A stretch of DNA of 64,000 nucleotides from an uncultured bacterium (GTDB lineage Bacteria > Verrucomicrobiota > Verrucomicrobiia > Verrucomicrobiales > DEV007). Positions within the stretch are counted from its first letter, which is position 1. Every line of letters begins with the position of its first letter. The DNA lies in assembly GCA_963977015.1 (NCBI GenBank), contig CAXBMO010000004.1:352001-416000 (forward strand). The letters are read 5' to 3'. Shown here in pieces: positions 1 through 64,000 of this stretch. A program made the position numbers and the translations under genes. The notes beneath the pieces are model-generated. The model ran no database searches and was not told where the DNA came from. It was given only the letters and a program-made list of their open reading frames with translations.

Positions 1-496
1 TGTCTGCGATCCGACCCATATCCTTGTAGACTTGGTGCATGGCCCGGCTGTTGCCGATGATGAAATCCGTATCCTTCTGTTTGGCCGCGAGTTGCCCAAT
101 TTGGACTCGCTTCTGGGTCAACCGAAACGCCTCAACCGCCCGCTCGACGGCTTCGAACAGCTCATGAGGCTGGTAGGGTTTCAAGATGTAGTCGTAGGCT
201 CCTTTTCGAGTCGCTTCGATCGCCAGACTTGCCGTTCCGTGGGCAGTCATGAGAATCACCGGCAGGTGCGGATTTGACTCTCGCAACTTCTCCAGGAGCT
301 CCATTCCCCCGACTTCAGGCATGCGAAAGTCGGTCAAAACAAGGTCGTATTTGGGCCCGCTTGCCGCGAGTTCCAACCCTTCCCGACCATTCTTTGCCCA
401 ATCCACGGCGTATCCTTCCCGCTCCAAAAGTCGCTTGGTCACTCGGCCAACAGCTGGCTCATCTTCCACCAAAAGCAGAATCGGGTCCGAAGCCAT
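1..496 (-). CDS. NtrC-family sigma-54-dependent response regulator (5' part; runs off the window edge)
   Basis: Manual translation from the ATG at 496 gives MASDPILLLVEDEPAV...YDLVLTDFRMPEVGGMELL...PVILMTAHG...GAYDYILKPY (receiver domain), then IIGNSRAMHQVYKDMGRIA (start of the AAA+ activator). Absent from the ORF track because there is no stop in the window. Confidence 0.9.
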   Translation of the reverse strand, partial: MASDPILLLVEDEPAVGRVTKRLLEREGYAVDWAKNGREGLELAASGPKYDLVLTDFRMPEVGGMELLEKLRESNPHLPVILMTAHGTASLAIEATRKGAYDYILKPYQPHELFEAVERAVEAFRLTQKRVQIGQLAAKQKDTDFIIGNSRAMHQVYKDMGRIAD

Positions 497-563
497 CTTT
501 CTACTGAAGGGCTGAAGTTGATCTGGAAGACGTGATTGCCATTGGAACGTAAAATCAGGCTAC

Positions 564-593
564 CTGTACAGAAAGTTTACACCAACTGTACAG
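564..593. promoter_or_regulatory. Pair of CTGTACAG palindromes, possible regulator binding site
   Basis: CTGTACAG at 564-571 and 586-593, 22 bp apart, in the divergent intergenic region upstream of the regulator. Confidence 0.3.
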
Positions 594-762
594 AGCTAGT
601 TCAGAGCTGGAGGCCTAACAAGCGTAAAATCGGAAAATTCCCCCGAGAAAACACGAAATATTATAATTGTCATAAAAGTTATTTCGATTCTCTCTCTTCA
701 AGCGAGCTTCTCATTGTCGTTGAAACACACCGGTTCAACGCCACCCCAGAACACATCTCACC

Positions 763-1305
763 ATGAAAGCTCAGTCTTCACTTTATCTCTTCTTTACCTG
801 TTCCCTTTTCGCATCTCCATCCATTTCGAATGCGGAGCCACTTCGCGATTCGGTCATGCGCCCAAGCCTCGGCGGAGGTCAGATTTACCGGACCCAAGCC
901 AACCCGGTCAACACGGGCAACTTCAAAACTGGAGTTCAGATTGAAGGAAACCGGGTGCTCTTGACCCACAATGGCGGCCGATGGGTTGAAGATTCCGTCC
1001 ATGTCGCCAACATCGCGGAACTAGGCAAGGACCGGCAGAGTGCGGTGGAACTGGTAACGGTTGTTCCTCATCAGCGCCTGAACCTACCTCCGCAAAACCT
1101 GATGTCGGTAAGCGGGAATCAGTGGAGTGAGCATACGCAGTCTCAATCCACCAAACGAGACGAAATCATTCACACGTATTCCCCCCCTGCGGAACTCACT
1201 CCCCGCCAGTACCCCACACGGCCAACCACAAAAGCAACCACTGCAAAACCGAAAAGCTCAGGATTTCTCTCCAACCTCTTCGCTTCGCTCTTCGGCACGA
1301 AGTAG
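763..1305 (+). CDS. Secreted hypothetical protein
   Basis: 180-aa ORF with signal-peptide-like N-terminus (..SISNA|E), Thr/Lys/Pro-rich tail and amphipathic C-terminus (GFLSNLFASLFG). Confidence 0.7.
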   Translation: MKAQSSLYLFFTCSLFASPSISNAEPLRDSVMRPSLGGGQIYRTQANPVNTGNFKTGVQIEGNRVLLTHNGGRWVEDSVHVANIAELGKDRQSAVELVTVVPHQRLNLPPQNLMSVSGNQWSEHTQSQSTKRDEIIHTYSPPAELTPRQYPTRPTTKATTAKPKSSGFLSNLFASLFGTK

Positions 1306-1341
1306 GCGGCTGAATCCTCTGAAACAAACACACACATCACC

Positions 1342-3468
1342 ATGAAAACTATGGGTATTTTCAGGTCTAACTTCAAAGCGATCACGGCAGGCTTGTTGGC
1401 CTTGTCCGTCGGCGGCCAAGCTGCCATTGCCGAGAACCTCCAATTCGTCGAAACCGCCGAAGTCAGCAAAGCTGATCTCCTTCAGGAACTCGTCACGATC
1501 CAAAAGCAGGCCGAGATCCAACTCGAGCATCACCGCAGAGAGGCGTTGGAATTCCAATCCCGCGCCGAGCGACTGGAGGGTCTTCAGCAAAAGGGCTACG
1601 CATCGGTGGTTGAGGTTCGGGAAGCCAACCTGAACACGGAAAAAGAGGAACTTCAGGCCAACAGCTTTGCCGCCATTCATCAAATGGCGAGCGAGATGGT
1701 TGACTTCGTCTCCACGGAAAACTTCGGACCGGCATCGGAACAGAAGCCAACCCTGAACCTGAGCCTCCCAACCGTCACTGTCGATCTCGCCGGAATTCGG
1801 TTAATGGGCTACACGCGTCCTGCAAACGAAGAGTTCGCCGAGGTCGCCTTCGACTACCTCTATAACCAGCAGGAAAATGCCCGAGCTGCCGTTCTTTCCG
1901 CAGATTCGGACAGCCGGGTGGCGCAGTGGAACCGGACCCTGAACTTTCCAGGCGCCCACCCAGCTGAAATCCGCCACATTCAGCGAAAAATCGCCAACAC
2001 GGAAACCCGCTGGCAGTTGGGTGGATTGGACAGGCTCATGATCGAACGCGACCTCCAGCGTTTGGAGCGCTTCGGCCGCCACTTGTCGCTCATTGAAGAC
2101 GGCGATGATCTTCCCTGTGCGTTTCCAGTTTTGAGCCAACCCCTGTTTCTGGGAGCTGGAGAAAACGTCCTCTCTCTGGAGCTCAACGATGAATCGTTGG
2201 CTCTGGTTCTTCCCGTCGCCGCAGCGATGGCCAGTCATGAAGGCCCGGTCCTCGTCCAGGAATCCAGACTGAATGATGCCGAGCGGAAACTCCGATGGAT
2301 CAAACGCGCCTATGACCGCGGCGCCGCCAGTTCCCGGGAATACGACCAGGCACATCTGGATAGCCACATTGCGAATGAGGTTCTGCAAGGAATGAAAGCC
2401 AACCTCGAAGCTGAGAAACTGAACTTCGTCAGATTGGCAACCCTGGCGCGGGAGAGAGGTTTGGAACTTCCCTCCGAGGGCGATCTGCAAAAAGAACTTC
2501 CCTCAATGGAAGATCTCCTCACCGAGATCCGGACCTACCGGGAAGGATCCACCCGGAGCACGTCAGTGCTTCTTGGCCTCGCCAACCGATTCCAGGAAAG
2601 CGCGCTCGCTTCGGCACAGGTTCAAGCCACCAAATTGGAGAAGGACTGGCACCAGGCCCAATGGGAAAAGAGCCAAAAACTCACCAACGCCAGGAAGTCA
2701 GAACTCGAACGCTTGGAGTCCAAATTCCAGCAGTCCACCGCAAAAACCATCGACGCGACGGAGAAAGAACAGCTCCGTTATCTGGAGTTGCAGCAATGGA
2801 TGAAAGCCTCCGAACTCCCCTCTGATCTGGAGCCTGATTCCGAGATCTCTGCGGAAATGATTCGCCTCGCCCAACCAGTTGCCGAAGCACGGGTCATTGC
2901 CGCTCAACACTATCGCTCAGCCCGCGAAATTGACCGCGACTACCGCTTGGATTTGCTTGGCAAATTGGACAGTCTTCATCAGCGGGGAAAAGCCCGAAGC
3001 AGCGAAGTCGCCAACGCCAAACAGAATCTCGCCATCTCGGAAGGCCGGTTGCAATCATCCGAACATCATTTGATGTCCATCCTCTCCGAGAAGCAGCTCA
3101 TCGCCAGCCTGATGGATTCCACCGATGCCAATGGGAAGGTGAATCTGGCTCAGCTCGGAGGTTCGCCCATGCAGCTCATCATCGAACTTTGTCACCATCA
3201 ACTCCGACCTGATCCAGGTATTATCCAGGAGTTGGAAGCCCGGCTTGAACAAGTCACGACCCGTCGTGACAAGCTGGCTGAACTCGCGGCAAAAGGTTAC
3301 GCATCAAACTTGGAAGTCACTCAAATGAAAGAAGCCGTCAACCATTACACCATCGCCTTGGGAGGCTTTCAAGGCCGGGAAGACATGGGTAAACTCCGCT
3401 CCGAACTCGTCGATCACGGATTGCAGCCAACTGGCTTGCTTCCGGTCTCGGGAACACCGGCGAAGTAG
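1342..3468 (+). CDS. Secreted coiled-coil protein with repeated TolC/MFP-like hairpin-turn motifs
   Basis: 708 aa, signal peptide (..QAAIA|E), mostly heptad-rich; repeated L-x-x-[KR]-G-x-A-[SR]-x-x-E turns. Confidence 0.75.
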   Translation: MKTMGIFRSNFKAITAGLLALSVGGQAAIAENLQFVETAEVSKADLLQELVTIQKQAEIQLEHHRREALEFQSRAERLEGLQQKGYASVVEVREANLNTEKEELQANSFAAIHQMASEMVDFVSTENFGPASEQKPTLNLSLPTVTVDLAGIRLMGYTRPANEEFAEVAFDYLYNQQENARAAVLSADSDSRVAQWNRTLNFPGAHPAEIRHIQRKIANTETRWQLGGLDRLMIERDLQRLERFGRHLSLIEDGDDLPCAFPVLSQPLFLGAGENVLSLELNDESLALVLPVAAAMASHEGPVLVQESRLNDAERKLRWIKRAYDRGAASSREYDQAHLDSHIANEVLQGMKANLEAEKLNFVRLATLARERGLELPSEGDLQKELPSMEDLLTEIRTYREGSTRSTSVLLGLANRFQESALASAQVQATKLEKDWHQAQWEKSQKLTNARKSELERLESKFQQSTAKTIDATEKEQLRYLELQQWMKASELPSDLEPDSEISAEMIRLAQPVAEARVIAAQHYRSAREIDRDYRLDLLGKLDSLHQRGKARSSEVANAKQNLAISEGRLQSSEHHLMSILSEKQLIASLMDSTDANGKVNLAQLGGSPMQLIIELCHHQLRPDPGIIQELEARLEQVTTRRDKLAELAAKGYASNLEVTQMKEAVNHYTIALGGFQGREDMGKLRSELVDHGLQPTGLLPVSGTPAK

Positions 3469-3511
3469 ACTTGCCTTCCCTTTCCCCCGCCAGCCGTCTT
3501 TTCCCAAAGCG

Positions 3512-4336
3512 ATGCGATCCCACTATCTTAGCTCGATCCTCTGCCTCGCTTCAGCTCTTTCGGCAAACGCCCTGGTCACCAACCAAAGCAATCATCTCAC
3601 CACATCCGAAGAAGCCCTCCAAAACCACATCCGGAAAGTTATACCCAATAGCAAATCCTTCCCCTATTGGGGAAATGTGGGCCGCGTCCACCTGAGCACG
3701 GGAATCTATCTAGGAAATGGCTACGTCTTGACCGCAGCCCATGTAGGACCAGGAACCTTCCTACTTTCCGATGGTAGCGAGTATCCGGTGGTTCGCGGCT
3801 CGGCGGCTGTCTACCGAAATGCAGACAACTCGCAGACTGAGCTCTGCATCTTTAAAGTCGAAAGCCGCCGGAAGGATAGCCTGCGGAAATTGCCCTCCAT
3901 CAACATCAGATCCACGCCTCCAGACGTGGGAGAACTGATCCTCATGATCGGGCATGGTGCCAGCCAATACCCGGGCGACACCAAATGGGTCCAGGACGGA
4001 AAAAAGCGTTGGGGATGCAACCTGGTTTCCCGCATTGCCAGGCAACCCTTCGCCAACAGCTTTGGCCAAACCCATGGCTACTATACCAGGTTCGACCACG
4101 GATTGTTTGACTGTCAGGGGGCTTCCGGAGATTCCGGAGGCCCGGCATTCTACTATGATCAGGAGCAACAAGAGTGGCTCTTGACCGGGATGCTTGCCGC
4201 GGTGACCACTCCGGTCCATTTGGAGGAAACCAAGCACGGCGATTCCACCTTCATTGCTGACTTGAGGCCCATGTTGAGCAACCCCATCAAGATCATCGAC
4301 TCCCGCCTGGAATCCAGCCGGGTCGCTCGCAAGTAG
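3512..4336 (+). CDS. Secreted trypsin-like serine protease
   Basis: Signal peptide; VLTAAHV and GDSGGP motifs. Confidence 0.85.
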   Translation: MRSHYLSSILCLASALSANALVTNQSNHLTTSEEALQNHIRKVIPNSKSFPYWGNVGRVHLSTGIYLGNGYVLTAAHVGPGTFLLSDGSEYPVVRGSAAVYRNADNSQTELCIFKVESRRKDSLRKLPSINIRSTPPDVGELILMIGHGASQYPGDTKWVQDGKKRWGCNLVSRIARQPFANSFGQTHGYYTRFDHGLFDCQGASGDSGGPAFYYDQEQQEWLLTGMLAAVTTPVHLEETKHGDSTFIADLRPMLSNPIKIIDSRLESSRVARK

Positions 4337-4372
4337 CGGCCAAACACAGCCCTTTTTGCCCTACCGTTGCCC

Positions 4373-6085
4373 TCAACGAAACGTCGCCTTCAACGGTTCG
4401 GCACGTTCGAACAGCAACCTCACTTCTTCGTCGGAAAGTGCGCGACGCCAGATCGCCAACTCATCAACGTTCCCTCCCAACCCTGCCAAATCTCCCGCAT
4501 TGCCATTCGTTCCGATTCGCAACCGATGCGTTGCGGGAAAGTGGGAACCCAGCGCCTTGTAGTTGAGATTTCCAACCTGCTCCCCATCGACAAACGCGCT
4601 CAGGGTTGACTCCCCTGGGTCGACGACCATGACCACTTGGTGCCAATTCCCATCACGCAGGACAGGCCAACGCCCACCGATCTGAGCCCTGTTGGAACCG
4701 TTGCACAGTCGAACCTGGAGCACATCACGATGGAGCGAAATCAGCCAACCCGGATCGGTCTTTTGGACCCCGCCATTGCCGAGCACCCGAATTTCCTTGC
4801 TGGCTCGGCCCCTCGATGGTGCCAATTGGATCCACAGACTCACCGTCATGGGTTCGTCGCGTAGCGCAAAGGTGCGCACTTTCCCAAACACGAGTCCGGA
4901 AGTCTCGTCGAGCTGGACCCCTTGATCAAATTTGCCCTCCGCGCGCCCCGGCATACCCACTCCCATTCCCTGATAGGGCGCCGTGCCGGCATAACCACGG
5001 GTCTCAGCATCGAGCGGCCAATATCCGAACAGGGACTCCGCTTCCGGCGGCAAAACTCCCGTCATGACAACCTCAGGACCCGGCGCGTCCGCAATCCCCA
5101 GGGGATCGGCAACGAGATCCCGTCGTTCCGGGTCAAAATACCAGGTGGCAAACCAACCCGCTCCAATCGCCAGCGCGATTAGCATGAGAATCAGAATCGT
5201 CGCGGAAGCCGATTTTTTGGTCACTTCACGGGAAACCCGTGCCACCTCTCCCGTCGTCGGCAGCTTCATCTTCGACACCCCAACATCCTCACCCGACGTT
5301 GCCGCCGGGGTGTGCATCGCCCGGGTGAACTGCTCCGAATTCTGCAACGCCGATGTATGGTGATCGATGATTTGAAGAAAGTAGGGAAAGGCGGACGAAC
5401 CGGACGCCGCCAAGTCTGCGCGATACTCCTCGGGATCGAATTCGATCCTCCGAAAATAGACATTCCCGGTATCGTCATCAAAAATCACATAACGCGCCCG
5501 GATGTCCTCGGGATTCCGCGGTTCGCCAACGGAACCTACGTTGATGATGTAACGCTGGTTGGGCTGACACTGAAAGTCCTCGTCCGGTTCCTGACTCACC
5601 AGACCATCCGCTTCCACAAACACGGTCGGATGATGGGTGTGACCGATGAAGGTGCACCAATGTCCGGTTGCGCCGAGATCTTCGCAGGCTTTCTCCACCG
5701 TCTCGACGTAGTCGAACCGGTCGGGAGCGGCCACTTCCGCGTGAACAAAGAGCAGGTTCTCCACTTCCGTCGCGTAGGGAACGTTGTTGAGAAACTCCAG
5801 TGCTTCTTCGTCCAACAAGGCGCGAGTGTGGGCGATCCCAGCTTTCGCGTTATCATTGAAATACGAAGAATCGAGACGGCCACAAGCCGCCGCATCGTGG
5901 TTGCCAAGGACAAACGCATGGGAGTTTTCCCGAATGCTTTGCAAGACTTCCGCAGGCCTCGGCCCGTATCCAACGGCATCTCCCAGACAAATCAACACCT
6001 CGCATTCGTTTGCCCGAATATCCGCCAACGTCGCTTCCCAAGCTTGGTTGTTCGCATGAATATCGGAAAAAATGGCGTAACGCAT
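4373..6085 (-). CDS. Metallophosphoesterase fused via a TM helix to a LamG/concanavalin-A-like domain
   Basis: SDIHAN, LGDAVGYG, LGNHD, GHTHHP and NVGSVGEPR motifs; hydrophobic segment ~aa 295-316; C-terminal GYWPLD...WHQVVMV...VDELAIWRRALS. Confidence 0.85.
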   Translation of the reverse strand: MRYAIFSDIHANNQAWEATLADIRANECEVLICLGDAVGYGPRPAEVLQSIRENSHAFVLGNHDAAACGRLDSSYFNDNAKAGIAHTRALLDEEALEFLNNVPYATEVENLLFVHAEVAAPDRFDYVETVEKACEDLGATGHWCTFIGHTHHPTVFVEADGLVSQEPDEDFQCQPNQRYIINVGSVGEPRNPEDIRARYVIFDDDTGNVYFRRIEFDPEEYRADLAASGSSAFPYFLQIIDHHTSALQNSEQFTRAMHTPAATSGEDVGVSKMKLPTTGEVARVSREVTKKSASATILILMLIALAIGAGWFATWYFDPERRDLVADPLGIADAPGPEVVMTGVLPPEAESLFGYWPLDAETRGYAGTAPYQGMGVGMPGRAEGKFDQGVQLDETSGLVFGKVRTFALRDEPMTVSLWIQLAPSRGRASKEIRVLGNGGVQKTDPGWLISLHRDVLQVRLCNGSNRAQIGGRWPVLRDGNWHQVVMVVDPGESTLSAFVDGEQVGNLNYKALGSHFPATHRLRIGTNGNAGDLAGLGGNVDELAIWRRALSDEEVRLLFERAEPLKATFR

Positions 6086-6169
6086 TTGGTTTGTGATCCG
6101 GCTGTCCGGAAACGATTATGGCCCTGCTAGGATACTTTGCCATGCCAAATCCGGCATTGGCAACTGAAT

Positions 6170-7597
6170 TTAAAATGTGACAACATAGAAGGCTCCCTGC
6201 GAAATGTCGGCAGCGTCTTCCGCCGGAACCCAGCGCTCGGTGTAACGCTCGCCCCAACTATCACTAAACGCAATCTCGTTGGTCTCCTCGTTGTAACCGA
6301 TAATCAGGGTGATATGCGCCCGATCGCGATCCTTGGCAAGCTCCCGGCCTTCCATCTCCGTCGCCAGTCTCTCCGCATACGCGTCCCAATCCTGCACGGT
6401 CTGGCGCCGCTTGGTGGTATCATTCGCCAACTGATTGAACGGCTCGGTGGAGTACATTCCCCACATGACCGGAATTCCTTCGTCGAGATACTTCGCGAGC
6501 TTGCGAAACTCCATTTCATCCATCCGAAACGTGTCAAATCCACGCCCTTTGCGTCGAATATCGCTTCCCACAGCATCCATCAGCGCGTTTCCGCTGGTTC
6601 CACCACCCATCGCCGTTTCACCCGCCATCGCCAACAAATACATGTCGGCCGGGATGCCGAGATAGCGCATGCAACGCTCGAACGTCGCCGGCACGCAGTA
6701 GCCTTTCGGTCCCTGATCCACCATCGGCAGGTTGGTCACGATCACGTCCCCGTTTTCCCTCCGCTCCACATTCGAGCGCGCCAACTTCCGGATGTCGAGG
6801 TCTTTGACCCGCTCCGACTGTCCCCCGGCATCGGCGAACGCCTTCGGCTGAATCTCCAAACTCACATACTCGTTTTCCTGCTCAAAAATCAGAAACGCGT
6901 GATCATTCCAATTCCAGCGCAAGACATTCTGCCGGCTGGAGCCCTCGCCAAATCGCTGCTTCTGCCCTTCGCCGAGCAGATCGGTCAGTTTTTCCGAAAG
7001 CGTCGCCACATCCGCCTCAATCAACGCGTTCAGAGCTTCGAGCTGATCACCCGCGCCTAACGCGGAAACACTGTCACCCTTGTTCGCAAACACCAGCGAC
7101 ATGGACGTGACCCCATCGTTCTCGCCATAGAGCGCCGCCGAATACGGCCGCGTTCCCAGCAACCGGAAATCGGCGCGCGGATAATCGCGAAAACTGCTGA
7201 CAAACTCCGTCTTCGACTCGCGCCGCCAATTCAGACGTCCGGCCACGTCTTCCGGTAGATCGTCCCACAGGTGAGTGTCCGCAAAAATCGGGTGGCCCAA
7301 CGTTTCGTTCACCACTTCCACGGCAACGTCGCTGGTCGCTCCCGGCGCGGTCGATCTCGGCATCGGCTTCCAACTCGCGATCATCTCCTGATCCGTCCCC
7401 ACGAACATCGTTGAGGCGACGGTGAACGATCGCCCGTCACGCCGCTCAATCGTGACGTTACCGCCGCTCACAGCCACGATTTTCGCCTCGATTTTCTGGC
7501 CTTTCGTGTTCGTGAAGACATGGAATTCGTCCTCAGCCACGGCCGCAGAAGCGCCAAGGAGCACCAATAGAGCAACAAGAAGTCGGTTTATCGTCAT
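6170..7597 (-). CDS. Secreted SHD1-domain protein with C39-like cysteine peptidase domain
   Basis: Signal peptide; FTNTKGQKIEAKIVAV (SHD1-like); VDQGPKGYCVPA, AHITLIIGYN and FSDSWG (Cys-His-Asp papain-like motifs). Confidence 0.8.
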   Translation of the reverse strand: MTINRLLVALLVLLGASAAVAEDEFHVFTNTKGQKIEAKIVAVSGGNVTIERRDGRSFTVASTMFVGTDQEMIASWKPMPRSTAPGATSDVAVEVVNETLGHPIFADTHLWDDLPEDVAGRLNWRRESKTEFVSSFRDYPRADFRLLGTRPYSAALYGENDGVTSMSLVFANKGDSVSALGAGDQLEALNALIEADVATLSEKLTDLLGEGQKQRFGEGSSRQNVLRWNWNDHAFLIFEQENEYVSLEIQPKAFADAGGQSERVKDLDIRKLARSNVERRENGDVIVTNLPMVDQGPKGYCVPATFERCMRYLGIPADMYLLAMAGETAMGGGTSGNALMDAVGSDIRRKGRGFDTFRMDEMEFRKLAKYLDEGIPVMWGMYSTEPFNQLANDTTKRRQTVQDWDAYAERLATEMEGRELAKDRDRAHITLIIGYNEETNEIAFSDSWGERYTERWVPAEDAADISQGAFYVVTF

Positions 7598-7713
7598 TGG
7601 GGGTTTTTTGGATAAAACAGGTCTCTATCTAGCGCAGGTCATGGATTTTGGCCAGCAGGATCGTGGATTCCGGAATTCCGCCGATTCACGCCAAATCGCT
7701 TGATCTTCCCACG

Positions 7714-9153
7714 ATGAATTCGATGAAGTATCTCATGTTTGGTAAACCCCTTGCCCTTCTCCTCGTCCTTGGCCTCGTCTCGGCACCTGCACAGGAAAAG
7801 CCCAACGTTCTCCTCATCTGCATCGATGATTTACGACCGGAGTTAGGCTGTTTTGGCGTTGATTACATCCAGTCCCCCAATATCGACGCCCTTGCCGCGA
7901 AAGGACGCGCCTTTCATCGTCACTATGTGCAGGCCCCCACCTGCGGCGCATCCCGCTACACCCTCCTGACCGGACGCTACGGCCCCGCTTCCAACGCCGC
8001 CCTGTTTCAACGCGCCGAGAGGCTGAAGAAGAGTCCGGAAGACGTCTCCGCAAGCATGCCCGCGTGGTTTCGGAATCACGGTTACACGACGGTTTCTGTC
8101 GGCAAGGTCTCTCATCATCCGGGCGGACGCGGCGGCAAAAACTGGGACGACGACCTCTCTCCGGAGATGCCGAACTCCTGGGATCGACACCTGTTGCCGG
8201 CCGGCCCTTGGCAACATCCTCGCGGGTGGATGCACGGGCTCGCCCACGGCGAGATTCGCGGCGACGCCAAGAAAATGGCGGTGTTTCAGGCGGAGGAAGG
8301 CCCCGACACGATTTATCCCGATGGTCCCAACACCGACGAAGCAATTCGCCAATTGACCGAACTGGCGAACGACGAAGCCGGGAAGCCGTTTTTCCTCGCA
8401 TTCGGCATCGTCCGCCCTCACCTCCCCTTCGGCGCTCCCGCGAAGTATCTGGAACCCTATCGCGACGTCACGCTTCCAGAAATCCCCCACCCGGCCAAAC
8501 CCGAGGGCAAAACGACCTGGCACGGTTCGGGAGAATTCATGAAGTACAACCGCTGGGGCCGCAATCCGAACACCGATTCGGAATTCGCGACCGAGGTTCG
8601 CCGCCACTATGCCGCCTGCGTGACCTACGCCGACGCCCAGGTCGGACGGATCGTGAAACAGCTCGAAACACTGGGCAAACGCGACAACACCATCATCGTC
8701 GTCTGGGGCGATCACGGTTGGCATCTTGGCGAACACGCCATCTGGGGCAAACACGCCCTCTTTGAGGAATCGCTCCGTTCGCCACTGGTCATCACCGCTC
8801 CCGGCATGGCGAAGCCGGGCGAAGCAACAACGGCGGTGGTCGAAACGCTCGACATCTTCCCGACCCTGGCGGAATTGGCGGGACTGCCGAAGCCGGACGT
8901 TCTCGACGGCGTTTCCTTGGTTCCGATTCTGAAATCCCCCGGCGTCGAAGGCCATCCCGCGTTGGCCTATAAGAACAACGCGCAAACGATTCGCACGGAC
9001 ACCCACCGCCTGATCGCGCACAAGAGCGGCGACCTGGAACTTTACGATCATCGAAATCCGGACGCCGAAACCCGCAACGTCGCGAAAGAGCATCCGGAGG
9101 TCGCCGATGCACTGCTCACGCAACTTCGAGCTCGCCTTGCTTCATCCAAATGA
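7714..9153 (+). CDS. Sulfatase (S1 family, iduronate-2-sulfatase-like)
   Basis: [18 protein letters not shown] (CxxSR), [21 protein letters not shown]; start uncertain among ATGs at 7714/7723/7735. Confidence 0.92.
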
Positions 9154-9193
9154 AACAAGATCACCAACGTCCAACCCCCACCGCCTTCTCCTC

Positions 9194-9883
9194 ATGAAAC
9201 GAATCCTTCTCCTCACCCAACTCCTCGGTTGCCTCGCCCTGGCCCAGGATGAACCGCCGTTTGAATCCCTTTTTGATGGCAAAACGCTCGAAGGCTGGCT
9301 CGCGCCGGACATGAGTTACTGGTCGGTCGAAGATGGGGCGATCACGGCAACCTCCTCGGAGCAAAACCCGGCCGAAACCAACCAGTTCCTCGTGTGGCAG
9401 GGTGGCGACATCGCCAATTTCGAGTTCAAAATGAAGTTCCGCGTCATGGGCGGTCCCAGCGCGAATTCCGGCGTTCAGGTGCGCAGCAAAGTGCTGGAAG
9501 ACGGTCACGCCGTGGGTTACCAGGCCGACATCAGCCAACCCGAAGGCCCGTGGCTCGGCGCCATCTACGACGAACATGGCCGAAAGACCCTCGCCAAACG
9601 CGGCCAGGTCACCACGATCCAGGAAGACGGCACCATGATCACCGCCACCGTCGAAACGCCCGAGCAAGCCGCCGCAGGTATCGACATCACCCAGTGGACG
9701 GACTACGAAATCACCTTCATCGACAACGTCATGAGCATTCGCATCGCCGGCAAAGACATGTCCGAAGTCGTCGACAACCAGGAGAGCGAACGCGAAATGA
9801 GCGGCATCCTCGCCCTCCAGCTCCACTCCGGCCCGCCCATGAAAGTCCAGTTCAAGGACATCATGCTGAAGAAGCTTCCCTGA
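9194..9883 (+). CDS. DUF1080 (3-keto-disaccharide hydrolase-like) protein
   Basis: Signal peptide; SLFDGKTLEGW, NSGVQVRS, GYQADI, GILALQLHSG, FKDI. Confidence 0.88.
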   Translation: MKRILLLTQLLGCLALAQDEPPFESLFDGKTLEGWLAPDMSYWSVEDGAITATSSEQNPAETNQFLVWQGGDIANFEFKMKFRVMGGPSANSGVQVRSKVLEDGHAVGYQADISQPEGPWLGAIYDEHGRKTLAKRGQVTTIQEDGTMITATVETPEQAAAGIDITQWTDYEITFIDNVMSIRIAGKDMSEVVDNQESEREMSGILALQLHSGPPMKVQFKDIMLKKLP

Positions 9884-9895
9884 CCACCTCATCCC

Positions 9896-11575
9896 TTGCG
9901 AACGACTGGTGCCAGGTTCCCGGGAAGCGCCCTATTCTGGGCGATCGCGGTCTGCAGTTCCGGTGTCTTTGCAACGAATCCGCCTCCGGGTGCGGACCCG
10001 TCCGATTGGATTTTTCTCGACAACGGCGTCTACCGTCTTGGCGTCATCAAGAGCGCAGGAGCAGGAATTGGCTACCTGTCCCGGTCCGATTCCACCCGGA
10101 ATCTGTTGAATCACTACGACCGGGGACGCCTGATCCAGCAATCCTATTACGGCGACGCTGACGGCTCCAAATGGGTCGATCAACCCTGGTGCTTGAACCC
10201 GGTTCAGGGAGGCAGTTACGAGAACGCCATTCCCAAATTGATTGAGCTCCGCGCCAGGAAAACGCAGCTCTATTCCAAGTCGGTTCCACTTCATTGGGCC
10301 ACTGGCGAGTTGCTGGAGGACTTCGAAATGGAGCAATGGATCGAGCTGAAAGGCGCACTCGTTCAGCTGCGATTTCGCATGACCTACAAAGGCGCCGAAA
10401 CCCACGCTGCCCGTCATCAGGAAATCCCCGCCGTTTTTCTCGACTCCTCGCTCTCCCACCTCGCCATCTATCAGGGCGATTCTCCCGGGACCGGAGCCGC
10501 GATTTCCCGATTCCAACCCGGCAGGAAAAACGAATACTACCAAATTCCCGAGCATTGGGCCGCATTCGTCAATGAGAGCGACGTTGGGCTCGGAATCTAC
10601 GTTCCCATCGCCGAACAACTCACGACCTACCGATTTCCGGGCGGAGCGAATTCAGACTGCTCCTACCTCGCGCCGATCGCCACCTTCGCCTTCAAACCCG
10701 GTCTAACCTTTGAGTATGACGCCTATGTTTGCCTGGGTTCGCTCGTTGAGATTCGAACCCGGTTTCTGCGACTTGAAGGCGACCTCGAACGCGTCATGCG
10801 CGGCGAATCGGTTTTCGGTCGCAAGATGGCCAGGAAAGCGACCATCACCGACCCGGAACTGTTTGCCGACTTCCCCAGGGAAACACCAAACGAGAACCTC
10901 ATCGATGGAATCGCCGAAGCGCTTGAAAAGAACATCGGCAAGCCTCGTCAATCCGGTCACAACGTCATCTTCGCCTCCATCGCCATCCGAGCGCTCAAGG
11001 AACACCCGGAGCTGGCGACCCCATCCGTCGTCGTGGGCATTCGCAAACTGATTCACCAATTCGACGGCGCTCATCCCGGCAGCGGCTACTACGGCAAGGA
11101 ACGCGGTCGAATTACCGGCAACAAGATCCAGCTTCCCGAGGAAACCTCCGTTCCACCCTACAAAACGCTCGCAGCGATGGGCGACGCCGTCATCGCCGAA
11201 ATCCTCGCCCAGGATCCGAACGTCCATCGCCAGGGATACGGCAGCCTCGTCCACCTCATCAACCACGCTGGCGCGATCGTCGATCGGGCCAACTTCGGCT
11301 ACCCCGAGCTCGTCCCCCAGGCCCTCGCCTCTCACCACACCCATCTCCGCCTCTGGCAAGAGCTTCCCAATCTGGTCGATGAACTCGGCCCGGTTCCGGT
11401 TTCCCAACACACCCCGGATTCCGCCGCCTACTGGACCAGTGGAACCATCCCCTACGACCGCGCTCTCCTCACCCACTGCGTCAAAACGATGTTCGGGTTC
11501 GAGGAACTCGCTGAGGTCGTGGACAACGATTCCGAACGGAAAGCGGCTTACGAGAAGCTGCGCTACATGATGTAG
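9896..11575 (+). CDS. Two-domain hypothetical protein (possible in-frame fusion of two genes)
   Basis: 559-aa ORF with a beta-rich N-half (NHYDRGRLIQQSYYG, WCLNPVQGG) and a helical His-rich C-half (SGHNVIFASIAIRAL); start uncertain. Confidence 0.7.
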   Translation: MRTTGARFPGSALFWAIAVCSSGVFATNPPPGADPSDWIFLDNGVYRLGVIKSAGAGIGYLSRSDSTRNLLNHYDRGRLIQQSYYGDADGSKWVDQPWCLNPVQGGSYENAIPKLIELRARKTQLYSKSVPLHWATGELLEDFEMEQWIELKGALVQLRFRMTYKGAETHAARHQEIPAVFLDSSLSHLAIYQGDSPGTGAAISRFQPGRKNEYYQIPEHWAAFVNESDVGLGIYVPIAEQLTTYRFPGGANSDCSYLAPIATFAFKPGLTFEYDAYVCLGSLVEIRTRFLRLEGDLERVMRGESVFGRKMARKATITDPELFADFPRETPNENLIDGIAEALEKNIGKPRQSGHNVIFASIAIRALKEHPELATPSVVVGIRKLIHQFDGAHPGSGYYGKERGRITGNKIQLPEETSVPPYKTLAAMGDAVIAEILAQDPNVHRQGYGSLVHLINHAGAIVDRANFGYPELVPQALASHHTHLRLWQELPNLVDELGPVPVSQHTPDSAAYWTSGTIPYDRALLTHCVKTMFGFEELAEVVDNDSERKAAYEKLRYMM

Positions 11576-11661
11576 GACATTTGGTGGCGCTGCTGAGCAA
11601 AACGTTGATGACCGGTTCCACCATGATCTTGGCGGATGTTAGGAAGGAGGCAATCGGGAAC

Positions 11662-11686
11662 GTAGCGGAAGATGCCAAATCTTCCG
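11662..11686 (+). repeat. GTAG-type REP-like hairpin (single copy seen)
   Basis: GTAG followed by CGGAAGAT-gccaa-ATCTTCCG, a perfect 8-bp stem in an intergenic region. Confidence 0.45.
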
Positions 11687-11808
11687 ATGGCTGCCGGGAG
11701 CGGAATTTTTGGCAAATTCCGCTACGGATTTGGCTTTCTGAGATTTTCTTGCAGTTCGAGTGTCCAAAGGATAGGAATGTTGCCTCTTTCTCCCGAAGAA
11801 CCGAATTT

Positions 11809-14100
11809 ATGAAAACCCTGTCTCTAACTCTTGTCGCCCTCGTCACGTTCATCTCTGCCCGAGCGGCGGAGCCCATTTTGATTGAGGCGGAGTCGTTTGC
11901 CGAGCACGGCGGCTGGAAGCTGGATACCCAGTTCATCGAGATCATGGGTTCGCCGTATTTGATCGCCCACGGGATGGGGAAGCCGGTTGACGATGCGGTG
12001 ACGAAGGTGACGATTCCCGAGGCGGGCACGTGGCGCGTTTGGGCGCGGACGAAGGATTGGGTGGCTCCGTGGAATGCACCGGGAACTCCGGGACGGTTTC
12101 AGTTGATGATTGGCGGCGAGACGGTCGCAACGGAGTTTGGAACGACGGGTGCGCAATGGCATTGGCAAGACGGCGGCGAGGTCGAGCTGAAGGCGGGTGA
12201 AGTGGAGCTGCGGTTGCACGATTTGACCGGGTTCAACGGCCGTTGCGACGCGATCGTGCTGAGCCAGGGCGACGAGGCTCCCGACAACAGCAGCGAGGTG
12301 TTGCCGGTTTGGCGACGCGAGGCACTGGGTTTCCCGGCTGAGCCCGAAGACACGGGCGGGTTCGATATCGTGTTCATCGGTGGCGGTTATGCGGGAGCCT
12401 GTGGCGCAATTTCCGCCGCGCGGATGGGTTTGAAGACGGCGCTGATTCAGAATCGCGACGTGCTCGGCGGAAACGGCAGCTCAGAGGTTCGGGTTTGGGC
12501 GATGGGGAACACGCCGGGCGGTTTGTATCCGGTTGGCGACATCATTCGGGAGTTTGAAGATCACGCGAAGAGTTCACCGGGTTTCTACGAAGAATTTGGC
12601 GATGCGAAGAAGGAGCAGATCGCGCGGGCGGAGAAAAACTTGTCTCTCTTTCTCGGACACCACGCGTTTGACGTGGTGATGGACGGCGACAAAATCGAGG
12701 CGGTTCATGCGCTGGAGACGCGCACCGGGCGGATTCGCGAGTTCAAAGCTCCGTATTTTTGCGATTCGACGGGCCATGGTTATATCGGAATGAAAGCGGG
12801 CGCCGATCGCACGCAGATTCCGGAGGGACGCATGGGGATGAGCAATATGTGGCGCTGGCAGCAGACCGATTCGCCCAAGTCGTTTCCGGAAACTCCCTGG
12901 GCCCTGGATTTGGCCGAAGGCGAATTCCCCTACCCTCAGAAGTATCATGCGCAGTGGTTTTGGGAGAGCGGCTATGACAAGGATCCGCTCAACGATCTGG
13001 AGTTGATTCGCGATTGGAACCTGCGGGCGAACTTTGGCGCATGGAATGCGATCAAGAACAGCGGGGCCTATGGACGGAGCGATGAGTCCGGCAAGAATCA
13101 CGCCAATGCGGAGTTGCTTTGGATGGCTTATGTCGGCGGTCCGCGTGAAACGCAACAACTCCTTGGCGACGTGGTTTTGACCGAGGAAGACATCGTGACC
13201 AGTCGCAAATTCGACGATGCCTGCGTTTTGACGACGTGGTCGATCGACCTGCATTACCCGAAGGAGCAGTACATCGGAAAATACGAGGACAACCCCTTCA
13301 TTTCCTACGCGGTTCACGGCAAGGGCGTCGATCGCAAACGCGGCTACGCCGTTCCGTATCGCTGCTTCTACAGCCGAAACATCGACAACCTGTTCATGGC
13401 CGGTCGCAACGTCAGCGTGACCCACAAGGCGCTCGGAACCGTCCGCGTGATGAAGACCTGCGGCATGATGGGCGTCGTCGTTGGCAAGGCCGCGGCGATC
13501 GGCAAGAAGAACAACTGCAGCCCGCGTTACGTCTACCAAAGCTATCTGCCCGAGTTCATCGAATTGCTCAAACTGCCCGGCAACATGCGCCGCGAGTCCA
13601 TCGACGCGCCGTTCATGGAAGATCCCAATCTGCCGAAGTTTGAACCCATGACCGTTGCGGCGAGCTTTGGCGGCGTGGACGTGAAAAAATTGGATGGTCT
13701 GGTGATCGACGATGTGAAGGCGAAACTGACCGGAGACTGGGGTGGCGGCACCGGGTTGAAAGGGTTCATCGGCGAAGGCTACCGCTACCATGGCGCCAAC
13801 GATTCCGCGCAAGCGAGGTTCGAGTTCGAAGTTCCGGAAGCGGGAACCTGGGACGTCCGGATTTGCTGGCAGCCGCATCCCAATCGCTCCACCAAAACCC
13901 AGGTGAAGGTGGAAGTGGACGGCGAGGTCGCCGCGGAGAAGATCGTGAATCAGCGGGAGACCGCCTTGCTCAAAAACGGATTCCATTCCCTCGGGCGGCG
14001 CGAGTTTTCGGCGGGCCAGAAGGGTGCGGTGGTGATTTTGGCGAAGGGCGCGGACGGAAACGTGCATGCCGACGCCGTCCAGCTGATCAAGATCAAGTGA
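11809..14100 (+). CDS. Secreted FAD-dependent oxidoreductase with accessory beta-sandwich domains
   Basis: Signal peptide from ATG 11809; DIVFIGGGYAGACGAISAARMG, LGGNGSSE, NLFMAGRNVSVTHKALGTVRVM; C-terminal VHADAVQL domain. Confidence 0.88.
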   Translation: MKTLSLTLVALVTFISARAAEPILIEAESFAEHGGWKLDTQFIEIMGSPYLIAHGMGKPVDDAVTKVTIPEAGTWRVWARTKDWVAPWNAPGTPGRFQLMIGGETVATEFGTTGAQWHWQDGGEVELKAGEVELRLHDLTGFNGRCDAIVLSQGDEAPDNSSEVLPVWRREALGFPAEPEDTGGFDIVFIGGGYAGACGAISAARMGLKTALIQNRDVLGGNGSSEVRVWAMGNTPGGLYPVGDIIREFEDHAKSSPGFYEEFGDAKKEQIARAEKNLSLFLGHHAFDVVMDGDKIEAVHALETRTGRIREFKAPYFCDSTGHGYIGMKAGADRTQIPEGRMGMSNMWRWQQTDSPKSFPETPWALDLAEGEFPYPQKYHAQWFWESGYDKDPLNDLELIRDWNLRANFGAWNAIKNSGAYGRSDESGKNHANAELLWMAYVGGPRETQQLLGDVVLTEEDIVTSRKFDDACVLTTWSIDLHYPKEQYIGKYEDNPFISYAVHGKGVDRKRGYAVPYRCFYSRNIDNLFMAGRNVSVTHKALGTVRVMKTCGMMGVVVGKAAAIGKKNNCSPRYVYQSYLPEFIELLKLPGNMRRESIDAPFMEDPNLPKFEPMTVAASFGGVDVKKLDGLVIDDVKAKLTGDWGGGTGLKGFIGEGYRYHGANDSAQARFEFEVPEAGTWDVRICWQPHPNRSTKTQVKVEVDGEVAAEKIVNQRETALLKNGFHSLGRREFSAGQKGAVVILAKGADGNVHADAVQLIKIK

Positions 14101-14145
14101 TCTGAACGGCTCGATTCGTTACGCGGGCGCTTCAGGCGACCCGAA

Positions 14146-15141
14146 TCAGACGGCAACGACCTGATTCGGGCACGAACGCCCGTTTTCAAGATCCGTCAGA
14201 TTCCGCAGAGTCGTCTCCGCGATCTCTCGCAATGCTTCGTGGGTGAAAAACGCCTGGTGGCTGGTGATGAGGACGTTTGGGAACGTCGTCAGGCGCATCA
14301 AGAGATCGTCATCAATGATTTCCCCGGACAGATCTTCGAAAAACAGGTCCGCTTCCTCCTCATAAACATCGAGCGCCAGGCCCCCGATGCGGCCTGACTT
14401 GAGTGCTCCGATCAAAGCCGGCGTATCGACCAACCCACCGCGGCTGGTGTTCACGAGCATGGCTCCCTGCTTCATTTGCTCCAGCGAATTGGCATTGATC
14501 AAATGGTGGGTTTGAGGAGAAAGCGGGCAATGCAGACTCACGATATCGGACTGGCCGAGCAGCTCCTCCAGCGCGACATACTCGACCCCGAGCGCCTCGC
14601 AGTCCGGATTTGGAAAGGGATCAAAGGCGAGAACGCGGCATCCAAACCCGTTCATGATCCGGCAGAAGACCTTCCCGATGTTTCCCGTCCCCACAACGCC
14701 CACCGTTTTGCCGTGGAGATCGAATCCCTCCAACCCGCGCAATTCAAAATTCCCCTCCCGCACCCGATTGTACGCTTTGTGGACGCGGCGGTTCAGGGTC
14801 AAAATCAGAGCCACGGCGTGCTCCGCAACCGAATATGGAGAATAGGCCGGAACCCGAACGACCTGGAGGCCGTACTTTGCTGCGGCGGTGAGATCCACGT
14901 TGTTGAAGCCAGCACAGCGCAGGGCAATAAACCGCACGCCATAGCCCGCCAGATCAGCAATCGATTCTTCGCTCAGTTCATCGTTCACGAAGACACAGAC
15001 CGCGTCTCGATTTTCGGCAAGACGACTGGAATGCGGCCGCAAACGGGCTTCATGAAAGTAGAGTTCATGATTTCCGGCGGCGTTGGCGGCCTCAAGTCCG
15101 CGCCGATCGTGCGGCTTGGTGCTGAATACGGCGATTTTCAT
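14146..15141 (-). CDS. ldhA: D-lactate dehydrogenase / D-2-hydroxyacid dehydrogenase
   Basis: [61 protein letters not shown]. Confidence 0.92.
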
Positions 15142-15258
15142 GGTGAGCTTCAAAAAACGGGGAACAAGAGACGTGGGTTGACCGGAATCTGAACCTTGAT
15201 GGAAGCATTGCGCAACCACCGGATCTCTGTCTTATTCGACACGTGTGAGGAACCTGCC

Positions 15259-16629
15259 ATGAGCGAACTTTTCGACGATTTTCCAGACGAATCCGGTCCG
15301 AGCGACGATTCGGTCTCCCCGAATGCGCCGCTGGCCGCTCGAATGCGTCCACGCAGCCTCGATGAGTATGCCGGGCAACAACACATTCTGGGGGAAGGCA
15401 AGCTTCTGCGCCGCGCAGTCGAGGCCGATCGCTTTACCTCGCTGATTTTTTACGGCCCACCCGGGGTCGGCAAAACCAGCCTTGCCCAGCTGATCGCGAA
15501 CCAGACTGAAACGCGATTCGTCAACTTGAGCGGCGTCGAAAGCAACGTGAAGGAGATCCGCGAATCGGTCGAGCTGGCAGCCAATTTTCTGCGCAACAAA
15601 AAGCAGACCACGACGCTCTTTGTCGATGAGATCCACCGGTTCAACAAAGCCCAGCAGGACGTTCTTCTGCCGCACATCGAGCGCGGAACGGTTCGCTTCA
15701 TTGGCGCGACGACGCACAATCCGTTTTTCTACATCAACAGTCCCCTCGTCTCGCGATCCCAGGTTTTTCAGTTGGAATCGCTCACCAACGAGGATTTGGA
15801 GGCCTTGTTGCAACGTGCGGTGACCGATCCCAAACGCGGCTTTGGCAAAAAACGCATCGTCATGAGCCCCGAAGCCTCCAAGCATCTGGCGGCGGCGAGC
15901 GACGGCGACGCGCGAAAGCTGCTGACGTCGTTCGAGCTCGGCGTGTTGACGACGCCTCCGAACGAAGATGGAGTGATCGATTTCACGCTCGAAGTCGCGG
16001 AGCAGTCGATTCAGCAGAAAACCGTGGTTTACGATGGCGACGGCGATGGTCACTACGACACCATCAGCGCCTTCATCAAATCGATGCGCGGCTCCGACCC
16101 TGATGCAGCGCTCTACTGGCTCGCCAAAATGCTCTACGCCGGTGAAGACATTCGCTTCATCGCCCGCCGTATCGTCATCGCCGCAAGCGAGGACGTCGGG
16201 TTGGCCGATTCCAATGCGTTACGCGTCGCGGTTGCCGCCCAACAAGCGGTCGAGTTCATCGGCATGCCGGAAGCGCGAATCCCGCTCGCTCACGCCACGG
16301 TTTACCTCGCCACCGCGCCGAAAAGCAATCGCGCCTATGCCGGCATCAACGCCGCGCTCGATGACGTGAAGAACGGCCGAACCCTCGCCGTTCCCGAACA
16401 TCTTCGGACGAAATCGCGCAAGAAACTGGCCAAGGCGGGTGGAACCAGCGATGCCGATCTTCAGTATCTCTACGCCCACGATGACGAAAGCGGCTACATT
16501 CCACAGGCCTATTTGCCCGAGGGAAAACGCTACTACGAGCCGACGGAAAACGGGCTCGAAGGTCGAATCAAGGAGCGACTCGATTTTTGGCGAAAGCAGT
16601 TCGCGGAAACGTTGGAGAATCGTCGATGA
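15259..16629 (+). CDS. rarA: Replication-associated recombination protein A (MgsA family AAA+)
   Basis: PLAARMRPRSLDE, GPPGVGKT, DEIHRFNKAQQD, HYDTISAFIKSMRGSDPDAA, ASEDVGLAD, APKSN. Confidence 0.96.
   Translation: MSELFDDFPDESGPSDDSVSPNAPLAARMRPRSLDEYAGQQHILGEGKLLRRAVEADRFTSLIFYGPPGVGKTSLAQLIANQTETRFVNLSGVESNVKEIRESVELAANFLRNKKQTTTLFVDEIHRFNKAQQDVLLPHIERGTVRFIGATTHNPFFYINSPLVSRSQVFQLESLTNEDLEALLQRAVTDPKRGFGKKRIVMSPEASKHLAAASDGDARKLLTSFELGVLTTPPNEDGVIDFTLEVAEQSIQQKTVVYDGDGDGHYDTISAFIKSMRGSDPDAALYWLAKMLYAGEDIRFIARRIVIAASEDVGLADSNALRVAVAAQQAVEFIGMPEARIPLAHATVYLATAPKSNRAYAGINAALDDVKNGRTLAVPEHLRTKSRKKLAKAGGTSDADLQYLYAHDDESGYIPQAYLPEGKRYYEPTENGLEGRIKERLDFWRKQFAETLENRR
16526..16608 (+). repeat. 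Direct repeat copy 1 (rarA 3' end)
   Basis: 83 bp, 79/83 identical by eye to 17058-17140. Confidence 0.95.
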
Positions 16630-16648
16630 GGTCTCGAAGTGCCGCCCC

Positions 16649-16769
16649 TTACTCGCGATCCGTCCCAAACTGCTCGTCCCGTTTTTCGTGGCGGATCGCT
16701 TCGCTCGTGATACCACTCAACGGCCTGGCGAATATCGTCCTTGGCCAAGGCCGTGATGATCACCCTCAC
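16649..16769 (-). pseudogene. ParE/RelE toxin remnant with internal deletion
   Basis: N-terminus MRVIITALAKDDIRQAVEWYHERS is joined out of frame to a ParE-like C-terminus IRHEKRDEQFGTDRE*; overlaps the antitoxin stop (GTGA). Confidence 0.75.
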
Positions 16770-16984
16770 ACCGATTGCTTTAACTCATCGAGGAATTGGT
16801 CAAAGTCTGAATCGCCTTCTGGGTCATTTTCAGAAGCACGCTCACGCTCATCCGCCAACTTCACGCGCTCAGCTCGAGCGATTTCGTCAGGACGATTCAG
16901 ATAGTGATAAAGCCGATCAACCAAGTCGATCAACTCGGACTCGGGCAAAGCGAGGGCCGCTTTTTCGACATCGGAAGCGCTCAT
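16766..16984 (-). CDS. Putative addiction-module antitoxin
   Basis: 72 aa, acidic, VEKAALALPESELIDLVDRL pattern; coupled to the ParE remnant; upstream TTGAAT-N16-TACGTT. Confidence 0.8.
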   Translation of the reverse strand: MSASDVEKAALALPESELIDLVDRLYHYLNRPDEIARAERVKLADERERASENDPEGDSDFDQFLDELKQSV

Positions 16985-17057
16985 CGAATCCCAACGTAGA
17001 TCAAATCAACACGCATTCAAGTCGGCGAACTTTTCCAGACGGATATCCCGGAAATCC

Positions 17058-17140
17058 AACGCTACTACGAGCCGACGGAAAACGGGCTCGAAGGCCGTAT
17101 CAAGGAGCGACTCGAATTCTGGCGAAAGCAGTTCGCGGAA
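17058..17140 (+). repeat. Direct repeat copy 2 (displaced rarA 3' end)
   Basis: Encodes RYYEPTENGLEGRIKERLEFWRKQFAE followed by AKG*, an alternative RarA C-terminus. Confidence 0.95.
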
Positions 17141-17189
17141 GCAAAAGGGTGAATGGTTGACGTCTCGGTGAGGAGAACGATCTTGAACA

Positions 17190-17492
17190 ATGCTCCAGAT
17201 CCCGATTGAGCAGAAAGTCATCGATGCATTCTGCCGCAAGCATCACATTGAAAGGATTTCCGTTTTTGGATCTGCACAACGGCCGGACTTTGTTGCGGGA
17301 AAAAGCGATATAGATCTCTTTGTGGAGTATCTACCGGGTCATCATCCGGGCTGGGACATGATTCTGCAGCGAAACGAACTCGAGGCAATCTTCGGAACCC
17401 GAGTCGATCTCCTCACCGAATTGCCTTCCCGGTTCCACAAACGGGTGGAAAGTGATTTGGAAGTTATCTACTCCTGTCATGGCAAAGCATGA
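17190..17492 (+). CDS. Minimal nucleotidyltransferase antitoxin (MntA-like)
   Basis: 100 aa; VFGSAQRPDF...SDIDLFVE (GS-x10/11-DxD); RVDLLT. Confidence 0.9.
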   Translation: MLQIPIEQKVIDAFCRKHHIERISVFGSAQRPDFVAGKSDIDLFVEYLPGHHPGWDMILQRNELEAIFGTRVDLLTELPSRFHKRVESDLEVIYSCHGKA

Positions 17493-17808
17493 CCCTTCAC
17501 TGACTTTGGAGCAAATGCGCGAAGCTGCTCTTCAGGCGACCAAAATTGCGGAGGCAGACGACCAATCGATTGGTGAGGTGGAGATCTTGGCGCTGGAACG
17601 CTGTTTTGAAATTATCGGCGAAGCCGCTAATCGCCTCGGGCAGGAATTTCACGATTCCCATCCCCAGCTTCCCTGGGCTCAAATGGTGGGGATGCGTAAC
17701 GTTATCATCCACGGATACGATCACGTGGTTACTGAAACGTTACTTGTCACTGCGCGGAAAAACCTCCGCAGTCTGGTGCAACAAGTCGATGAATTGCTGT
17801 CCAAGTGA
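17479..17808 (+). CDS. HEPN/DUF86 ribonuclease toxin (HepT-like)
   Basis: FEIIGEAA, PWAQMVGMRNVIIHGY (Rx4HxY); overlaps the MNT gene. Confidence 0.9.
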   Translation: MAKHDPSLTLEQMREAALQATKIAEADDQSIGEVEILALERCFEIIGEAANRLGQEFHDSHPQLPWAQMVGMRNVIIHGYDHVVTETLLVTARKNLRSLVQQVDELLSK

Positions 17809-17829
17809 GGACAGCCGACGCCCGGATCT

Positions 17830-17994
17830 TTAGTTGATCCCCTTCTTACTCAACTTCGTTCCCTTGGTGCGTCCCTGGCGGACTTTGAACTTCGGGTTGG
17901 TCTTGCAGATGACGTAGATGGTTCCACGGCGTTTCACAATCTGGCAATCAGAGTGCCGATTTTTTGCTGATCCGACGGAAGAAACGACTTTCAT
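17830..17994 (-). CDS. rpmJ: 50S ribosomal protein L36, type B (YkgO-like)
   Basis: [41 protein letters not shown] plus a basic tail. Confidence 0.92.
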
Positions 17995-18135
17995 GACAAG
18001 ACTAGGTTGAGTGTGAAAACCCAGATTTCTGGGGAGCGGCAATATGTGGGGTCTCCTCGCGTTGTAAAGGGTTTTTTGCACCGAAGCTTGACCTTGGCGC
18101 AGGTTCGGCAAACTCATAGCCCCTTACACACCACC

Positions 18136-18672
18136 ATGATTCTCTCTGACAGCGCTATCCTGAAAGCCATTGAAGCCGGTACCATCGTCATCGATCCCTA
18201 TGATCGCGAATGCCTGGGCAGCAATAGCTACGATGTTCACCTGGGCAAAAATCTGGCGACGTATAAGGATCGGGTGCTCGACGCCCGCAAACACAACGAG
18301 ATCCAGCATTTCGAGATTCCGGAAGAAGGCTACGTCTTGGAACCCGGGATCAATTACCTGGGAATTACCCAGGAATACACGGAAACGCACGATACGGTCC
18401 CGTTTTTGGAAGGGAAATCCAGCGTTGGCCGGTTGGGAATGGACATTCACGCGACCGCCGGGAAGGGCGATGTCGGGTTTTCCAACCACTGGACCCTGGA
18501 AATCTCTGTGAAACAGCCGGTCCGCGTTTATGCCGGGATGCCGGTTGGTCAGTTGATCTATTTCGAGGTGGATGGCGATGTTCTGCGCCCCTACGACCAG
18601 AAAAAATCGGCGAAATACAATCAACGATCCGACCTGCCTCAGGAATCGATGATGTGGAAGAACGACTTCTAG
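18136..18672 (+). CDS. dcd: dCTP deaminase
   Basis: MILSD, SYDVHLG, EGKSSVGRLG, GKGDVGFSNHWTLEI, GMPVGQLIYF. Confidence 0.93.
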   Translation: MILSDSAILKAIEAGTIVIDPYDRECLGSNSYDVHLGKNLATYKDRVLDARKHNEIQHFEIPEEGYVLEPGINYLGITQEYTETHDTVPFLEGKSSVGRLGMDIHATAGKGDVGFSNHWTLEISVKQPVRVYAGMPVGQLIYFEVDGDVLRPYDQKKSAKYNQRSDLPQESMMWKNDF

Positions 18673-18679
18673 GCCGGGA

Positions 18680-19669
18680 TCAGCGAGGAAGCGGGCTGTT
18701 CAGAAACTGCGCGTCCCGTGCCTCGCGAAGTTTGACCATGTAGGCCTGAAGCTCCTTTTTCTTGGCCTCTTCCTCCAAGCGACGCTTTTCCATCTGCTTC
18801 TGGCGAAAAATCACGAACGCGTTGTTTGCGCCATAGGTGCGCCAGGGGCCCTGGGGAATTTCATCCAGTTCTACAAACCGCCAATCGGTCTTCGCGCCAC
18901 TGCGCATTCCGAGGTAATCGCGAACTGCGGGCGAGATATCCAATCCCGCGCCTTTGTTTCCCGTCGTGCTGGGCCGGGCGTCGCCAAAGACATACTTGAA
19001 GTCGTCCACCAGAAACGGGCCGACATCTTCCCATTGGGCGTAACAAGTCCGTCCGGCGTAGCGAATCGCAATCCACTGCCCTTTCAGAATCGTCCGGCCG
19101 TCCTTCTTGTAGCGATCCTTGTACCAAGGAATCAGCTTCTGATCCGGGCGTGGATTTTTCCATCCCGCGATGTCGTTGTAGGGCAGGGCAAAGTAGAACG
19201 GGTTTTCCTTCGGGATAAACGATTTGGGCCGGAACTGCCCCGGAATACGATTCGCGGGATTGGGATCATCGTAACCGCCAAACGTCTCCTGCCACTTGGT
19301 GTCCCAGGAGCTGGCGGTGTTTGGTGTGGGATTGTTTTCCGTCGGCAGCTCGCCACACCAGAAAATCGTCGTCACGATATCCTCTTTCCACGGATACTTG
19401 GTGTAGATCTCCAGCGGACGCGTTGGCATGTAAATCCGTGGCGCAGCCGACGGTTTGGTTCGGCGGAGATCATAGCCAGGTAGATACCGTTCTCCTTCGC
19501 GATACTTTTCCTCAAGTTGCCTCAGCAACGCCTGAACTGCCGGATCCAGATTTTGATAGTTACTGGCAACCGCGGGCGACGAAAAACTCAGCCCAAAAAC
19601 GGCTGCCAACCAAATGGCGACGATTCTGAAGGTTGAGTGAGACAAGGGCATGGGCAGGGAAGAGCGCAT
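18680..19669 (-). CDS. Secreted conserved hypothetical protein (possible double-psi beta-barrel)
   Basis: Signal peptide; PKENPFYFALPYND, CYAQWEDVGPF, AGLDISPAVRDYLG. Confidence 0.75.
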   Translation of the reverse strand: MRSSLPMPLSHSTFRIVAIWLAAVFGLSFSSPAVASNYQNLDPAVQALLRQLEEKYREGERYLPGYDLRRTKPSAAPRIYMPTRPLEIYTKYPWKEDIVTTIFWCGELPTENNPTPNTASSWDTKWQETFGGYDDPNPANRIPGQFRPKSFIPKENPFYFALPYNDIAGWKNPRPDQKLIPWYKDRYKKDGRTILKGQWIAIRYAGRTCYAQWEDVGPFLVDDFKYVFGDARPSTTGNKGAGLDISPAVRDYLGMRSGAKTDWRFVELDEIPQGPWRTYGANNAFVIFRQKQMEKRRLEEEAKKKELQAYMVKLREARDAQFLNSPLPR

Positions 19670-19826
19670 TTTAGGAAAACGAGAGGATTTTTCAAGAGAA
19701 AGCGGAACTGCGGCGTGGTTGCCCCTCTGAAATGGGAATTCGAAGCTCCGAAATTTAATTCAGAATTCTCACCTTTTAAGGCATTCTTATTTTTGACATT
19801 CAAATATTTTACATGAAATTAAACCA

Positions 19827-20999
19827 ATGCATCCCTGCGCATTCAAATTCTTGGGAATCGCGACTATTTCCCTCCTCCTTGGACTGGTTTCCGCCGTTGG
19901 CGCTCCCGTTGAAATTACCATCACGGGCGAGCGGGGTTTTCCGGTGATGGTCCGTGATTTCAATGGGGAAACAGGCACCCAAGCGACCGAAATCGTGACC
20001 GGGGATCTTTCCCAGGCCGGCTTTTTCCGGTTGATGACCCAAACTGCGGGAGCCTATGTGGTTTCCGGTGAGGCCAAGGCATCCGATTTGGCCGGAAAGC
20101 TCCTCGATCCCAACGGTAGAGTCGTCTTTCAGCGCGCCTATCGTGGAGCCAGCCTCTCGACCCTGGCCCACCGGTTTTCCGATGACGTGGTTCAGGAAAT
20201 TTCCGGCACTCCCGGTATTGCGAGCAGCCAAATCGCCTTTGTCAGCAATAAAACCGGCCGCAAAGAGCTTTACCTTTGCGATTACGACGGGGCGAATCTG
20301 CGACCACTGACGCGGGACAACTCCATCAGCGTGAGCCCCAGCTTCAGCCCCGATGGCCGAACCCTCGCCTACACCAGCTACCTTACCGGTTACGCTGACG
20401 TCTACGTGATCGATCTCCCGACCGGAAAACGCGACCGCATCATCAGCGAACCCGGCACCAATTCCGGAGCTACGTTCTCGCCCGATGGACAAAAACTCGC
20501 CCTGACGATGAGCTTTCCCGGCAATCCGGAGATTTTCACGATTGGCGTGGATGGACGCGGAGCAACGCGCCTGAGCCAGTCCAGAGCAGTGGAATCCTCA
20601 CCAACCTGGTCGCCTGATGGCAAAAAGCTGATTTATGTCTCCGACGCGACCGGAAAACCCCAACTATACCAGATCAACGCCCGCGGGAGCCGACCGGAAC
20701 ACTTGAAGCTGAACTACAGCTACTGCGTCGATCCCGATTGGTCGCCCGACGGCACGCGCATCGCGTTCAACGTCCGCGAGGGCGGCTCCAACCAGGTCGC
20801 GATCCACGATTTCCGAAACAAGGTCACCAAAACGATCACGTCGGGCAGCAACGCGGAAACTCCCGTCTGGGGAGCCAATTCGCGACACCTCATCTACGTC
20901 CAGAGCAATGCCATTTTCCTCCATGACGTGGAGTCCGGCGTACGGCGCGAGGTCGTGAGCGGATTTGGCGATCTCTCCGAGCTCGCTTGGACCCGCTAA
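19827..20999 (+). CDS. tolB: TolB-like beta-propeller (PD40 repeats)
   Basis: LAHRFSDDVV..ISG.PGIA..QIAFV; repeated SPSFSPDG/SPTWSPDG/DPDWSPDG; next to pal. Confidence 0.88.
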   Translation: MHPCAFKFLGIATISLLLGLVSAVGAPVEITITGERGFPVMVRDFNGETGTQATEIVTGDLSQAGFFRLMTQTAGAYVVSGEAKASDLAGKLLDPNGRVVFQRAYRGASLSTLAHRFSDDVVQEISGTPGIASSQIAFVSNKTGRKELYLCDYDGANLRPLTRDNSISVSPSFSPDGRTLAYTSYLTGYADVYVIDLPTGKRDRIISEPGTNSGATFSPDGQKLALTMSFPGNPEIFTIGVDGRGATRLSQSRAVESSPTWSPDGKKLIYVSDATGKPQLYQINARGSRPEHLKLNYSYCVDPDWSPDGTRIAFNVREGGSNQVAIHDFRNKVTKTITSGSNAETPVWGANSRHLIYVQSNAIFLHDVESGVRREVVSGFGDLSELAWTR

Positions 21000-21033
21000 C
21001 CTCTCCTTTTCCCTTTCCCTTACCAATCTCAGC

Positions 21034-21603
21034 ATGAAACCAACTCAGAAACAACTGACCCGGCTCATTCTCGCGACCATGGTCGTCTTGCTCGCTGGAG
21101 GATGTGCAAATCGTCAACGCCGTGCCGATCAAACCGATGCCGAATACGGTTACAGCGGCTACGATGCCTACGACCCATACGCAAACCCCAATGGCAGTGG
21201 ATACGCCGAAGATATCCCCCTGTCCGGACGCCCCGAGGGTGGCGTCAACTTTTACGGCGCGGATGTAAACCGGAACCTCTTTGCGCCGGTCTACTTCGCC
21301 TTCGACGAATACGAGATTTCCAGTGCGGAAGTCGGGAAAGTGCAGCAAATCGCCGATCATCTGCGGATGAATCCCGACAATCTCATCATCGCCGGCCACA
21401 CCGACTTGATCGGGACTTCGGAATACAACCGCAACCTGGGTGAGCTGCGCGCCATCGCGGTTCGCACTGCGCTTTCGCAGTTTGGAGTCGCTTCCGACCG
21501 CATTCACACCGTGAGTTTCGGGGAGGACAACCCGGCTCAGGACGGGGAAAGCGACTCCGCCAATTCCGCCAACCGACGAGCGGAGTTCGGTTTTTACCGG
21601 TAG
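21034..21603 (+). CDS. pal: Peptidoglycan-associated lipoprotein (OmpA domain)
   Basis: Lipobox LAGGC; VYFAFDE, GHTD..GTSEYNRNLGELRA, SFGEDNP, NRRAEF. Confidence 0.88.
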   Translation: MKPTQKQLTRLILATMVVLLAGGCANRQRRADQTDAEYGYSGYDAYDPYANPNGSGYAEDIPLSGRPEGGVNFYGADVNRNLFAPVYFAFDEYEISSAEVGKVQQIADHLRMNPDNLIIAGHTDLIGTSEYNRNLGELRAIAVRTALSQFGVASDRIHTVSFGEDNPAQDGESDSANSANRRAEFGFYR

Positions 21604-21649
21604 ACACGATTGGCAATCCAGGGTCGACACTGCCAATCTTATCAGCAGA

Positions 21650-22483
21650 ATGGACGATCTAATTTGGAGTATTGCCAGCCCGTCTCTCATTACCGATGAA
21701 GATCGCGACGATGTTGCCACCGCCACTTGGGAAGCCGACGAGGTTGATCCCAAGCATCTCAAGGACTTCCTCGAAACGCGCAGCACCTATCGCGTGGGAG
21801 CCTATTTCGAGGACTTGATTCACTATTGGCTCGCCCATGTTCGCAAGGTCGATGTCCTTGCGCACGGCCGGCAGATTCGAGTCGGTAAACAAACCCAGGG
21901 AGAGCTGGACTTTCTCTTTCGGGACGAGCAGGGAATCCTGACGCACTGGGAGACCGCGGTGAAGTTTTTCCTCCACTACCCGGAGGAAAACCCGACCGGC
22001 AGCTTCTACATTGGCCCCAACGCCGCCGATACCCTCGAGCGCAAATCGCGAAAACTCTTCAAGCGGCAACTCCCTCTCAGTGAGCGGATTGACGAAAACG
22101 TGCAAAAGCGGCAAGCCTTCGTCAAAGGCCGGATTTTTTACCACGCCCGGCAGGAAAAGCCGGAGATCCCCAGTGATTTGCTCGCCAAAAACCATCTGCG
22201 CGCAACCTGGATCCGCGATTCGGAGCTGGATTGGCTCGAAGATCCGGCGATCGACGCAGTTCGCGTGATTCACAAACCGCATTGGCTTTCCACGCGGCCG
22301 AATCTCGGCAACGGAGTCGAGTTTACTTCCGTCGACGCTGAGCAAACCCGTCTGCGGGCGCACTTTGCAAAATCCCATCTTCCCAACCTGATTGGCCTCT
22401 ACCAAAAGGCCGGCAACGAGTTCATCGAGACCGATCGCGTCTTCGTCGTCCATCGCGACTGGCCAGAAACTCCAAAAAAGTGA
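21650..22483 (+). CDS. DUF1853 family protein
   Basis: RVGAYFEDL, TQGELDFL, HWETAVKFFL, IGPNAADTL. Confidence 0.8.
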   Translation: MDDLIWSIASPSLITDEDRDDVATATWEADEVDPKHLKDFLETRSTYRVGAYFEDLIHYWLAHVRKVDVLAHGRQIRVGKQTQGELDFLFRDEQGILTHWETAVKFFLHYPEENPTGSFYIGPNAADTLERKSRKLFKRQLPLSERIDENVQKRQAFVKGRIFYHARQEKPEIPSDLLAKNHLRATWIRDSELDWLEDPAIDAVRVIHKPHWLSTRPNLGNGVEFTSVDAEQTRLRAHFAKSHLPNLIGLYQKAGNEFIETDRVFVVHRDWPETPKK

Positions 22484-22555
22484 CTTGCGGTTGAAAACTT
22501 CTCCACTAGCATCCACGTTCTTTGCCCAACGCGAGCAGACATCGTCTCTCTCTTT

Positions 22556-23026
22556 ATGAATCTGGCCGAATTACTCACGGCTGACCAGGTTGTTCCGGAA
22601 CTGAAAAGCACGGAGCATTTGGCAGCAATCGAGGAGTTGGTAGATCACCTCGAGGACAATCATCTGTTGGATGGCACCAATAAATCGGAGGTCCTCGAGC
22701 TGCTCTACCAACGCGAACAGCAGACCAGCACCGGAATAGGTTCCGGTGTTGCGATTCCGCATACCTTTGTCGAGGGACTCCCGGAGGTGGTCGCCGTGTT
22801 TGGCCGATCCAAGGAGGGCATCGAATTTTGTGCGCTGGACAATGCTCCCGTCTTTTTCGTGGTGCTCTTCATCGTTCCGCAAGCCAAGTATCACACCCAT
22901 CTCCGCACGCTTGCGGCAATCGCCAAGATGTTTAACAGCACAGAAATCCGGTCCCAACTTAGCAGCGCAGAATCCCCGGAGGAAATTCTCCAGATTCTCG
23001 CGAAAAAGTCCGAGGGCCGCTGCTAG
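22556..23026 (+). CDS. PTS EIIA component (nitrogen-regulatory/fructose type)
   Basis: REQQTSTGIGSGVAIPH, LDNAPV, HLRTLAAIA. Confidence 0.9.
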   Translation: MNLAELLTADQVVPELKSTEHLAAIEELVDHLEDNHLLDGTNKSEVLELLYQREQQTSTGIGSGVAIPHTFVEGLPEVVAVFGRSKEGIEFCALDNAPVFFVVLFIVPQAKYHTHLRTLAAIAKMFNSTEIRSQLSSAESPEEILQILAKKSEGRC

Positions 23027-23035
23027 ACGAACCCC

Positions 23036-24811
23036 GTGACTTTTCCCTCGATTCTCCAATCCCGCGTCGCTGACGCCATCGCCAAGACGTCCAAAGCCGA
23101 CGATCTGCCGGATGGCTTCTCCGTCGATGTTGTGTCGACCCAGGATCCCAAGTTTGGCGATTACCAGTGCAATGCCGCGATGGTGTTGGCCAAACGCCTC
23201 AAAACGAATCCCCGCGCGTTTGCCGCCGAGGTCGTTGAGCTCCTCGATGCCGATGACCTGATCGAAACGCCGGAGATCGCCGGCCCCGGCTTCCTGAATT
23301 TCCGCCTCAAACCCGAGGTCATCGCGAACCGATTGCTCGAACTGGTTCAGGACGAACGCCTTGGCGTTCCGCTCGTTGAGAATCCGCAGACGATCGTCAT
23401 CGATTTCAGCGCCCCAAACGTCGCCAAGCAGATGCACGTCGGGCACATTCGCTCGACCATCATTGGCGATTGCCTGGCCCGGGTATCGCGTTTTCTCGGT
23501 CACAACGTCATCACCGATAACCACATCGGCGATTGGGGAACCCAGTTTGGGATGATTCTCTACGGCTGGAAGAATCTGCTCGATGAGGAGGGGTTGAAAC
23601 AGGATCCCATCGTCGAGTTGCTGCGCGTTTACAAAGCGGTCAACGTGGAAACCAAGGACGACGAGAGCATCCTCGATTTGTGCCGCGAAGAACTGGTGAA
23701 GCTCCAGCAGGGCGACGCCGAGAATCTGGAAATCTGGAAGAAGTGCGTCGAGCTTTCCCTTCAGGGTCTCGCCAAAATCTACGATCAGCTCGACATCCGC
23801 TTCGATCATTTCCTCGGCGAAAGCTTCTACAACGACGCGCTCCAACCACTCGTCGAGGAACTGAAGGAAAAGGGAATCGCCACGGAAAGCGACGGCGCGA
23901 TCTGCGTTTTCTCCGACAACTCCGCAAAGCCGGAAAACGATCCGCTCAAGATCCAGAAGGACGGAGAATGGCGCGACATCCCCTGCATGATCCAAAAGAG
24001 CGACGGCGGGTTCAACTACGCCACGACCGATCTCGCGACGATCGATTACCGCGTGAACGAATGGAACGCCGACCAAATCTGGTATGTCGTCGGCGCTCCG
24101 CAGCAACTCCACTTTCGCCAGGTGTTCGAGGTCACCCGCATGCGCGGCCAAAACCCGAATCTGGTTCATGTCGCCTTCGGCAGCATCCTCGGCAAAGACC
24201 GCAAGATGTTCAAAACGCGCTCCGGCCAGAGCGTCGGACTTCAGGAAGTTCTCACAGAATCGATCGAACGGGCCGCCGCCTTTCTCGATGCGCGCGAAGC
24301 GGAAGACGACAAATTCACCCTTCCGGCTGAGGAGAAGCCCAAGGTGGCCCAGGTCATCGGGATCAGCAGCGTGAAGTACGCGGAGCTTTCCCAGGGAAGA
24401 ATGACCGACTACATTTTCGACTGGGACAAGATGCTGTCGCTGAAAGGCAACACCGCGCCGTATCTTCTCTACAGCTATGTCCGAACGCGCGGGATCTTCC
24501 GCAAACTGGATCAGGATTTTGTGCTGCCGGCTGAAGCGGAGATCACCGAACCCGCGGAACGCATTCTCGCGATGGCGTTGCTCCGGTTCGGCGAAATCGT
24601 TCCCGATGTCCTCAACGATCATCGCCCGAACGTCCTCGCCGCCTACCTCTACGATCTCGCCAAAGCGTATCACAGCTTCTTCCAGGCGTGCCACGTCCTG
24701 AGCGCCGAGGGAACGACGCGCGAGACCCGTCTCCTGCTCTGCGAAGCCACGTCCCGCGTTCTGCAAAAGGGGCTCGGCCTTCTCGGCATCGAGACGATCG
24801 AGCGCATGTAG
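23036..24811 (+). CDS. argS: Arginine--tRNA ligase
   Basis: FGDYQCN, AGPGFLN, DFSAPNVAKQMHVGHIRSTIIG, NHIGDWGTQFG, FKTRSG, GNTAPYLLY, ERM*. Confidence 0.98.
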   Translation: MTFPSILQSRVADAIAKTSKADDLPDGFSVDVVSTQDPKFGDYQCNAAMVLAKRLKTNPRAFAAEVVELLDADDLIETPEIAGPGFLNFRLKPEVIANRLLELVQDERLGVPLVENPQTIVIDFSAPNVAKQMHVGHIRSTIIGDCLARVSRFLGHNVITDNHIGDWGTQFGMILYGWKNLLDEEGLKQDPIVELLRVYKAVNVETKDDESILDLCREELVKLQQGDAENLEIWKKCVELSLQGLAKIYDQLDIRFDHFLGESFYNDALQPLVEELKEKGIATESDGAICVFSDNSAKPENDPLKIQKDGEWRDIPCMIQKSDGGFNYATTDLATIDYRVNEWNADQIWYVVGAPQQLHFRQVFEVTRMRGQNPNLVHVAFGSILGKDRKMFKTRSGQSVGLQEVLTESIERAAAFLDAREAEDDKFTLPAEEKPKVAQVIGISSVKYAELSQGRMTDYIFDWDKMLSLKGNTAPYLLYSYVRTRGIFRKLDQDFVLPAEAEITEPAERILAMALLRFGEIVPDVLNDHRPNVLAAYLYDLAKAYHSFFQACHVLSAEGTTRETRLLLCEATSRVLQKGLGLLGIETIERM

Positions 24812-24869
24812 TCGGTTGATTGACGGGAGTTTTGGCCAACGGACGTCCAACGAGCTATCCGTGATTTCC

Positions 24870-26567
24870 ATGGCTCGATTTTCCACTCTCCTCCTTTTTT
24901 GGCTGACGGCGACGCTGGCTCGTGCCGAAAGCGCGGAGTTCCCAATTCACCTCGCGCCCGATTCGCCGCCTCTGACGCAGGCGGGCGTGCCCCAGCTCCA
25001 TGAATCGGTCGATCAGGCGCTTCACGCGGAAGATGGCCTCGCCTTCAACCCGGAGACGCCGTTCCAATGGGCTCATCTTGCATCGACACCAGCTCAGCAT
25101 CTTTCGTTTACGGCAGCGGCCGATTCCGAGCTTTACGATCACGCCACGCTCACGGTTTGGAACTGGCACAATCGCCCCGTCGCCCAACACCAGTTTGCAC
25201 CCGGAGAACCGGCGATCTTCAAGATCGCTGTGCACGGACTGGGAACCTATCAGGTTACGATCGATGGTTGTCGGAACGATCAAATCGTCAAACGCCGCGT
25301 TCGCAGCTTTGCCGTTACGGAGGATCTGAACGCCGCGCGCGAAACCTGGAAAACCGATGAGTTCTTCCTCGGCGTCTGCGCGTTTCCCGGCCGCTATCAT
25401 TGGTCCTTCAAGGGCAACCCCACGCTGCCCTCAGAACTCACCGAAGATCAGGCGCGTCAACTGGAGGCGACGCTGTTGGCGCGGCTCGGGTTTCAGGTCG
25501 TTCGACCCGATGAATCGCTTGAGATGGGCTTTCAGAATGGATCGTATCAGTTCGATGGGAAGCGGATGGATGCCGCCGTCGAGGCCTATACGTCGCGAGG
25601 ATTGCAATTGGCGCTTCAACTGATGAACGCGCCGGACTGGGCGATTGCCAACCGTTACGCTGATGTCGAAACGAACCTCTGGCGTTATCCGCGCGAAGAA
25701 GCGCATCAACGACACTACGTCCGAGAGCTGCTGCGGCGCTATGGAACCAACGCGCGGTTCATCCAGATCTTTAACGAGCCGGATCAGAAAGCGTTCTGGT
25801 CCGGGACACCTCAGGAATACGTCGCCCAGTTTCAATATACGACCGACGAAATCCGGAACGTCGATCCCGAGAAACCGATCGTGAACGGCGGCTACTCGCT
25901 CGTCGATCTGGACCGCACGCAAACCTTCGTCGAAGCGCTTCACGACGATGTCGACATGGTTGCCTATCACTCACACGGAAGTCTGCTCGACCTGAAAGAG
26001 GACGTCGCCATCATGAAGTCGCTTCACCGGCAAGCGGGATTGCCGATGCCGCGACTGGTCAATACGGAAATGGGGTATGACGGCTGGCGGCTCGATCAGG
26101 AACGCCGCAAGGGACAAATCGTGCCGCAAAAGACGCTCTACTGTTGGAAGTCCGGCCACGCCGGAGCGCTGCTGTTCGGCGGACGCATGACGCTCGGCCC
26201 TCGACGCACCAATCAGGACTTCGGCTTTCTCGATCACCACTTCTGTCCCCGCTTCGTTTATGGCTCCGTCGCCGCGCTGGTTTCCGTTCTGCAGGGAGCA
26301 CCCTATCATTCCACACTTCAGGAAACGGACGAGCTCTTCGTCTACCAGTTTCACCGGGACGAACAACGCATTCTCGCCGCCTTCACCCTCCGCGAAAGCG
26401 GAAGTCTCCACATCCAAAGCGATGCGGAGTCCGGAGAGCTGATCGATGAAATGGGGAATCGAACCCCAATCGATGATCCGCAGAACTTCCAGCTCAGCCT
26501 AACGGGTTACCCTCGTTACGTGATCCTGAACAACGCGACTTCCGTCACCAGCAACGCGGATCACTAG
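24870..26567 (+). CDS. Secreted clan GH-A glycoside hydrolase (GH39/GH5-like)
   Basis: Signal peptide; IFNEPD acid/base motif; AYHSH; VNTEMG nucleophile. Confidence 0.75.
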   Translation: MARFSTLLLFWLTATLARAESAEFPIHLAPDSPPLTQAGVPQLHESVDQALHAEDGLAFNPETPFQWAHLASTPAQHLSFTAAADSELYDHATLTVWNWHNRPVAQHQFAPGEPAIFKIAVHGLGTYQVTIDGCRNDQIVKRRVRSFAVTEDLNAARETWKTDEFFLGVCAFPGRYHWSFKGNPTLPSELTEDQARQLEATLLARLGFQVVRPDESLEMGFQNGSYQFDGKRMDAAVEAYTSRGLQLALQLMNAPDWAIANRYADVETNLWRYPREEAHQRHYVRELLRRYGTNARFIQIFNEPDQKAFWSGTPQEYVAQFQYTTDEIRNVDPEKPIVNGGYSLVDLDRTQTFVEALHDDVDMVAYHSHGSLLDLKEDVAIMKSLHRQAGLPMPRLVNTEMGYDGWRLDQERRKGQIVPQKTLYCWKSGHAGALLFGGRMTLGPRRTNQDFGFLDHHFCPRFVYGSVAALVSVLQGAPYHSTLQETDELFVYQFHRDEQRILAAFTLRESGSLHIQSDAESGELIDEMGNRTPIDDPQNFQLSLTGYPRYVILNNATSVTSNADH

Positions 26568-27943
26568 CCAAGGGCGGGAGGCGCGAAACCTTCCCGGTAG
26601 CTGCGGGACAGAATCGTGTTGTTCGCTTCTTCATGATTGGTGAAGCGGTAGTTCGCTCCGTCCCAACGCAATTCCTGTCCCGGATAACGTGTCGCTTTCG
26701 TCGCGAGCAAAGCGGGCTCGGTAATCCGGGTTCCGATATCAAACGGGGTCCACAGCGGCTTCTCGTTTCCGAGGCAGCAGTCGGCCCAGTCCTTCCAATG
26801 ATTCCGGGGAGCGACTTCCGGTTTTGGCTCATCTTCAACCAGCTTTCCGTTGCGGTAGATCTCCATCATTCCACCCGGCTCCAGCAAGAGCGCTCCCTCT
26901 TCGCAAACGATCATGGTGCAACTGCCCTTGATTCCCGAAACCGGCAGGCCCAGCGCCGCGAACGAAGGCCGAACGCCACTGTCATTGTATTGCACGGTGA
27001 ACTTCTTCCGGGCGAATCCTTCGCCGCCAGCATAGGTCAGCGTGCTGAGGTTGTATCCCGAATGCCCATCCCCTGCGGCCTTGATCGTGTTGGTCTGGAC
27101 CGCTTCCGGCGACGGCAGATCGTAGGCGAAATATAATACATCCAGAAGGTGGCAACCCCAGTCGGCCAACATCCCACCGCCCGTCTCCCAATAGGAGCGC
27201 CAGCGGCGCGGCGCCATGTCTTCACTGTAATTCATCGCCTTCGTCAGCGGACCATTCCAGAGGTCCCAGTTCATCGTCTCCGGCACGGGCTTGGCCTCGG
27301 GAAGGGAACTCCACGGATCCACAAAGTAGGTGCCGTATTTCATTCCCCCCGTCCAGATAAAGGCTTCCACGGGACGCCCCAATTGGTTCGACTTCAGAAT
27401 CTCGACCGCCTGCATCCGTCCGTTGGTGCAGGCCCGCTGATTGCCCATTTGCGTGAACAGGCTGGGATTCGCGGCGAGTGCTTCGCGGATCAATCGCAAC
27501 TCGTCGAGCTGATGGACGAGCGGCTTCTGCCCGTAAACATGCTTTCCGTGATTCAGCGCCGTCACCATCATGGGGGCGTGATGGAAGTCCGGTGTATCGA
27601 CAATCACCGCGTCAAACTCATCGACGCGATCCGCAAACGCTTCCCGGTAATCGGCAACCCGAAACGTGTCCGGGTGATCCGTGTCGACTTTGCTGAACGC
27701 GGTCGCGTCAACGTCACAAAACCCGGCAAACTCGACCATGGGATGTCCCTTGAGCCCGTTTCGCTGCATCCCGCCAATTCCGCCAACGCCAATCTGGAAA
27801 ATGCGAAGTCGGCTGTTCTTGTTCGTCGCCGCGCGAAGGGTCGCGGATGGCATCGCCGCAGCGGCCGCACCCACGACTGCACTGGTTTTGAGAAATTGGC
27901 GACGACTTGAGGAAAGGGAATTCGTAGGGGTTTCCGAGTTCAT
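26564..27943 (-). CDS. Tat-exported Gfo/Idh/MocA oxidoreductase
   Basis: SRRQFLK Tat motif; IGVGGIG, TPDFHHA, KHVYGQKPL, DWGCH. Confidence 0.9.
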   Translation of the reverse strand: MNSETPTNSLSSSRRQFLKTSAVVGAAAAAMPSATLRAATNKNSRLRIFQIGVGGIGGMQRNGLKGHPMVEFAGFCDVDATAFSKVDTDHPDTFRVADYREAFADRVDEFDAVIVDTPDFHHAPMMVTALNHGKHVYGQKPLVHQLDELRLIREALAANPSLFTQMGNQRACTNGRMQAVEILKSNQLGRPVEAFIWTGGMKYGTYFVDPWSSLPEAKPVPETMNWDLWNGPLTKAMNYSEDMAPRRWRSYWETGGGMLADWGCHLLDVLYFAYDLPSPEAVQTNTIKAAGDGHSGYNLSTLTYAGGEGFARKKFTVQYNDSGVRPSFAALGLPVSGIKGSCTMIVCEEGALLLEPGGMMEIYRNGKLVEDEPKPEVAPRNHWKDWADCCLGNEKPLWTPFDIGTRITEPALLATKATRYPGQELRWDGANYRFTNHEEANNTILSRSYREGFAPPALG

Positions 27944-28028
27944 AGACACCCAGTCTAGAACGCAATTTTTGCGCATGCTACCCGAAACCACGATTTTACT
28001 CGGGAGCCAGTGCTTCGGCCTTTGCCGC

Positions 28029-30143
28029 CTATTTGACGTCCATTTCCAACTCGCGGGCGAGGAAACTCCACTTATCGACAATCTCCTCGATCTGCTTCGA
28101 CGTCGGCTTGCCCGCCCCGTGACCAGCCTTGGTTTCAATGCGCATGAGAACCGGTTCTTCGCCGATTTGGACGTGTTGAAGCGCCGCGCCGAATTTGAAA
28201 CTGTGAGCCGGAAAAACGCGATCATCGTGATCGGCAGTGGTGATCAACGTCGCGGGATACGCGACGGCTGACTGCACCCGGTGATAGGGCGAATACTCCA
28301 ACAATGCCGGGAACTCGTCCGCGTTGTCGGGATCGCCAAAGTCTTCGGTCCAGGCCCAACCAATCGTAAACTTGTGAAAGCGCAGCATGTCGAAAACCCC
28401 GACTTGAGCAATCGCAGCTCCATACAGTTCCGGACGTTGATTGATGCAGGCCCCAACCAGCAACCCGCCATTGCTTCCACCTCCGATCGCCAGCTTCTCG
28501 GTCTTGGTATAACCTTCCGAAATCAGAAACTCCGCCGCAGCCTGAAAGTCATCAAAAACATTCTGCTTCTGATCCTTGGTTCCGGCCAAGTGCCAGGCTT
28601 CACCATACTCTCCCCCACCCCGCAGGTTTGCGACCGCATAGACGCCTCCCATCTCCAACCACGTGGCAATGGATGTCGAATAGTAGGGCGTGAGGGATAT
28701 GTTGAACCCGCCGTAGCCATATAAATAGGTGGGATGACTCCCATCGAGTTCCAGATCCTTCCGGCAGGTCACGAACATCGGGATCTTCGTTCCATCGTTG
28801 CTTGGATAAAACACCTGGCGGGTCTCGAAAAGGTCCGCCTCGAAATCGACGTCGGGCTTCGCAAACAATTCGCTGGTTCCCGATTCGATCTTGTAGCGGT
28901 GAACCGACCCCGGCTCCGTATAGCCCGAATAGTAGTAGAACAGATCCCGGGTATCTCGTTTCCCTCCAAATCCCCAGATGGACCCCACGCCGGGAAGCTT
29001 GATCTTCTTCACCAGGTTTCCAGACAAATCATGGACCTGAACCCGCGCCAGAACGTCGACCATGTAGGTCGCGTAAAGGTGATTCCCAATCAGGTTCACA
29101 TCGTCGAGCGGATAGTCCGACTCCGGCAGGATTTCTTTGGGCGCCTGATCCGGATTCTCCGTATCAATGGAGATCACGCGTCCATTGGGCGCATTCAGAT
29201 TGGTCTTGAAATAGAATATGGCGCCATCGTTTCCAAGGATGCTGTATTCGTCTTCAATGTCCGGAATCAATTCCACAAACGGCGCCTCGGCTCCAGCCTC
29301 CAGATCCCGGTAAATCAGCGCATTCTTGTCTCCAGAAGATTCCCAGACGGAAAGGGTCAGATACTTCCCATCCTCGGTGACCCACGATGAAAAGCCCCAC
29401 TTCGAATGATCCGGACGCTCATAGACAAGTTGATCATCCGCCTGGGCATCGCCAACGCGGTGAAAGTAGACTTTCTGGTTGAGGTTCACCGCCTCCAGTT
29501 CCTCCTCGTTCTCAATTTCCGGATACCGGCTGTAGTAGAATCCGCTCCCATCACGAGCCCACGACGCTCCGGAAAACTTGATCCATTCGAGGTGGTCGTC
29601 GAGATCTTTCGCGGTCTCGACATCGCGAACCTTCCACGTCATCCAATCCGATCCAGCTTCGGAAAGTCCGTAGGCCAGATACTTCCCGTCATCGCTTACA
29701 CTCCAACCGGAAAGCGACACCGTCCCATCTTCCGAGAGCGTGTTCGGATCGAGAAGAAGCTGGAGTTCCGCTCCCGGCGCATCTTCCTGCCAAAACAAGA
29801 TCGACTGATTTTGAAGCCCGGTCTTCCGGGTATAAAACAGACGGTTTCCGACCTTGCGCGGCAGACCGTATTTATCGTAGTCCCACAACTCGGTGAGCCG
29901 CTTCTCGATCCATTCGCGGCCGGGAGCTTCCGCGAAATAGGAATCGGCCAGTTCGTTCTGAGCCGCGACCCAGGCCTTGGTTTCCTCGGAATCGACGTCT
30001 TCCAGCCAACGATACGGATCGGCCACACGTCGCCCGTGGATTTCATCGATGTGCTCCAGCCGTGTCGCGTCCGGATAATTCCAAGTTTGTGCCATCAGGG
30101 TAACTGGAGCCAGGAAACCGAGTATCACAGGGGCTAATTTCAT
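28029..30143 (-). CDS. Prolyl oligopeptidase (S9A)
   Basis: DPYRWLED, YGYGGFN, NLRGGGEYG, GGSNGGLL, DHDDRV, AGHGAGKP. Confidence 0.96.
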   Translation of the reverse strand: MKLAPVILGFLAPVTLMAQTWNYPDATRLEHIDEIHGRRVADPYRWLEDVDSEETKAWVAAQNELADSYFAEAPGREWIEKRLTELWDYDKYGLPRKVGNRLFYTRKTGLQNQSILFWQEDAPGAELQLLLDPNTLSEDGTVSLSGWSVSDDGKYLAYGLSEAGSDWMTWKVRDVETAKDLDDHLEWIKFSGASWARDGSGFYYSRYPEIENEEELEAVNLNQKVYFHRVGDAQADDQLVYERPDHSKWGFSSWVTEDGKYLTLSVWESSGDKNALIYRDLEAGAEAPFVELIPDIEDEYSILGNDGAIFYFKTNLNAPNGRVISIDTENPDQAPKEILPESDYPLDDVNLIGNHLYATYMVDVLARVQVHDLSGNLVKKIKLPGVGSIWGFGGKRDTRDLFYYYSGYTEPGSVHRYKIESGTSELFAKPDVDFEADLFETRQVFYPSNDGTKIPMFVTCRKDLELDGSHPTYLYGYGGFNISLTPYYSTSIATWLEMGGVYAVANLRGGGEYGEAWHLAGTKDQKQNVFDDFQAAAEFLISEGYTKTEKLAIGGGSNGGLLVGACINQRPELYGAAIAQVGVFDMLRFHKFTIGWAWTEDFGDPDNADEFPALLEYSPYHRVQSAVAYPATLITTADHDDRVFPAHSFKFGAALQHVQIGEEPVLMRIETKAGHGAGKPTSKQIEEIVDKWSFLARELEMDVK

Positions 30144-30246
30144 ACGCTGTCACCGGTATACGGATGGACCGAGCTTCGCAAACACAACCCCGACCTGGGT
30201 TTTTTGCCAGATCGCTTTTCTCCCGGTCTCCCGACCTCGGATTCGA

Positions 30247-30633
30247 TTAGAGATGCTTGCTCAGCTTGTCGACGAGGACCGTTTTGGGCACCGCTCCCTT
30301 AATCTCCTCAACCACTTTGCCGTCCTTGAAAATCTTGAGATTGGGGATCGAGCGAATGCGATAGGATCTTGCCAGCGTTTTCTGTTGATCGATATTCACC
30401 TTCCCCACAATCAGCTTCCCATCATACTCAGCAGCGAGCTCTTCGATCGCCGGAGCAATCCGCTTGCAGGGACCACACCACGCAGCCCAGAAGTCGATCA
30501 AGACCGGCTGACCACTGGCGAGGATCTCGTCAATATTCTCCGCGGTGATGGTAATCGGCTTGCTGGATTCCTCAGCAAAGGAGAGCAGCGGAAGAACAAA
30601 GACGGATGCGATGAGTAGTAATTTCGAATTCAT
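30247..30633 (-). CDS. Thioredoxin with signal peptide
   Basis: DFWAAWCGPCK; IRSIP; N-terminal signal peptide. Confidence 0.92.
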   Translation of the reverse strand: MNSKLLLIASVFVLPLLSFAEESSKPITITAENIDEILASGQPVLIDFWAAWCGPCKRIAPAIEELAAEYDGKLIVGKVNIDQQKTLARSYRIRSIPNLKIFKDGKVVEEIKGAVPKTVLVDKLSKHL

Positions 30634-30700
30634 AGGTAGAGATGCACCCTTGGACGTTTTAGACGAAAAATCCTGACAAACTTCCGAAAGTTTTTGCCAT

Positions 30701-31603
30701 TCACGCCTCGTTGGCAGCGCGTTCGATCACGCGGGTCGCGACGGTCTGGAGACCGGTGTGCTCAAAGTAGTTCGTCGTCATGTCGAGAAACGCGCCGAGA
30801 TAGTCGAGCTTGTCGTCCGAAACCTCAATGAACTGCTGCAGCTTTCCAACAACGCTTTCCCGTGAGAGCGCTGAATTGCTGGCAAAGTCGCTCAACTTTC
30901 CCGATGCGGCGTCGAAGGCATTTTTCACGAATTCAACCGACCCGAAGCCGGACGGGATAAACCCCTTGATGCGCCGGAACGTGGCGTTCTCTTCCAAGCC
31001 GCCTTCGGTCAATTTCTGAACCTGATCGCCACATTTGTCGATGAAGTCAGGCCCGAGAGGCACCAGCCCGTCAAACGCAACCAAGGCGGCGATCCGAATT
31101 TTTGATTCCTTGCTGTATTCTCCCAACGCCGCCGCAAAATCTCCGATGCCATCTCCGGGAATTCCATTGAGCTTCACATAGGCAAGCAACTCGGAAACCA
31201 ACTTCACCGTCAGGTCGATGGTTTGCGTGGTATCCGCGCTTGGGGTAAGGCGATCGAGAAATTTGAGCAGGCTCATCTTTCCTGCTAACTTGTCGGCCAA
31301 TGCGGCGGTGCCGAACAACTTGTCCGAGCTATCGACACGCTGATAGATTTTGAATGCCTTTTGATAGCCCTCACTCTTGTCCTCATAGATTTCGATCGAC
31401 TTCTTGCGTACATCCGCGAGAAACGATTCATCGGTGTCGTTCGTCACCTTGCGCATCAACTCGTCAAAATCCGTAATGTTCTCCCACTCACCGGGAGCGA
31501 CGAAATCGAGCGCCTTCAACGCGCGAACGGTGATGTTTTTCTCAGGCAGCTTATCGACATAATCGTCGATGCTCTTGTCTTCAAACAGTCCAAAAAAGGC
31601 CAT
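30701..31603 (-). CDS. Conserved helical hypothetical protein
   Basis: 300 aa; ALDFVAPGEW.N, NGIPGD, FDGLVPLGPDF, DYLGAFLDMTTNYFEHTG; co-oriented with the lipoprotein gene. Confidence 0.8.
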   Translation of the reverse strand: MAFFGLFEDKSIDDYVDKLPEKNITVRALKALDFVAPGEWENITDFDELMRKVTNDTDESFLADVRKKSIEIYEDKSEGYQKAFKIYQRVDSSDKLFGTAALADKLAGKMSLLKFLDRLTPSADTTQTIDLTVKLVSELLAYVKLNGIPGDGIGDFAAALGEYSKESKIRIAALVAFDGLVPLGPDFIDKCGDQVQKLTEGGLEENATFRRIKGFIPSGFGSVEFVKNAFDAASGKLSDFASNSALSRESVVGKLQQFIEVSDDKLDYLGAFLDMTTNYFEHTGLQTVATRVIERAANEA

Positions 31604-31633
31604 GGGTTTTGCGCTTAAGGGTTTGGGTAGGAA

Positions 31634-32065
31634 TTAGAATCCGGCCAGGTCGTCGAGCTGGAATCGGAAGAGCCAATCCTTGCGGTCGGATTCTGAAATC
31701 GTTCCGGAAAGGGATCGCACCTGAACCTGGAACCGGTTTCCGACCAGGGCGGCGGTTCCGGAATCACCCCGGGGGATAATCGGGTAACCCGAAACCTGTT
31801 CGGTGGACGCTTTAAATTTCTCAATCGCTTCGGTATCACCATTGAGATCGGAAATTGCAAACGTCGCCATTTCCTCCTCGCCCTTCTTCAAGGTAGCCTG
31901 CGCGAACCCCTTCTTTTCGGTGGTAACCGTGACGGTGAATCCATCGCGATCTGCTGGAAAAATGTCGTTAAACTTGTCCCCTTTGATCACGAGGGGTTCC
32001 CCGCTTCCGCAGGCAATGACGAGCAGCAACAAGGCTGACGACCAGATAAGGAGGTTTCGGTTCAT
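31634..32065 (-). CDS. Hypothetical lipoprotein
   Basis: Lipobox VIAC; EKKGFAQATLK, LVGNRFQVQVRS, WLFRFQL. Confidence 0.8.
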   Translation of the reverse strand: MNRNLLIWSSALLLLVIACGSGEPLVIKGDKFNDIFPADRDGFTVTVTTEKKGFAQATLKKGEEEMATFAISDLNGDTEAIEKFKASTEQVSGYPIIPRGDSGTAALVGNRFQVQVRSLSGTISESDRKDWLFRFQLDDLAGF

Positions 32066-32159
32066 GGCACAACGTCTCTCAATGTTAGGGAAAGAAGACG
32101 CTTAGTGCGACGATTGTCCAATGAAAGTATGAAAGGGCCCTGGCGAAAAAACGGGGGCG

Positions 32160-34544
32160 TTACTCGGATTCCGGTGCCTTCACCGCCGTAACTTCCTCGC
32201 CCTCAAGCAATGCCCCATAGGGATCCTGCCCGACGAGCGGCGGCAAGTTGAGTTTGACCGGCTCAGCCTTTGGTTCATCGATCTTCACCAACGTTACTCC
32301 CGCAATCGGAACGGCCCGGACCGTCGGCTTGACGTCACTCGCGATGACGGCTGCTCTGGAAACCGACTTGGGAAGCGCCACTTTCGCGTGTTCTGCGTTT
32401 TGACATGCCTCGCAGCCTTTTTCACAAATCGTGACATCTTCCAGCCCACTGATCGTCATCAACGGCTCGCCGGAATCGAGGGACTCCGCCAGGGTGGACC
32501 AGAGTTGGAATGCGGTGTCGCGGCTCTTCAACCGGTCGGAAATTCGGGCCGGCAGATCAAAACCGACCCACACTCCCCACGTGAACTGAGAGTTGAAACC
32601 AACAAACCAGTGATCCGTTCCTTCATAAGAGATCCCGGTTTTCCCGGCAATCTCACCACGAACCGGCAACGCCTTCCCGTCCTTTCGGAGCGGCAGGGAC
32701 TTTGCCATGAGGGCATTCATCTGCGCCGCCGTGGCTTCACTGATGACTCGAACTGTCTTGGCGACATTCTGCTCCTCGAACAGGACGTTCCCCTCTTCAT
32801 CGACGATCTTGCGAACCAATCCCGAGCGGCTTGGACGCCATCCCAAATTCGGGAACATGGTGTAAGCGTGAGTCAGTTCCGCCAGATTCACCTCGCTGCT
32901 GCCGAGAAAGGAACTGGGATACTCGCGCAAGGGCGAAACGATCCCGGCGCGCATCGCAATGTCGTGCATCGGCAGGAGCCCGGTCTCAAAACCAAGCCGA
33001 ACCGAGGCGCTGCTTTTCCCGCGCAGGAATGCCCACGCAGCCGGCATCATCCCCTCAAAGTAGTTGGTTTGCGATTCGGAGCACCACTCCCCCAGAATTC
33101 CGGAACGTCCTCCAATCATGACCTCCCGATTGTCGAGCGGCGCGTCGAAAACCAGCGTCTGCGGACTCAGCCTGGGATTCTCAAACGCGGAAGCGTAAAG
33201 CAAGGGAAGAAAGGCGCTTCCCGCAGATCGATTCGACCGCCAGACCCGGTCGTACTCGCTCTCCCGGTGACTGCGGGTTCCCACGGCGGCAACCACTTCG
33301 CCCGTCGCGTTTTGCAAAACGACGACTGCCGCCTGCAGATAGGGAACGCCACTTTCAACCTCGGTCTCTCCCGCGGTAAACTGCGCGCGGGTCGGATGAT
33401 CGTAACTTGGAGCCGCCTCGATCTCGCGAAGCGTCTCTTCAACGGCCGTCTCGACCTGGTGTTGCAACCGGATATCAAGGGACGTCTCGATTTTCAACCC
33501 TTCGAAAGAGTCTCTGATGATGAGTCGATTCGTCTCCCGTCCGATTTGCGCCAGGACATACGGCGAAGCGATGTCCAACTGCTTGAACCGGCGAACTCGC
33601 GTTTCTTTGGCCAACCAGGCTTCGGCATCCGCAGCTTCGAGCAACCCGGACCGCACCATGCGCTGAAGCGTGTCATCTCTCGCCGCCACCGCGCGTTCGT
33701 AATTGCGGAACGGCGACGAAGGATGCGGGCTCTTGATGATTCCGCAGATCATGGCGCATTCGCCGAGATCCAGCTCCGAAACCTCTTTGGCAAAGTATCC
33801 TTCGGCGGCGGCTCCAATTCCCCAGTAACCGCTTCCCAGGTAGATCCGGTTCAGGTAACCGACCAGAATCTCACTTTTGCTGAAGGCCCGCTCGATGCGC
33901 CACGCCAGAAAAATCTCGGTCAGCTTTCGGTCATAGCTTCGCTCCGTCAACGCACAGGCGTTGCGAGCCAACTGCTGGGTGATGGTGCTGGCTCCCTGTC
34001 GAATGCGACGGGAACGCAGGTTCACGATTCCCGCCCGGGCCATGCCCCAGAAATCATAACCTTCATGCTCGTAAAAGCGCTCATCTTCCGTCGCAAGCAA
34101 GGCATCAATCAAATGCGGCGGCACCTGCTCAAGATTGACGATTTTGCGATTCTTCGGAACAATCCGCCCGATCGTCGCCCCGGACCAATCAATGACATCA
34201 GCGCCTCCGCGCACGTGGGCAACCTCTTTCAAATCATAGCGACAGGCCTTCCCGTAATAGATCAATCCCACACTCAAGCCCACCACCAACACAAACCCCG
34301 CCACGCCAAAGATGTACTTGGCACCTTTGCACACTCCTGAGTGCTCCTTGTTGAACAACTCAAACCGCCATGCCCAGAACCGGCTGCGAAGCCGAACCTC
34401 GGACAACACGTCGCGAAACTTCTGCGGAACCACCAAGCGACCAGAAGACTCTGAATTCACATTCGGCCCTTTCGCTCCTCGCCCCGCGTTTTCCGATCGC
34501 TTGGTCGCATCTCCCTCCCATTTGTATTTGTGAGTTTCGCTCAT
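32160..34544 (-). CDS. Class A penicillin-binding protein (GT51 transglycosylase + degenerate transpeptidase)
   Basis: TM anchor; ATEDERFYEHEG, GASTITQQLARN, YLNRIYLG; transpeptidase region reads GSAFLP instead of GSxxKP; AGKTG present. Confidence 0.9.
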   Translation of the reverse strand: MSETHKYKWEGDATKRSENAGRGAKGPNVNSESSGRLVVPQKFRDVLSEVRLRSRFWAWRFELFNKEHSGVCKGAKYIFGVAGFVLVVGLSVGLIYYGKACRYDLKEVAHVRGGADVIDWSGATIGRIVPKNRKIVNLEQVPPHLIDALLATEDERFYEHEGYDFWGMARAGIVNLRSRRIRQGASTITQQLARNACALTERSYDRKLTEIFLAWRIERAFSKSEILVGYLNRIYLGSGYWGIGAAAEGYFAKEVSELDLGECAMICGIIKSPHPSSPFRNYERAVAARDDTLQRMVRSGLLEAADAEAWLAKETRVRRFKQLDIASPYVLAQIGRETNRLIIRDSFEGLKIETSLDIRLQHQVETAVEETLREIEAAPSYDHPTRAQFTAGETEVESGVPYLQAAVVVLQNATGEVVAAVGTRSHRESEYDRVWRSNRSAGSAFLPLLYASAFENPRLSPQTLVFDAPLDNREVMIGGRSGILGEWCSESQTNYFEGMMPAAWAFLRGKSSASVRLGFETGLLPMHDIAMRAGIVSPLREYPSSFLGSSEVNLAELTHAYTMFPNLGWRPSRSGLVRKIVDEEGNVLFEEQNVAKTVRVISEATAAQMNALMAKSLPLRKDGKALPVRGEIAGKTGISYEGTDHWFVGFNSQFTWGVWVGFDLPARISDRLKSRDTAFQLWSTLAESLDSGEPLMTISGLEDVTICEKGCEACQNAEHAKVALPKSVSRAAVIASDVKPTVRAVPIAGVTLVKIDEPKAEPVKLNLPPLVGQDPYGALLEGEEVTAVKAPESE

Positions 34545-34565
34545 CTTCGGTTCAAACGATCAGGA

Positions 34566-36701
34566 TTAACGGCGCGTCCGAAAACGACTCTGTTTGATGA
34601 TGCGAGCCCGAACAACCGGTCGACTGGGACGAGCCTCGATCTGGGGAATGCTTGGGGGAACTTTCTGTGCGCTTACGATGGAAGGGTAACTCGTCACGGT
34701 CACGTTCCGTTTCTTTTTGTCCGGTTTCAGAGCCTCGTTGGCCTGTTTCCGTTCTTCGGCTTCGCGAGACGCCAGTGTATGAGGGGTTGATATGTAGATG
34801 GTATCATTGAGCGGCGCAGCCAGCCGCCCTTTCATGGGGCGTTCGACTCCGTACTTCTTTGGGTTCGCATAAATGGCGCCCAAAAAACGCCGCGCCACAG
34901 GAGCCGCGTTCTTTCCGCCGGAAAGACTCTCGCCCTCTTTGCCCTGAACCAGGACCGCAAATGCAACGTGCGGATTTCGCGAACTGACGAAACCGGTGAA
35001 CCAGGCCAATCGCCGCTCCACCCCATCAACGAACCATTGCGAAGTTCCCGTCTTCCCGTAGACATCCGGATAGCGCAAGGCCGCTCGTCCACCGGTTCCC
35101 GCAGGGTGATTGACGACTCCCCACATCCCTTTCCGCACCAATTCCAAATCGGGTTGCGAGTAGTCCAACGTCCGGAATCGCGAAGCTGCAATCTGCTCCT
35201 GCACCTCTCCCGAAATGGAATCCTGATATTGCAGGACCATTCTCAACTGAGGAACAACCCTGCCGTTCGCCAACCCCGCCATGGCCTGCGCCATCTGCAG
35301 CGGCGAAACGAGAAGTTCGCCCTGCCCGATCGAGAAGTTCGCGATGGCCCGGTTGACGAGATAGCCGCTGGGCACATTCCCCGCTGCACCGGAGCTCAAT
35401 GGCAAGGGCAGCGGCGGAAGCGCACCCAGGCCAAAGTCCTGAGCCACGTTGATCAACGCTTCCGAGCCGGTTTCGATCGCGGCTTGATAGAACCACGTGT
35501 TGCAGGATCGCAACAACGCAAAGCGCACGTCGAGCCGGCCTTCATGGGCGCTGTTCCAATTTCGAAAAATCCGTCCATCCACGTCGAGGCTCGGGGGACA
35601 GGAATAGCGCGTCGACGTTCCCTTCACCGTGCCTCGCTTCATCGCGGCAAGGGCAACCAGCGGCTTGAACGTTGAGCCAGGAGGATACGCACCATCTATC
35701 GCACGACAAAAGAACGGTGCGTCGGGCATATTGTCCCAATTCTCGCCGTAAAACTCTGCGGGACTGTTGGGTGGAACAAACGCGTTGGGATCAAAACTTG
35801 GGTAGGATGCCGCGGCGAGAATGTCTCCCGTGTTCGCATCCACCGCCACCAATGCCCCAGGACGCCCGCTTTCTTTCAGCGCCGTCATCGCCAACTCCTG
35901 CATCGCCAGGCTAAAGCTTGTCACGACCGTTTTCCCCAGTTTGGGACGCGACTCCATCACCTGCTCCACGAGTTCGCCCCGTTCGTCATACAGCAGGCTC
36001 AACCTCCCGTCTTCCCCCCGCAGGATCTCGTCCAAGGCCTTCTCCATTCCCATCTGGCCATCAAACGGCGACCAAATATGCTCCGACGCGGCCATGGGAC
36101 CATACTGCGTGGGCCGGTTCCGCGTGACATAGCCGAGCAAATGCCCAAACGGAAGTCCATGAGGATAGACCCTCGTGTAAACCGCCTGGGATATCAGTTG
36201 ATCGTTCTCCGCGACAATGGCCGCCAATCCGGCCTCCTGGTCCTTCGGCAAAACGCCGGAAATCGGCATGGGAACCCAGCGGCGATATTCCCAATGGTTG
36301 CGAACCTCCTCGTGATCGGGAACCGAGACCGCGGGAAACTGCGATTGCAGCTCGCAGGCCAGCGATTGGGCCTGGACAATGACGGACTCCACGTCCTCGG
36401 AATCCTCGAACGCGAGAAGCTTGAGGGCACAACGGCTCGCGACAACGGAATGCGCCAACACTTCACCCGTCCGGTCACAAATCGTTCCTCGTGGAGCCGG
36501 AACCGTAAAGATATGGGTCTGGAGACCGGAGTCAGAGCGTTTTGGGGCAATGAACCCGTCTTCCCTTGCTTCGACCGGCCACCCACCCATGCCGAAAGCC
36601 CATCCGATTGACAGCAACCAAGCCACCGCCCTGCGCTGCAAGCCGAGATGTTCGACTCGTCGAGGTTTCACGGTTCCGAGGCTGTTTCGTGTTTCCAACA
36701 T
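34566..36701 (-). CDS. Class B penicillin-binding protein (PBP2/MrdA-like)
   Basis: PAPRGTICDRTG, YPPGSTFKP (SxxK), SCNTWF (SxN), GKTGTSQ (KTG); start uncertain. Confidence 0.9.
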   Translation of the reverse strand: MLETRNSLGTVKPRRVEHLGLQRRAVAWLLSIGWAFGMGGWPVEAREDGFIAPKRSDSGLQTHIFTVPAPRGTICDRTGEVLAHSVVASRCALKLLAFEDSEDVESVIVQAQSLACELQSQFPAVSVPDHEEVRNHWEYRRWVPMPISGVLPKDQEAGLAAIVAENDQLISQAVYTRVYPHGLPFGHLLGYVTRNRPTQYGPMAASEHIWSPFDGQMGMEKALDEILRGEDGRLSLLYDERGELVEQVMESRPKLGKTVVTSFSLAMQELAMTALKESGRPGALVAVDANTGDILAAASYPSFDPNAFVPPNSPAEFYGENWDNMPDAPFFCRAIDGAYPPGSTFKPLVALAAMKRGTVKGTSTRYSCPPSLDVDGRIFRNWNSAHEGRLDVRFALLRSCNTWFYQAAIETGSEALINVAQDFGLGALPPLPLPLSSGAAGNVPSGYLVNRAIANFSIGQGELLVSPLQMAQAMAGLANGRVVPQLRMVLQYQDSISGEVQEQIAASRFRTLDYSQPDLELVRKGMWGVVNHPAGTGGRAALRYPDVYGKTGTSQWFVDGVERRLAWFTGFVSSRNPHVAFAVLVQGKEGESLSGGKNAAPVARRFLGAIYANPKKYGVERPMKGRLAAPLNDTIYISTPHTLASREAEERKQANEALKPDKKKRNVTVTSYPSIVSAQKVPPSIPQIEARPSRPVVRARIIKQSRFRTRR

Positions 36702-37104
36702 GGGTGCTAAGCCGCTCTCTATAAGCACGGTAGCAATGGAGTTGCTCAAGCATCTCAGCCAACCCATCCGGGCCAACCTGAGCAAGAAGAGGTTTCCTAG
36801 TTTCTAATATCGCGTTTCCAGGCGAAGCGAGCCTCGTCAATCTTGCACAGGGGCATGCACGAATTGGCAAAAAACTCACTTTTACTACATCTATTACACT
36901 CACCACTTCGTCCACCGTTTCTTTGCCCAAATTCTGGACTCAAAACCGCCCTAACAACGAAAATTCTTTACGATCGTAAAGAATCTAATCGCTTTGTGGC
37001 TCCACTTCTTCCCAGGGACGGTCGATCAGAGTGGCTCAACCCAAAACGCCGCTGAAAGCTTCCTCATCTTTCCTCCGTGTCCTTTCAAACTCACCCCGTT
37101 TTCG

Positions 37105-38550
37105 ATGAGCACCTTTCTTCACCCCCATCCCAATCGCCGAGCCATGATTCGCGCCGGAGGTATCGGGTTGCTCGGACTGGGAAGCAGCCATCTTGGACTG
37201 CTCAATTCCCTGGCGGATGAAGGCGGCCAACCCGCGATTCCGCCCACGGCGAAAAACGTCATCTACATCTTCCTCAGCGGTGGTCTCGCCCAGCACGAGA
37301 GCTTCGACATGAAGCCCAATGCGCCCGCCAATATCCGGGGCGAGTTTCGCGAAATCTCGACCCGAACGCCCGGGCTCCGCATTTGCGAGCATCTCCCGGA
37401 ACTGGCAAAGCGGAGCGAAATGTGGTCGCTCTGTCGCTCGCTGACCCATTCGTCGAACGAACACTCCCACGGTCACCACATCATGTTGACGGGACGCTCC
37501 GACCTTCCTGATGGTTTCGATCCCACCAAGCCCAAGGAGAGCGACTGGCCCTCGATTGCGGCAATCGCAAATCAGGTGGCCCCGGCCCCCAACAATCTGC
37601 CGCCGGCGATCGTGCTTCCAGACAAAATCGTCCACCGCACCGGACGGACGCTCCCGGGCCAATTCGCCGGTCAAATGGGCCCCAGCCGCGATCCCTTCTT
37701 TCTCGAAGCCAGTCGCTACAACGCCGCCAGCTACGGCGCCTACCCCAACTACCTTTTCCACCACGAAACCGGTCAGCAGAACGGTGACCATTTCCGGTTT
37801 GATGCGCCCAGCCTCACCTTGCCGGAGGGAATGGACCTCGAGCGTCTGCGCGATCGCCTCGGGCTCCTCGAACACCTGAATCACCAGCAGGCCGGGCTCG
37901 AGAACATGCTCGAAACCCAGCCGCACGATCGCTACCAATCCATTGCCGCCGACCTCCTCTTCGATGAAAAGAGCAAAGCCGCGTTCGACGTCCACAGCGC
38001 TGATCCCAAACTTCAGGACGCTTACGGTCGCAACGCCTTCGGTTGGTCCCTCCTCCTGTCGCGTCAACTGGTCGAAGCCGGGGTGCGCCTTGTTCAGGTG
38101 AATCTCGGGAACAACGAAACCTGGGACACTCACCAGGCCGCCTTCCCCAATCTCAAGAACTTCCTCCTCCCACCCATGGACCAGGCTGTTTCCGCCTTGT
38201 TGGATGATCTGCAATCCCGCGGGTTGTTGGAAGAGACGCTGGTCGTGATGGCGAGCGAGTTTGGGCGAACGCCCAAGGTCTTTACCCTGGCAGGCAAGAA
38301 GCTTCCCGGCCGCGATCATTGGGGCGCGGTCCAGAGCGTCTTTCTTGCCGGAGGCGGAATTCAGGGCGGTCGAGTCATCGGCTCTTCCGACAAGTTCGGC
38401 GGCTACCCGGCCAGCTCCCCCCAAACGCCGGAGAACTTCGCCGCGACCATTTACCAGGCACTCGGCTTACCCAAATCCGTCAAATGGCACGACCCCATCG
38501 ATCGGCCGCATTTCGTCTATCACGGCGATCCGATTCCGGGACTGACCTGA
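37105..38550 (+). CDS. DUF1501 protein
   Basis: NRRAMIR Tat-like motif; IFLSGGLAQHESFDMKP, WDTH, SEFGRTPK, GRDHW. Confidence 0.92.
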   Translation: MSTFLHPHPNRRAMIRAGGIGLLGLGSSHLGLLNSLADEGGQPAIPPTAKNVIYIFLSGGLAQHESFDMKPNAPANIRGEFREISTRTPGLRICEHLPELAKRSEMWSLCRSLTHSSNEHSHGHHIMLTGRSDLPDGFDPTKPKESDWPSIAAIANQVAPAPNNLPPAIVLPDKIVHRTGRTLPGQFAGQMGPSRDPFFLEASRYNAASYGAYPNYLFHHETGQQNGDHFRFDAPSLTLPEGMDLERLRDRLGLLEHLNHQQAGLENMLETQPHDRYQSIAADLLFDEKSKAAFDVHSADPKLQDAYGRNAFGWSLLLSRQLVEAGVRLVQVNLGNNETWDTHQAAFPNLKNFLLPPMDQAVSALLDDLQSRGLLEETLVVMASEFGRTPKVFTLAGKKLPGRDHWGAVQSVFLAGGGIQGGRVIGSSDKFGGYPASSPQTPENFAATIYQALGLPKSVKWHDPIDRPHFVYHGDPIPGLT

Positions 38551-38647
38551 CTCTCTTGTCCGCGACACAACGGTTCTGCGTTTGGCCCAACCCACTGGGA
38601 AGAAAAGATGGCCGCGTAGTAGCTGCCCTCTTCCCCGCCAGAATCAC

Positions 38648-39382
38648 TCATAATTCTTTGATCCGGACATTGCGAAACTGCACCAAGCTGGAAGCGCCAC
38701 TCCAAGTGTCCTTCGCCGCGTGATAACCTCCATGATGCTGCAACGCGATGGGACCACTTTCCGGCACTCCCGGCAAGTGAGCCTTCTCGATCACAGTCTG
38801 ATCGTTCAACACCACCGTGAGGCGATCGCCCTTCACCGTAATCACAAACGTGTTCCACTCGCCGACAGGCTTGTCCGCATTGACTTTGGGAGTCACGCCA
38901 GCCCTCACCTCGGCGCTCTGTTTGCCATCATTGCGATAACCATACACCTCACCGGAGCCAATCGGCCAACACCAGATGTTCACTTGCGCCTTCGGGAAGC
39001 CACGCGTCAGGATTCCGGAGTCGGCTCCGGGCTGCGGATTCACGATGCGCTTCCCGTCCTCACCCAACTTATACGAACCATCGGGCAGAATCACCGGAAC
39101 TTGGTAGATCCCTTTCTTCTCCTTGATTCGCCACTCCACATGCAGCGTAAAATCGCCATAAGCCTTCTCCGTCCAGAGATTCTTGTCGCCTTTGATCGCG
39201 GCATCCGGCTGACAATCGATCACCCCATCTTTCACCGACCAAATTCCTTCAGCGCCCTCCGCCTTCACAATCCAACCGCTCAGATCCTCGCCATTGAACA
39301 ACGACGTCCAACCCTCCCCTGCTTGAGCAAGGGTCGCCAAAGAAAACAAGAAAGGAACTGCAACGATGAAGGGATTTTTCAT
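38648..39382 (-). CDS. DUF1080 protein
   Basis: WTSLFNGEDLSGW, DSGILTRG, GEWNTF, GPIALQHHG, FRNVRIKEL. Confidence 0.9.
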   Translation of the reverse strand: MKNPFIVAVPFLFSLATLAQAGEGWTSLFNGEDLSGWIVKAEGAEGIWSVKDGVIDCQPDAAIKGDKNLWTEKAYGDFTLHVEWRIKEKKGIYQVPVILPDGSYKLGEDGKRIVNPQPGADSGILTRGFPKAQVNIWCWPIGSGEVYGYRNDGKQSAEVRAGVTPKVNADKPVGEWNTFVITVKGDRLTVVLNDQTVIEKAHLPGVPESGPIALQHHGGYHAAKDTWSGASSLVQFRNVRIKEL

Positions 39383-39418
39383 CCTGAAACAGGGACTCCC
39401 CTGCCCGGCTCGTCAAGT

Positions 39419-40504
39419 TCATGAATCGGCTTCCGATGACGAGGTCATGATCTTGGCGACATACGGTGAGGTCATCGCTCGAAGCAGGGCGCTGTAGTCG
39501 AGCTGAAAGGGAATCTCGGCGCCAACGGTCAGGGCTTCATGACCGCGGACCGAATTCACAATCAGGTGATCACTGCTGGCGGCCACGATCTCGATGCCGG
39601 GTGGCGCCTTGAGGCCGGCCGGATCAATGTCCTGACGCCCGATCGCGAGAATCGATTGGGACATGAGTCCGCCATCAGGTCTCGGTTTCACGACGCCAAA
39701 CGCGGACTGCGCCACCTCGCCCCAGGGTTTGGAAGGCTTGATCTTCGACTCGATCACTTCGGCAAACAAGGTGATCGCATCGGTATGCAACCCCTTGATT
39801 GGTTGCCGGTGAAGAGGCTCACACCCGAGCAGCATCGCTTCGCCCAATCGGAGATTATTGATGCGCCCGGTGTCGGCTCCGCCCAGCGCCCAATCAAGGT
39901 TGGCGGAGTTTCCGCCGGAGACGATGCTGACAATCCCGCCAAAGGTGGCGTCGACCGAATCCGCCAAGGCGGAGAGATCGCCCATGTTCTTCGTGTCGGG
40001 TGAGACTCCGCTGCGGCAAGCGAGGTTCGTCCCGATCCCCTTGAACGCGATGTTCGGGAGGCACAACGCTTCGCGCACCGATTCCTCCAGGAGGTCGGGC
40101 ATGATGCCTTCGCGGAGGTCTCCCAATTCGATCATGAGCACGACCCCATGCATGACATTCATCTCTTGAGCGGCGGAAGACAGCTTGCGGATGACGGCCA
40201 ATTCCGTGTTGAAGCTGACATCGGCAAGCGCAACGACCTTCTCTGCCTGACTCGCCATCGGCGTGCGGATGAGCGTCATCGATGCCGAAACGTAAGCGTT
40301 GCGCATCGATTCGATGTTCTCAACGCGGGAGTCACCAAGACCGGCTACACCAGCCCGAAGCCACACGTTTGCAATCTCTGGTAGACCCAGTGTCGACTTC
40401 GTTACGCCGGTGACGGAGATCCCACGCTGGCCGAGCCGTTGGACCAGGGTGAGAGCATTGTGATGGAGTTTTTCGAGATCGATCTGTAACCGCGGTGCGG
40501 TCAT
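39419..40504 (-). CDS. PLP-dependent alanine/ornithine racemase-family protein
   Basis: IDLEKLHHN, TGVTK (PLP Lys), GDSRVEN, ELGDLREG, GTNLAC, SGGNSA, LRLGEA, ASSDHL. Confidence 0.88.
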   Translation of the reverse strand: MTAPRLQIDLEKLHHNALTLVQRLGQRGISVTGVTKSTLGLPEIANVWLRAGVAGLGDSRVENIESMRNAYVSASMTLIRTPMASQAEKVVALADVSFNTELAVIRKLSSAAQEMNVMHGVVLMIELGDLREGIMPDLLEESVREALCLPNIAFKGIGTNLACRSGVSPDTKNMGDLSALADSVDATFGGIVSIVSGGNSANLDWALGGADTGRINNLRLGEAMLLGCEPLHRQPIKGLHTDAITLFAEVIESKIKPSKPWGEVAQSAFGVVKPRPDGGLMSQSILAIGRQDIDPAGLKAPPGIEIVAASSDHLIVNSVRGHEALTVGAEIPFQLDYSALLRAMTSPYVAKIMTSSSEADS

Positions 40505-41703
40505 GCGGCCCCAGCCGCGACGCTCCCCCGAATATCCGGGAACGCCGAAAGCACCATCTCCACCAACCGCTCAGGAGACCGCGTCAGCGCGTCGGTCACG
40601 GGGATTCCCAATTCGCGCTCATACTTTACGATCGCAGCGGAAACCTCCGCATCGGTCATGTGTTCGTGGTTGATGGTCATGCCAATGACCTTGGTCGCGG
40701 CAAAGGTCTCGATCAGGTTGATCTCGCTCGCCGGAGTCGGCATCGCCATCTTGTCGAAGTCGCATCGATACTGTCTTCCCGGTGCGTGTTGCAGGACAAC
40801 GCCGTCAGGACAACTGCCCCGGATGATGAAACTGGACGTCGAATAGGCGGGATGACTCAGCGCCCCCTGACCTTCGATCAGGATGACATCGGGATTCTCC
40901 TTCTCAAACGCTTCCACGATCGTGGCTTCCAGCTCGCCCGCGCAAAATTGGGAGGGAACCGCATCAAGAGCCATGCCGTAGCGAGCTCCCTGGATCAATC
41001 CGGTTTGACCGGTGCCAATCATGACGGCTCTGACTCCATGCTCTTCGAGAGCGCGGGCCATCACGGTGGCCGTCGTGCGTTTCCCAATGGCGCAGTCCGT
41101 GCCAAGCACGGCAATGACCGGACAGGTAACCTCCGCAATGCGACCGGTGAAAACGCGAAGATCTTTCTTGTCGCGAGGCCTTCGCACATCACGAATCACC
41201 ACCTTGGATTTGGCAGACGCAGCGGCAAACTCCGGATCGTCATTCAAGAACTCATGAAGTCCATTCACAATGTTCATGCCAAGCTCAATGGCTCTCAGCA
41301 TGAGCTTTCGTTCGGTAGGCGAAAGCATTCCCGTCGCCGGAGCGATCCCAAAAATGAAATAGTCAGGGATGCGGTCCGCATGCGCCAAGGCCTCATCCAG
41401 ATCCCGATAAATGGGGATTCCATTCGGTTTGTCATCAAGAACCGCACCGGTGTCCTGCCCCGCCTTCCCACTATCGATCACCGAAAGAATTTCGTATTTC
41501 TCCGAGTGCCGAACCAGTCCATTCGCCGTCTTTCCGTCGATGTTCCCGAAGTTGGCTTCGCAATAAACGATTGCGGTGGCGGATTGAAGGAGATCAACGA
41601 TTGGCCGATACCGGGGCCGCTTGGTCAACTTGCGGTGAACTCCGGGACGCTGAGACGACAGACGAGGCTTCGGTGAAGCCGAAAAGGGTGGGTTTGTAGA
41701 CAT
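40501..41703 (-). CDS. DUF1611 domain protein (DgcN-like, P-loop)
   Basis: DGKTANGL, VNGLHEFL, GTDCAIGKRTT, GTGQTG, IEGQGALSHPAY; 4-bp overlap with the racemase gene. Confidence 0.88.
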   Translation of the reverse strand: MSTNPPFSASPKPRLSSQRPGVHRKLTKRPRYRPIVDLLQSATAIVYCEANFGNIDGKTANGLVRHSEKYEILSVIDSGKAGQDTGAVLDDKPNGIPIYRDLDEALAHADRIPDYFIFGIAPATGMLSPTERKLMLRAIELGMNIVNGLHEFLNDDPEFAAASAKSKVVIRDVRRPRDKKDLRVFTGRIAEVTCPVIAVLGTDCAIGKRTTATVMARALEEHGVRAVMIGTGQTGLIQGARYGMALDAVPSQFCAGELEATIVEAFEKENPDVILIEGQGALSHPAYSTSSFIIRGSCPDGVVLQHAPGRQYRCDFDKMAMPTPASEINLIETFAATKVIGMTINHEHMTDAEVSAAIVKYERELGIPVTDALTRSPERLVEMVLSAFPDIRGSVAAGAA

Positions 41704-41982
41704 GGATACTCCTCGAGCTAGGCTCAGAGGAGGCGACGGGATCGAGTCGACCGGAATTGGTCGAAAGTCAGCGAGAGGTCCCCACCAAGTTGGACTTGTG
41801 GATCCACTGTTACCACACACTGGTTGCCGCGTATAGGTTTACTTTCCGGCAACCCAATTCCCGCGATGCGATTTTCCAGGTTCCAGAAGCCGGCACCGTC
41901 CCCGCTCTTTCCCCACCCTGCCACGCTTGACAAGTTCACAGGCTCCCCACATTCTGCATCGGCCCTTCCGCAGATCACGGAG

Positions 41983-44148
41983 ATGACACCATTCCCACCA
42001 GACTATCAGCCCTCTCCCTTCTCGCTGCTTCTTCATCGGGGATGGATGCTAGTGCTCTTGCTGAACGCGCTCCTTCTCGGGCTCGCATCAGGATCTGACG
42101 AACTTCAAGGCGAAGATCCCGATTCCAGGAAACCCTACCAGGTCGCGGTGATCACCAGCAGTCAGGAAGGTTCCATCTCCACCACGATCGAAGCGATCAA
42201 GCGGTTTCTCGAAGCGGAAGCTCGCGACATCAATCGCGCCGGTGGGATTTCCGGCACGCCCATCAAACTCGTTTTCTATGACGACAACGAGGATGCCGAG
42301 CAAACCAAGGCCAAAGTCGAGGAAGCGCTCGGCGAAGAACGACTGATTGCAATGCTTGGATTGTGGAGCTCATCCCGCGGGGCCGGGGTCCTCGATCTCA
42401 TCGGCAGGAGCGGAGTTCCCTTCATCTCCGAAATCTCCCTGGATCAGCTTTTCCGAAGTCATGACAACATCTTCACCCTAACCACTTCCGTCAGCGACGA
42501 CACCCAGTTGTTTCGGCGCTTTCTTGCCGAAAATTTTTCCAGCGTTCAATTCGTCGGCGTGAACGACGACCTCTTCACCCTCGAGTTTCATCAGGCACTC
42601 GATGAGCTGAAAGGCACGTTGCAGATCATGGACGAACTTTGGGTCGACTCCAACAACGAGCTTTCCCAATCCGCCCTTGATGAAATCATCGCCGCCATCC
42701 GCGAACGCCAACCTTCCATCATCTGCATGGCGGCGGGAAGCTTCCGTGGAAGCGTCATTCTTCAGGCACTTGCCGAAGCCGACATCGATACACCCGTCTA
42801 TTTTGCCACGGGCACGATCCAGCGGGTCTTGCGAAATCTGGATGGTGTCGATTACCGCGGAGCGCTCTATCAAAACAGCACGGATATCCCGTTTGTGGAA
42901 AACGAGCGCCTCGCTCAGATCCAACGTCACCCGGAATTCATCTCCCGACGCATCGACTACTCCAATGACGACCTGGCCTACGGCTTTAGTTACGCCGACA
43001 TGCTGGCCATGATTGCGGATGCCGCGAAGGACGCTCCTGACCTGAACCCCACCGGCCTGCGATCCCACATCAGTTCCCGGCTCCGGGAGATCAAAGCCGG
43101 TCAGCAGTTCTACGAAGGGGTCTGGCGCAACTGGGCCTTTACCAAGAATCGGGCCGTCTCACAAGACAAGCTCCTTCACTGGCGCCCCAAGAACAGCCAG
43201 GACCTCAAGCTGTTCCCCACTCAATACCAGGCAAAACCAACCGGCCTCAGCCAGGTTCCCGTCGTTTATCTCAACATCGATATGGAGCAAATCCGATCGG
43301 TGGATAGTATGGAGAAGACGTTCGACGCGGACTTCTATATTTCCATGACCAGCAATCAGGAGATCACGCTGGACGACTTTGAATTCACCAATGCCTATCG
43401 CAGTAGCGGCAGCGGCGCGCCTCTCATCTCGAATCGCAATCTCAAGACGACCCAAATTCCCGGCAGCTCTGAAGTGCAACGGCTTTACAAAGTCTCCGGG
43501 CGTTTTCTCTTTGATCCAGACCTCGGAGACTACCCGTTCGACGAACAGCGATTCTCCATCTCGTTTCAACCGACCAACACCACCAGTCCCTTTCTGATTC
43601 AACCACCTCCCCCGACCCTGCGCGAGGATCGATTCGACATCGATGGATGGACCCTGTCTGAGGACGTCGGCTACGTCGGCACGGAAGAGGACATCATCTC
43701 CACCTTCCAGGATTACGGCTCCGGTCGCAGCATCCTCGCCTTCCACAAATTCAACTTCACCTGGACCGCGCAACGCTACGTGCTGGACTACTACCTCCGC
43801 GTCGTCATCCCGCTCGCCCTCATTATGGTCGTCGCCTACTTCTCCGTCTTCATCCCGAATTCCAAGTTCGACAGCGTCATCGCCATCCAGGTAACCGCAC
43901 TCCTCTCCACCATCGCCCTCTACCTCGCCATCCCTAAAATGGACTCGGAGACCGCGACCATGTCGGACCAGATCTTCCTCTTCACCGAAGCCGTCATCGG
44001 CCTCATGATCGCCTTCTCGATTTTGCGGGTGAACATCCCCAAACGCCTCCGCGTCCCGGCCACCCTCATCATGCTGGCCCAGGTCATCACCGTTCCCGTC
44101 CTCGTGCTCCTCATGGTCCGCTACGTCTGGATGGTTCAGGTTGGGTGA
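41983..44148 (+). CDS. Type-1 periplasmic binding protein fused to a pentameric ligand-gated ion channel
   Basis: INRAGGISGTPIKLVFYDD (LivJ-like PBP); VDSMEKTFDADFYI, DYPFDEQ Pro-loop, FDIDGWTL, pre-M1 R..LDYYLRVVIP, four C-terminal hydrophobic helices; start uncertain. Confidence 0.85.
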   Translation: MTPFPPDYQPSPFSLLLHRGWMLVLLLNALLLGLASGSDELQGEDPDSRKPYQVAVITSSQEGSISTTIEAIKRFLEAEARDINRAGGISGTPIKLVFYDDNEDAEQTKAKVEEALGEERLIAMLGLWSSSRGAGVLDLIGRSGVPFISEISLDQLFRSHDNIFTLTTSVSDDTQLFRRFLAENFSSVQFVGVNDDLFTLEFHQALDELKGTLQIMDELWVDSNNELSQSALDEIIAAIRERQPSIICMAAGSFRGSVILQALAEADIDTPVYFATGTIQRVLRNLDGVDYRGALYQNSTDIPFVENERLAQIQRHPEFISRRIDYSNDDLAYGFSYADMLAMIADAAKDAPDLNPTGLRSHISSRLREIKAGQQFYEGVWRNWAFTKNRAVSQDKLLHWRPKNSQDLKLFPTQYQAKPTGLSQVPVVYLNIDMEQIRSVDSMEKTFDADFYISMTSNQEITLDDFEFTNAYRSSGSGAPLISNRNLKTTQIPGSSEVQRLYKVSGRFLFDPDLGDYPFDEQRFSISFQPTNTTSPFLIQPPPPTLREDRFDIDGWTLSEDVGYVGTEEDIISTFQDYGSGRSILAFHKFNFTWTAQRYVLDYYLRVVIPLALIMVVAYFSVFIPNSKFDSVIAIQVTALLSTIALYLAIPKMDSETATMSDQIFLFTEAVIGLMIAFSILRVNIPKRLRVPATLIMLAQVITVPVLVLLMVRYVWMVQVG

Positions 44149-44340
44149 CGTTCGGGCAGGCATCCTGCCATTACCAATTTGTCACCGACAAACGGGTAAC
44201 CGATTGATCCCCCCCGCACGAACTTTCCTCCAAAACGTCCCTTGACCGTTCCGCCCATCTCGGATTCTCTATGCGGTATGCAAAGCAGGTTCACGACGGT
44301 TTCACCCCATCAGCCCAGCGCCGAATCCCGTGGCAAACTT

Positions 44341-44383
44341 CCAGACGTTATTTGACACTTCTGTCACCTGTAAAACGTTATCC
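44341..44383 (+). other. Cassette-array start; attI-like or degenerate att site with core GTTATCC
   Basis: ctgtaaaacGTTATCC, core starting 13 nt before the first cassette ATG; ACGTTA repeated 30 bp apart; no attC-like hairpin upstream. Confidence 0.4.
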
Positions 44384-44389
44384 CTAAAA

Positions 44390-44986
44390 ATGCTTACCCG
44401 GTTCCGCGATAAATATGGCGAGGGCGAAGGTGCCAGCGACGAGCTGAACCCTGCTTTCCTATCACCACTTGAGGAACGAGCCATTGGCATCACGGAGCTT
44501 CTCAGTTCTTCAGGAGGCGCAACCTTTGCGAATGGTCTTTATCGCCTTCACGGGGCTGGAGACATCGGGGCTTGGACGAAAAACGTCGAAGCTACGTTCC
44601 CTGAGTATGAGGGGGCGTTGGTTTGTTTCGGATATGATTGGCTCGGCCGACACTTCGCTCTTGATACCACAACGGACAAAGGACAGTGGCAGATTTTACT
44701 CATCGAGCCAGGTGCTGGGGAAGCGATGCAGATTCCCAGCTCATTTGCGGATTTCCACAACATTGAATTAGTTGAGTATGCTTCAGATGCGCTCGCTGAA
44801 CCGTTTTTTATAGAGTGGCTTTCTTCGGGTGGCGCATTTCCAAAACCCACAGAGTGTATCGCTTACAAGACACCACTCTTCCTGAATGGATCAGATACTA
44901 TTGAGAATTTGGAGGTCTCTGATATGGACGTGTATTGGCATTTGTGCGGTCAACTTCGCCAATCAATCACAACCGGATTAGGGTAG
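44390..44986 (+). CDS. Tdi1/DUF1851-like (SMI1/KNR4-related) immunity protein, integron cassette
   Basis: GGATFANGLYRLH, FGYDWLGRHFALD, ECIAYKTPLFLNGSD..ENLE..D..VYW; more AT-rich than the flanks; current stop lies inside the intron end. Confidence 0.78.
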   Translation: MLTRFRDKYGEGEGASDELNPAFLSPLEERAIGITELLSSSGGATFANGLYRLHGAGDIGAWTKNVEATFPEYEGALVCFGYDWLGRHFALDTTTDKGQWQILLIEPGAGEAMQIPSSFADFHNIELVEYASDALAEPFFIEWLSSGGAFPKPTECIAYKTPLFLNGSDTIENLEVSDMDVYWHLCGQLRQSITTGLG

Positions 44987-46021
44987 GCCCAGGGTTTGAA
45001 CCGGTTTGAACCTGCCCTCCACACCACGGGACATGCGGGTCCGCACGCGGCGGTTCCAGTCAGTCATGCAAGTCCCCGTGGACCAGGCAAGGGCGCCATC
45101 TCCATGAACTCTCTTGGATGCTTTGAATTGGTTTTCAGTTTGAGTATCTGACTCGCTTCGCTCGGCTCTCTGCCCGCAACCCTACTCGGTTTGTGGCTCG
45201 CCCAATCGGGTTCAACGCCTTGAGCAGGTGCTCGGGTCGGTTCATCCGATTGGTTCGGTCCTTCATCGGGTGGATCCTCCGTTGGGCGCAAGCGCCGTCC
45301 AGTTCGTTTCCGCCATTTGGTGAGCCCTCCGGTTTCTTAGTTTAAACGGGCGATTCAACACCCCCGGCTCGTCTTCCACGACTACTACGACCTCGGCTGA
45401 CATTTACCTCCGGGACTGAATGAGGGAATTTCGCTGTGTTGTGCTAGCTCGTTCCATCCCGTCGGTCTCGGATGAGGTTCTTGTTCATCGGCTGATGGCT
45501 TTGATGTCGCTTTGGCGCTCCACTCTCCGGGCAGCCCAATGGCTGTCGGTGTCCGCTTCGCTCCCATTCCCATAACCTGCCTCCCCACATTCGGTTACCC
45601 GGCCGCAGTTGGCCTCTGCTAGTTCTTTGCATCCTTCAGATGTTCATTCTATAAACAGGGGACTTGAACGAATGGCGCAAAGATAAGCGGGGTCATCGAT
45701 AAACTTAGCCGGGTCTCCACAGGGATTTATTCCCGTGGAACAGAGACCACCCACCAGACCATTTCCATCCATACGCTCGCCCCGGCTGGCCTTGCGCCAG
45801 TCGAGCGCTGACGCCGTTTGGCACCGTCAAAACCCAGTTCGTGTGGCTGGAAGGAGTCAGCGCTCCACCGGCATGAAGCCGGTGGGGGCGATGGGTTTCA
45901 GGAGGCGGTTCTGGTGGTTGATCGAGCACCCACCGGGGCGAGCCCGGAGGAGAGCTAAGGTGGTTAACCTTGCGCCATTCGGACTTGAACCCCTTTTGGT
46001 TTCAGCCCATGCTGGACGTAC
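44978..46021 (-). mobile_element. Degenerate ORF-less class C (IIC-attC) group II intron
   Basis: Minus strand: TTGT|GTACGTCCAGCATGGGC...GGGGTTCAAGTCCCC 5' end; TCAGCCGAGGTCGTAGTAG...GAAGGACCGAAC (DIII-like); domain V GAACCGCCGCGTGCGGACCCGCATGTCCCGTGGTGTGGAGGG (45015-45056, CGC triad); CCTACCC 3' end. No RT ORF. 3' boundary +/-3 nt. Confidence 0.85.
45670..45980. mobile_element. MITE / internally deleted IS (IS4-like ends)
   Basis: Terminal IRs GAATGGCGCAAAGATAA / GAATGGCGCAAGGTTAA (15/17); flanked by a perfect 10-bp duplication GGACTTGAAC (45660-45669, 45981-45990). Confidence 0.9.
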
Positions 46022-46144
46022 ACAATGCGCCGCACACAGACACGGACCCTGGGGAGTTATCAGAAGGCACCTCACTCACAACATTCGTCAGCCTGCTGCG
46101 AACTGCTCCCCCTCGGTCCTTACTGGTCAGCGCTGACGTTCTGC
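46022..46144 (+). other. attC site (R'' interrupted by the intron)
   Basis: acaatgcgcc..ggaccctggggag...ctccccctcggtcc..gcgctgacGTTCTGC imperfect hairpin ending in a GTT core, 9 nt before the next ATG. Confidence 0.75.
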
Positions 46145-46153
46145 TTTTAAGTC

Positions 46154-46438
46154 ATGGCATCGACATTCTTCGTTCAACAGCGGACAGGTGAGACTTGGAA
46201 CGAGCTCACCGGCAAGTTCATGGAATTTTGTATTCAGATCAAGGGGGTGACGCGGGGTGGATGCCACGAAGGGGATTCAAACCCAGCGGAGCTTGACGGG
46301 CAGGTCTATGCCTCTGTTGCGATCCCTGATCACTCACCTGACCTTATGACATATCTAACGGAGTGGGCGAGCTCTGAAGATCGACAAATATGGTCTAAAG
46401 AACAGTTTGCAGAACAAGGCGTCAATCTCAATACCTGA
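46154..46438 (+). CDS. Hypothetical cassette protein
   Basis: 94-aa ORF between G|TTCTGC and the complementary GCAGAAC; reads into the attC. Confidence 0.65.
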   Translation: MASTFFVQQRTGETWNELTGKFMEFCIQIKGVTRGGCHEGDSNPAELDGQVYASVAIPDHSPDLMTYLTEWASSEDRQIWSKEQFAEQGVNLNT

Positions 46439-46532
46439 ACCGCTCCAAGTTCAAACTGCCATGACCATCACCATTTAACCCGGAAGTCGGAGCGTGCCCT
46501 CGGGCAGGTGTATAAGGAATTCGACGTTCACA
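46409..46532 (+). other. attC site
   Basis: R'' GCAGAAC (46409-15) complements the cassette's leading GTTCTGC; inner pairs atacctg/caggtgtat and cgctcc/ggagcg; R' GTTCACA (46526-32). Confidence 0.75.
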
Positions 46533-46533
46533 G

Positions 46534-46803
46534 ATGAAAGAGCGATCACGCTTCCGATTACTTTCAGGTTTTCTCCTGCTGATCATCGGCACGATGGGCG
46601 GCATTGCCCCCTTGAAAGACGGCCTACATTTCGTGACTGGGATCGACAAGTCTTACATCTCAAATACTACTGACACTGTCACTCACGCAGATCTCTGGCT
46701 GATGCATAACGGCGTCGGGAAGCTTGTAGCCACAGTGACCGGATTATACATCCTTCTTCCAGCGTTCTGGTCCGCATTGACGAAGAAGAAACAGAAGAAT
46801 TGA
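46534..46803 (+). CDS. Small two-TM hypothetical cassette protein
   Basis: ATG 1 nt after R'; two hydrophobic segments and a basic tail; no downstream attC recognised. Confidence 0.65.
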   Translation: MKERSRFRLLSGFLLLIIGTMGGIAPLKDGLHFVTGIDKSYISNTTDTVTHADLWLMHNGVGKLVATVTGLYILLPAFWSALTKKKQKN

Positions 46804-46929
46804 AATGAAAAGCAGTTTCCCGGTTAACCATTGATTGATCTTCGCGGATCTGACAATTGAGTTTTGGCTGAGTTGGATGTTCATCCTATCGATCGATAGG
46901 GGATTTGCCCAGGTTCCCTGCTTCTCTTC

Positions 46930-49086
46930 TCAACGCGTGATGACGCCGGAACTGTAGAGCATGTGCGGGTATTCGACTTGGTCCAGAATCGTGAAATGCC
47001 CCTTGCGCGTGGCCTCGGCTTTCCCGTCACGGAGAAGCGAGAATTCCGGGGTGAAGGTTTCTCCTTTCGGCAACGGCACGGTAAAGCGGGTGATACCCTG
47101 GGGCGCCTCTTGTTCGTAGAGTCGATCGCCCACCTGAATGCGCAGGGTGCCCGGCTTGGCGAGGAATGCGAGCAGCTCGATTTCATTGCGTGGCTTTGTG
47201 CTTCCCCTGAAGCTCCACGTCTTGCCCTTGCCGGGATCAACCTCGGTGTGGTTCTTGCGATAGAAATAGTAGAGGACGTCGCGAACAATCGGCGGTTGTT
47301 CGCCGGTTTTGAACCACTGCGTATAATAGGTATTCAGATCGTGCGGGGCAAAGCCGAGGCAGGACGATGGTTGCATGGCCTGCTCGGAATAATCCGACCA
47401 GCTGATGAGAAACGTCCAGTCTGCCCCGGTTTCGATGGCCTCGTGCCACAGGCCGGTCAGGGTCTGGCTCCCTCCGGCTTCCCAGAGAGCGCAGCCGCGC
47501 GTTCGCACGTCCTGCGCGCAAATCGGATAGACCACCTTGGTGGTGAGATCCCGAACTTTGGCGGTCCAATCGAACGGCCGGGGTTCGCGCGGTCCCCAAT
47601 GCGCCATGCCGTAGGCAATCGGTGAAAAATCCTGCAGCGTGTTGTAGCTGTTGAACTGGCAGACCAGGGCAATCGGATGCCCCTGGCGCTCAAGTTCCGC
47701 GATGACTCTCTTCCACCAGCCCGGGCTGTGACGTTCCGTCAGCCACATGCTCAAAACCACCCGACCGTCCTCCAATCGAAGCGTGGCAGGATGCTGGAGA
47801 ATGCGCTGAATGGTGGGTGAATTGGCGTATTCGATCGGGTCCGCATCCTGGTCGCCCTCGCCGCGAATGCCGCTCTTTCCTCCCGAATACACCGCGGGAA
47901 GGATCTTGAACTCCGGGTCGACATCCCGAGCGGCATCCAGCAGGGCGAAACTGTTTTTCTGGAAATAGCTTTGGCCGTTGGTGGGGTGCGGATCGGACCA
48001 GAAATCGGCCAGAAACCCGTCGATCCCCATCCGGCGCGCCAAACGCACCTCCTCGGTTCGCGCCATCAGCATCAGTTCATCCTGGCTGAGGTTGGACGGC
48101 AACGGGGGACGCGGCAACGGGCGGTAGAGCAGTTCCGTCCCCGCGTCGGCCCGGTCCTTTTTCTGGTTCGCCGAAGGATTCAGGACCGTCCGGGTGTACC
48201 AGGACAATCCCGGGTCGTATTGATCCACGCCGGATCCGTAGATGAAGTAGTAGGCAAACACCTTCCGCGGGCTTTGATGCAACTCGGCCAAGGGCAACTG
48301 GTCGAACGGCAGCAGGCTCCGGCGAACCGCATCCACCTGGCCCGCCATGCACACATTGTCCAACGCCCAGCCCCCAACCGCCGCATCCGGCCCCTCGCTG
48401 GAAAAGATCAACCGGGTAAACGGAGTCGCGGGATTGGAAACAGGAACCGATTTGCGCACCTGAGGACCCGAGCGTTGCCAGGTGCTTTTCGTGGCGTCGC
48501 GCAGCGAAATCGTGGCATCACCTATCTCCGGCAGCAGGACCGAAAGATGATACCACCGTCCCGTTTCCAAGGCACAGATTTCCGTGACCTGCCCAGCTGA
48601 ATCCTCCACGGAAAGCGAGCCGTTGCGCCCGAGATGCAAACCGATCCCAGTCCCTTCGGCAGACAACAACTTGCCGGCAAATTCCACACCGCCCGGTTCG
48701 CTCCCTTCGTCCAAGCGGAAGTCGAATCCGAGATAGAGTTCCCCCTCCGGCGGGGCCAGAAAATCGTGGCGAATCCCGAGACCAGAACCGCCGGTCGCAC
48801 TTTCGTCCTTCAGCACGAGCCCCTTCCCCGTCGCCTCGTTCTTTACGAAGGGCGATTCGTCCCCGGAAGAGAGTTCCAGGCTGACTCCCTCCACCAAATC
48901 GCCAACCATCTGCCACGGATGGGGCGGCAGCTTCCCCGCCGGGTATTCGTCAAAGCGATCGAGCGGCAAGGTTTCGACCGTTCCGGTTTGCGCGGACAAC
49001 TCTTCGACAGCGTTGCATCCCAGGCTGAGAATGAGAATGGGCAGCAGACCAAAAATGGGATTAAGAAATCGCATGGTTTTCGGCAC
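46930..49086 (-). CDS. Lipoprotein with GH71/GH99-like alpha-glycanase domain
   Basis: Lipobox LSLGC; VFAYYF, GIDGFLAD, LISWSDYSE, PPIVRDVLYYFYRK; N-terminal jelly-roll-like region. Confidence 0.75.
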   Translation of the reverse strand: MPKTMRFLNPIFGLLPILILSLGCNAVEELSAQTGTVETLPLDRFDEYPAGKLPPHPWQMVGDLVEGVSLELSSGDESPFVKNEATGKGLVLKDESATGGSGLGIRHDFLAPPEGELYLGFDFRLDEGSEPGGVEFAGKLLSAEGTGIGLHLGRNGSLSVEDSAGQVTEICALETGRWYHLSVLLPEIGDATISLRDATKSTWQRSGPQVRKSVPVSNPATPFTRLIFSSEGPDAAVGGWALDNVCMAGQVDAVRRSLLPFDQLPLAELHQSPRKVFAYYFIYGSGVDQYDPGLSWYTRTVLNPSANQKKDRADAGTELLYRPLPRPPLPSNLSQDELMLMARTEEVRLARRMGIDGFLADFWSDPHPTNGQSYFQKNSFALLDAARDVDPEFKILPAVYSGGKSGIRGEGDQDADPIEYANSPTIQRILQHPATLRLEDGRVVLSMWLTERHSPGWWKRVIAELERQGHPIALVCQFNSYNTLQDFSPIAYGMAHWGPREPRPFDWTAKVRDLTTKVVYPICAQDVRTRGCALWEAGGSQTLTGLWHEAIETGADWTFLISWSDYSEQAMQPSSCLGFAPHDLNTYYTQWFKTGEQPPIVRDVLYYFYRKNHTEVDPGKGKTWSFRGSTKPRNEIELLAFLAKPGTLRIQVGDRLYEQEAPQGITRFTVPLPKGETFTPEFSLLRDGKAEATRKGHFTILDQVEYPHMLYSSGVITR

Positions 49087-49210
49087 CCCTAAGCTCGAGG
49101 GCTACGGAAAGGCAAGTTTTCGTCGACAATCGCGCCCCAACATCCAGTCGACGCAGTCCCCAGTTCAACGCTCCCCCATTGCAAAGCGCCGCAAGGCCTT
49201 CGTTCCCACA

Positions 49211-49229
49211 ACGCCCATGCTGGGCACAC
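49211..49229 (-). mobile_element. 5'-end scar of a second IIC-attC group II intron
   Basis: Minus strand TTGT|GTGTGCCCAGCATGGGCGT: same target tetramer, position and 5' motif as the intron at 46021. Confidence 0.7.
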
Positions 49230-49283
49230 ACAAGGCATTGTAGTGGAACGCTGATCGCGTCCGCTAAACGCGAGACGTTCTGC
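49230..49283 (+). other. attC site remnant
   Basis: acaaggcattg-tagtggaacgc-tgatc-gcgtccgcta-aacgcgagac-GTTCTGC hairpin. Confidence 0.7.
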
Positions 49284-49313
49284 TAAGAAAAGCCTTGAGC
49301 CCCTTCAGATTTC

Positions 49314-49330
49314 GGTATAAAAAATATACC
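49314..49330 (+). promoter_or_regulatory. Palindromic operator overlapping the TA promoter
   Basis: GGTATA-AAAAA-TATACC directly before the GTG start; TTGAGC at 49295-49300. Confidence 0.65.
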
Positions 49331-49331
49331 G

Positions 49332-49604
49332 GTGGACTTCGAATACGATCCCGACAAGAGTCAATCCAACCAAGAAAAGCACGGGATTGATTTTGAAGAA
49401 GCACAACGTCTCTGGGTTGATGAAGACGGATTGGAAATTCCCGCTATTTGTGAAATTGAGCCAAGATTTGCTCGGTTTGCAATGCTTGATGGCAAGGTGT
49501 GGGCAGCGTTTTTCACGATGAGAGGAGAAACCATCCGAATCATATCCGTAAGACGAGCACGAACCAAAGAAGTTGAACTCTATGACAGCGGAACAATTGG
49601 ATAA
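49332..49604 (+). CDS. brnT: BrnT family toxin (DUF497)
   Basis: FEYDPDKSQSNQEKHGIDFEEA...IRIISVRRAR.KE. Confidence 0.92.
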   Translation: MDFEYDPDKSQSNQEKHGIDFEEAQRLWVDEDGLEIPAICEIEPRFARFAMLDGKVWAAFFTMRGETIRIISVRRARTKEVELYDSGTIG

Positions 49605-49860
49605 AATTTTCGATAAAGGCGAAGAGGATATTTTGCCTTACCTGGAATTGGCTAAAGCCGTGCGCCCCGGCCACAAATCAAAGAGAGTCAATGTTGATTT
49701 TCCCTCATGGATGATCGAAAGGCTTGATCGTGAGGCGAGTCGGTTAGGAGTTCCGCGCCAGTCCCTGATTAAAGTGTGGATCGCCGAAAGACTATCGGAC
49801 ACAGAATCGAAAAAGAAGCAGAACAAAAGCGTGGAGACAGACGTGGCTCCCGCAGCGTAG
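49582..49860 (+). CDS. brnA: BrnA/CopG-like RHH antitoxin
   Basis: KRVNVDFPSWMIERLDREASRLGVPRQSLIKVWIAERL; overlaps brnT. Confidence 0.9.
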   Translation: MTAEQLDKIFDKGEEDILPYLELAKAVRPGHKSKRVNVDFPSWMIERLDREASRLGVPRQSLIKVWIAERLSDTESKKKQNKSVETDVAPAA

Positions 49861-49866
49861 TTCTCA
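49818..49866 (+). other. Short attC-like site closing the BrnTA cassette
   Basis: R'' GCAGAAC complements the leading GTTCTGC; gcgtggag/ctcccgc pair; ends GTTCTCA. Only 49 bp, possibly deleted. Confidence 0.55.
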
Positions 49867-50098
49867 AAAAGAGAGAAAAGGGACGGGCCTTTTTTACGTA
49901 GAAAATCGCTTCATCCATAGATTTCGTATTTCCGGCTTGGGCCAGCTACGATCAATCCGGGGTGGCGGTGGGAACGTGGTCAATCAGGTCGACTACCGGT
50001 ACGATGATTGTTGGAAGTTGCGTTAGTTAGTGCGAAGAAGCGGAGCGGATCCTGAGCCACCAATCGCCATGCAATGCGTCTCATTCCTTTGGTCCGGC

Positions 50099-51652
50099 CT
50101 ACGGCAGCTTCAGGCACACCGCTTCACGATCGTTCCTCACGAGAAGATAGTTGCCGGCGAGGGCGGGGGCGTTCCAGGTTTTGCTGGTGAGGGGCGAGAT
50201 GCGGCCGAGTTCGGTGAATGCTTCGGGGTCGATTTGGACGAGGGCGACGTCGCCGGTTTCGGCTTGGATGAGGAGGTAGCGGTCCCCCACCCTGAGGTTC
50301 TGGCCGTAGCCGTATTTGGCGCCTTTCCAGACGCGTTTGCCGGTGGCGACATCCATGGCGATGAGCTTGCCTTCGTCCAACCCGTAGGCGTGGCCGTCGA
50401 CGACGATGGGGCTGCTGAATTTGGTTTTCATCTGGCTGGCGTCCCAGATGGATTCAACGGTCCAGGGGTCGCCGACGGTGAGTTGCAGCAGGTTGGTGGG
50501 CGTTCCGTAGCTGGCGGCGACGAGGACTTGATTCGGGCTGACCTGAATCGGCTGAGCCACTTTGGGAAACCCACCCGGCCAATCGAATCGCCAGAGTCGA
50601 TCGCCTGTTTCCGGATCGAAGCCACTGACATTGTCGCCAAGGATCGTGACGACCTGATCCTTGCCATCGAGATTGAGCAGAACCGGAGAACTGTAGCTGG
50701 CGGGGCCATCACCGGATTGCCAAACCGGTTTTCCTGTCTCCCGATCAAACGCGAGCACGGCGTTGGCTTCGTTTTCACCACCGGTGACGACGACGAGGTT
50801 TTCGAGCACGAGGGGCGAGGCGGATTTCCCCCATTCGACATTGGCAAGGCCTAGTTCCTCAAGAACAGGACGAGTCCAGAGAAGCTTGCCGTCTGAAAGA
50901 TGGAGGGCGTTGAGGATGCCGGTGGCGCCGAGCACGTAAACGACGCCGTCGCGAATCGTGGGAGTCGCGCGCGGACCGTCGCCGCCCATGGCTTCGCTGA
51001 ACCGGGCGGGGTCGGTGTGCGACCAGAGCAGTTGGCCGGTTTGGACGTGGTAACAGGTGACGAGTTCGTCCCCGCCGCGTTGTTCCTGAGTCACGGCGCG
51101 TTCGCCCACGACGGAAAACGCGGACCAGCCAAGGCCGATGGGGATGCGCCAGAGTTCTTCCGGCGGGTTGGTTTCCCAATCCGGGTTCAAGCCGGGATCG
51201 GGGACGAAACCATCCATGGCCGCGCCGAGGAAGGAGGGAAAGTCCGCCAGATCCGGGTCTCGGCTTTGAGCGAGGGAAGGAGACTCTGCGGGAACCGGCA
51301 GGGCTTCGAGGTTTTCGCCCGGTTTTTCCGTCCACTTCCAGGTGAAACTGGCGGGGAGTGCTCCGTTGGCGGAACCGTCGTAGCGCAAGGTCGTGGCGGC
51401 GAAGGCGATGAGCAGGGCAGTCCCGAATATCCCGGCGAGGAGCGACTTCCAGCGAAAGCGCCCCGCCAAAAAGACCCACCAGAGACCGACGAGCAACGCC
51501 GTGAGAATGAGCGTTGGATACACCAGGATGACGCGCATGTGGTGCTCGATGAGGAAGAGGGTGTTGAGAATCGCGGTCGAGGCGAAAATGAGGGTGAGCG
51601 GAATCCAAAATCGATAGTTTGGAGTCGGTGAGACGTTGGAGGAGGTGCTCAT
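50099..51652 (-). CDS. Membrane-anchored PQQ-like beta-propeller protein
   Basis: Three N-terminal TM segments; GDGPRATP, TGQLLW, SYSSP, FSSP, TWNAPAL repeats. Confidence 0.88.
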   Translation of the reverse strand: MSTSSNVSPTPNYRFWIPLTLIFASTAILNTLFLIEHHMRVILVYPTLILTALLVGLWWVFLAGRFRWKSLLAGIFGTALLIAFAATTLRYDGSANGALPASFTWKWTEKPGENLEALPVPAESPSLAQSRDPDLADFPSFLGAAMDGFVPDPGLNPDWETNPPEELWRIPIGLGWSAFSVVGERAVTQEQRGGDELVTCYHVQTGQLLWSHTDPARFSEAMGGDGPRATPTIRDGVVYVLGATGILNALHLSDGKLLWTRPVLEELGLANVEWGKSASPLVLENLVVVTGGENEANAVLAFDRETGKPVWQSGDGPASYSSPVLLNLDGKDQVVTILGDNVSGFDPETGDRLWRFDWPGGFPKVAQPIQVSPNQVLVAASYGTPTNLLQLTVGDPWTVESIWDASQMKTKFSSPIVVDGHAYGLDEGKLIAMDVATGKRVWKGAKYGYGQNLRVGDRYLLIQAETGDVALVQIDPEAFTELGRISPLTSKTWNAPALAGNYLLVRNDREAVCLKLP

Positions 51653-51784
51653 GAAGGGGAACTCGGGCTTAGAGCGCCGGTAACGTGGGGAAGTTACAGA
51701 GGCGAATCAATTTTGCCGACAAGTGGCAGTATCTCAGGAGTTACGAGTTGAATCCGGGCGAGGATCACTTCACTCTGTGGGAAC

Positions 51785-52771
51785 ATGCTTCTTCAAGTTT
51801 CCGGTCTGCAGACTTATTTCCATACCCGTGAGGGAACCGTGCGCGCGGTGGATGGGGTTTCGTTCAACCTGGACAAGGGGAAGACGATCGGGATTGTGGG
51901 GGAATCGGGATCGGGCAAGTCGGTTTGCTGTTACTCGCTGCTCGGGCTGATCCCGATGCCGCCGGGGAAGATCGAGGGCGGCGAGGCGATTTTTGACGGA
52001 CAGGATTTGTTGAAGATGGATGAGGAGGCGCTGCGGCAGGTGCGCGGGAACCGGATTTCGATGATTTTTCAGGACCCGATGACGTCGCTGAATCCGTATT
52101 TGAAGATTTCGACGCAGTTGATTGAGCCGCTCGTGCTGCACAATCCGGAGATTTCCAAGGAGGAAGCGCTGAAACGGGCGATTGACGAGCTGGCGGCGGT
52201 GGGGATTCCCGATCCCGAGAAGCGGATCCACAGCTATCCGCACGAGTTTTCCGGCGGGATGCGGCAGCGGGTGATGATTGCGATGGCGTTGATCGCGCGT
52301 CCCGAGGTGTTGATTGCGGACGAGCCGACCACGGCGCTGGATGTGACGGTGCAACGCCAGGTCATGGATTTGATTCGGGCGCGCCAGGAGGAGCTGGGAA
52401 CGGCGGTGATTTTCATCACGCACGACCTGGCGGTGGTGTCGGAGGTTTGCGACGAGGTTTACGTGATGTATGCGGGCCGGATCGTGGAATCGGCGTCAAC
52501 CCGCGAGCTGTTTTCGAACCCGAAACACGCGTATACCCGGTCGCTGCAACGCTCGATCCCGGCGATTCAGCCAAAGGGCGAGGATCTCTACACGATTCCG
52601 GGCATGCCGCCGAATCTGACCAAAGAGATCACCGGATGTGCGTTTGCTCCACGTTGCCGCACGAAAACGCGGGACCAATGCCTGACCGACCGGAAACCAG
52701 AGTTGATCGAGTGTGAGCCCGGTCATTGGGTTCAAAATTGTCCGGGATGTCTCGGCCCAATGGAAGATTAG
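51785..52771 (+). CDS. Oligo/dipeptide ABC transporter ATPase (OppD/DppD-like)
   Basis: GESGSGKS, FQDPMTSLNP, YPHEFSGGMRQR, DEPTTALDVTVQ, C-terminal Cys motif. Confidence 0.93.
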   Translation: MLLQVSGLQTYFHTREGTVRAVDGVSFNLDKGKTIGIVGESGSGKSVCCYSLLGLIPMPPGKIEGGEAIFDGQDLLKMDEEALRQVRGNRISMIFQDPMTSLNPYLKISTQLIEPLVLHNPEISKEEALKRAIDELAAVGIPDPEKRIHSYPHEFSGGMRQRVMIAMALIARPEVLIADEPTTALDVTVQRQVMDLIRARQEELGTAVIFITHDLAVVSEVCDEVYVMYAGRIVESASTRELFSNPKHAYTRSLQRSIPAIQPKGEDLYTIPGMPPNLTKEITGCAFAPRCRTKTRDQCLTDRKPELIECEPGHWVQNCPGCLGPMED

Positions 52772-52799
52772 GCACCCCCAACGAATCGAACTGCGAATC

Positions 52800-53594
52800 A
52801 TGGCTTACCTCGAACTGCGCGACCTCACCAAACACTTTGCCGTCCACAAGGGCTTCTTTGAACACAGCGAGGAGGTGGTGAAGGCGGTCGATGGCGTTTC
52901 CCTCCAAATCGAGAAGGGGCAGATTCTGGGCCTGGTCGGCGAAAGCGGCTGCGGCAAGACGACGCTCTCGCGAATGATCATGCAGCTGATCCCGCCGACG
53001 AGTGGGGAAATCATCCTGCGCGGAGAACGGCTCAACGAGTTGAAGGCCCGGTATGTGCGGGAGCGGCGGCCGGACTTTCAAATGATCTTCCAGGATCCCT
53101 ACGCGTCGCTCAATCCACGAATGACGGTGTATTCGACGATTGCCGAGGCCTTGCGGAACGGGAAACAGCTCAACGAGAGGGGGAAACGACGGATCGTCAG
53201 CGAGATTATGGAGCGCGTTGGGCTCGATCCGCGGTACATGCGCAAATACCCTCACGAGTTCTCAGGCGGTCAGCGGCAGCGAATCGCGATTGCGCGGGCC
53301 CTGGCTCCGGAACCGAAGCTCATCATCGCGGACGAGCCGGTCTCCGCGCTCGATGTCTCGATCCAGTCCCAGATTCTCAACCTGCTGCGCAAGCTCACCA
53401 GTGAGTTGGATTTGACGATGATGTTCATCTCCCACGATTTGGCGGTGGTGCGCTACATCGCAGATCAGATCGTGGTGATGCAGGAGGGCAAAATTGTGGA
53501 ACGAGGCGAAGCCGAAACCGTCTTTGACCATCCGAAACACAATTACACTCGCAAGTTGTTGGCAGCCATTCCCAAGATTACCGAATACACCTAG
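52800..53594 (+). CDS. Oligo/dipeptide ABC transporter ATPase (OppF/DppF-like)
   Basis: GESGCGKT, FQDPYASLNPR, YPHEFSGGQRQR, DEPVSALDVSIQ. Confidence 0.93.
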   Translation: MAYLELRDLTKHFAVHKGFFEHSEEVVKAVDGVSLQIEKGQILGLVGESGCGKTTLSRMIMQLIPPTSGEIILRGERLNELKARYVRERRPDFQMIFQDPYASLNPRMTVYSTIAEALRNGKQLNERGKRRIVSEIMERVGLDPRYMRKYPHEFSGGQRQRIAIARALAPEPKLIIADEPVSALDVSIQSQILNLLRKLTSELDLTMMFISHDLAVVRYIADQIVVMQEGKIVERGEAETVFDHPKHNYTRKLLAAIPKITEYT

Positions 53595-53655
53595 AGGCGG
53601 TGACCGAAGGAACTCAGTCATTCGCCCTCCGATTCGAACCCTGCGTCCTTATTTC

Positions 53656-54822
53656 ATGAACCCCGATCGACTCGCTCGACCTACCCGCCGTTGGAATCCC
53701 AAGTTATCACCCTTGATGGTCAGCATGCTGCACGGCGCCGCCCGGCAGCGGGCCCGGCGCGAAAGCGGCGTGGTCAAGTATGAGGTGCAGAATGCGGAGA
53801 TCGTAACCCAAGCCGTGAAGGCGGGGCACGGCGTCCTCATCACGCCAAACCACCCGACTCATGCCGATGCCTATGCGATGAGCGAGGCGGCCCGCGCCGC
53901 CAAAACGTCGTTCTACTTCATGGCCGCCTGGAATCTGTTCGAGCGGTCGTCGCCCCTGGCGCGATGGATCCTGCAAAAGAGCGGAGTGTTCAGCGTCGAT
54001 CGCGAAGGCACGGACCTCGCCGCGATCAAGATCGCCCGCGACATCATTCGGGAGAAGAAGCATCCGCTCGTCATTTTTCCGGAGGGCGAGGTGTATCACT
54101 GCAACCAGCGGGTGACGCCATTTCGGGAAGGCGCGGCCGCGATCGCCCTGTTTGCGGCGCGGAAAGCGAATCGCAAAACCGTCTGCATTCCCTGCGCCCT
54201 GAAGTACACCTATCTCGACGATCCAATGCCCAAGCTGGAGGCGCTGATGACGGAACTGGAGCGCGCGATCCATTGGCGTCCGCGGACCGAATCCGCCCTG
54301 GTCGATCGCATTTACCCCGTCGGCGCCGCGCTCCTGTCGCTGAAGGAGCTCGAGTATCTCGGCGAAGTCAGCAATGGTCCCCTGCCGGAACGAACCCGGT
54401 CTCTGGCGGGCTCCATTCTGTCCGATCAGGAAGAACGCTATGGCCTGAGTGCGGGAGATTCGACGATTCCCGAGCGGGTGAAGGCGCTCCGCCGTGCCGC
54501 GATCGTCAACCTGGAGAAAAACGGCCCCAGCGCGGTCATTGATCGCGATCTCGACGATTTGTTTGTCGCCGTGCAGCTCTTCAGCTACCCCGGCAACTAC
54601 GTGGTGGAAAATCCAACGATCGATCGCATTGCCGAGACGCTCGACAAGTTCGAGGAAGACGTCTTGATGCGGTATTCGCCAACGCCGCGCGGGAAACGCA
54701 AGGTCACCGTTCGGTTCGGCAAACCGATCGAAGCGCCCGCCGAACGGCGCAAAAGCAGCCCGGAACAACTCACCGACGAGTTGGAGCAGGCCGTTCAGGC
54801 CATGCTCGACGATATGGAGTAG
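53656..54822 (+). CDS. PlsC-like phospholipid acyltransferase
   Basis: NHPTHAD (HxxxxD), FSVDRE, IFPEGE. Confidence 0.88.
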   Translation: MNPDRLARPTRRWNPKLSPLMVSMLHGAARQRARRESGVVKYEVQNAEIVTQAVKAGHGVLITPNHPTHADAYAMSEAARAAKTSFYFMAAWNLFERSSPLARWILQKSGVFSVDREGTDLAAIKIARDIIREKKHPLVIFPEGEVYHCNQRVTPFREGAAAIALFAARKANRKTVCIPCALKYTYLDDPMPKLEALMTELERAIHWRPRTESALVDRIYPVGAALLSLKELEYLGEVSNGPLPERTRSLAGSILSDQEERYGLSAGDSTIPERVKALRRAAIVNLEKNGPSAVIDRDLDDLFVAVQLFSYPGNYVVENPTIDRIAETLDKFEEDVLMRYSPTPRGKRKVTVRFGKPIEAPAERRKSSPEQLTDELEQAVQAMLDDME

Positions 54823-54876
54823 GCGGAATTAGCGCGTGGCGTGGAGTCGGCGCGAAAATCAATCGCGACCGGCGCC

Positions 54877-55431
54877 TCAATCGCCCGCCATTCCACCATG
54901 GGCCCCGACGCCAAAGTCGCGTCGAGCGGTGGAGATGGTGATCGTAAATCCGCCAATCACATCAATCAGGGAAAGCAGCGTCACAATCAGGAAGGTCGAT
55001 GTTCCACACGCTTCCACGACGAGGAACTCGATCATGAAGGCGATGAAGACGAACATCGAGAGCACGTGCTCAACGATCGAGCTGACACTGGTGCGCGTCG
55101 ATTTAAAGAGCTCGATGTAAAGGATGAAGACGGCAAACAACAACAGGAAGTCGGCGACCACAGGCTCCCAAACGGCGCCGGAAATCAGCGGAATTCTGGC
55201 GATCGGCTGCGGACGTTTGGCCTCCTTCTGAACTGGTGGCGGAAAATCCTCAGCCGCGGCCACCTCCTCTGTCGTCACATTCCCATCTCCCGTCGCTTCT
55301 TCGGATACCACCGTGACGGCCTCGGGCTGGATGCGAGGCTCCAACAACAGATCCGGCTTCGTGAAAATGATGATGTTGTAAAGAATCAGAACGAAGACGA
55401 ACAGGGGGCAACGGAGCAAAAATTTCATCAT
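54877..55431 (-). CDS. Four-TM hypothetical membrane protein
   Basis: Hydrophobic helices; ELFKSTRT, HVLSMFVF, DVIGGFTITISTARRDF. Confidence 0.8.
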   Translation of the reverse strand: MMKFLLRCPLFVFVLILYNIIIFTKPDLLLEPRIQPEAVTVVSEEATGDGNVTTEEVAAAEDFPPPVQKEAKRPQPIARIPLISGAVWEPVVADFLLLFAVFILYIELFKSTRTSVSSIVEHVLSMFVFIAFMIEFLVVEACGTSTFLIVTLLSLIDVIGGFTITISTARRDFGVGAHGGMAGD

Positions 55432-55557
55432 GGCCGAAGTGGTGTGTTTTTTGGGTTCACAAATGGAGAAGCGGACGTTGGACGCTCGATGCGCCCGTAA
55501 TCTTCGCAACCACGGTCTGTAACAAGGTCGATGAAGAGAATCAAGGCTAATTCCGCG

Positions 55558-56226
55558 TCAACTTTGTAGCTGCGAATCCAAAAAGGTAAGCATGTCGCCC
55601 GGGCGCTCCAGCAAAAGATCGGCCCCGTGTTCCACCAGTTCCTCCCTTTGCCGAAAACCCCAAAGGACCCCGACCGCGTGCAGCTTCGCCCCTTTCGCCG
55701 TTTTCATGTCCGTATCGGTATCCCCCAGATAAAGAACGTTTTCCGGAGAAACCTTCATCGTTTCCAGGATCTGGATCGCCCCCGCCGGATCCGGCTTCTT
55801 GGGAACTCCCTCGCGCATTCCAAACACAATCTCCCACGGCCAGTTGCCGACAAATTCCTCGATACATTGCTGCGTAAAGTCGTGCGGCTTGTTGGAGAGC
55901 ACCGCGAGGCGAATCCCGCGTTCCACCATGCCATCCAGCATCTCCGGAATGCCGGCATAGGGCTTGGTCTTCGCGTTCCAACGCCGCTGATAGGCCTCAC
56001 GATACACCTTCATGCAACGTTCGATCGTTTCCTCCGACTTCGCCTCAGGCGGCAAAATCCGTTCCATCAACACACGCACACCGTCCCCGACAAACGTGCG
56101 ATACCCGTCCACCGGATGGGTCGGAAAACCCTGCGATTCCAACATCTCATTCCCCGAATCCGCCAGATCGTCCAGGGTATCGAGTAACGTGCCGTCGAGA
56201 TCGAAAATTGCTGCGTCAAAGGCCAT
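55558..56226 (-). CDS. HAD-family hydrolase (phosphoglycolate phosphatase-like)
   Basis: FDLDGTL, LSNK, KKPDP, LGDTDTD, VLWGFR. Confidence 0.92.
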   Translation of the reverse strand: MAFDAAIFDLDGTLLDTLDDLADSGNEMLESQGFPTHPVDGYRTFVGDGVRVLMERILPPEAKSEETIERCMKVYREAYQRRWNAKTKPYAGIPEMLDGMVERGIRLAVLSNKPHDFTQQCIEEFVGNWPWEIVFGMREGVPKKPDPAGAIQILETMKVSPENVLYLGDTDTDMKTAKGAKLHAVGVLWGFRQREELVEHGADLLLERPGDMLTFLDSQLQS

Positions 56227-56340
56227 GGCGGATGCTTCGAGCCAAGTCGCTCATGAAGCGAACGAAAAAATTGGCAATAGCGATACTATCAGACTCGCAG
56301 CAACCCTTGCGATTGAAAGGATTCGGCATAATCTTTCAAC

Positions 56341-56526
56341 ATGTCCGACCGAGATGTCGCAATAAGCGCAATTCAGCGCCTCCCAAACGAAGTAACCCTT
56401 GAAGACGTCAGTGACGAGATCGCACTGATCGCGGCCTTGCGTGAGGGAGTTCGTCAGGCCGACGCTGGCGAGAAAAAGAGCCACGACGAAGTGAAGCAGT
56501 TGCTTAATTCATGGCTTTCCAAATAG
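56341..56526 (+). CDS. Putative antitoxin
   Basis: 61 aa; AIQRLPNEVTLEDV...REGVRQADAGEKKSHDEVK..SW; overlaps the toxin gene. Confidence 0.8.
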   Translation: MSDRDVAISAIQRLPNEVTLEDVSDEIALIAALREGVRQADAGEKKSHDEVKQLLNSWLSK

Positions 56527-56813
56527 ATTGGACCGACGCTGCGATTGCAGATCTTGGTGAGATCGTATCGTTTATCTCTCGCGATGATCCGGTTGCTGCC
56601 CAACAGGTAGGTGAAGATATTTTGCATTCCGTGGAGCTGCTCCAGGATTTCCCCCATTTGGGCCCCACCTTTCCCCGAAGAGGGAAAACGAACGTTAGGG
56701 AAATCGTTGCCCGCCGAGCTTACCGTATTTTCTACCGCGTTTTGGAAGAAGAAAGTCTCGTTGAAGTTCTCCGGGTTTGGCACACGTCGCGCGATGAGCC
56801 GCCACTAACTTGA
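56511..56813 (+). CDS. RelE/ParE family toxin
   Basis: IDWTDAAIADLGEI..FI..D.P.AA...L.DFPHLG...YRIFYRV...VEVLRVWHTSR. Confidence 0.9.
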   Translation: MAFQIDWTDAAIADLGEIVSFISRDDPVAAQQVGEDILHSVELLQDFPHLGPTFPRRGKTNVREIVARRAYRIFYRVLEEESLVEVLRVWHTSRDEPPLT

Positions 56814-57997
56814 CGCCAACACCCCTTGTGAAACCCGTTGTAGCCAGCTATTGCGCCACATTTCTCGCCCCCGAGATGCTCCACGTCTATCGGCAAATCA
56901 CCGGTCTGCAGGCGTTCCTGCCTCACGTCATCACCCAGAAGTGGATTCACGGCGACAAGTTCCCCATGCCGGTCGATCACGTCAGCCTCGTGCGCAAATC
57001 CCGCGCCCGGGCATGGCGCAAGTTCTGGTACAAGCAACTTCTCGATCGCCCCATTCTCCTTTCCGCGCGCCAGACCGAGGCGATTCTCCGCGAAATTGAT
57101 CGGGCCGAGGCGCAGCTGCTTCACATCTATTTTGGCCACATCGGCGTTCAGCTGCTTCCCGTGCTGCGGCGACTCGAGATTCCGGCGGTCGTTTCGTTTC
57201 ACGGGGCGGATGCGGGCGTGGATGCGAAAAAAGCCTGGCATCAGGACAGCCTGGAAGAAGTGTTTCAGCGTTCGAAGCGGATTCTGGTTCGGTCCCGATC
57301 TCTGGGCGAGGAACTGAAGTCGATCGGTTGTCCGGCCGAAAAAATCGTCCTCAACCGCACCGGGATCCCGATGACGGAATGGGGATTCATCGAACGAATC
57401 CCGCCCCTCAACGATCAATGGCAACTCTTCCAGGCCTGCCGATTGATCGAGAAGAAAGGGCTCGACCTCTCAATTCGCGCGTTGGCGCGAGTCTGCGAAC
57501 GGTTTCCGAAATCCCAGCTTCGCATCGCCGGCGAAGGACCGCTCAAGCAAGCAACCCAGGAGTTGGCGGATCAATTGGGCGTTGGCGACCGGGTCGAGTT
57601 TCTCGGTTTCCTCAATCAGGAAGAGCTGAGGGAGGAAGTCGCCCGGGCGCACGTCTTTCTCCATCCCAGCCGCATCGGCTCGGACGGCAATCAGGAAGGC
57701 GTTCCCAACTCCATGCTCGAAGCGATGGCGACCGGACTTCCCGTCGTCGCGACCCGTCACGGCGGCATTCCGGAAGCGATTGAGGAGGAAAAAAGCGGGC
57801 TTCTCGTCGACGAAGAAGATTGGGAAGGGCTGAGCGGACACATCCTGCGCCTGATCCAAGACCCCGCCTTCTATCGACAGATCGCGGTAACCGCGCGCGA
57901 GGGCGTCGAAGCCCAATTCAGCCAAGCCGCCCAGATCCAGATTCTCGAGCAAACCTATCAGAGCGTCATCGCCGAATCGTCGATGCTCGAATCCTGA
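56810..57997 (+). CDS. GT4 glycosyltransferase (WcaL-like)
   Basis: SFHGAD, RLIEKKG, EGVPNSMLEAMATGLPVVATRHGGIPE; true start may be the GTG at 56828. Confidence 0.9.
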   Translation: MTPTPLVKPVVASYCATFLAPEMLHVYRQITGLQAFLPHVITQKWIHGDKFPMPVDHVSLVRKSRARAWRKFWYKQLLDRPILLSARQTEAILREIDRAEAQLLHIYFGHIGVQLLPVLRRLEIPAVVSFHGADAGVDAKKAWHQDSLEEVFQRSKRILVRSRSLGEELKSIGCPAEKIVLNRTGIPMTEWGFIERIPPLNDQWQLFQACRLIEKKGLDLSIRALARVCERFPKSQLRIAGEGPLKQATQELADQLGVGDRVEFLGFLNQEELREEVARAHVFLHPSRIGSDGNQEGVPNSMLEAMATGLPVVATRHGGIPEAIEEEKSGLLVDEEDWEGLSGHILRLIQDPAFYRQIAVTAREGVEAQFSQAAQIQILEQTYQSVIAESSMLES

Positions 57998-58017
57998 CGC
58001 GATTTTCGCGACGATGA

Positions 58018-58120
58018 GGAACCACAGATTGGCGCCGATGAACGCAGATACTTGCGAACAAGAAGTGCTCTTTGTTCGATCGCAAATCATCTGCGCAGAT
58101 CTGCGTAAATCTGCGGTTCC
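58018..58120. repeat. Intergenic palindromic element with ~10-bp subrepeats
   Basis: GGAACCACAGAT..CCGAT..CGCAGAT mirrored by ATCTGCG..ATCTGCG..ATCTGCGGTTCC; inner gcgaacaa/ttgttcg pair. Confidence 0.7.
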
Positions 58121-58210
58121 CCTCCGTTCGAGAGAAACCGCTCGCCAATCGCGTGGTTTGTATCCTAGAGTGACCGATTCACGAGAAGAATCGCCTTACC
58201 CACCAGGCTC

Positions 58211-61200
58211 ATGATCTCTAACATTCTCAAACATCGCCTTGCTCCCATCCTCGAAGCGGAGCAAAATTTGCGGAGACATCGTGTCACCGCACTTGCCATC
58301 GGCATCGCCTGTCTTGTCGGAATCGCGCTCTGGCTTGCGAACCGAAGCGGCGGTTTTGGCGGCCAGGGCCTCGTCCTCATCTGGATCATCGGCTCAATCG
58401 GCTTCCTCATCGCCATGTGGAACTGGCTCGGGACGAAACCCGCCGATCTCCGCAAGGTGGCGCGCAAGCTCGAGGAACGCTTTCCCGAACTGGATGGCCG
58501 GCTCCTCACCGCGGTCGACGTCGATGCGGATGATTCCGGCGAAAACCTGGGTTACCTGGAGGAGCGGGTCGTTTTTGAAGCGATCGATCATTCGGTTCAC
58601 CATTTCTGGGATCGCGACTATGAACGCTCCCAACGCAATTGGGCGGCGGCGTTTCACACCATGGCCATGGTCGCCTTCGCCCTCGTCACCGTGCTCTTGT
58701 TGACGATTCCCTCGACCAAATCGCAGCTCGCCGAAGAAACCGGGGCGGAAGCGGTGGCACTGGCAGAAACTCAAATCGTGGTCCATCCCGGCGACACCGA
58801 GGTGGAGAAAGGAACCAAGCTGGTGGTGGAAGCCCGCTTCGAGGGAACCGTGCCGAACGATGCCAGTCTCGAAATGATCTCGCCGGAGAGCGGCGAAGTT
58901 CTCGACCGATGGGAGATGCGGCGCAACCTGGAGGACCCCGTGTTTGGAACCGTCGTCCCGCGCGTCAACGAACCGGTTCAGTATCGAATCGCCTATTCGG
59001 AAACGCGTTCAGACACCTTCGATGTCGGAATCTACGTTCACCCCCAACTGGAGCAGGCCGACGTCACCATCACGCCACCGGCCTACGCCGAACAGGAATC
59101 GAAAACGGTCAAGGATGTTCGCAAGGTCGTCGCTCTGGAAGGATCCGAGCTCGCCTTTGACTTCAAAGTCAATAAACCGGTTAGCGCGGCTGAGTTATTT
59201 GGGGAGGACGAGACCGTTATCCCGTTGGAAATCGACCCGGACGATCCCACGCGCCTCATCGCCAAATTCCGCCCCGACGAGGAAAAGAAGTATCGGCTCC
59301 ATCTCGTGGATGCGGATGATCGCGGCAACAAGACGCCGCCGTGGTTCACGGTGAAACTGAAGAGGAATCTCCCGCCCAAACTGGAACTCGCTTTTCCGGG
59401 CAAGGATTCCGAAGTCTCGGCGTTGGAAGAAATGGCGCTGGAAGGAAAGGTCTGGGATGACCTGGGAATCACCCGCGTTGGCGCGACCATCTCCATTGGC
59501 GAGCACAACGCCGAGCTCGTGATGAATGAGGAGAAACTGAAAGGCCAGAAGAAGCACGATTTCGGAACCCTGCTCGCCCTCGAAGAATACAAGGCGGAGC
59601 CGACCCAGTTGGTGAGTTACCACTTCTGGGCCGAGGACCTCGGGCCTGACGGCGAACCTCGCCGAACCGAGAGCGACATGTATTTTGCCGAAGTGCGTCA
59701 CTGGGAGCACATCTTCCGCGAAGGCACGCCCCAGGAAGGCCAGGGCGAAGGCGAGCAGAATCAGAGTCGCGAACTGCGCGTTCAACAGAAAGAGATCATG
59801 AACGCCACCTGGAAAGTGATTCGACGGGCGGGCGCCTCGGGAATCGCCAGTCAGTTGGAGGACGTCGACGTGGTTCGTCAATCCCAGGAGATCGTGATGC
59901 AGAACGTGGATCAAGTGATCAAGGAAGTTCAGGATCCGGAGTTGGTCATGATCCTGACGAACGCCAAGGAAGAAATGCAGAAGGCGGTCAACTTTCTGCA
60001 ATGGGTTGTCGAGAACACGGACGAAGAGCGGATGCAGAACGCGCTCGGTTCCGAAAAAGCGGCTTACCAACATCTGTTAAAGGCGGAAAGCCGCGAAAGC
60101 GAAGTCACCCAATCCAAGAGCCAGTCCGCGTCTCAAAGCCAGAGCCAGCAACAACAGCGTCAACTGATGCAGCTGGAGCTGAAGCAGAACGAAGATCGCT
60201 ACGAAACGGAGAGCCAGGCGGAGAAAGAGAAGGCGCAAACCGAGCAGCAGGAAGATCTCGCGGTGTTGGCTCGCCTCAAGGAGCTGGCACGTCGTGAGGA
60301 GGCGCTCGCCGAAAAGATCAAGGAGATCGAGGCCGCTCTGAAGGAGGCCAAAACCGAGGAAGAGAAGGACGAAATGGAGCGCCAACTGAAACGCCTGCGT
60401 GAAGAGCAGGAAGAACTCCTTCGCGACTTGGACAACCTGATGGAGCGGATGGACACCGAACAGAACTCCGAGCGCATGGCTGAGGAACGCGAGCAACTCG
60501 CGGAAACCCGCGAGCAGGTTCAGAAGACGAACGAGCAACTCAAGAATAACGAGCTGGAAGAAGCCGCGAACTCGGCAACGCGGGCCCAACGCGAATTGCA
60601 GGAGATTCAGGAAGAGTTTCGCAAGCGCACCTCCAGCCAATTCGCGGAGGAAATGAAGGACGTTCGCCAGAAAGCCCGCGAACTGGCCGAGCAACAGGAC
60701 AACATTGGCGAACAGTTCGAAAACGCGCCCGACACCAACAATCCGTTCGACGCGCAAAACAGCGAGTTCGACAATCAGGGTGTGGCCCAGCAGCTTCGCG
60801 ACCAGAAGGCGCAGTTGGAAGCGTTGTTGGAGAATATGCGCGAAATTTCCGAACAGGCGGAAGGCAGCGAACCGGTTCTGGCCGACGAACTTTACGAAGC
60901 GGTCCGCGATGCCCGAACCGCCGGGATCGAAGAGTCGTTGGAAGAAGCATCCTCGTTGACGCGGTATGGCCGTCTTTCCCGAGCCCAGCAACCCGAGCGC
61001 GAAGCGGGCCGGGCGATCGAGAAACTCAAGGAAGGCGTCGAGAAAGCGGCTGAATCGGTTTTGGGCGACGAAGCCCAGACCTTGCGAATGGCCCGCAATG
61101 AATTGGATCGCGCTATCGAGCAACTTCAGGAGGAACAGCGCAAGCGCGCGGGCCAGGAGGCGGGCGAGAACCCGGAATCCCGCCAAACCGCGCAAACTGG

Positions 61201-62143
61201 CGACCAACCAGGCGAAAATTCGGAGACTCCGGAAAACGGCGAACCTCAGCCGGGGACGGGCCAGGAATCTCGGGAAATGGCTGAGAACCAGCAGGAAGGT
61301 CAACAACCGGGCGAACAATCGGAAGGCGAGCAACCCGGCGAGGGCCAACAACCTGGCCGTGGTCAGGAATCGCAACAGATGGCCGAGAACCAGCCGGAAG
61401 GTGAGCAACCCGGTCAGACTCAAGGCGAGGGGCAGCAGCCCGGCGAGAATCCGGAAGGTCAACAACCGGGCCAAGGGCAAGGTCAGGGACAGGAATCGCA
61501 ACAAATGGCTGAAAACCAGCAACCCGGTCAAGAGGAAGGTCAGGGCCAACAACCTGGTCCGTCACCTTCCGAACAATCCGGTCAAGGCCAACCATCGGGA
61601 CAGGGCCAACCAGGTCAACAACCCGGCCAGTCCCAGCAACCCGGTCAGCCCCAACTCGCGCAATCCGAAGGTCAGACTGGTGGCGGAGGAGGAGGCGGAA
61701 CCGATCGATTCGGAGGCGACGATCGCATGGATGGCCCCGGCCCCGCCAACAGCTCAACCGCGCCTCCAATGTTCTTTGAGCAAATCCAGGACGCCCGCGA
61801 TCCCGGCCCGATCATGGGCGAGGACTGGGAACAATTCGCCGACAGCCTCCGCAAGGTCGAAGAAGTTCTCGAACAGCCGCAGCTTCGTTCCGACGCCTCC
61901 AAAGTCCTCGACCGCGCCCGCGAGATGCGAATGGACTACCGCCGGAACGACTCCGCCCCGAAATGGGATCTCGTCCAAACCACGGTCGTCGATCCCCTCG
62001 TCGAACTCCGCAATCGCATTTCCGAAGAACTCGCGCTGAAAGAGAAGGACAACACCCTCGTCCCAATCGATCGCGATCCCGTTCCCGGCCCCTATCGCGA
62101 TCTCGTCCGCAAGTACTACGAGAAGCTGGCGAGCGGAGAATAG
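58211..62143 (+). CDS. Large DUF4175-like membrane-anchored coiled-coil protein
   Basis: 1310 aa: three N-terminal TM helices, Ig-like region (DDLGI, AEDLGPDG), long Glu/Gln coiled coil, QPG repeats, C-terminal VPGPYRDLVRKYYEKL. Confidence 0.85.
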   Translation: MISNILKHRLAPILEAEQNLRRHRVTALAIGIACLVGIALWLANRSGGFGGQGLVLIWIIGSIGFLIAMWNWLGTKPADLRKVARKLEERFPELDGRLLTAVDVDADDSGENLGYLEERVVFEAIDHSVHHFWDRDYERSQRNWAAAFHTMAMVAFALVTVLLLTIPSTKSQLAEETGAEAVALAETQIVVHPGDTEVEKGTKLVVEARFEGTVPNDASLEMISPESGEVLDRWEMRRNLEDPVFGTVVPRVNEPVQYRIAYSETRSDTFDVGIYVHPQLEQADVTITPPAYAEQESKTVKDVRKVVALEGSELAFDFKVNKPVSAAELFGEDETVIPLEIDPDDPTRLIAKFRPDEEKKYRLHLVDADDRGNKTPPWFTVKLKRNLPPKLELAFPGKDSEVSALEEMALEGKVWDDLGITRVGATISIGEHNAELVMNEEKLKGQKKHDFGTLLALEEYKAEPTQLVSYHFWAEDLGPDGEPRRTESDMYFAEVRHWEHIFREGTPQEGQGEGEQNQSRELRVQQKEIMNATWKVIRRAGASGIASQLEDVDVVRQSQEIVMQNVDQVIKEVQDPELVMILTNAKEEMQKAVNFLQWVVENTDEERMQNALGSEKAAYQHLLKAESRESEVTQSKSQSASQSQSQQQQRQLMQLELKQNEDRYETESQAEKEKAQTEQQEDLAVLARLKELARREEALAEKIKEIEAALKEAKTEEEKDEMERQLKRLREEQEELLRDLDNLMERMDTEQNSERMAEEREQLAETREQVQKTNEQLKNNELEEAANSATRAQRELQEIQEEFRKRTSSQFAEEMKDVRQKARELAEQQDNIGEQFENAPDTNNPFDAQNSEFDNQGVAQQLRDQKAQLEALLENMREISEQAEGSEPVLADELYEAVRDARTAGIEESLEEASSLTRYGRLSRAQQPEREAGRAIEKLKEGVEKAAESVLGDEAQTLRMARNELDRAIEQLQEEQRKRAGQEAGENPESRQTAQTGDQPGENSETPENGEPQPGTGQESREMAENQQEGQQPGEQSEGEQPGEGQQPGRGQESQQMAENQPEGEQPGQTQGEGQQPGENPEGQQPGQGQGQGQESQQMAENQQPGQEEGQGQQPGPSPSEQSGQGQPSGQGQPGQQPGQSQQPGQPQLAQSEGQTGGGGGGGTDRFGGDDRMDGPGPANSSTAPPMFFEQIQDARDPGPIMGEDWEQFADSLRKVEEVLEQPQLRSDASKVLDRAREMRMDYRRNDSAPKWDLVQTTVVDPLVELRNRISEELALKEKDNTLVPIDRDPVPGPYRDLVRKYYEKLASGE
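61195..61680 (+). repeat. Intragenic Gln/Gly/Pro/Glu repeats
   Basis: Three GQES[RQ][EQ]MAENQ units plus many (G)QQPG units. Confidence 0.8.
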
Positions 62144-62152
62144 GGACGCGCG

Positions 62153-62620
62153 TCAATCGTTCTTGATGCGCTCCCGGGCGCTTTCCTTCGCCTCGGTGAT
62201 CGACAGATGGTCGCCCGCCGCCGCCAAGCCGAATCGCGGCATTCCGCTATAAATCGCCTCGTAGTCGTCGGCGCGAACCCGGTAGGTTTCGTGCCAGATT
62301 CCAACGTCTCCCCTGCTCTTCCCAACCCGGCGATTAAAGGCGATCCACGCGGGCCAATGCTCCAGATCCTTGTCGCGGGCATAGGCCTCCAGATGATCGA
62401 ACGAGCGCCAGTATTGGACGATGACTTTCCGGTCAAAAATGCACCCCAGAAAGCCACTCTCCGGATTCTCCTCCAACTCCTTGATCATTCGCGGCATCGC
62501 AAACAGGAACGGCACCCACTTGTGGAGCTTCCACGGTTTGTTGATCTTCATCCCAATCAGGAAAACGACAAAGTCGCCATCCAGTTTGGCCGTCATCCGT
62601 TCAGGAAAAACTCTGGTCAT
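62153..62620 (-). CDS. DUF4188 (monooxygenase-like) protein
   Basis: [46 protein letters not shown]. Confidence 0.85.
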
Positions 62621-62740
62621 CACTCGCAAGAATAGAATCGCGCCATTCGAAAGACGAACCAAATCCTTCCCCAATTATTTCATCAAATCCGCAGGAACGT
62701 GATAGGCGAGAGCTGGTTGAAGCCGTGAAGAGAGAACCCC

Positions 62741-64000
62741 ATGCTCGATTTTATCGATCCATCCAGCTCTCCACGCAATCGCCGGTCCTTCCTGCGGGTG
62801 GGATCGCTCGGCCTGGGAGGAATGACGCTTCCGGGGTTGCTGCAGGCTCAGGAGGAGCTCAAGCCGATGGTGAAGGATCGCTCGGTCGTCTTTGTCTTCA
62901 TGCATGGCGGGCCGTCGCAATTTGAGACGTTCGATCCCAAGATGGAGGCGCCTTCGACGATTCGAAGCGTGACCGGCGAAATCCCGACCTCCATCCCCGG
63001 AATCTCGTTTGGATCGACTTTCCCGCGCCTGGCGCAATTGGCGCACAAGTTTTCCGTCGTGCGCTCCTTCACCACGGGAACGGGTGCCCACGATATTAAG
63101 CCGATTGTTGGCAAAAACTCGCTGGGCGCCAATATCGGGTCCCTCTACGCGCGGGTTGCGGGCAATTCCGTGCCGGAATCCGGTATGCCGAAGAACCTGG
63201 CCCTCTATCCCAAAGCGGTCGATGAATCGGCGATGCCGGCGATCCTGAAGTTTGGCGATTTTTCGTCAACCGGCCCTCTCAGCCGAATCTACGCGCCCTT
63301 CGCCCCGGGGTCCGGCGGAGAGCTGCAGGGCGACATGAAGCTGCACCTTTCCCAACAACGCCTCGAAGACCGTCGCACCCTGCTCGATCGGCTCGATGCG
63401 ACCAAGGCCGCGTTTTACGATCACGGAATCGCGGAGGGAATGACGCGCTTTCAACAACAGGCGTTCGACACGATTCTCGGCGGAATCGTCGAAGCGTTCG
63501 ACATCACCAAGGAAGATCCGCGGACGATCGCGCGTTACGACACCGCGCCTCTCGTGAATCCCGGCAGCATCCGCAAGAAGTGGAACAACCACGAGCGCTA
63601 TCGCGATCACAGCCAGACGCTCGGCAAGCTGATGCTGCTTTCCCGCCGCCTCTGCGAGCGCGGAGCCGGCTTCGTCACCGTGACGACGAATTTCGTCTGG
63701 GACATGCACGCCGACCGGAACAACGCGACGGTCAGCGAAGGGATGGGCTATGTCGGCGCGCCTTTTGATCACGCGATCTCCGCGTTCATCGAGGACGTCG
63801 AGGCGCGCGGGTTGAGCGAGAAGATTCTCCTGGTGTGTTGCGGCGAAATGGGACGGACGCCGAAGATCAACAAGAACGGCGGTCGCGATCACTGGGGCAG
63901 GCTTGCGCCGCTCATGATGTACGGAGGCGGACTGAAAATGGGACAGGTCGTTGGGAAGTCGAGCCGCGATGGCGGCGAACCGGCGTCGGAACCCGTGACG
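62741..64000 (+). CDS. DUF1501 protein (3'-truncated by the window edge)
   Basis: Manual translation: NRRSFLRVG, VFMHGGPSQFETFDPK, WDMH, GEMGRTPKIN, GRDHW. Confidence 0.9.
   Translation, partial: MLDFIDPSSSPRNRRSFLRVGSLGLGGMTLPGLLQAQEELKPMVKDRSVVFVFMHGGPSQFETFDPKMEAPSTIRSVTGEIPTSIPGISFGSTFPRLAQLAHKFSVVRSFTTGTGAHDIKPIVGKNSLGANIGSLYARVAGNSVPESGMPKNLALYPKAVDESAMPAILKFGDFSSTGPLSRIYAPFAPGSGGELQGDMKLHLSQQRLEDRRTLLDRLDATKAAFYDHGIAEGMTRFQQQAFDTILGGIVEAFDITKEDPRTIARYDTAPLVNPGSIRKKWNNHERYRDHSQTLGKLMLLSRRLCERGAGFVTVTTNFVWDMHADRNNATVSEGMGYVGAPFDHAISAFIEDVEARGLSEKILLVCCGEMGRTPKINKNGGRDHWGRLAPLMMYGGGLKMGQVVGKSSRDGGEPASEPVT

Follow-up and report, generated by a model that had tools for sequence, protein, structure and literature searches.

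The immunity cassette and its split attC site

The DNA analysed here (the window) is a 64,000-nucleotide stretch of contig C4 from an environmental Verrucomicrobiales bacterium, and it contains a short array of small cassettes in which one recombination site is interrupted. The immunity-type gene of this array (44390..44986, plus strand) encodes a protein that matches T6SS_Tdi1_C (Pfam PF08906, E 1.3e-7) and, weakly, SUKH-1; the ORF list called this frame 44330..44986, and the start at 44390 was taken from homology. The protein is 80% identical in amino acids to an orthologue from another genus (G121:C213). The left boundary of the cassette is an R'-type heptamer, GTTATCC (44377..44383, plus strand), located 6 nt upstream of the ATG, and this heptamer (boundary G|TTATCC) is exactly reverse-complementary to GGATAAC, the R'' box of the cassette. 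DNA homology to the G121 cassette starts exactly at GTTATCC and ends at GGAT, precisely at an antisense intron, and the TAG stop codon of the gene falls within this intron. On the far side of the intron lies the rest of the split attC (46022..46144, plus strand), with ACAA at 46022-46025 (TTGT on the bottom strand), an imperfect hairpin and the R' box GTTCTGC at 46138-46144. It is followed by the next cassette ORF (46154..46438, plus strand; 94 aa, no Pfam match) and by a second attC-like site (46439..46533, plus strand), which ends GAC GTTCACA G ATG and resembles the attC beside an intron fragment on contig C16 of the same genome (z 9.7). The cassette ORFs at 44390-44986, 46154-46438 and 46534-46803 all lie on the plus strand, and the intron has the opposite orientation. 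A BrnT/BrnA toxin-antitoxin locus is found near the intron, at 49332-49860.

By comparing the window with an empty orthologous site in G121 (GGGATAACAA, then a 125-nt attC-type hairpin) and with an uninterrupted paralogous attC on contig C36 (GACTAACAATGCG), the insertion point can be placed on the bottom strand at TTGT|T in the R'' box, which reads GGATA|ACAA on the top strand. The junctions read CATTGT|intron in the window, TTGT|TATCCC in the empty G121 site and CATTGT|TAGTC in the C36 attC, and the split attC at 46022..46144 is identical to the latter (C36:38870-38998) at 99 of 129 positions (z 12.7). An earlier reading of the sequence alone had proposed an antisense insertion in an attC at TTGT/T; these two sites and the complementarity of the left boundary to R'' bear it out, and the uninterrupted sequence that it expected, GGATAACAATGCG, has a counterpart for each of its halves, GGGATAACAA in the G121 orthologue and GACTAACAATGCGCCGG in the C36 attC. 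The attC is identified by architecture and homology rather than by a dedicated attC covariance model: it has the R'' box GGATAAC (in G121 and in the reconstructed window site), the R' box GTTCTGC and a cassette left end complementary to R''. Two attC sequence families each occur in more than one genome. The segments 44149-44383, upstream of the cassette, and 46804-46930, at the array end, show no convincing similarity to 11 attC sequences (z <=3.3).

No integron integrase was found on contig C4, and the sole TIGR02249 match above the cut-off lies at C1:216518-217420; the array is CALIN-like because no intI stands beside it. A scan for outward sigma-70 promoters such as the internal Pout described in DI/DII of IIC-attC introns, run over 44200-46600, gave 0 candidates vs 1.1 expected from shuffles, with an E. 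coli consensus that may not suit the host phylum. As a separate observation, the conserved core of the G121 attC (GATTGACT..C.TGATTCGAA, <=3 mismatches) has 12 scattered matches in the genome, of which only the one beside an intron on contig C17 is informative.

The insertion also affects the cassette itself. The G121 protein ends ...TTG* and the window protein ...TTGLG*, two residues longer, because the TAA stop is lost and the next stop sits in the intron. A changed C-terminus had been anticipated, and the change is real but amounts to only +2 aa. The best explanation may be a loss of 3 nt at the junction, since a clean insertion would have preserved the TAA stop; judged against the two comparators, 3 nt have apparently been lost at the 3' end of the intron, and the exon T expected on that side is absent. 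Excision of the immunity cassette alone by an integrase should fail, given that the R'' half lies 1 kb from the rest of the attC, so the blocked excision proposed earlier is a reasonable expectation.

Identity and domains of the intron

The intron relic extends over 44977..46021 on the minus strand, with a 3' end uncertain by ~3 nt; the earlier reading had given 44978..46025. It is 1045 nt long, and removal of a 311-bp miniature element (MITE) together with one 10-bp target duplication leaves 724 nt, close to the ~720 nt first estimated. The alignment places the 5' end at ...CGCATTGT|GTACGTCCAGCATGGGC, with TTGT at 46025-46022 and the first intron base at 46021, directly after TTGT as proposed. 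The first 41 nt (GTACGTCCAGCATGGGC..., 45981..46021, minus strand) match the full-length intron on C17 and introns of integron plasmids. At the other end the intron terminates with ...GGGCCTACCCTAAT at 44977 +/- 3 nt.

At gathering thresholds, the sole Rfam match in the whole window is to RF02001 (group-II-D1D4-3), at 45378..45512 on the minus strand, covering model positions 26-170 with 38.7 bits (gathering 32, E 2.5e-4). Inside this match, the loop GCACAACA contains ACAA, a candidate EBS1 suggested by its complementarity to TTGT. Domain III (45276..45400, minus strand) is of the type seen in RT-less relatives, as judged by identity to copy b of the sister species G126. Domain IV (45055..45275, minus strand) is a remnant without an RT: it still has the start region of the intron-encoded protein (IEP), with its ATG at 45266, as well as the final 9 nt preceding Domain V, carries a 51-nt extra segment (45116-45166), and is collinear with the ORF-less G126 copies across their RT-deletion junction. 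A tblastn search of the window intron with the C17 RT recovered the start-codon region (MNRPE...) only, in agreement with the reported lack of an RT ORF. The suggestion that a short FMEMA...GLA frame joins the two old ORF ends is borne out for the RT start region and the final 9 nt, both still present, but not for the ~55 nt that come after the junction.

Domain V, with its CGC triad, lies at 45019..45054 (minus strand) and was recognised through its homology with the C17 copy. In a local permissive scan of 1.7 kb, the covariance-model match that had been sought for this domain does appear, but at 17.4 bits (E 2.1) it is below threshold alone, the RF00029 gathering score being 40. A whole-genome search with RF00029 listed 4 matches with E<=10, of which those on C17, C36 and C18 passed the cut-off, and the window Domain V was not among the 4. 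Domain VI (44977..45018, minus strand), aligned to relatives, contains the branch-site motif CCUACCC, the CCTACCC end noticed earlier, and is recognisable although below the Rfam threshold. Of the domains of a class-C-type ribozyme, DI matches its model, DV and DVI are recognisable, and DII and part of DI are absent.

On sequence grounds, the element is a group IIC intron, as first proposed, because it matches RF02001 above threshold, has the C17 relative (whose RT finds GsI-IIC as its best solved match) and shares its 5' end with IIC-attC introns of class-1 integrons. The locus is not an assembly artefact, because contigs assembled from metagenome runs of a second study bridge four junctions (44977, 45400/01, 45669/70 and 46021/22) with 0 differences. 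At 46828-46869, 42 nt resemble the 3' part of the RT coding region (83% identity, E 5e-4); Rfam found no intron domain there, and the match may be a relic.

Insertions, losses and mosaic structure

The window copy has been altered by other DNA. The 311-bp MITE (45670..45980) has terminal inverted repeats GAATGGCGCAAG and is flanked by a perfect 10-bp target duplication, GGACTTGAAC (45660-45669 and 45981-45990). It contains no ORF and occurs in several copies: five full-length ones in the genome (86-87% identity) plus partial ones, with imperfect 9-10-bp target duplications at the C1 and C10 copies. It is inserted 31-41 nt from the intron 5' end, and together with the duplication it forms a 321-bp interruption of DI. 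A second insertion in DI is a 67-nt structured module, ATGGGAGCG...GCGACATCAA (45501..45567, minus strand, delimited by alignment), which is missing from the C17 and G126 copies and occurs in other genomes and other contexts with a covarying hairpin. An apparent MITE-less allele (joint 45659>45981, runs X1 and X3) was rejected; it is most likely a paralogous C17-type intron, and the X3 contig, which begins in the first bases of the intron, passes at 46035 into the attC of C17.

Losses are also evident. At the breakpoint 45400..45401 (minus strand), flanked by GGAGGTAAATG and TCAGCCGAGG (45401|45400), ~72 nt are absent compared with both the C17 and the G126 copies; this is the segment between these two motifs, the 3' strand of DI and DII, that the sequence-only reading had thought missing. 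The DV stem is mispaired, with a 1x3 internal loop in place of the canonical 2-nt bulge, and its fold energy is -15.7 kcal/mol vs -21.4 kcal/mol in C17. DVI carries a 10-nt tandem duplication, GGTTCAAACC (44993-45012), and folds with -15.3 vs -21.3 kcal/mol in C17.

The ancestry of the intron changes along its length. DI and DV-DVI are nearest to the RT-bearing C17 intron (85-95% identity), and at the 45400/45401 gap the parentage passes from C17-like to ORF-less-like. Counted in three 40-nt bins, Domain III agrees with G126 copy b at 33-38 of 40 positions, two bins reaching 37-38, vs only 20-26 of 38-40 for C17; over 45380-45181 (DIII-DIV) the identity to copy b is 82-95%. A second switch follows, since DV-DVI, beside the gene, is again C17-like (34/40 and 29/32). 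Judged from these identities, the window copy reads as a mosaic of two intron types.

An RT-less lineage of related introns

The genome of the window (G000) also contains a full-length relative on contig C17, matched by RF02001 (99.8 bits), RF01998 (36.2 bits) and RF00029 (46.4 bits), with which the window intron is collinear. Its RT is intact, with the domains RVT_1 and GIIM only, so the search for an intact RT copy recommended earlier was successful. Against solved structures, its best match is GsI-IIC (413 bits, compared with 168 for LtrA), a placement by score. The four best solved matches are presumably all IIC RTs, of which only the best, GsI-IIC, is named as such, and GsI-IIC itself is a IIC RT not known to be of the attC type. 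The best plasmid matches are 49.5-52.9% identical, and the two inspected (H4 and H16) lie in class-1 integron arrays; GsI-IIC matches the C17 RT with a score similar to that of these class-1-integron plasmid RTs. Intron fragments are frequent in the genome (C6, C16, C31, C41 and C8).

Among 134 genomes of the family, four contain the RT-deletion junction of the window intron, in nine copies altogether: six in the sister species G126 and one each in G124, G020 and the window genome. Two of the six G126 copies are full-length (b, 688 nt; c, 686 nt), with different flanks and precise ends, TTGT...GAU|T. Four of the six were scanned and gave 112-120 bits with RF02001 and 40-49 bits with RF00029, and the G126 copies, each with its own flanks, share 94-98% identity with copy b. 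Across the junction, identity to copy b is 80-81% for the window intron and 74% for the copy in G020, a genome of another genus. RT-bearing relatives exist in both genomes, on C17 in the window genome and on C3 in G126; the closest RT-bearing relative in G126 is 94% identical over the first 516 nt, and its RT is frameshifted in that assembly. The target sites are also alike: 5' junctions end in TTGT in 8 of 10 cases (the window, C6, C16, G126 copies b, c, d and e, and G027; C17 has TTGG and G020 has TTGA), and all 8 top-strand flanks examined carry an AC-GTTNNNN R'-like heptamer ~70-125 nt from the junction.

If an ORF-less intron is taken as one with a complete ribozyme, no IEP, several precise copies at different sites and a related IEP-encoding intron, the definition applies to the lineage in G126, where RF02001 and RF00029 match copies b and c in full; it does not apply to the window copy, whose ribozyme is incomplete. 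On these alignments, the loss of the RT is to be read as a property of an RT-less IIC-attC lineage rather than of local decay, because nine copies in 4 of 134 genomes share the RT-deletion junction. Such a lineage probably moved in trans.

Origin of the window copy

Based on the results presented above, the window element is very probably a relic, namely a dead group IIC-attC intron of a non-autonomous (RT-less) kind. A member of the family would have retrohomed into the bottom strand of the immunity-cassette attC, at TTGT/T of R'', and the inserted copy would have carried the RT-deletion junction of the lineage that has intact 686-688-nt members in the sister species; both steps are strongly supported. 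The lineage has the complete ribozyme and the first part of domain IV but no RT gene, and for splicing and mobility it presumably depends in trans on the RT of full-length relatives, of which the window genome has one, on C17. The MITE, the 67-nt module, the 72-nt loss, the DV mispairing, the DVI duplication and the apparent 3-nt junction loss belong to later decay, and from these lesions the copy can be expected neither to splice nor to move. The sequence-only reading had left the choice between a dead and a non-autonomous intron; both descriptions hold, the first for the copy and the second for the lineage.

An unlikely alternative is that two different intron copies, residing in two different attC sites, recombined and the immunity gene thereby acquired a foreign attC of another family than that of its orthologue, with a chimeric intron left between gene and attC and the 72-nt gap as the crossover scar. 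The homology to the G121 cassette indeed stops exactly at the intron; beyond it, the window attC is of the C36 type (z 12.7) and unrelated to the G121 attC (z 0.9), and the G121 type is present in the window genome at the C17 intron site (z 9.3). The parentage switch at the 72-nt gap would suit such an exchange. The cassette-formation model for these introns reportedly goes back to Leon and Roy 2009, and a cassette-formation or attC-exchange route is described for IIC-attC introns in passages of PMC7923331. On the other hand, the intron has two parentage switches, DV-DVI being C17-like again, a pattern more in keeping with gene conversion than with one crossover; in chromosomal arrays, other processes may replace or homogenise the attC sites, and the comparison depends on a single orthologue.

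It is quite improbable that a full-length, RT-bearing intron lost its RT in place and the locus never received an ORF-less mobile copy. The 85-95% identity of DI and DV-DVI to the RT-bearing C17 intron and the many intron fragments in the genome would agree with this, but to either side of the RT-deletion junction DIII-DIV lines up with copies elsewhere (G126 b and G020), and an independent local deletion would not recreate a shared junction. This account could still apply if an ORF-less copy had converted a full-length one already resident at the site.

It is less probable again that the intron entered an ordinary terminator-like hairpin, the target of most IIC introns, rather than an attC. 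The hairpin folds are not significantly better than shuffles (z -1.24 for the window flank, -1.86 for G121), the contig has no integrase, and even attC-type introns can use terminators, according to the part of PMC7923331 that deals with their targets. However, the R'' and R' heptamers fit the attC pattern, given as RYYYAAC and GTTRRRY, and the cassette left end is complementary to R''; the small same-strand ORFs are each followed by such a site, the second at 46439-46533; the two attC families recur between genomes; and the hairpin lacks a subsequent run of T.

Finally, that this copy is still a working non-autonomous intron, splicing or moving with help in trans, is scarcely credible: its 5' end, EBS1-like loop, DV triad and DVI branch site are recognisable and an intact related RT exists on C17, but the DI 3' strand and all of DII are gone, DI is broken by 321 bp (MITE and duplication) and by the 67-nt module, DV scores 17.4 bits vs 40-49 bits in intact copies, and the 3' junction lacks the expected exon T.

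A very probable relic of an RT-less IIC-attC intron gives two messages. The window itself, an attC split by an intron that was later destroyed by other mobile DNA, is the more ordinary one. What appears to be new here is that the RT loss is shared by a lineage of IIC-attC introns and is not local to the window copy: an RT-less derivative with a deletion junction kept across two genera and six copies in one genome. In the titles and abstracts listed on ORF-less introns together with IIC or attC, no ORF-less IIC-attC lineage is described, though one could still be in print. The 686-688-nt G126-type copies would be a compact class C ribozyme suited to tests of attC trans-mobilisation. The attC of the cassette does not match the one its orthologue carries, the mismatch lying exactly at the intron, and this offers a lead on the way in which cassettes switch attC; an attC exchange, if true, would be field evidence that IIC-attC introns help build or re-tool integron cassettes.

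Comparison with known systems

IIC-attC introns are known as RT-encoding elements, mostly of proteobacterial integrons, and to our knowledge they are the only retroelement class found inside integron recombination sites. The introns of two class-1-integron plasmids have the structure GAATTGT|GTACGCCCAGCATGGGC...CTACCCGAT|TAGAC, lie antisense to the cassettes and are hit by the same three Rfam families (RF02001, RF01998 and RF00029). Introns of the S.ma.I2 lineage, for example those after catB3 in Providencia pIMP4_000369 and after blaIMP-26 in Klebsiella pIMP1572, belong to the same Rfam families as the window intron, and share with it the 5' end GTACGCCCAGCATGGGC (its 17-mer occurs in the window with one mismatch), the CUACCC..AU 3' end, insertion at TTGT/T in the R'' box of the attC bottom strand, and the orientation antisense to the cassettes. 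Portions of PMC7923331 and PMC3001079 attribute the last traits to IIC-attC introns in general, namely TTGT/T as target, use of the bottom strand and an orientation opposite to that of the cassettes. Unlike the S.ma.I2-lineage introns, the window copy has no RT gene, a damaged ribozyme and, by the E. coli consensus, no outward sigma-70-type promoter detected, and its host is an environmental Verrucomicrobiales bacterium instead of the carriers of proteobacterial mobile integrons.

In its state of decay, the window copy resembles the truncated introns UHB.F1 and H.ha.F1/F2, which are decayed copies in CALIN-type arrays with toxin-antitoxin cassettes nearby, as presented in the relevant part of PMC7923331. 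According to the same part of that source, they retain RT remnants, whereas the window copy would come from a lineage that lost the RT before spreading.

The closest parallel for the lineage is the ORF-less intron family of Thermosynechococcus elongatus, for which passages of PMC4424553 describe RT-less copies beside related RT-bearing introns and several near-identical copies at different sites, as here. By the same account, those introns are of the CL/IIB type, home into genes and are acted on in trans by a related IEP; the present lineage is class C and enters attC sites, and trans action on it is inferred. Bacterial ORF-less introns are called rare, and non-mobile derivatives short-lived, in the part of PMC4424553 on their occurrence; an RT-less IIC-attC lineage would be a counter-example to this rarity and short persistence.

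Identity and class of the intron

The minus-strand segment from 46021 to 44977 of the window is a group II intron that starts with GTACGTCCAGCATGGGC right after CGCATTGT and has the 3' end ...GGGCCTACCCTAAT. Here the sequence-only reading had placed an intron antisense in an attC site; this observation is confirmed and its interpretation supported, with the span refined to 44977-46021. RF02001 (group-II-D1D4-3) is the sole Rfam match in the whole 64-kb window at gathering thresholds, at 45378-45512 (-), with 38.7 bits against 32 over model positions 26-170. The domain V (DV) region fared less well in the covariance-model check, being matched by RF00029 (domains V-VI) at 44977-45055 (-) below threshold, at 17.4 bits against 40 (E 2.1), in a permissive local Rfam scan. 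The window element is, however, alignable end to end with a full-length, RT-bearing relative in the same genome, and on this ground its DV is taken to be genuine despite the weak score. This relative, at C17:848-2720 (-) (1873 nt), scores 99.8, 36.2 and 46.4 bits with RF02001, RF01998 and RF00029. Its RT ORF has RVT_1 and GIIM domains, both complete, and lacks an endonuclease domain; the intact RT copy that had been proposed as a search target is present in the genome and is a candidate trans-acting RT source. The attC that holds the C17 intron (L001) is of the type found in genome G121; the intron is antisense there, follows TTGG and comes just past a 168-aa ORF without a Pfam match.

Among solved structures, the C17 RT is closest to GsI-IIC, a named IIC RT (413 bits), followed by three others at 363, 286 and 285 bits; LtrA (IIA) and a T.el-type RT reach 168 and 146 bits. 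The four best are presumably all IIC RTs. The best plasmid matches among the 25 listed are 49.5-52.9% identical, and in the two inspected (H4 and H16) the introns are matched by the same three Rfam families and lie within class-1 integron arrays, antisense to resistance cassettes. Their junctions read ...GAATTGT|GTACGCCCAGCATGGGC... (5') and ...CTACCCGAT|TAGAC (3'), and their 5' 17-mer is identical in the C17 intron and one base different in the window copy. According to PMC7923331 and PMC3001079, IIC-attC introns are defined by insertion at TTGT/T on the bottom strand of an attC, within R'', are oriented opposite to the cassettes and occur in CALINs too.

The interrupted cassette and its attC

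The plus-strand ORF upstream of the intron matches T6SS_Tdi1_C (E 1.3e-7), with a weak SUKH-1 match, and is present in 7 of the 134 family genomes, including the source genome, and in none of the three other genomes of its own genus. The closest homologue of its protein, in another genus (G121:C213; 80% aa identity), ends ...QSTTTG*, and the DNA there, GGGATAACAAACCGG, is an empty target (bottom strand TTGT|TATCCC). After this site comes an imperfect hairpin of 125 nt, at whose base GGCTAAC pairs with GTTATCC and which ends in GTTAGCC just ahead of the next same-strand ORF. Window and G121 share DNA homology (~83%) that begins exactly at GTTATCC (44377-44383), 6 nt before the ATG, and ends at ...GGAT. 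R'' GGATAAC has its reverse complement in GTTATCC, the left end of the cassette, which is what a cassette's own crossover would be expected to produce. Past the intron, window 46022-46150 has its homologue (99/129 identical, z 12.7) in the uninterrupted site at C36:38870-38998 of the same genome, which reads ...GAAGACTAACAATGCGCCGG... and ends GCC GTTCTGT; the window attC ends GAC GTTCTGC (46138-46144), 9 nt short of the next ORF. The predicted restored site was thus recovered by combining the G121 empty site with the uninterrupted C36 site.

Across the intron family, 8 of the 10 5' junctions examined end in TTGT, and an AC-GTTNNNN heptamer ~70-125 nt away closes each of the eight top-strand flanks examined. 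Another attC-like site, at 46439-46533, gives z 9.7 against a C16 site. With z values of -1.24 and -1.86, fold energies of the attC hairpins were not significantly better than those of shuffles. A single integron integrase gene passed the cut-off, on another contig, so the array is CALIN-like. We infer that the intron blocks excision of the cassette.

Lesions and mosaic structure of the window copy

By comparison with the C17 intron and intact relatives, seven lesions were called, and judged from these the window copy is dead. They are a 311-bp MITE at 45670-45980 (one of five full-length copies in the genome), whose terminal inverted repeats are GAATGGCGCAAG and whose 10-bp target duplication is perfect; a module of 67 nt at 45501-45567 (-); the absence of ~72 nt at 45401|45400, which removes the DI 3' strand and all of DII, the segment that had earlier seemed missing; a 51-nt extra segment in DIV at 45116-45166 (-); a 1x3 internal loop in the DV stem (-15.7 against -21.4 kcal/mol); in DVI, a 10-nt stretch duplicated in tandem; and a 3' junction ACCGGATTAGGG where the target GGATA and the intron end ...CCCUAAU of a C16 copy predict ACCGGATAATTAGGG. 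A clean insertion would have preserved the TAA stop; through an apparent 3-nt loss the frame reads TTA GGG TAG and the protein ends ...TTGLG*. The C-terminal change ascribed to the intron accordingly amounts to two residues and stems from this junction micro-deletion. The locus is real: in a second study, contigs from three metagenome runs bridge the 3' junction, the 72-nt breakpoint, the MITE left junction and the 5' junction without difference. The 51-nt segment is missing from all RT-less copies of genome G126 aligned to the window, and it matches nothing else in the source genome.

Binned identities divide the window intron into three blocks. DI (46021-45381) is 85-95% identical to the C17 intron (~94% overall) and 60-85% to copy b, an ORF-less intron of G126; DIII-DIV (45380-45181) is 45-66% identical to C17 and 82-95% to copy b (78% in one bin); and DV-DVI (45060-44981) returns to C17 (85-91%, against 72-78%). 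The first parentage switch falls at the 72-nt gap; instead of a simple deletion, the gap may for this reason be the scar of a recombination. In addition, the window cassette attC (C36 type) is unrelated to that of the G121 orthologue (z 0.9), the G121 type is present at the site of the C17 intron in the source genome (z 9.3), and the attC type changes exactly at the intron. This last point fits a proposal described in PMC7923331, by which genes can be linked to new attC sites when IIC-attC intron copies recombine; we nevertheless consider such an exchange improbable here, and against a single crossover the second parentage switch favours gene conversion.

Associated mobile DNA and other intron remains

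The module (66-72 nt, ATGGGAGCGAAGCGGAC...GCGACATCAA) has sharp ends, always follows (T/G)GGGA and resembles a very small insertion element with site specificity, or a structured repeat. Besides the window, copies lie at L032 2018-2088, L028 1058-1127, L029 1063-1132, L030 1094-1165, L031 1015-1084 and C6:270554-270678. Its contexts include DI of the window intron and DII of another intron in G125; in four other genomes no Rfam intron match was found close by. The central hairpin covaries (GACAGCC/GGCTGCC, GACTGCC/GGCAGCC, GACCGCC/GGCGGCC).

Further members of the MITE family (311 bp, 9-10-bp target duplications) are at C8:29142-29452, C1:557266-557564, C6:339912-340213, C10:5913-6223, C36:46391-46649 and C6:269143-269273; a motif scan for an autonomous partner of the family identified none. 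Three copies lie in or next to group II intron pieces: besides the window copy, C6:269143 has the intron fragment of C6:269556 nearby, and C8:29142 an RT fragment at C8:29503. Similarly, an IS630-like element with a 382-aa transposase ORF splits one ORF-less intron copy (L027 3673-4908, G126:C17), a further instance of mobile DNA in DI of this intron family.

Intron fragments in the source genome, at C6:269556-270678, C16:77-1018, C31:26576-26867 and C41:12881-13138, include 3' and 5' ends about one cassette apart, which suggests more cassette arrays strewn with intron remains. On C31, three tandem copies of TAGCCCTACCCGAT come after an intron 3' end. A further, distinct group II intron type (C36:39668-39742, C18:44113-46987; 3' end ...CCCTACCTTGAT) has an RT 41% identical to that of C17, and its C36 copy ends 4 nt before a cassette ORF whose attC is a paralogue of the window attC. 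At the end of the short window array, 46828-46869 (-) matches the C17 RT over 42 nt of its 3' coding region (83% identity, E 5e-4); no intron RNA domain was found there, and the match is a relic or else due to chance. About 3 kb from the array, at 49332-49860 (+), lies a BrnT/BrnA toxin-antitoxin pair (PF04365, E 1.3e-23; CopG-type antitoxin); PMC7923331 reports pairs of this kind in cassette arrays that bear introns.

An RT-less lineage

In the window copy, tblastn revealed no RT remnant beyond the start region. Its DIII-DIV, including both sides of the RT-deletion junction, was found again elsewhere. A 186-nt junction probe from G126, run against the 134 genomes, recovered nine junction-spanning copies in four genomes: six in G126 and one in G124, both of the same genus, one in G020 of another genus, and the window copy itself, whose match is split by the 51-nt insert. 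In the other nine genomes matching the probe, the matches end where homology to RT-bearing introns ends. The four G126 copies scanned with Rfam score 112-120 bits with RF02001 over the full model and 40-49 bits with RF00029. Copies b and c are complete (688 and 686 nt; TTGT|GTGTGCCC...CCCGAT|TCG) in unrelated flanks, copy a is 5' truncated and copy d has a 1236-bp IS630-like element splitting it; identity to b is 94-98% for a, c, d and a copy on G126 contig C3. RT loss is evidently a trait of the lineage, with intact, multi-copy RT-less members in a sister species. Of the earlier description as dead or non-autonomous, the first applies to the window copy by its seven lesions, and the RT-less state is shared with the intact G126 copies.

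On G126 contig C3, an RT-bearing intron lies 870 bp downstream of the ORF-less copy and is 94% identical over the first 516 nt; its RT is frameshifted in that assembly. By analogy, a related RT might serve the ORF-less lineage in trans. As described in PMC4424553, bacterial ORF-less introns are rare and nearly always lie beside related introns encoding an intron-encoded protein (IEP) that may act in trans, and the same co-occurrence is seen here.
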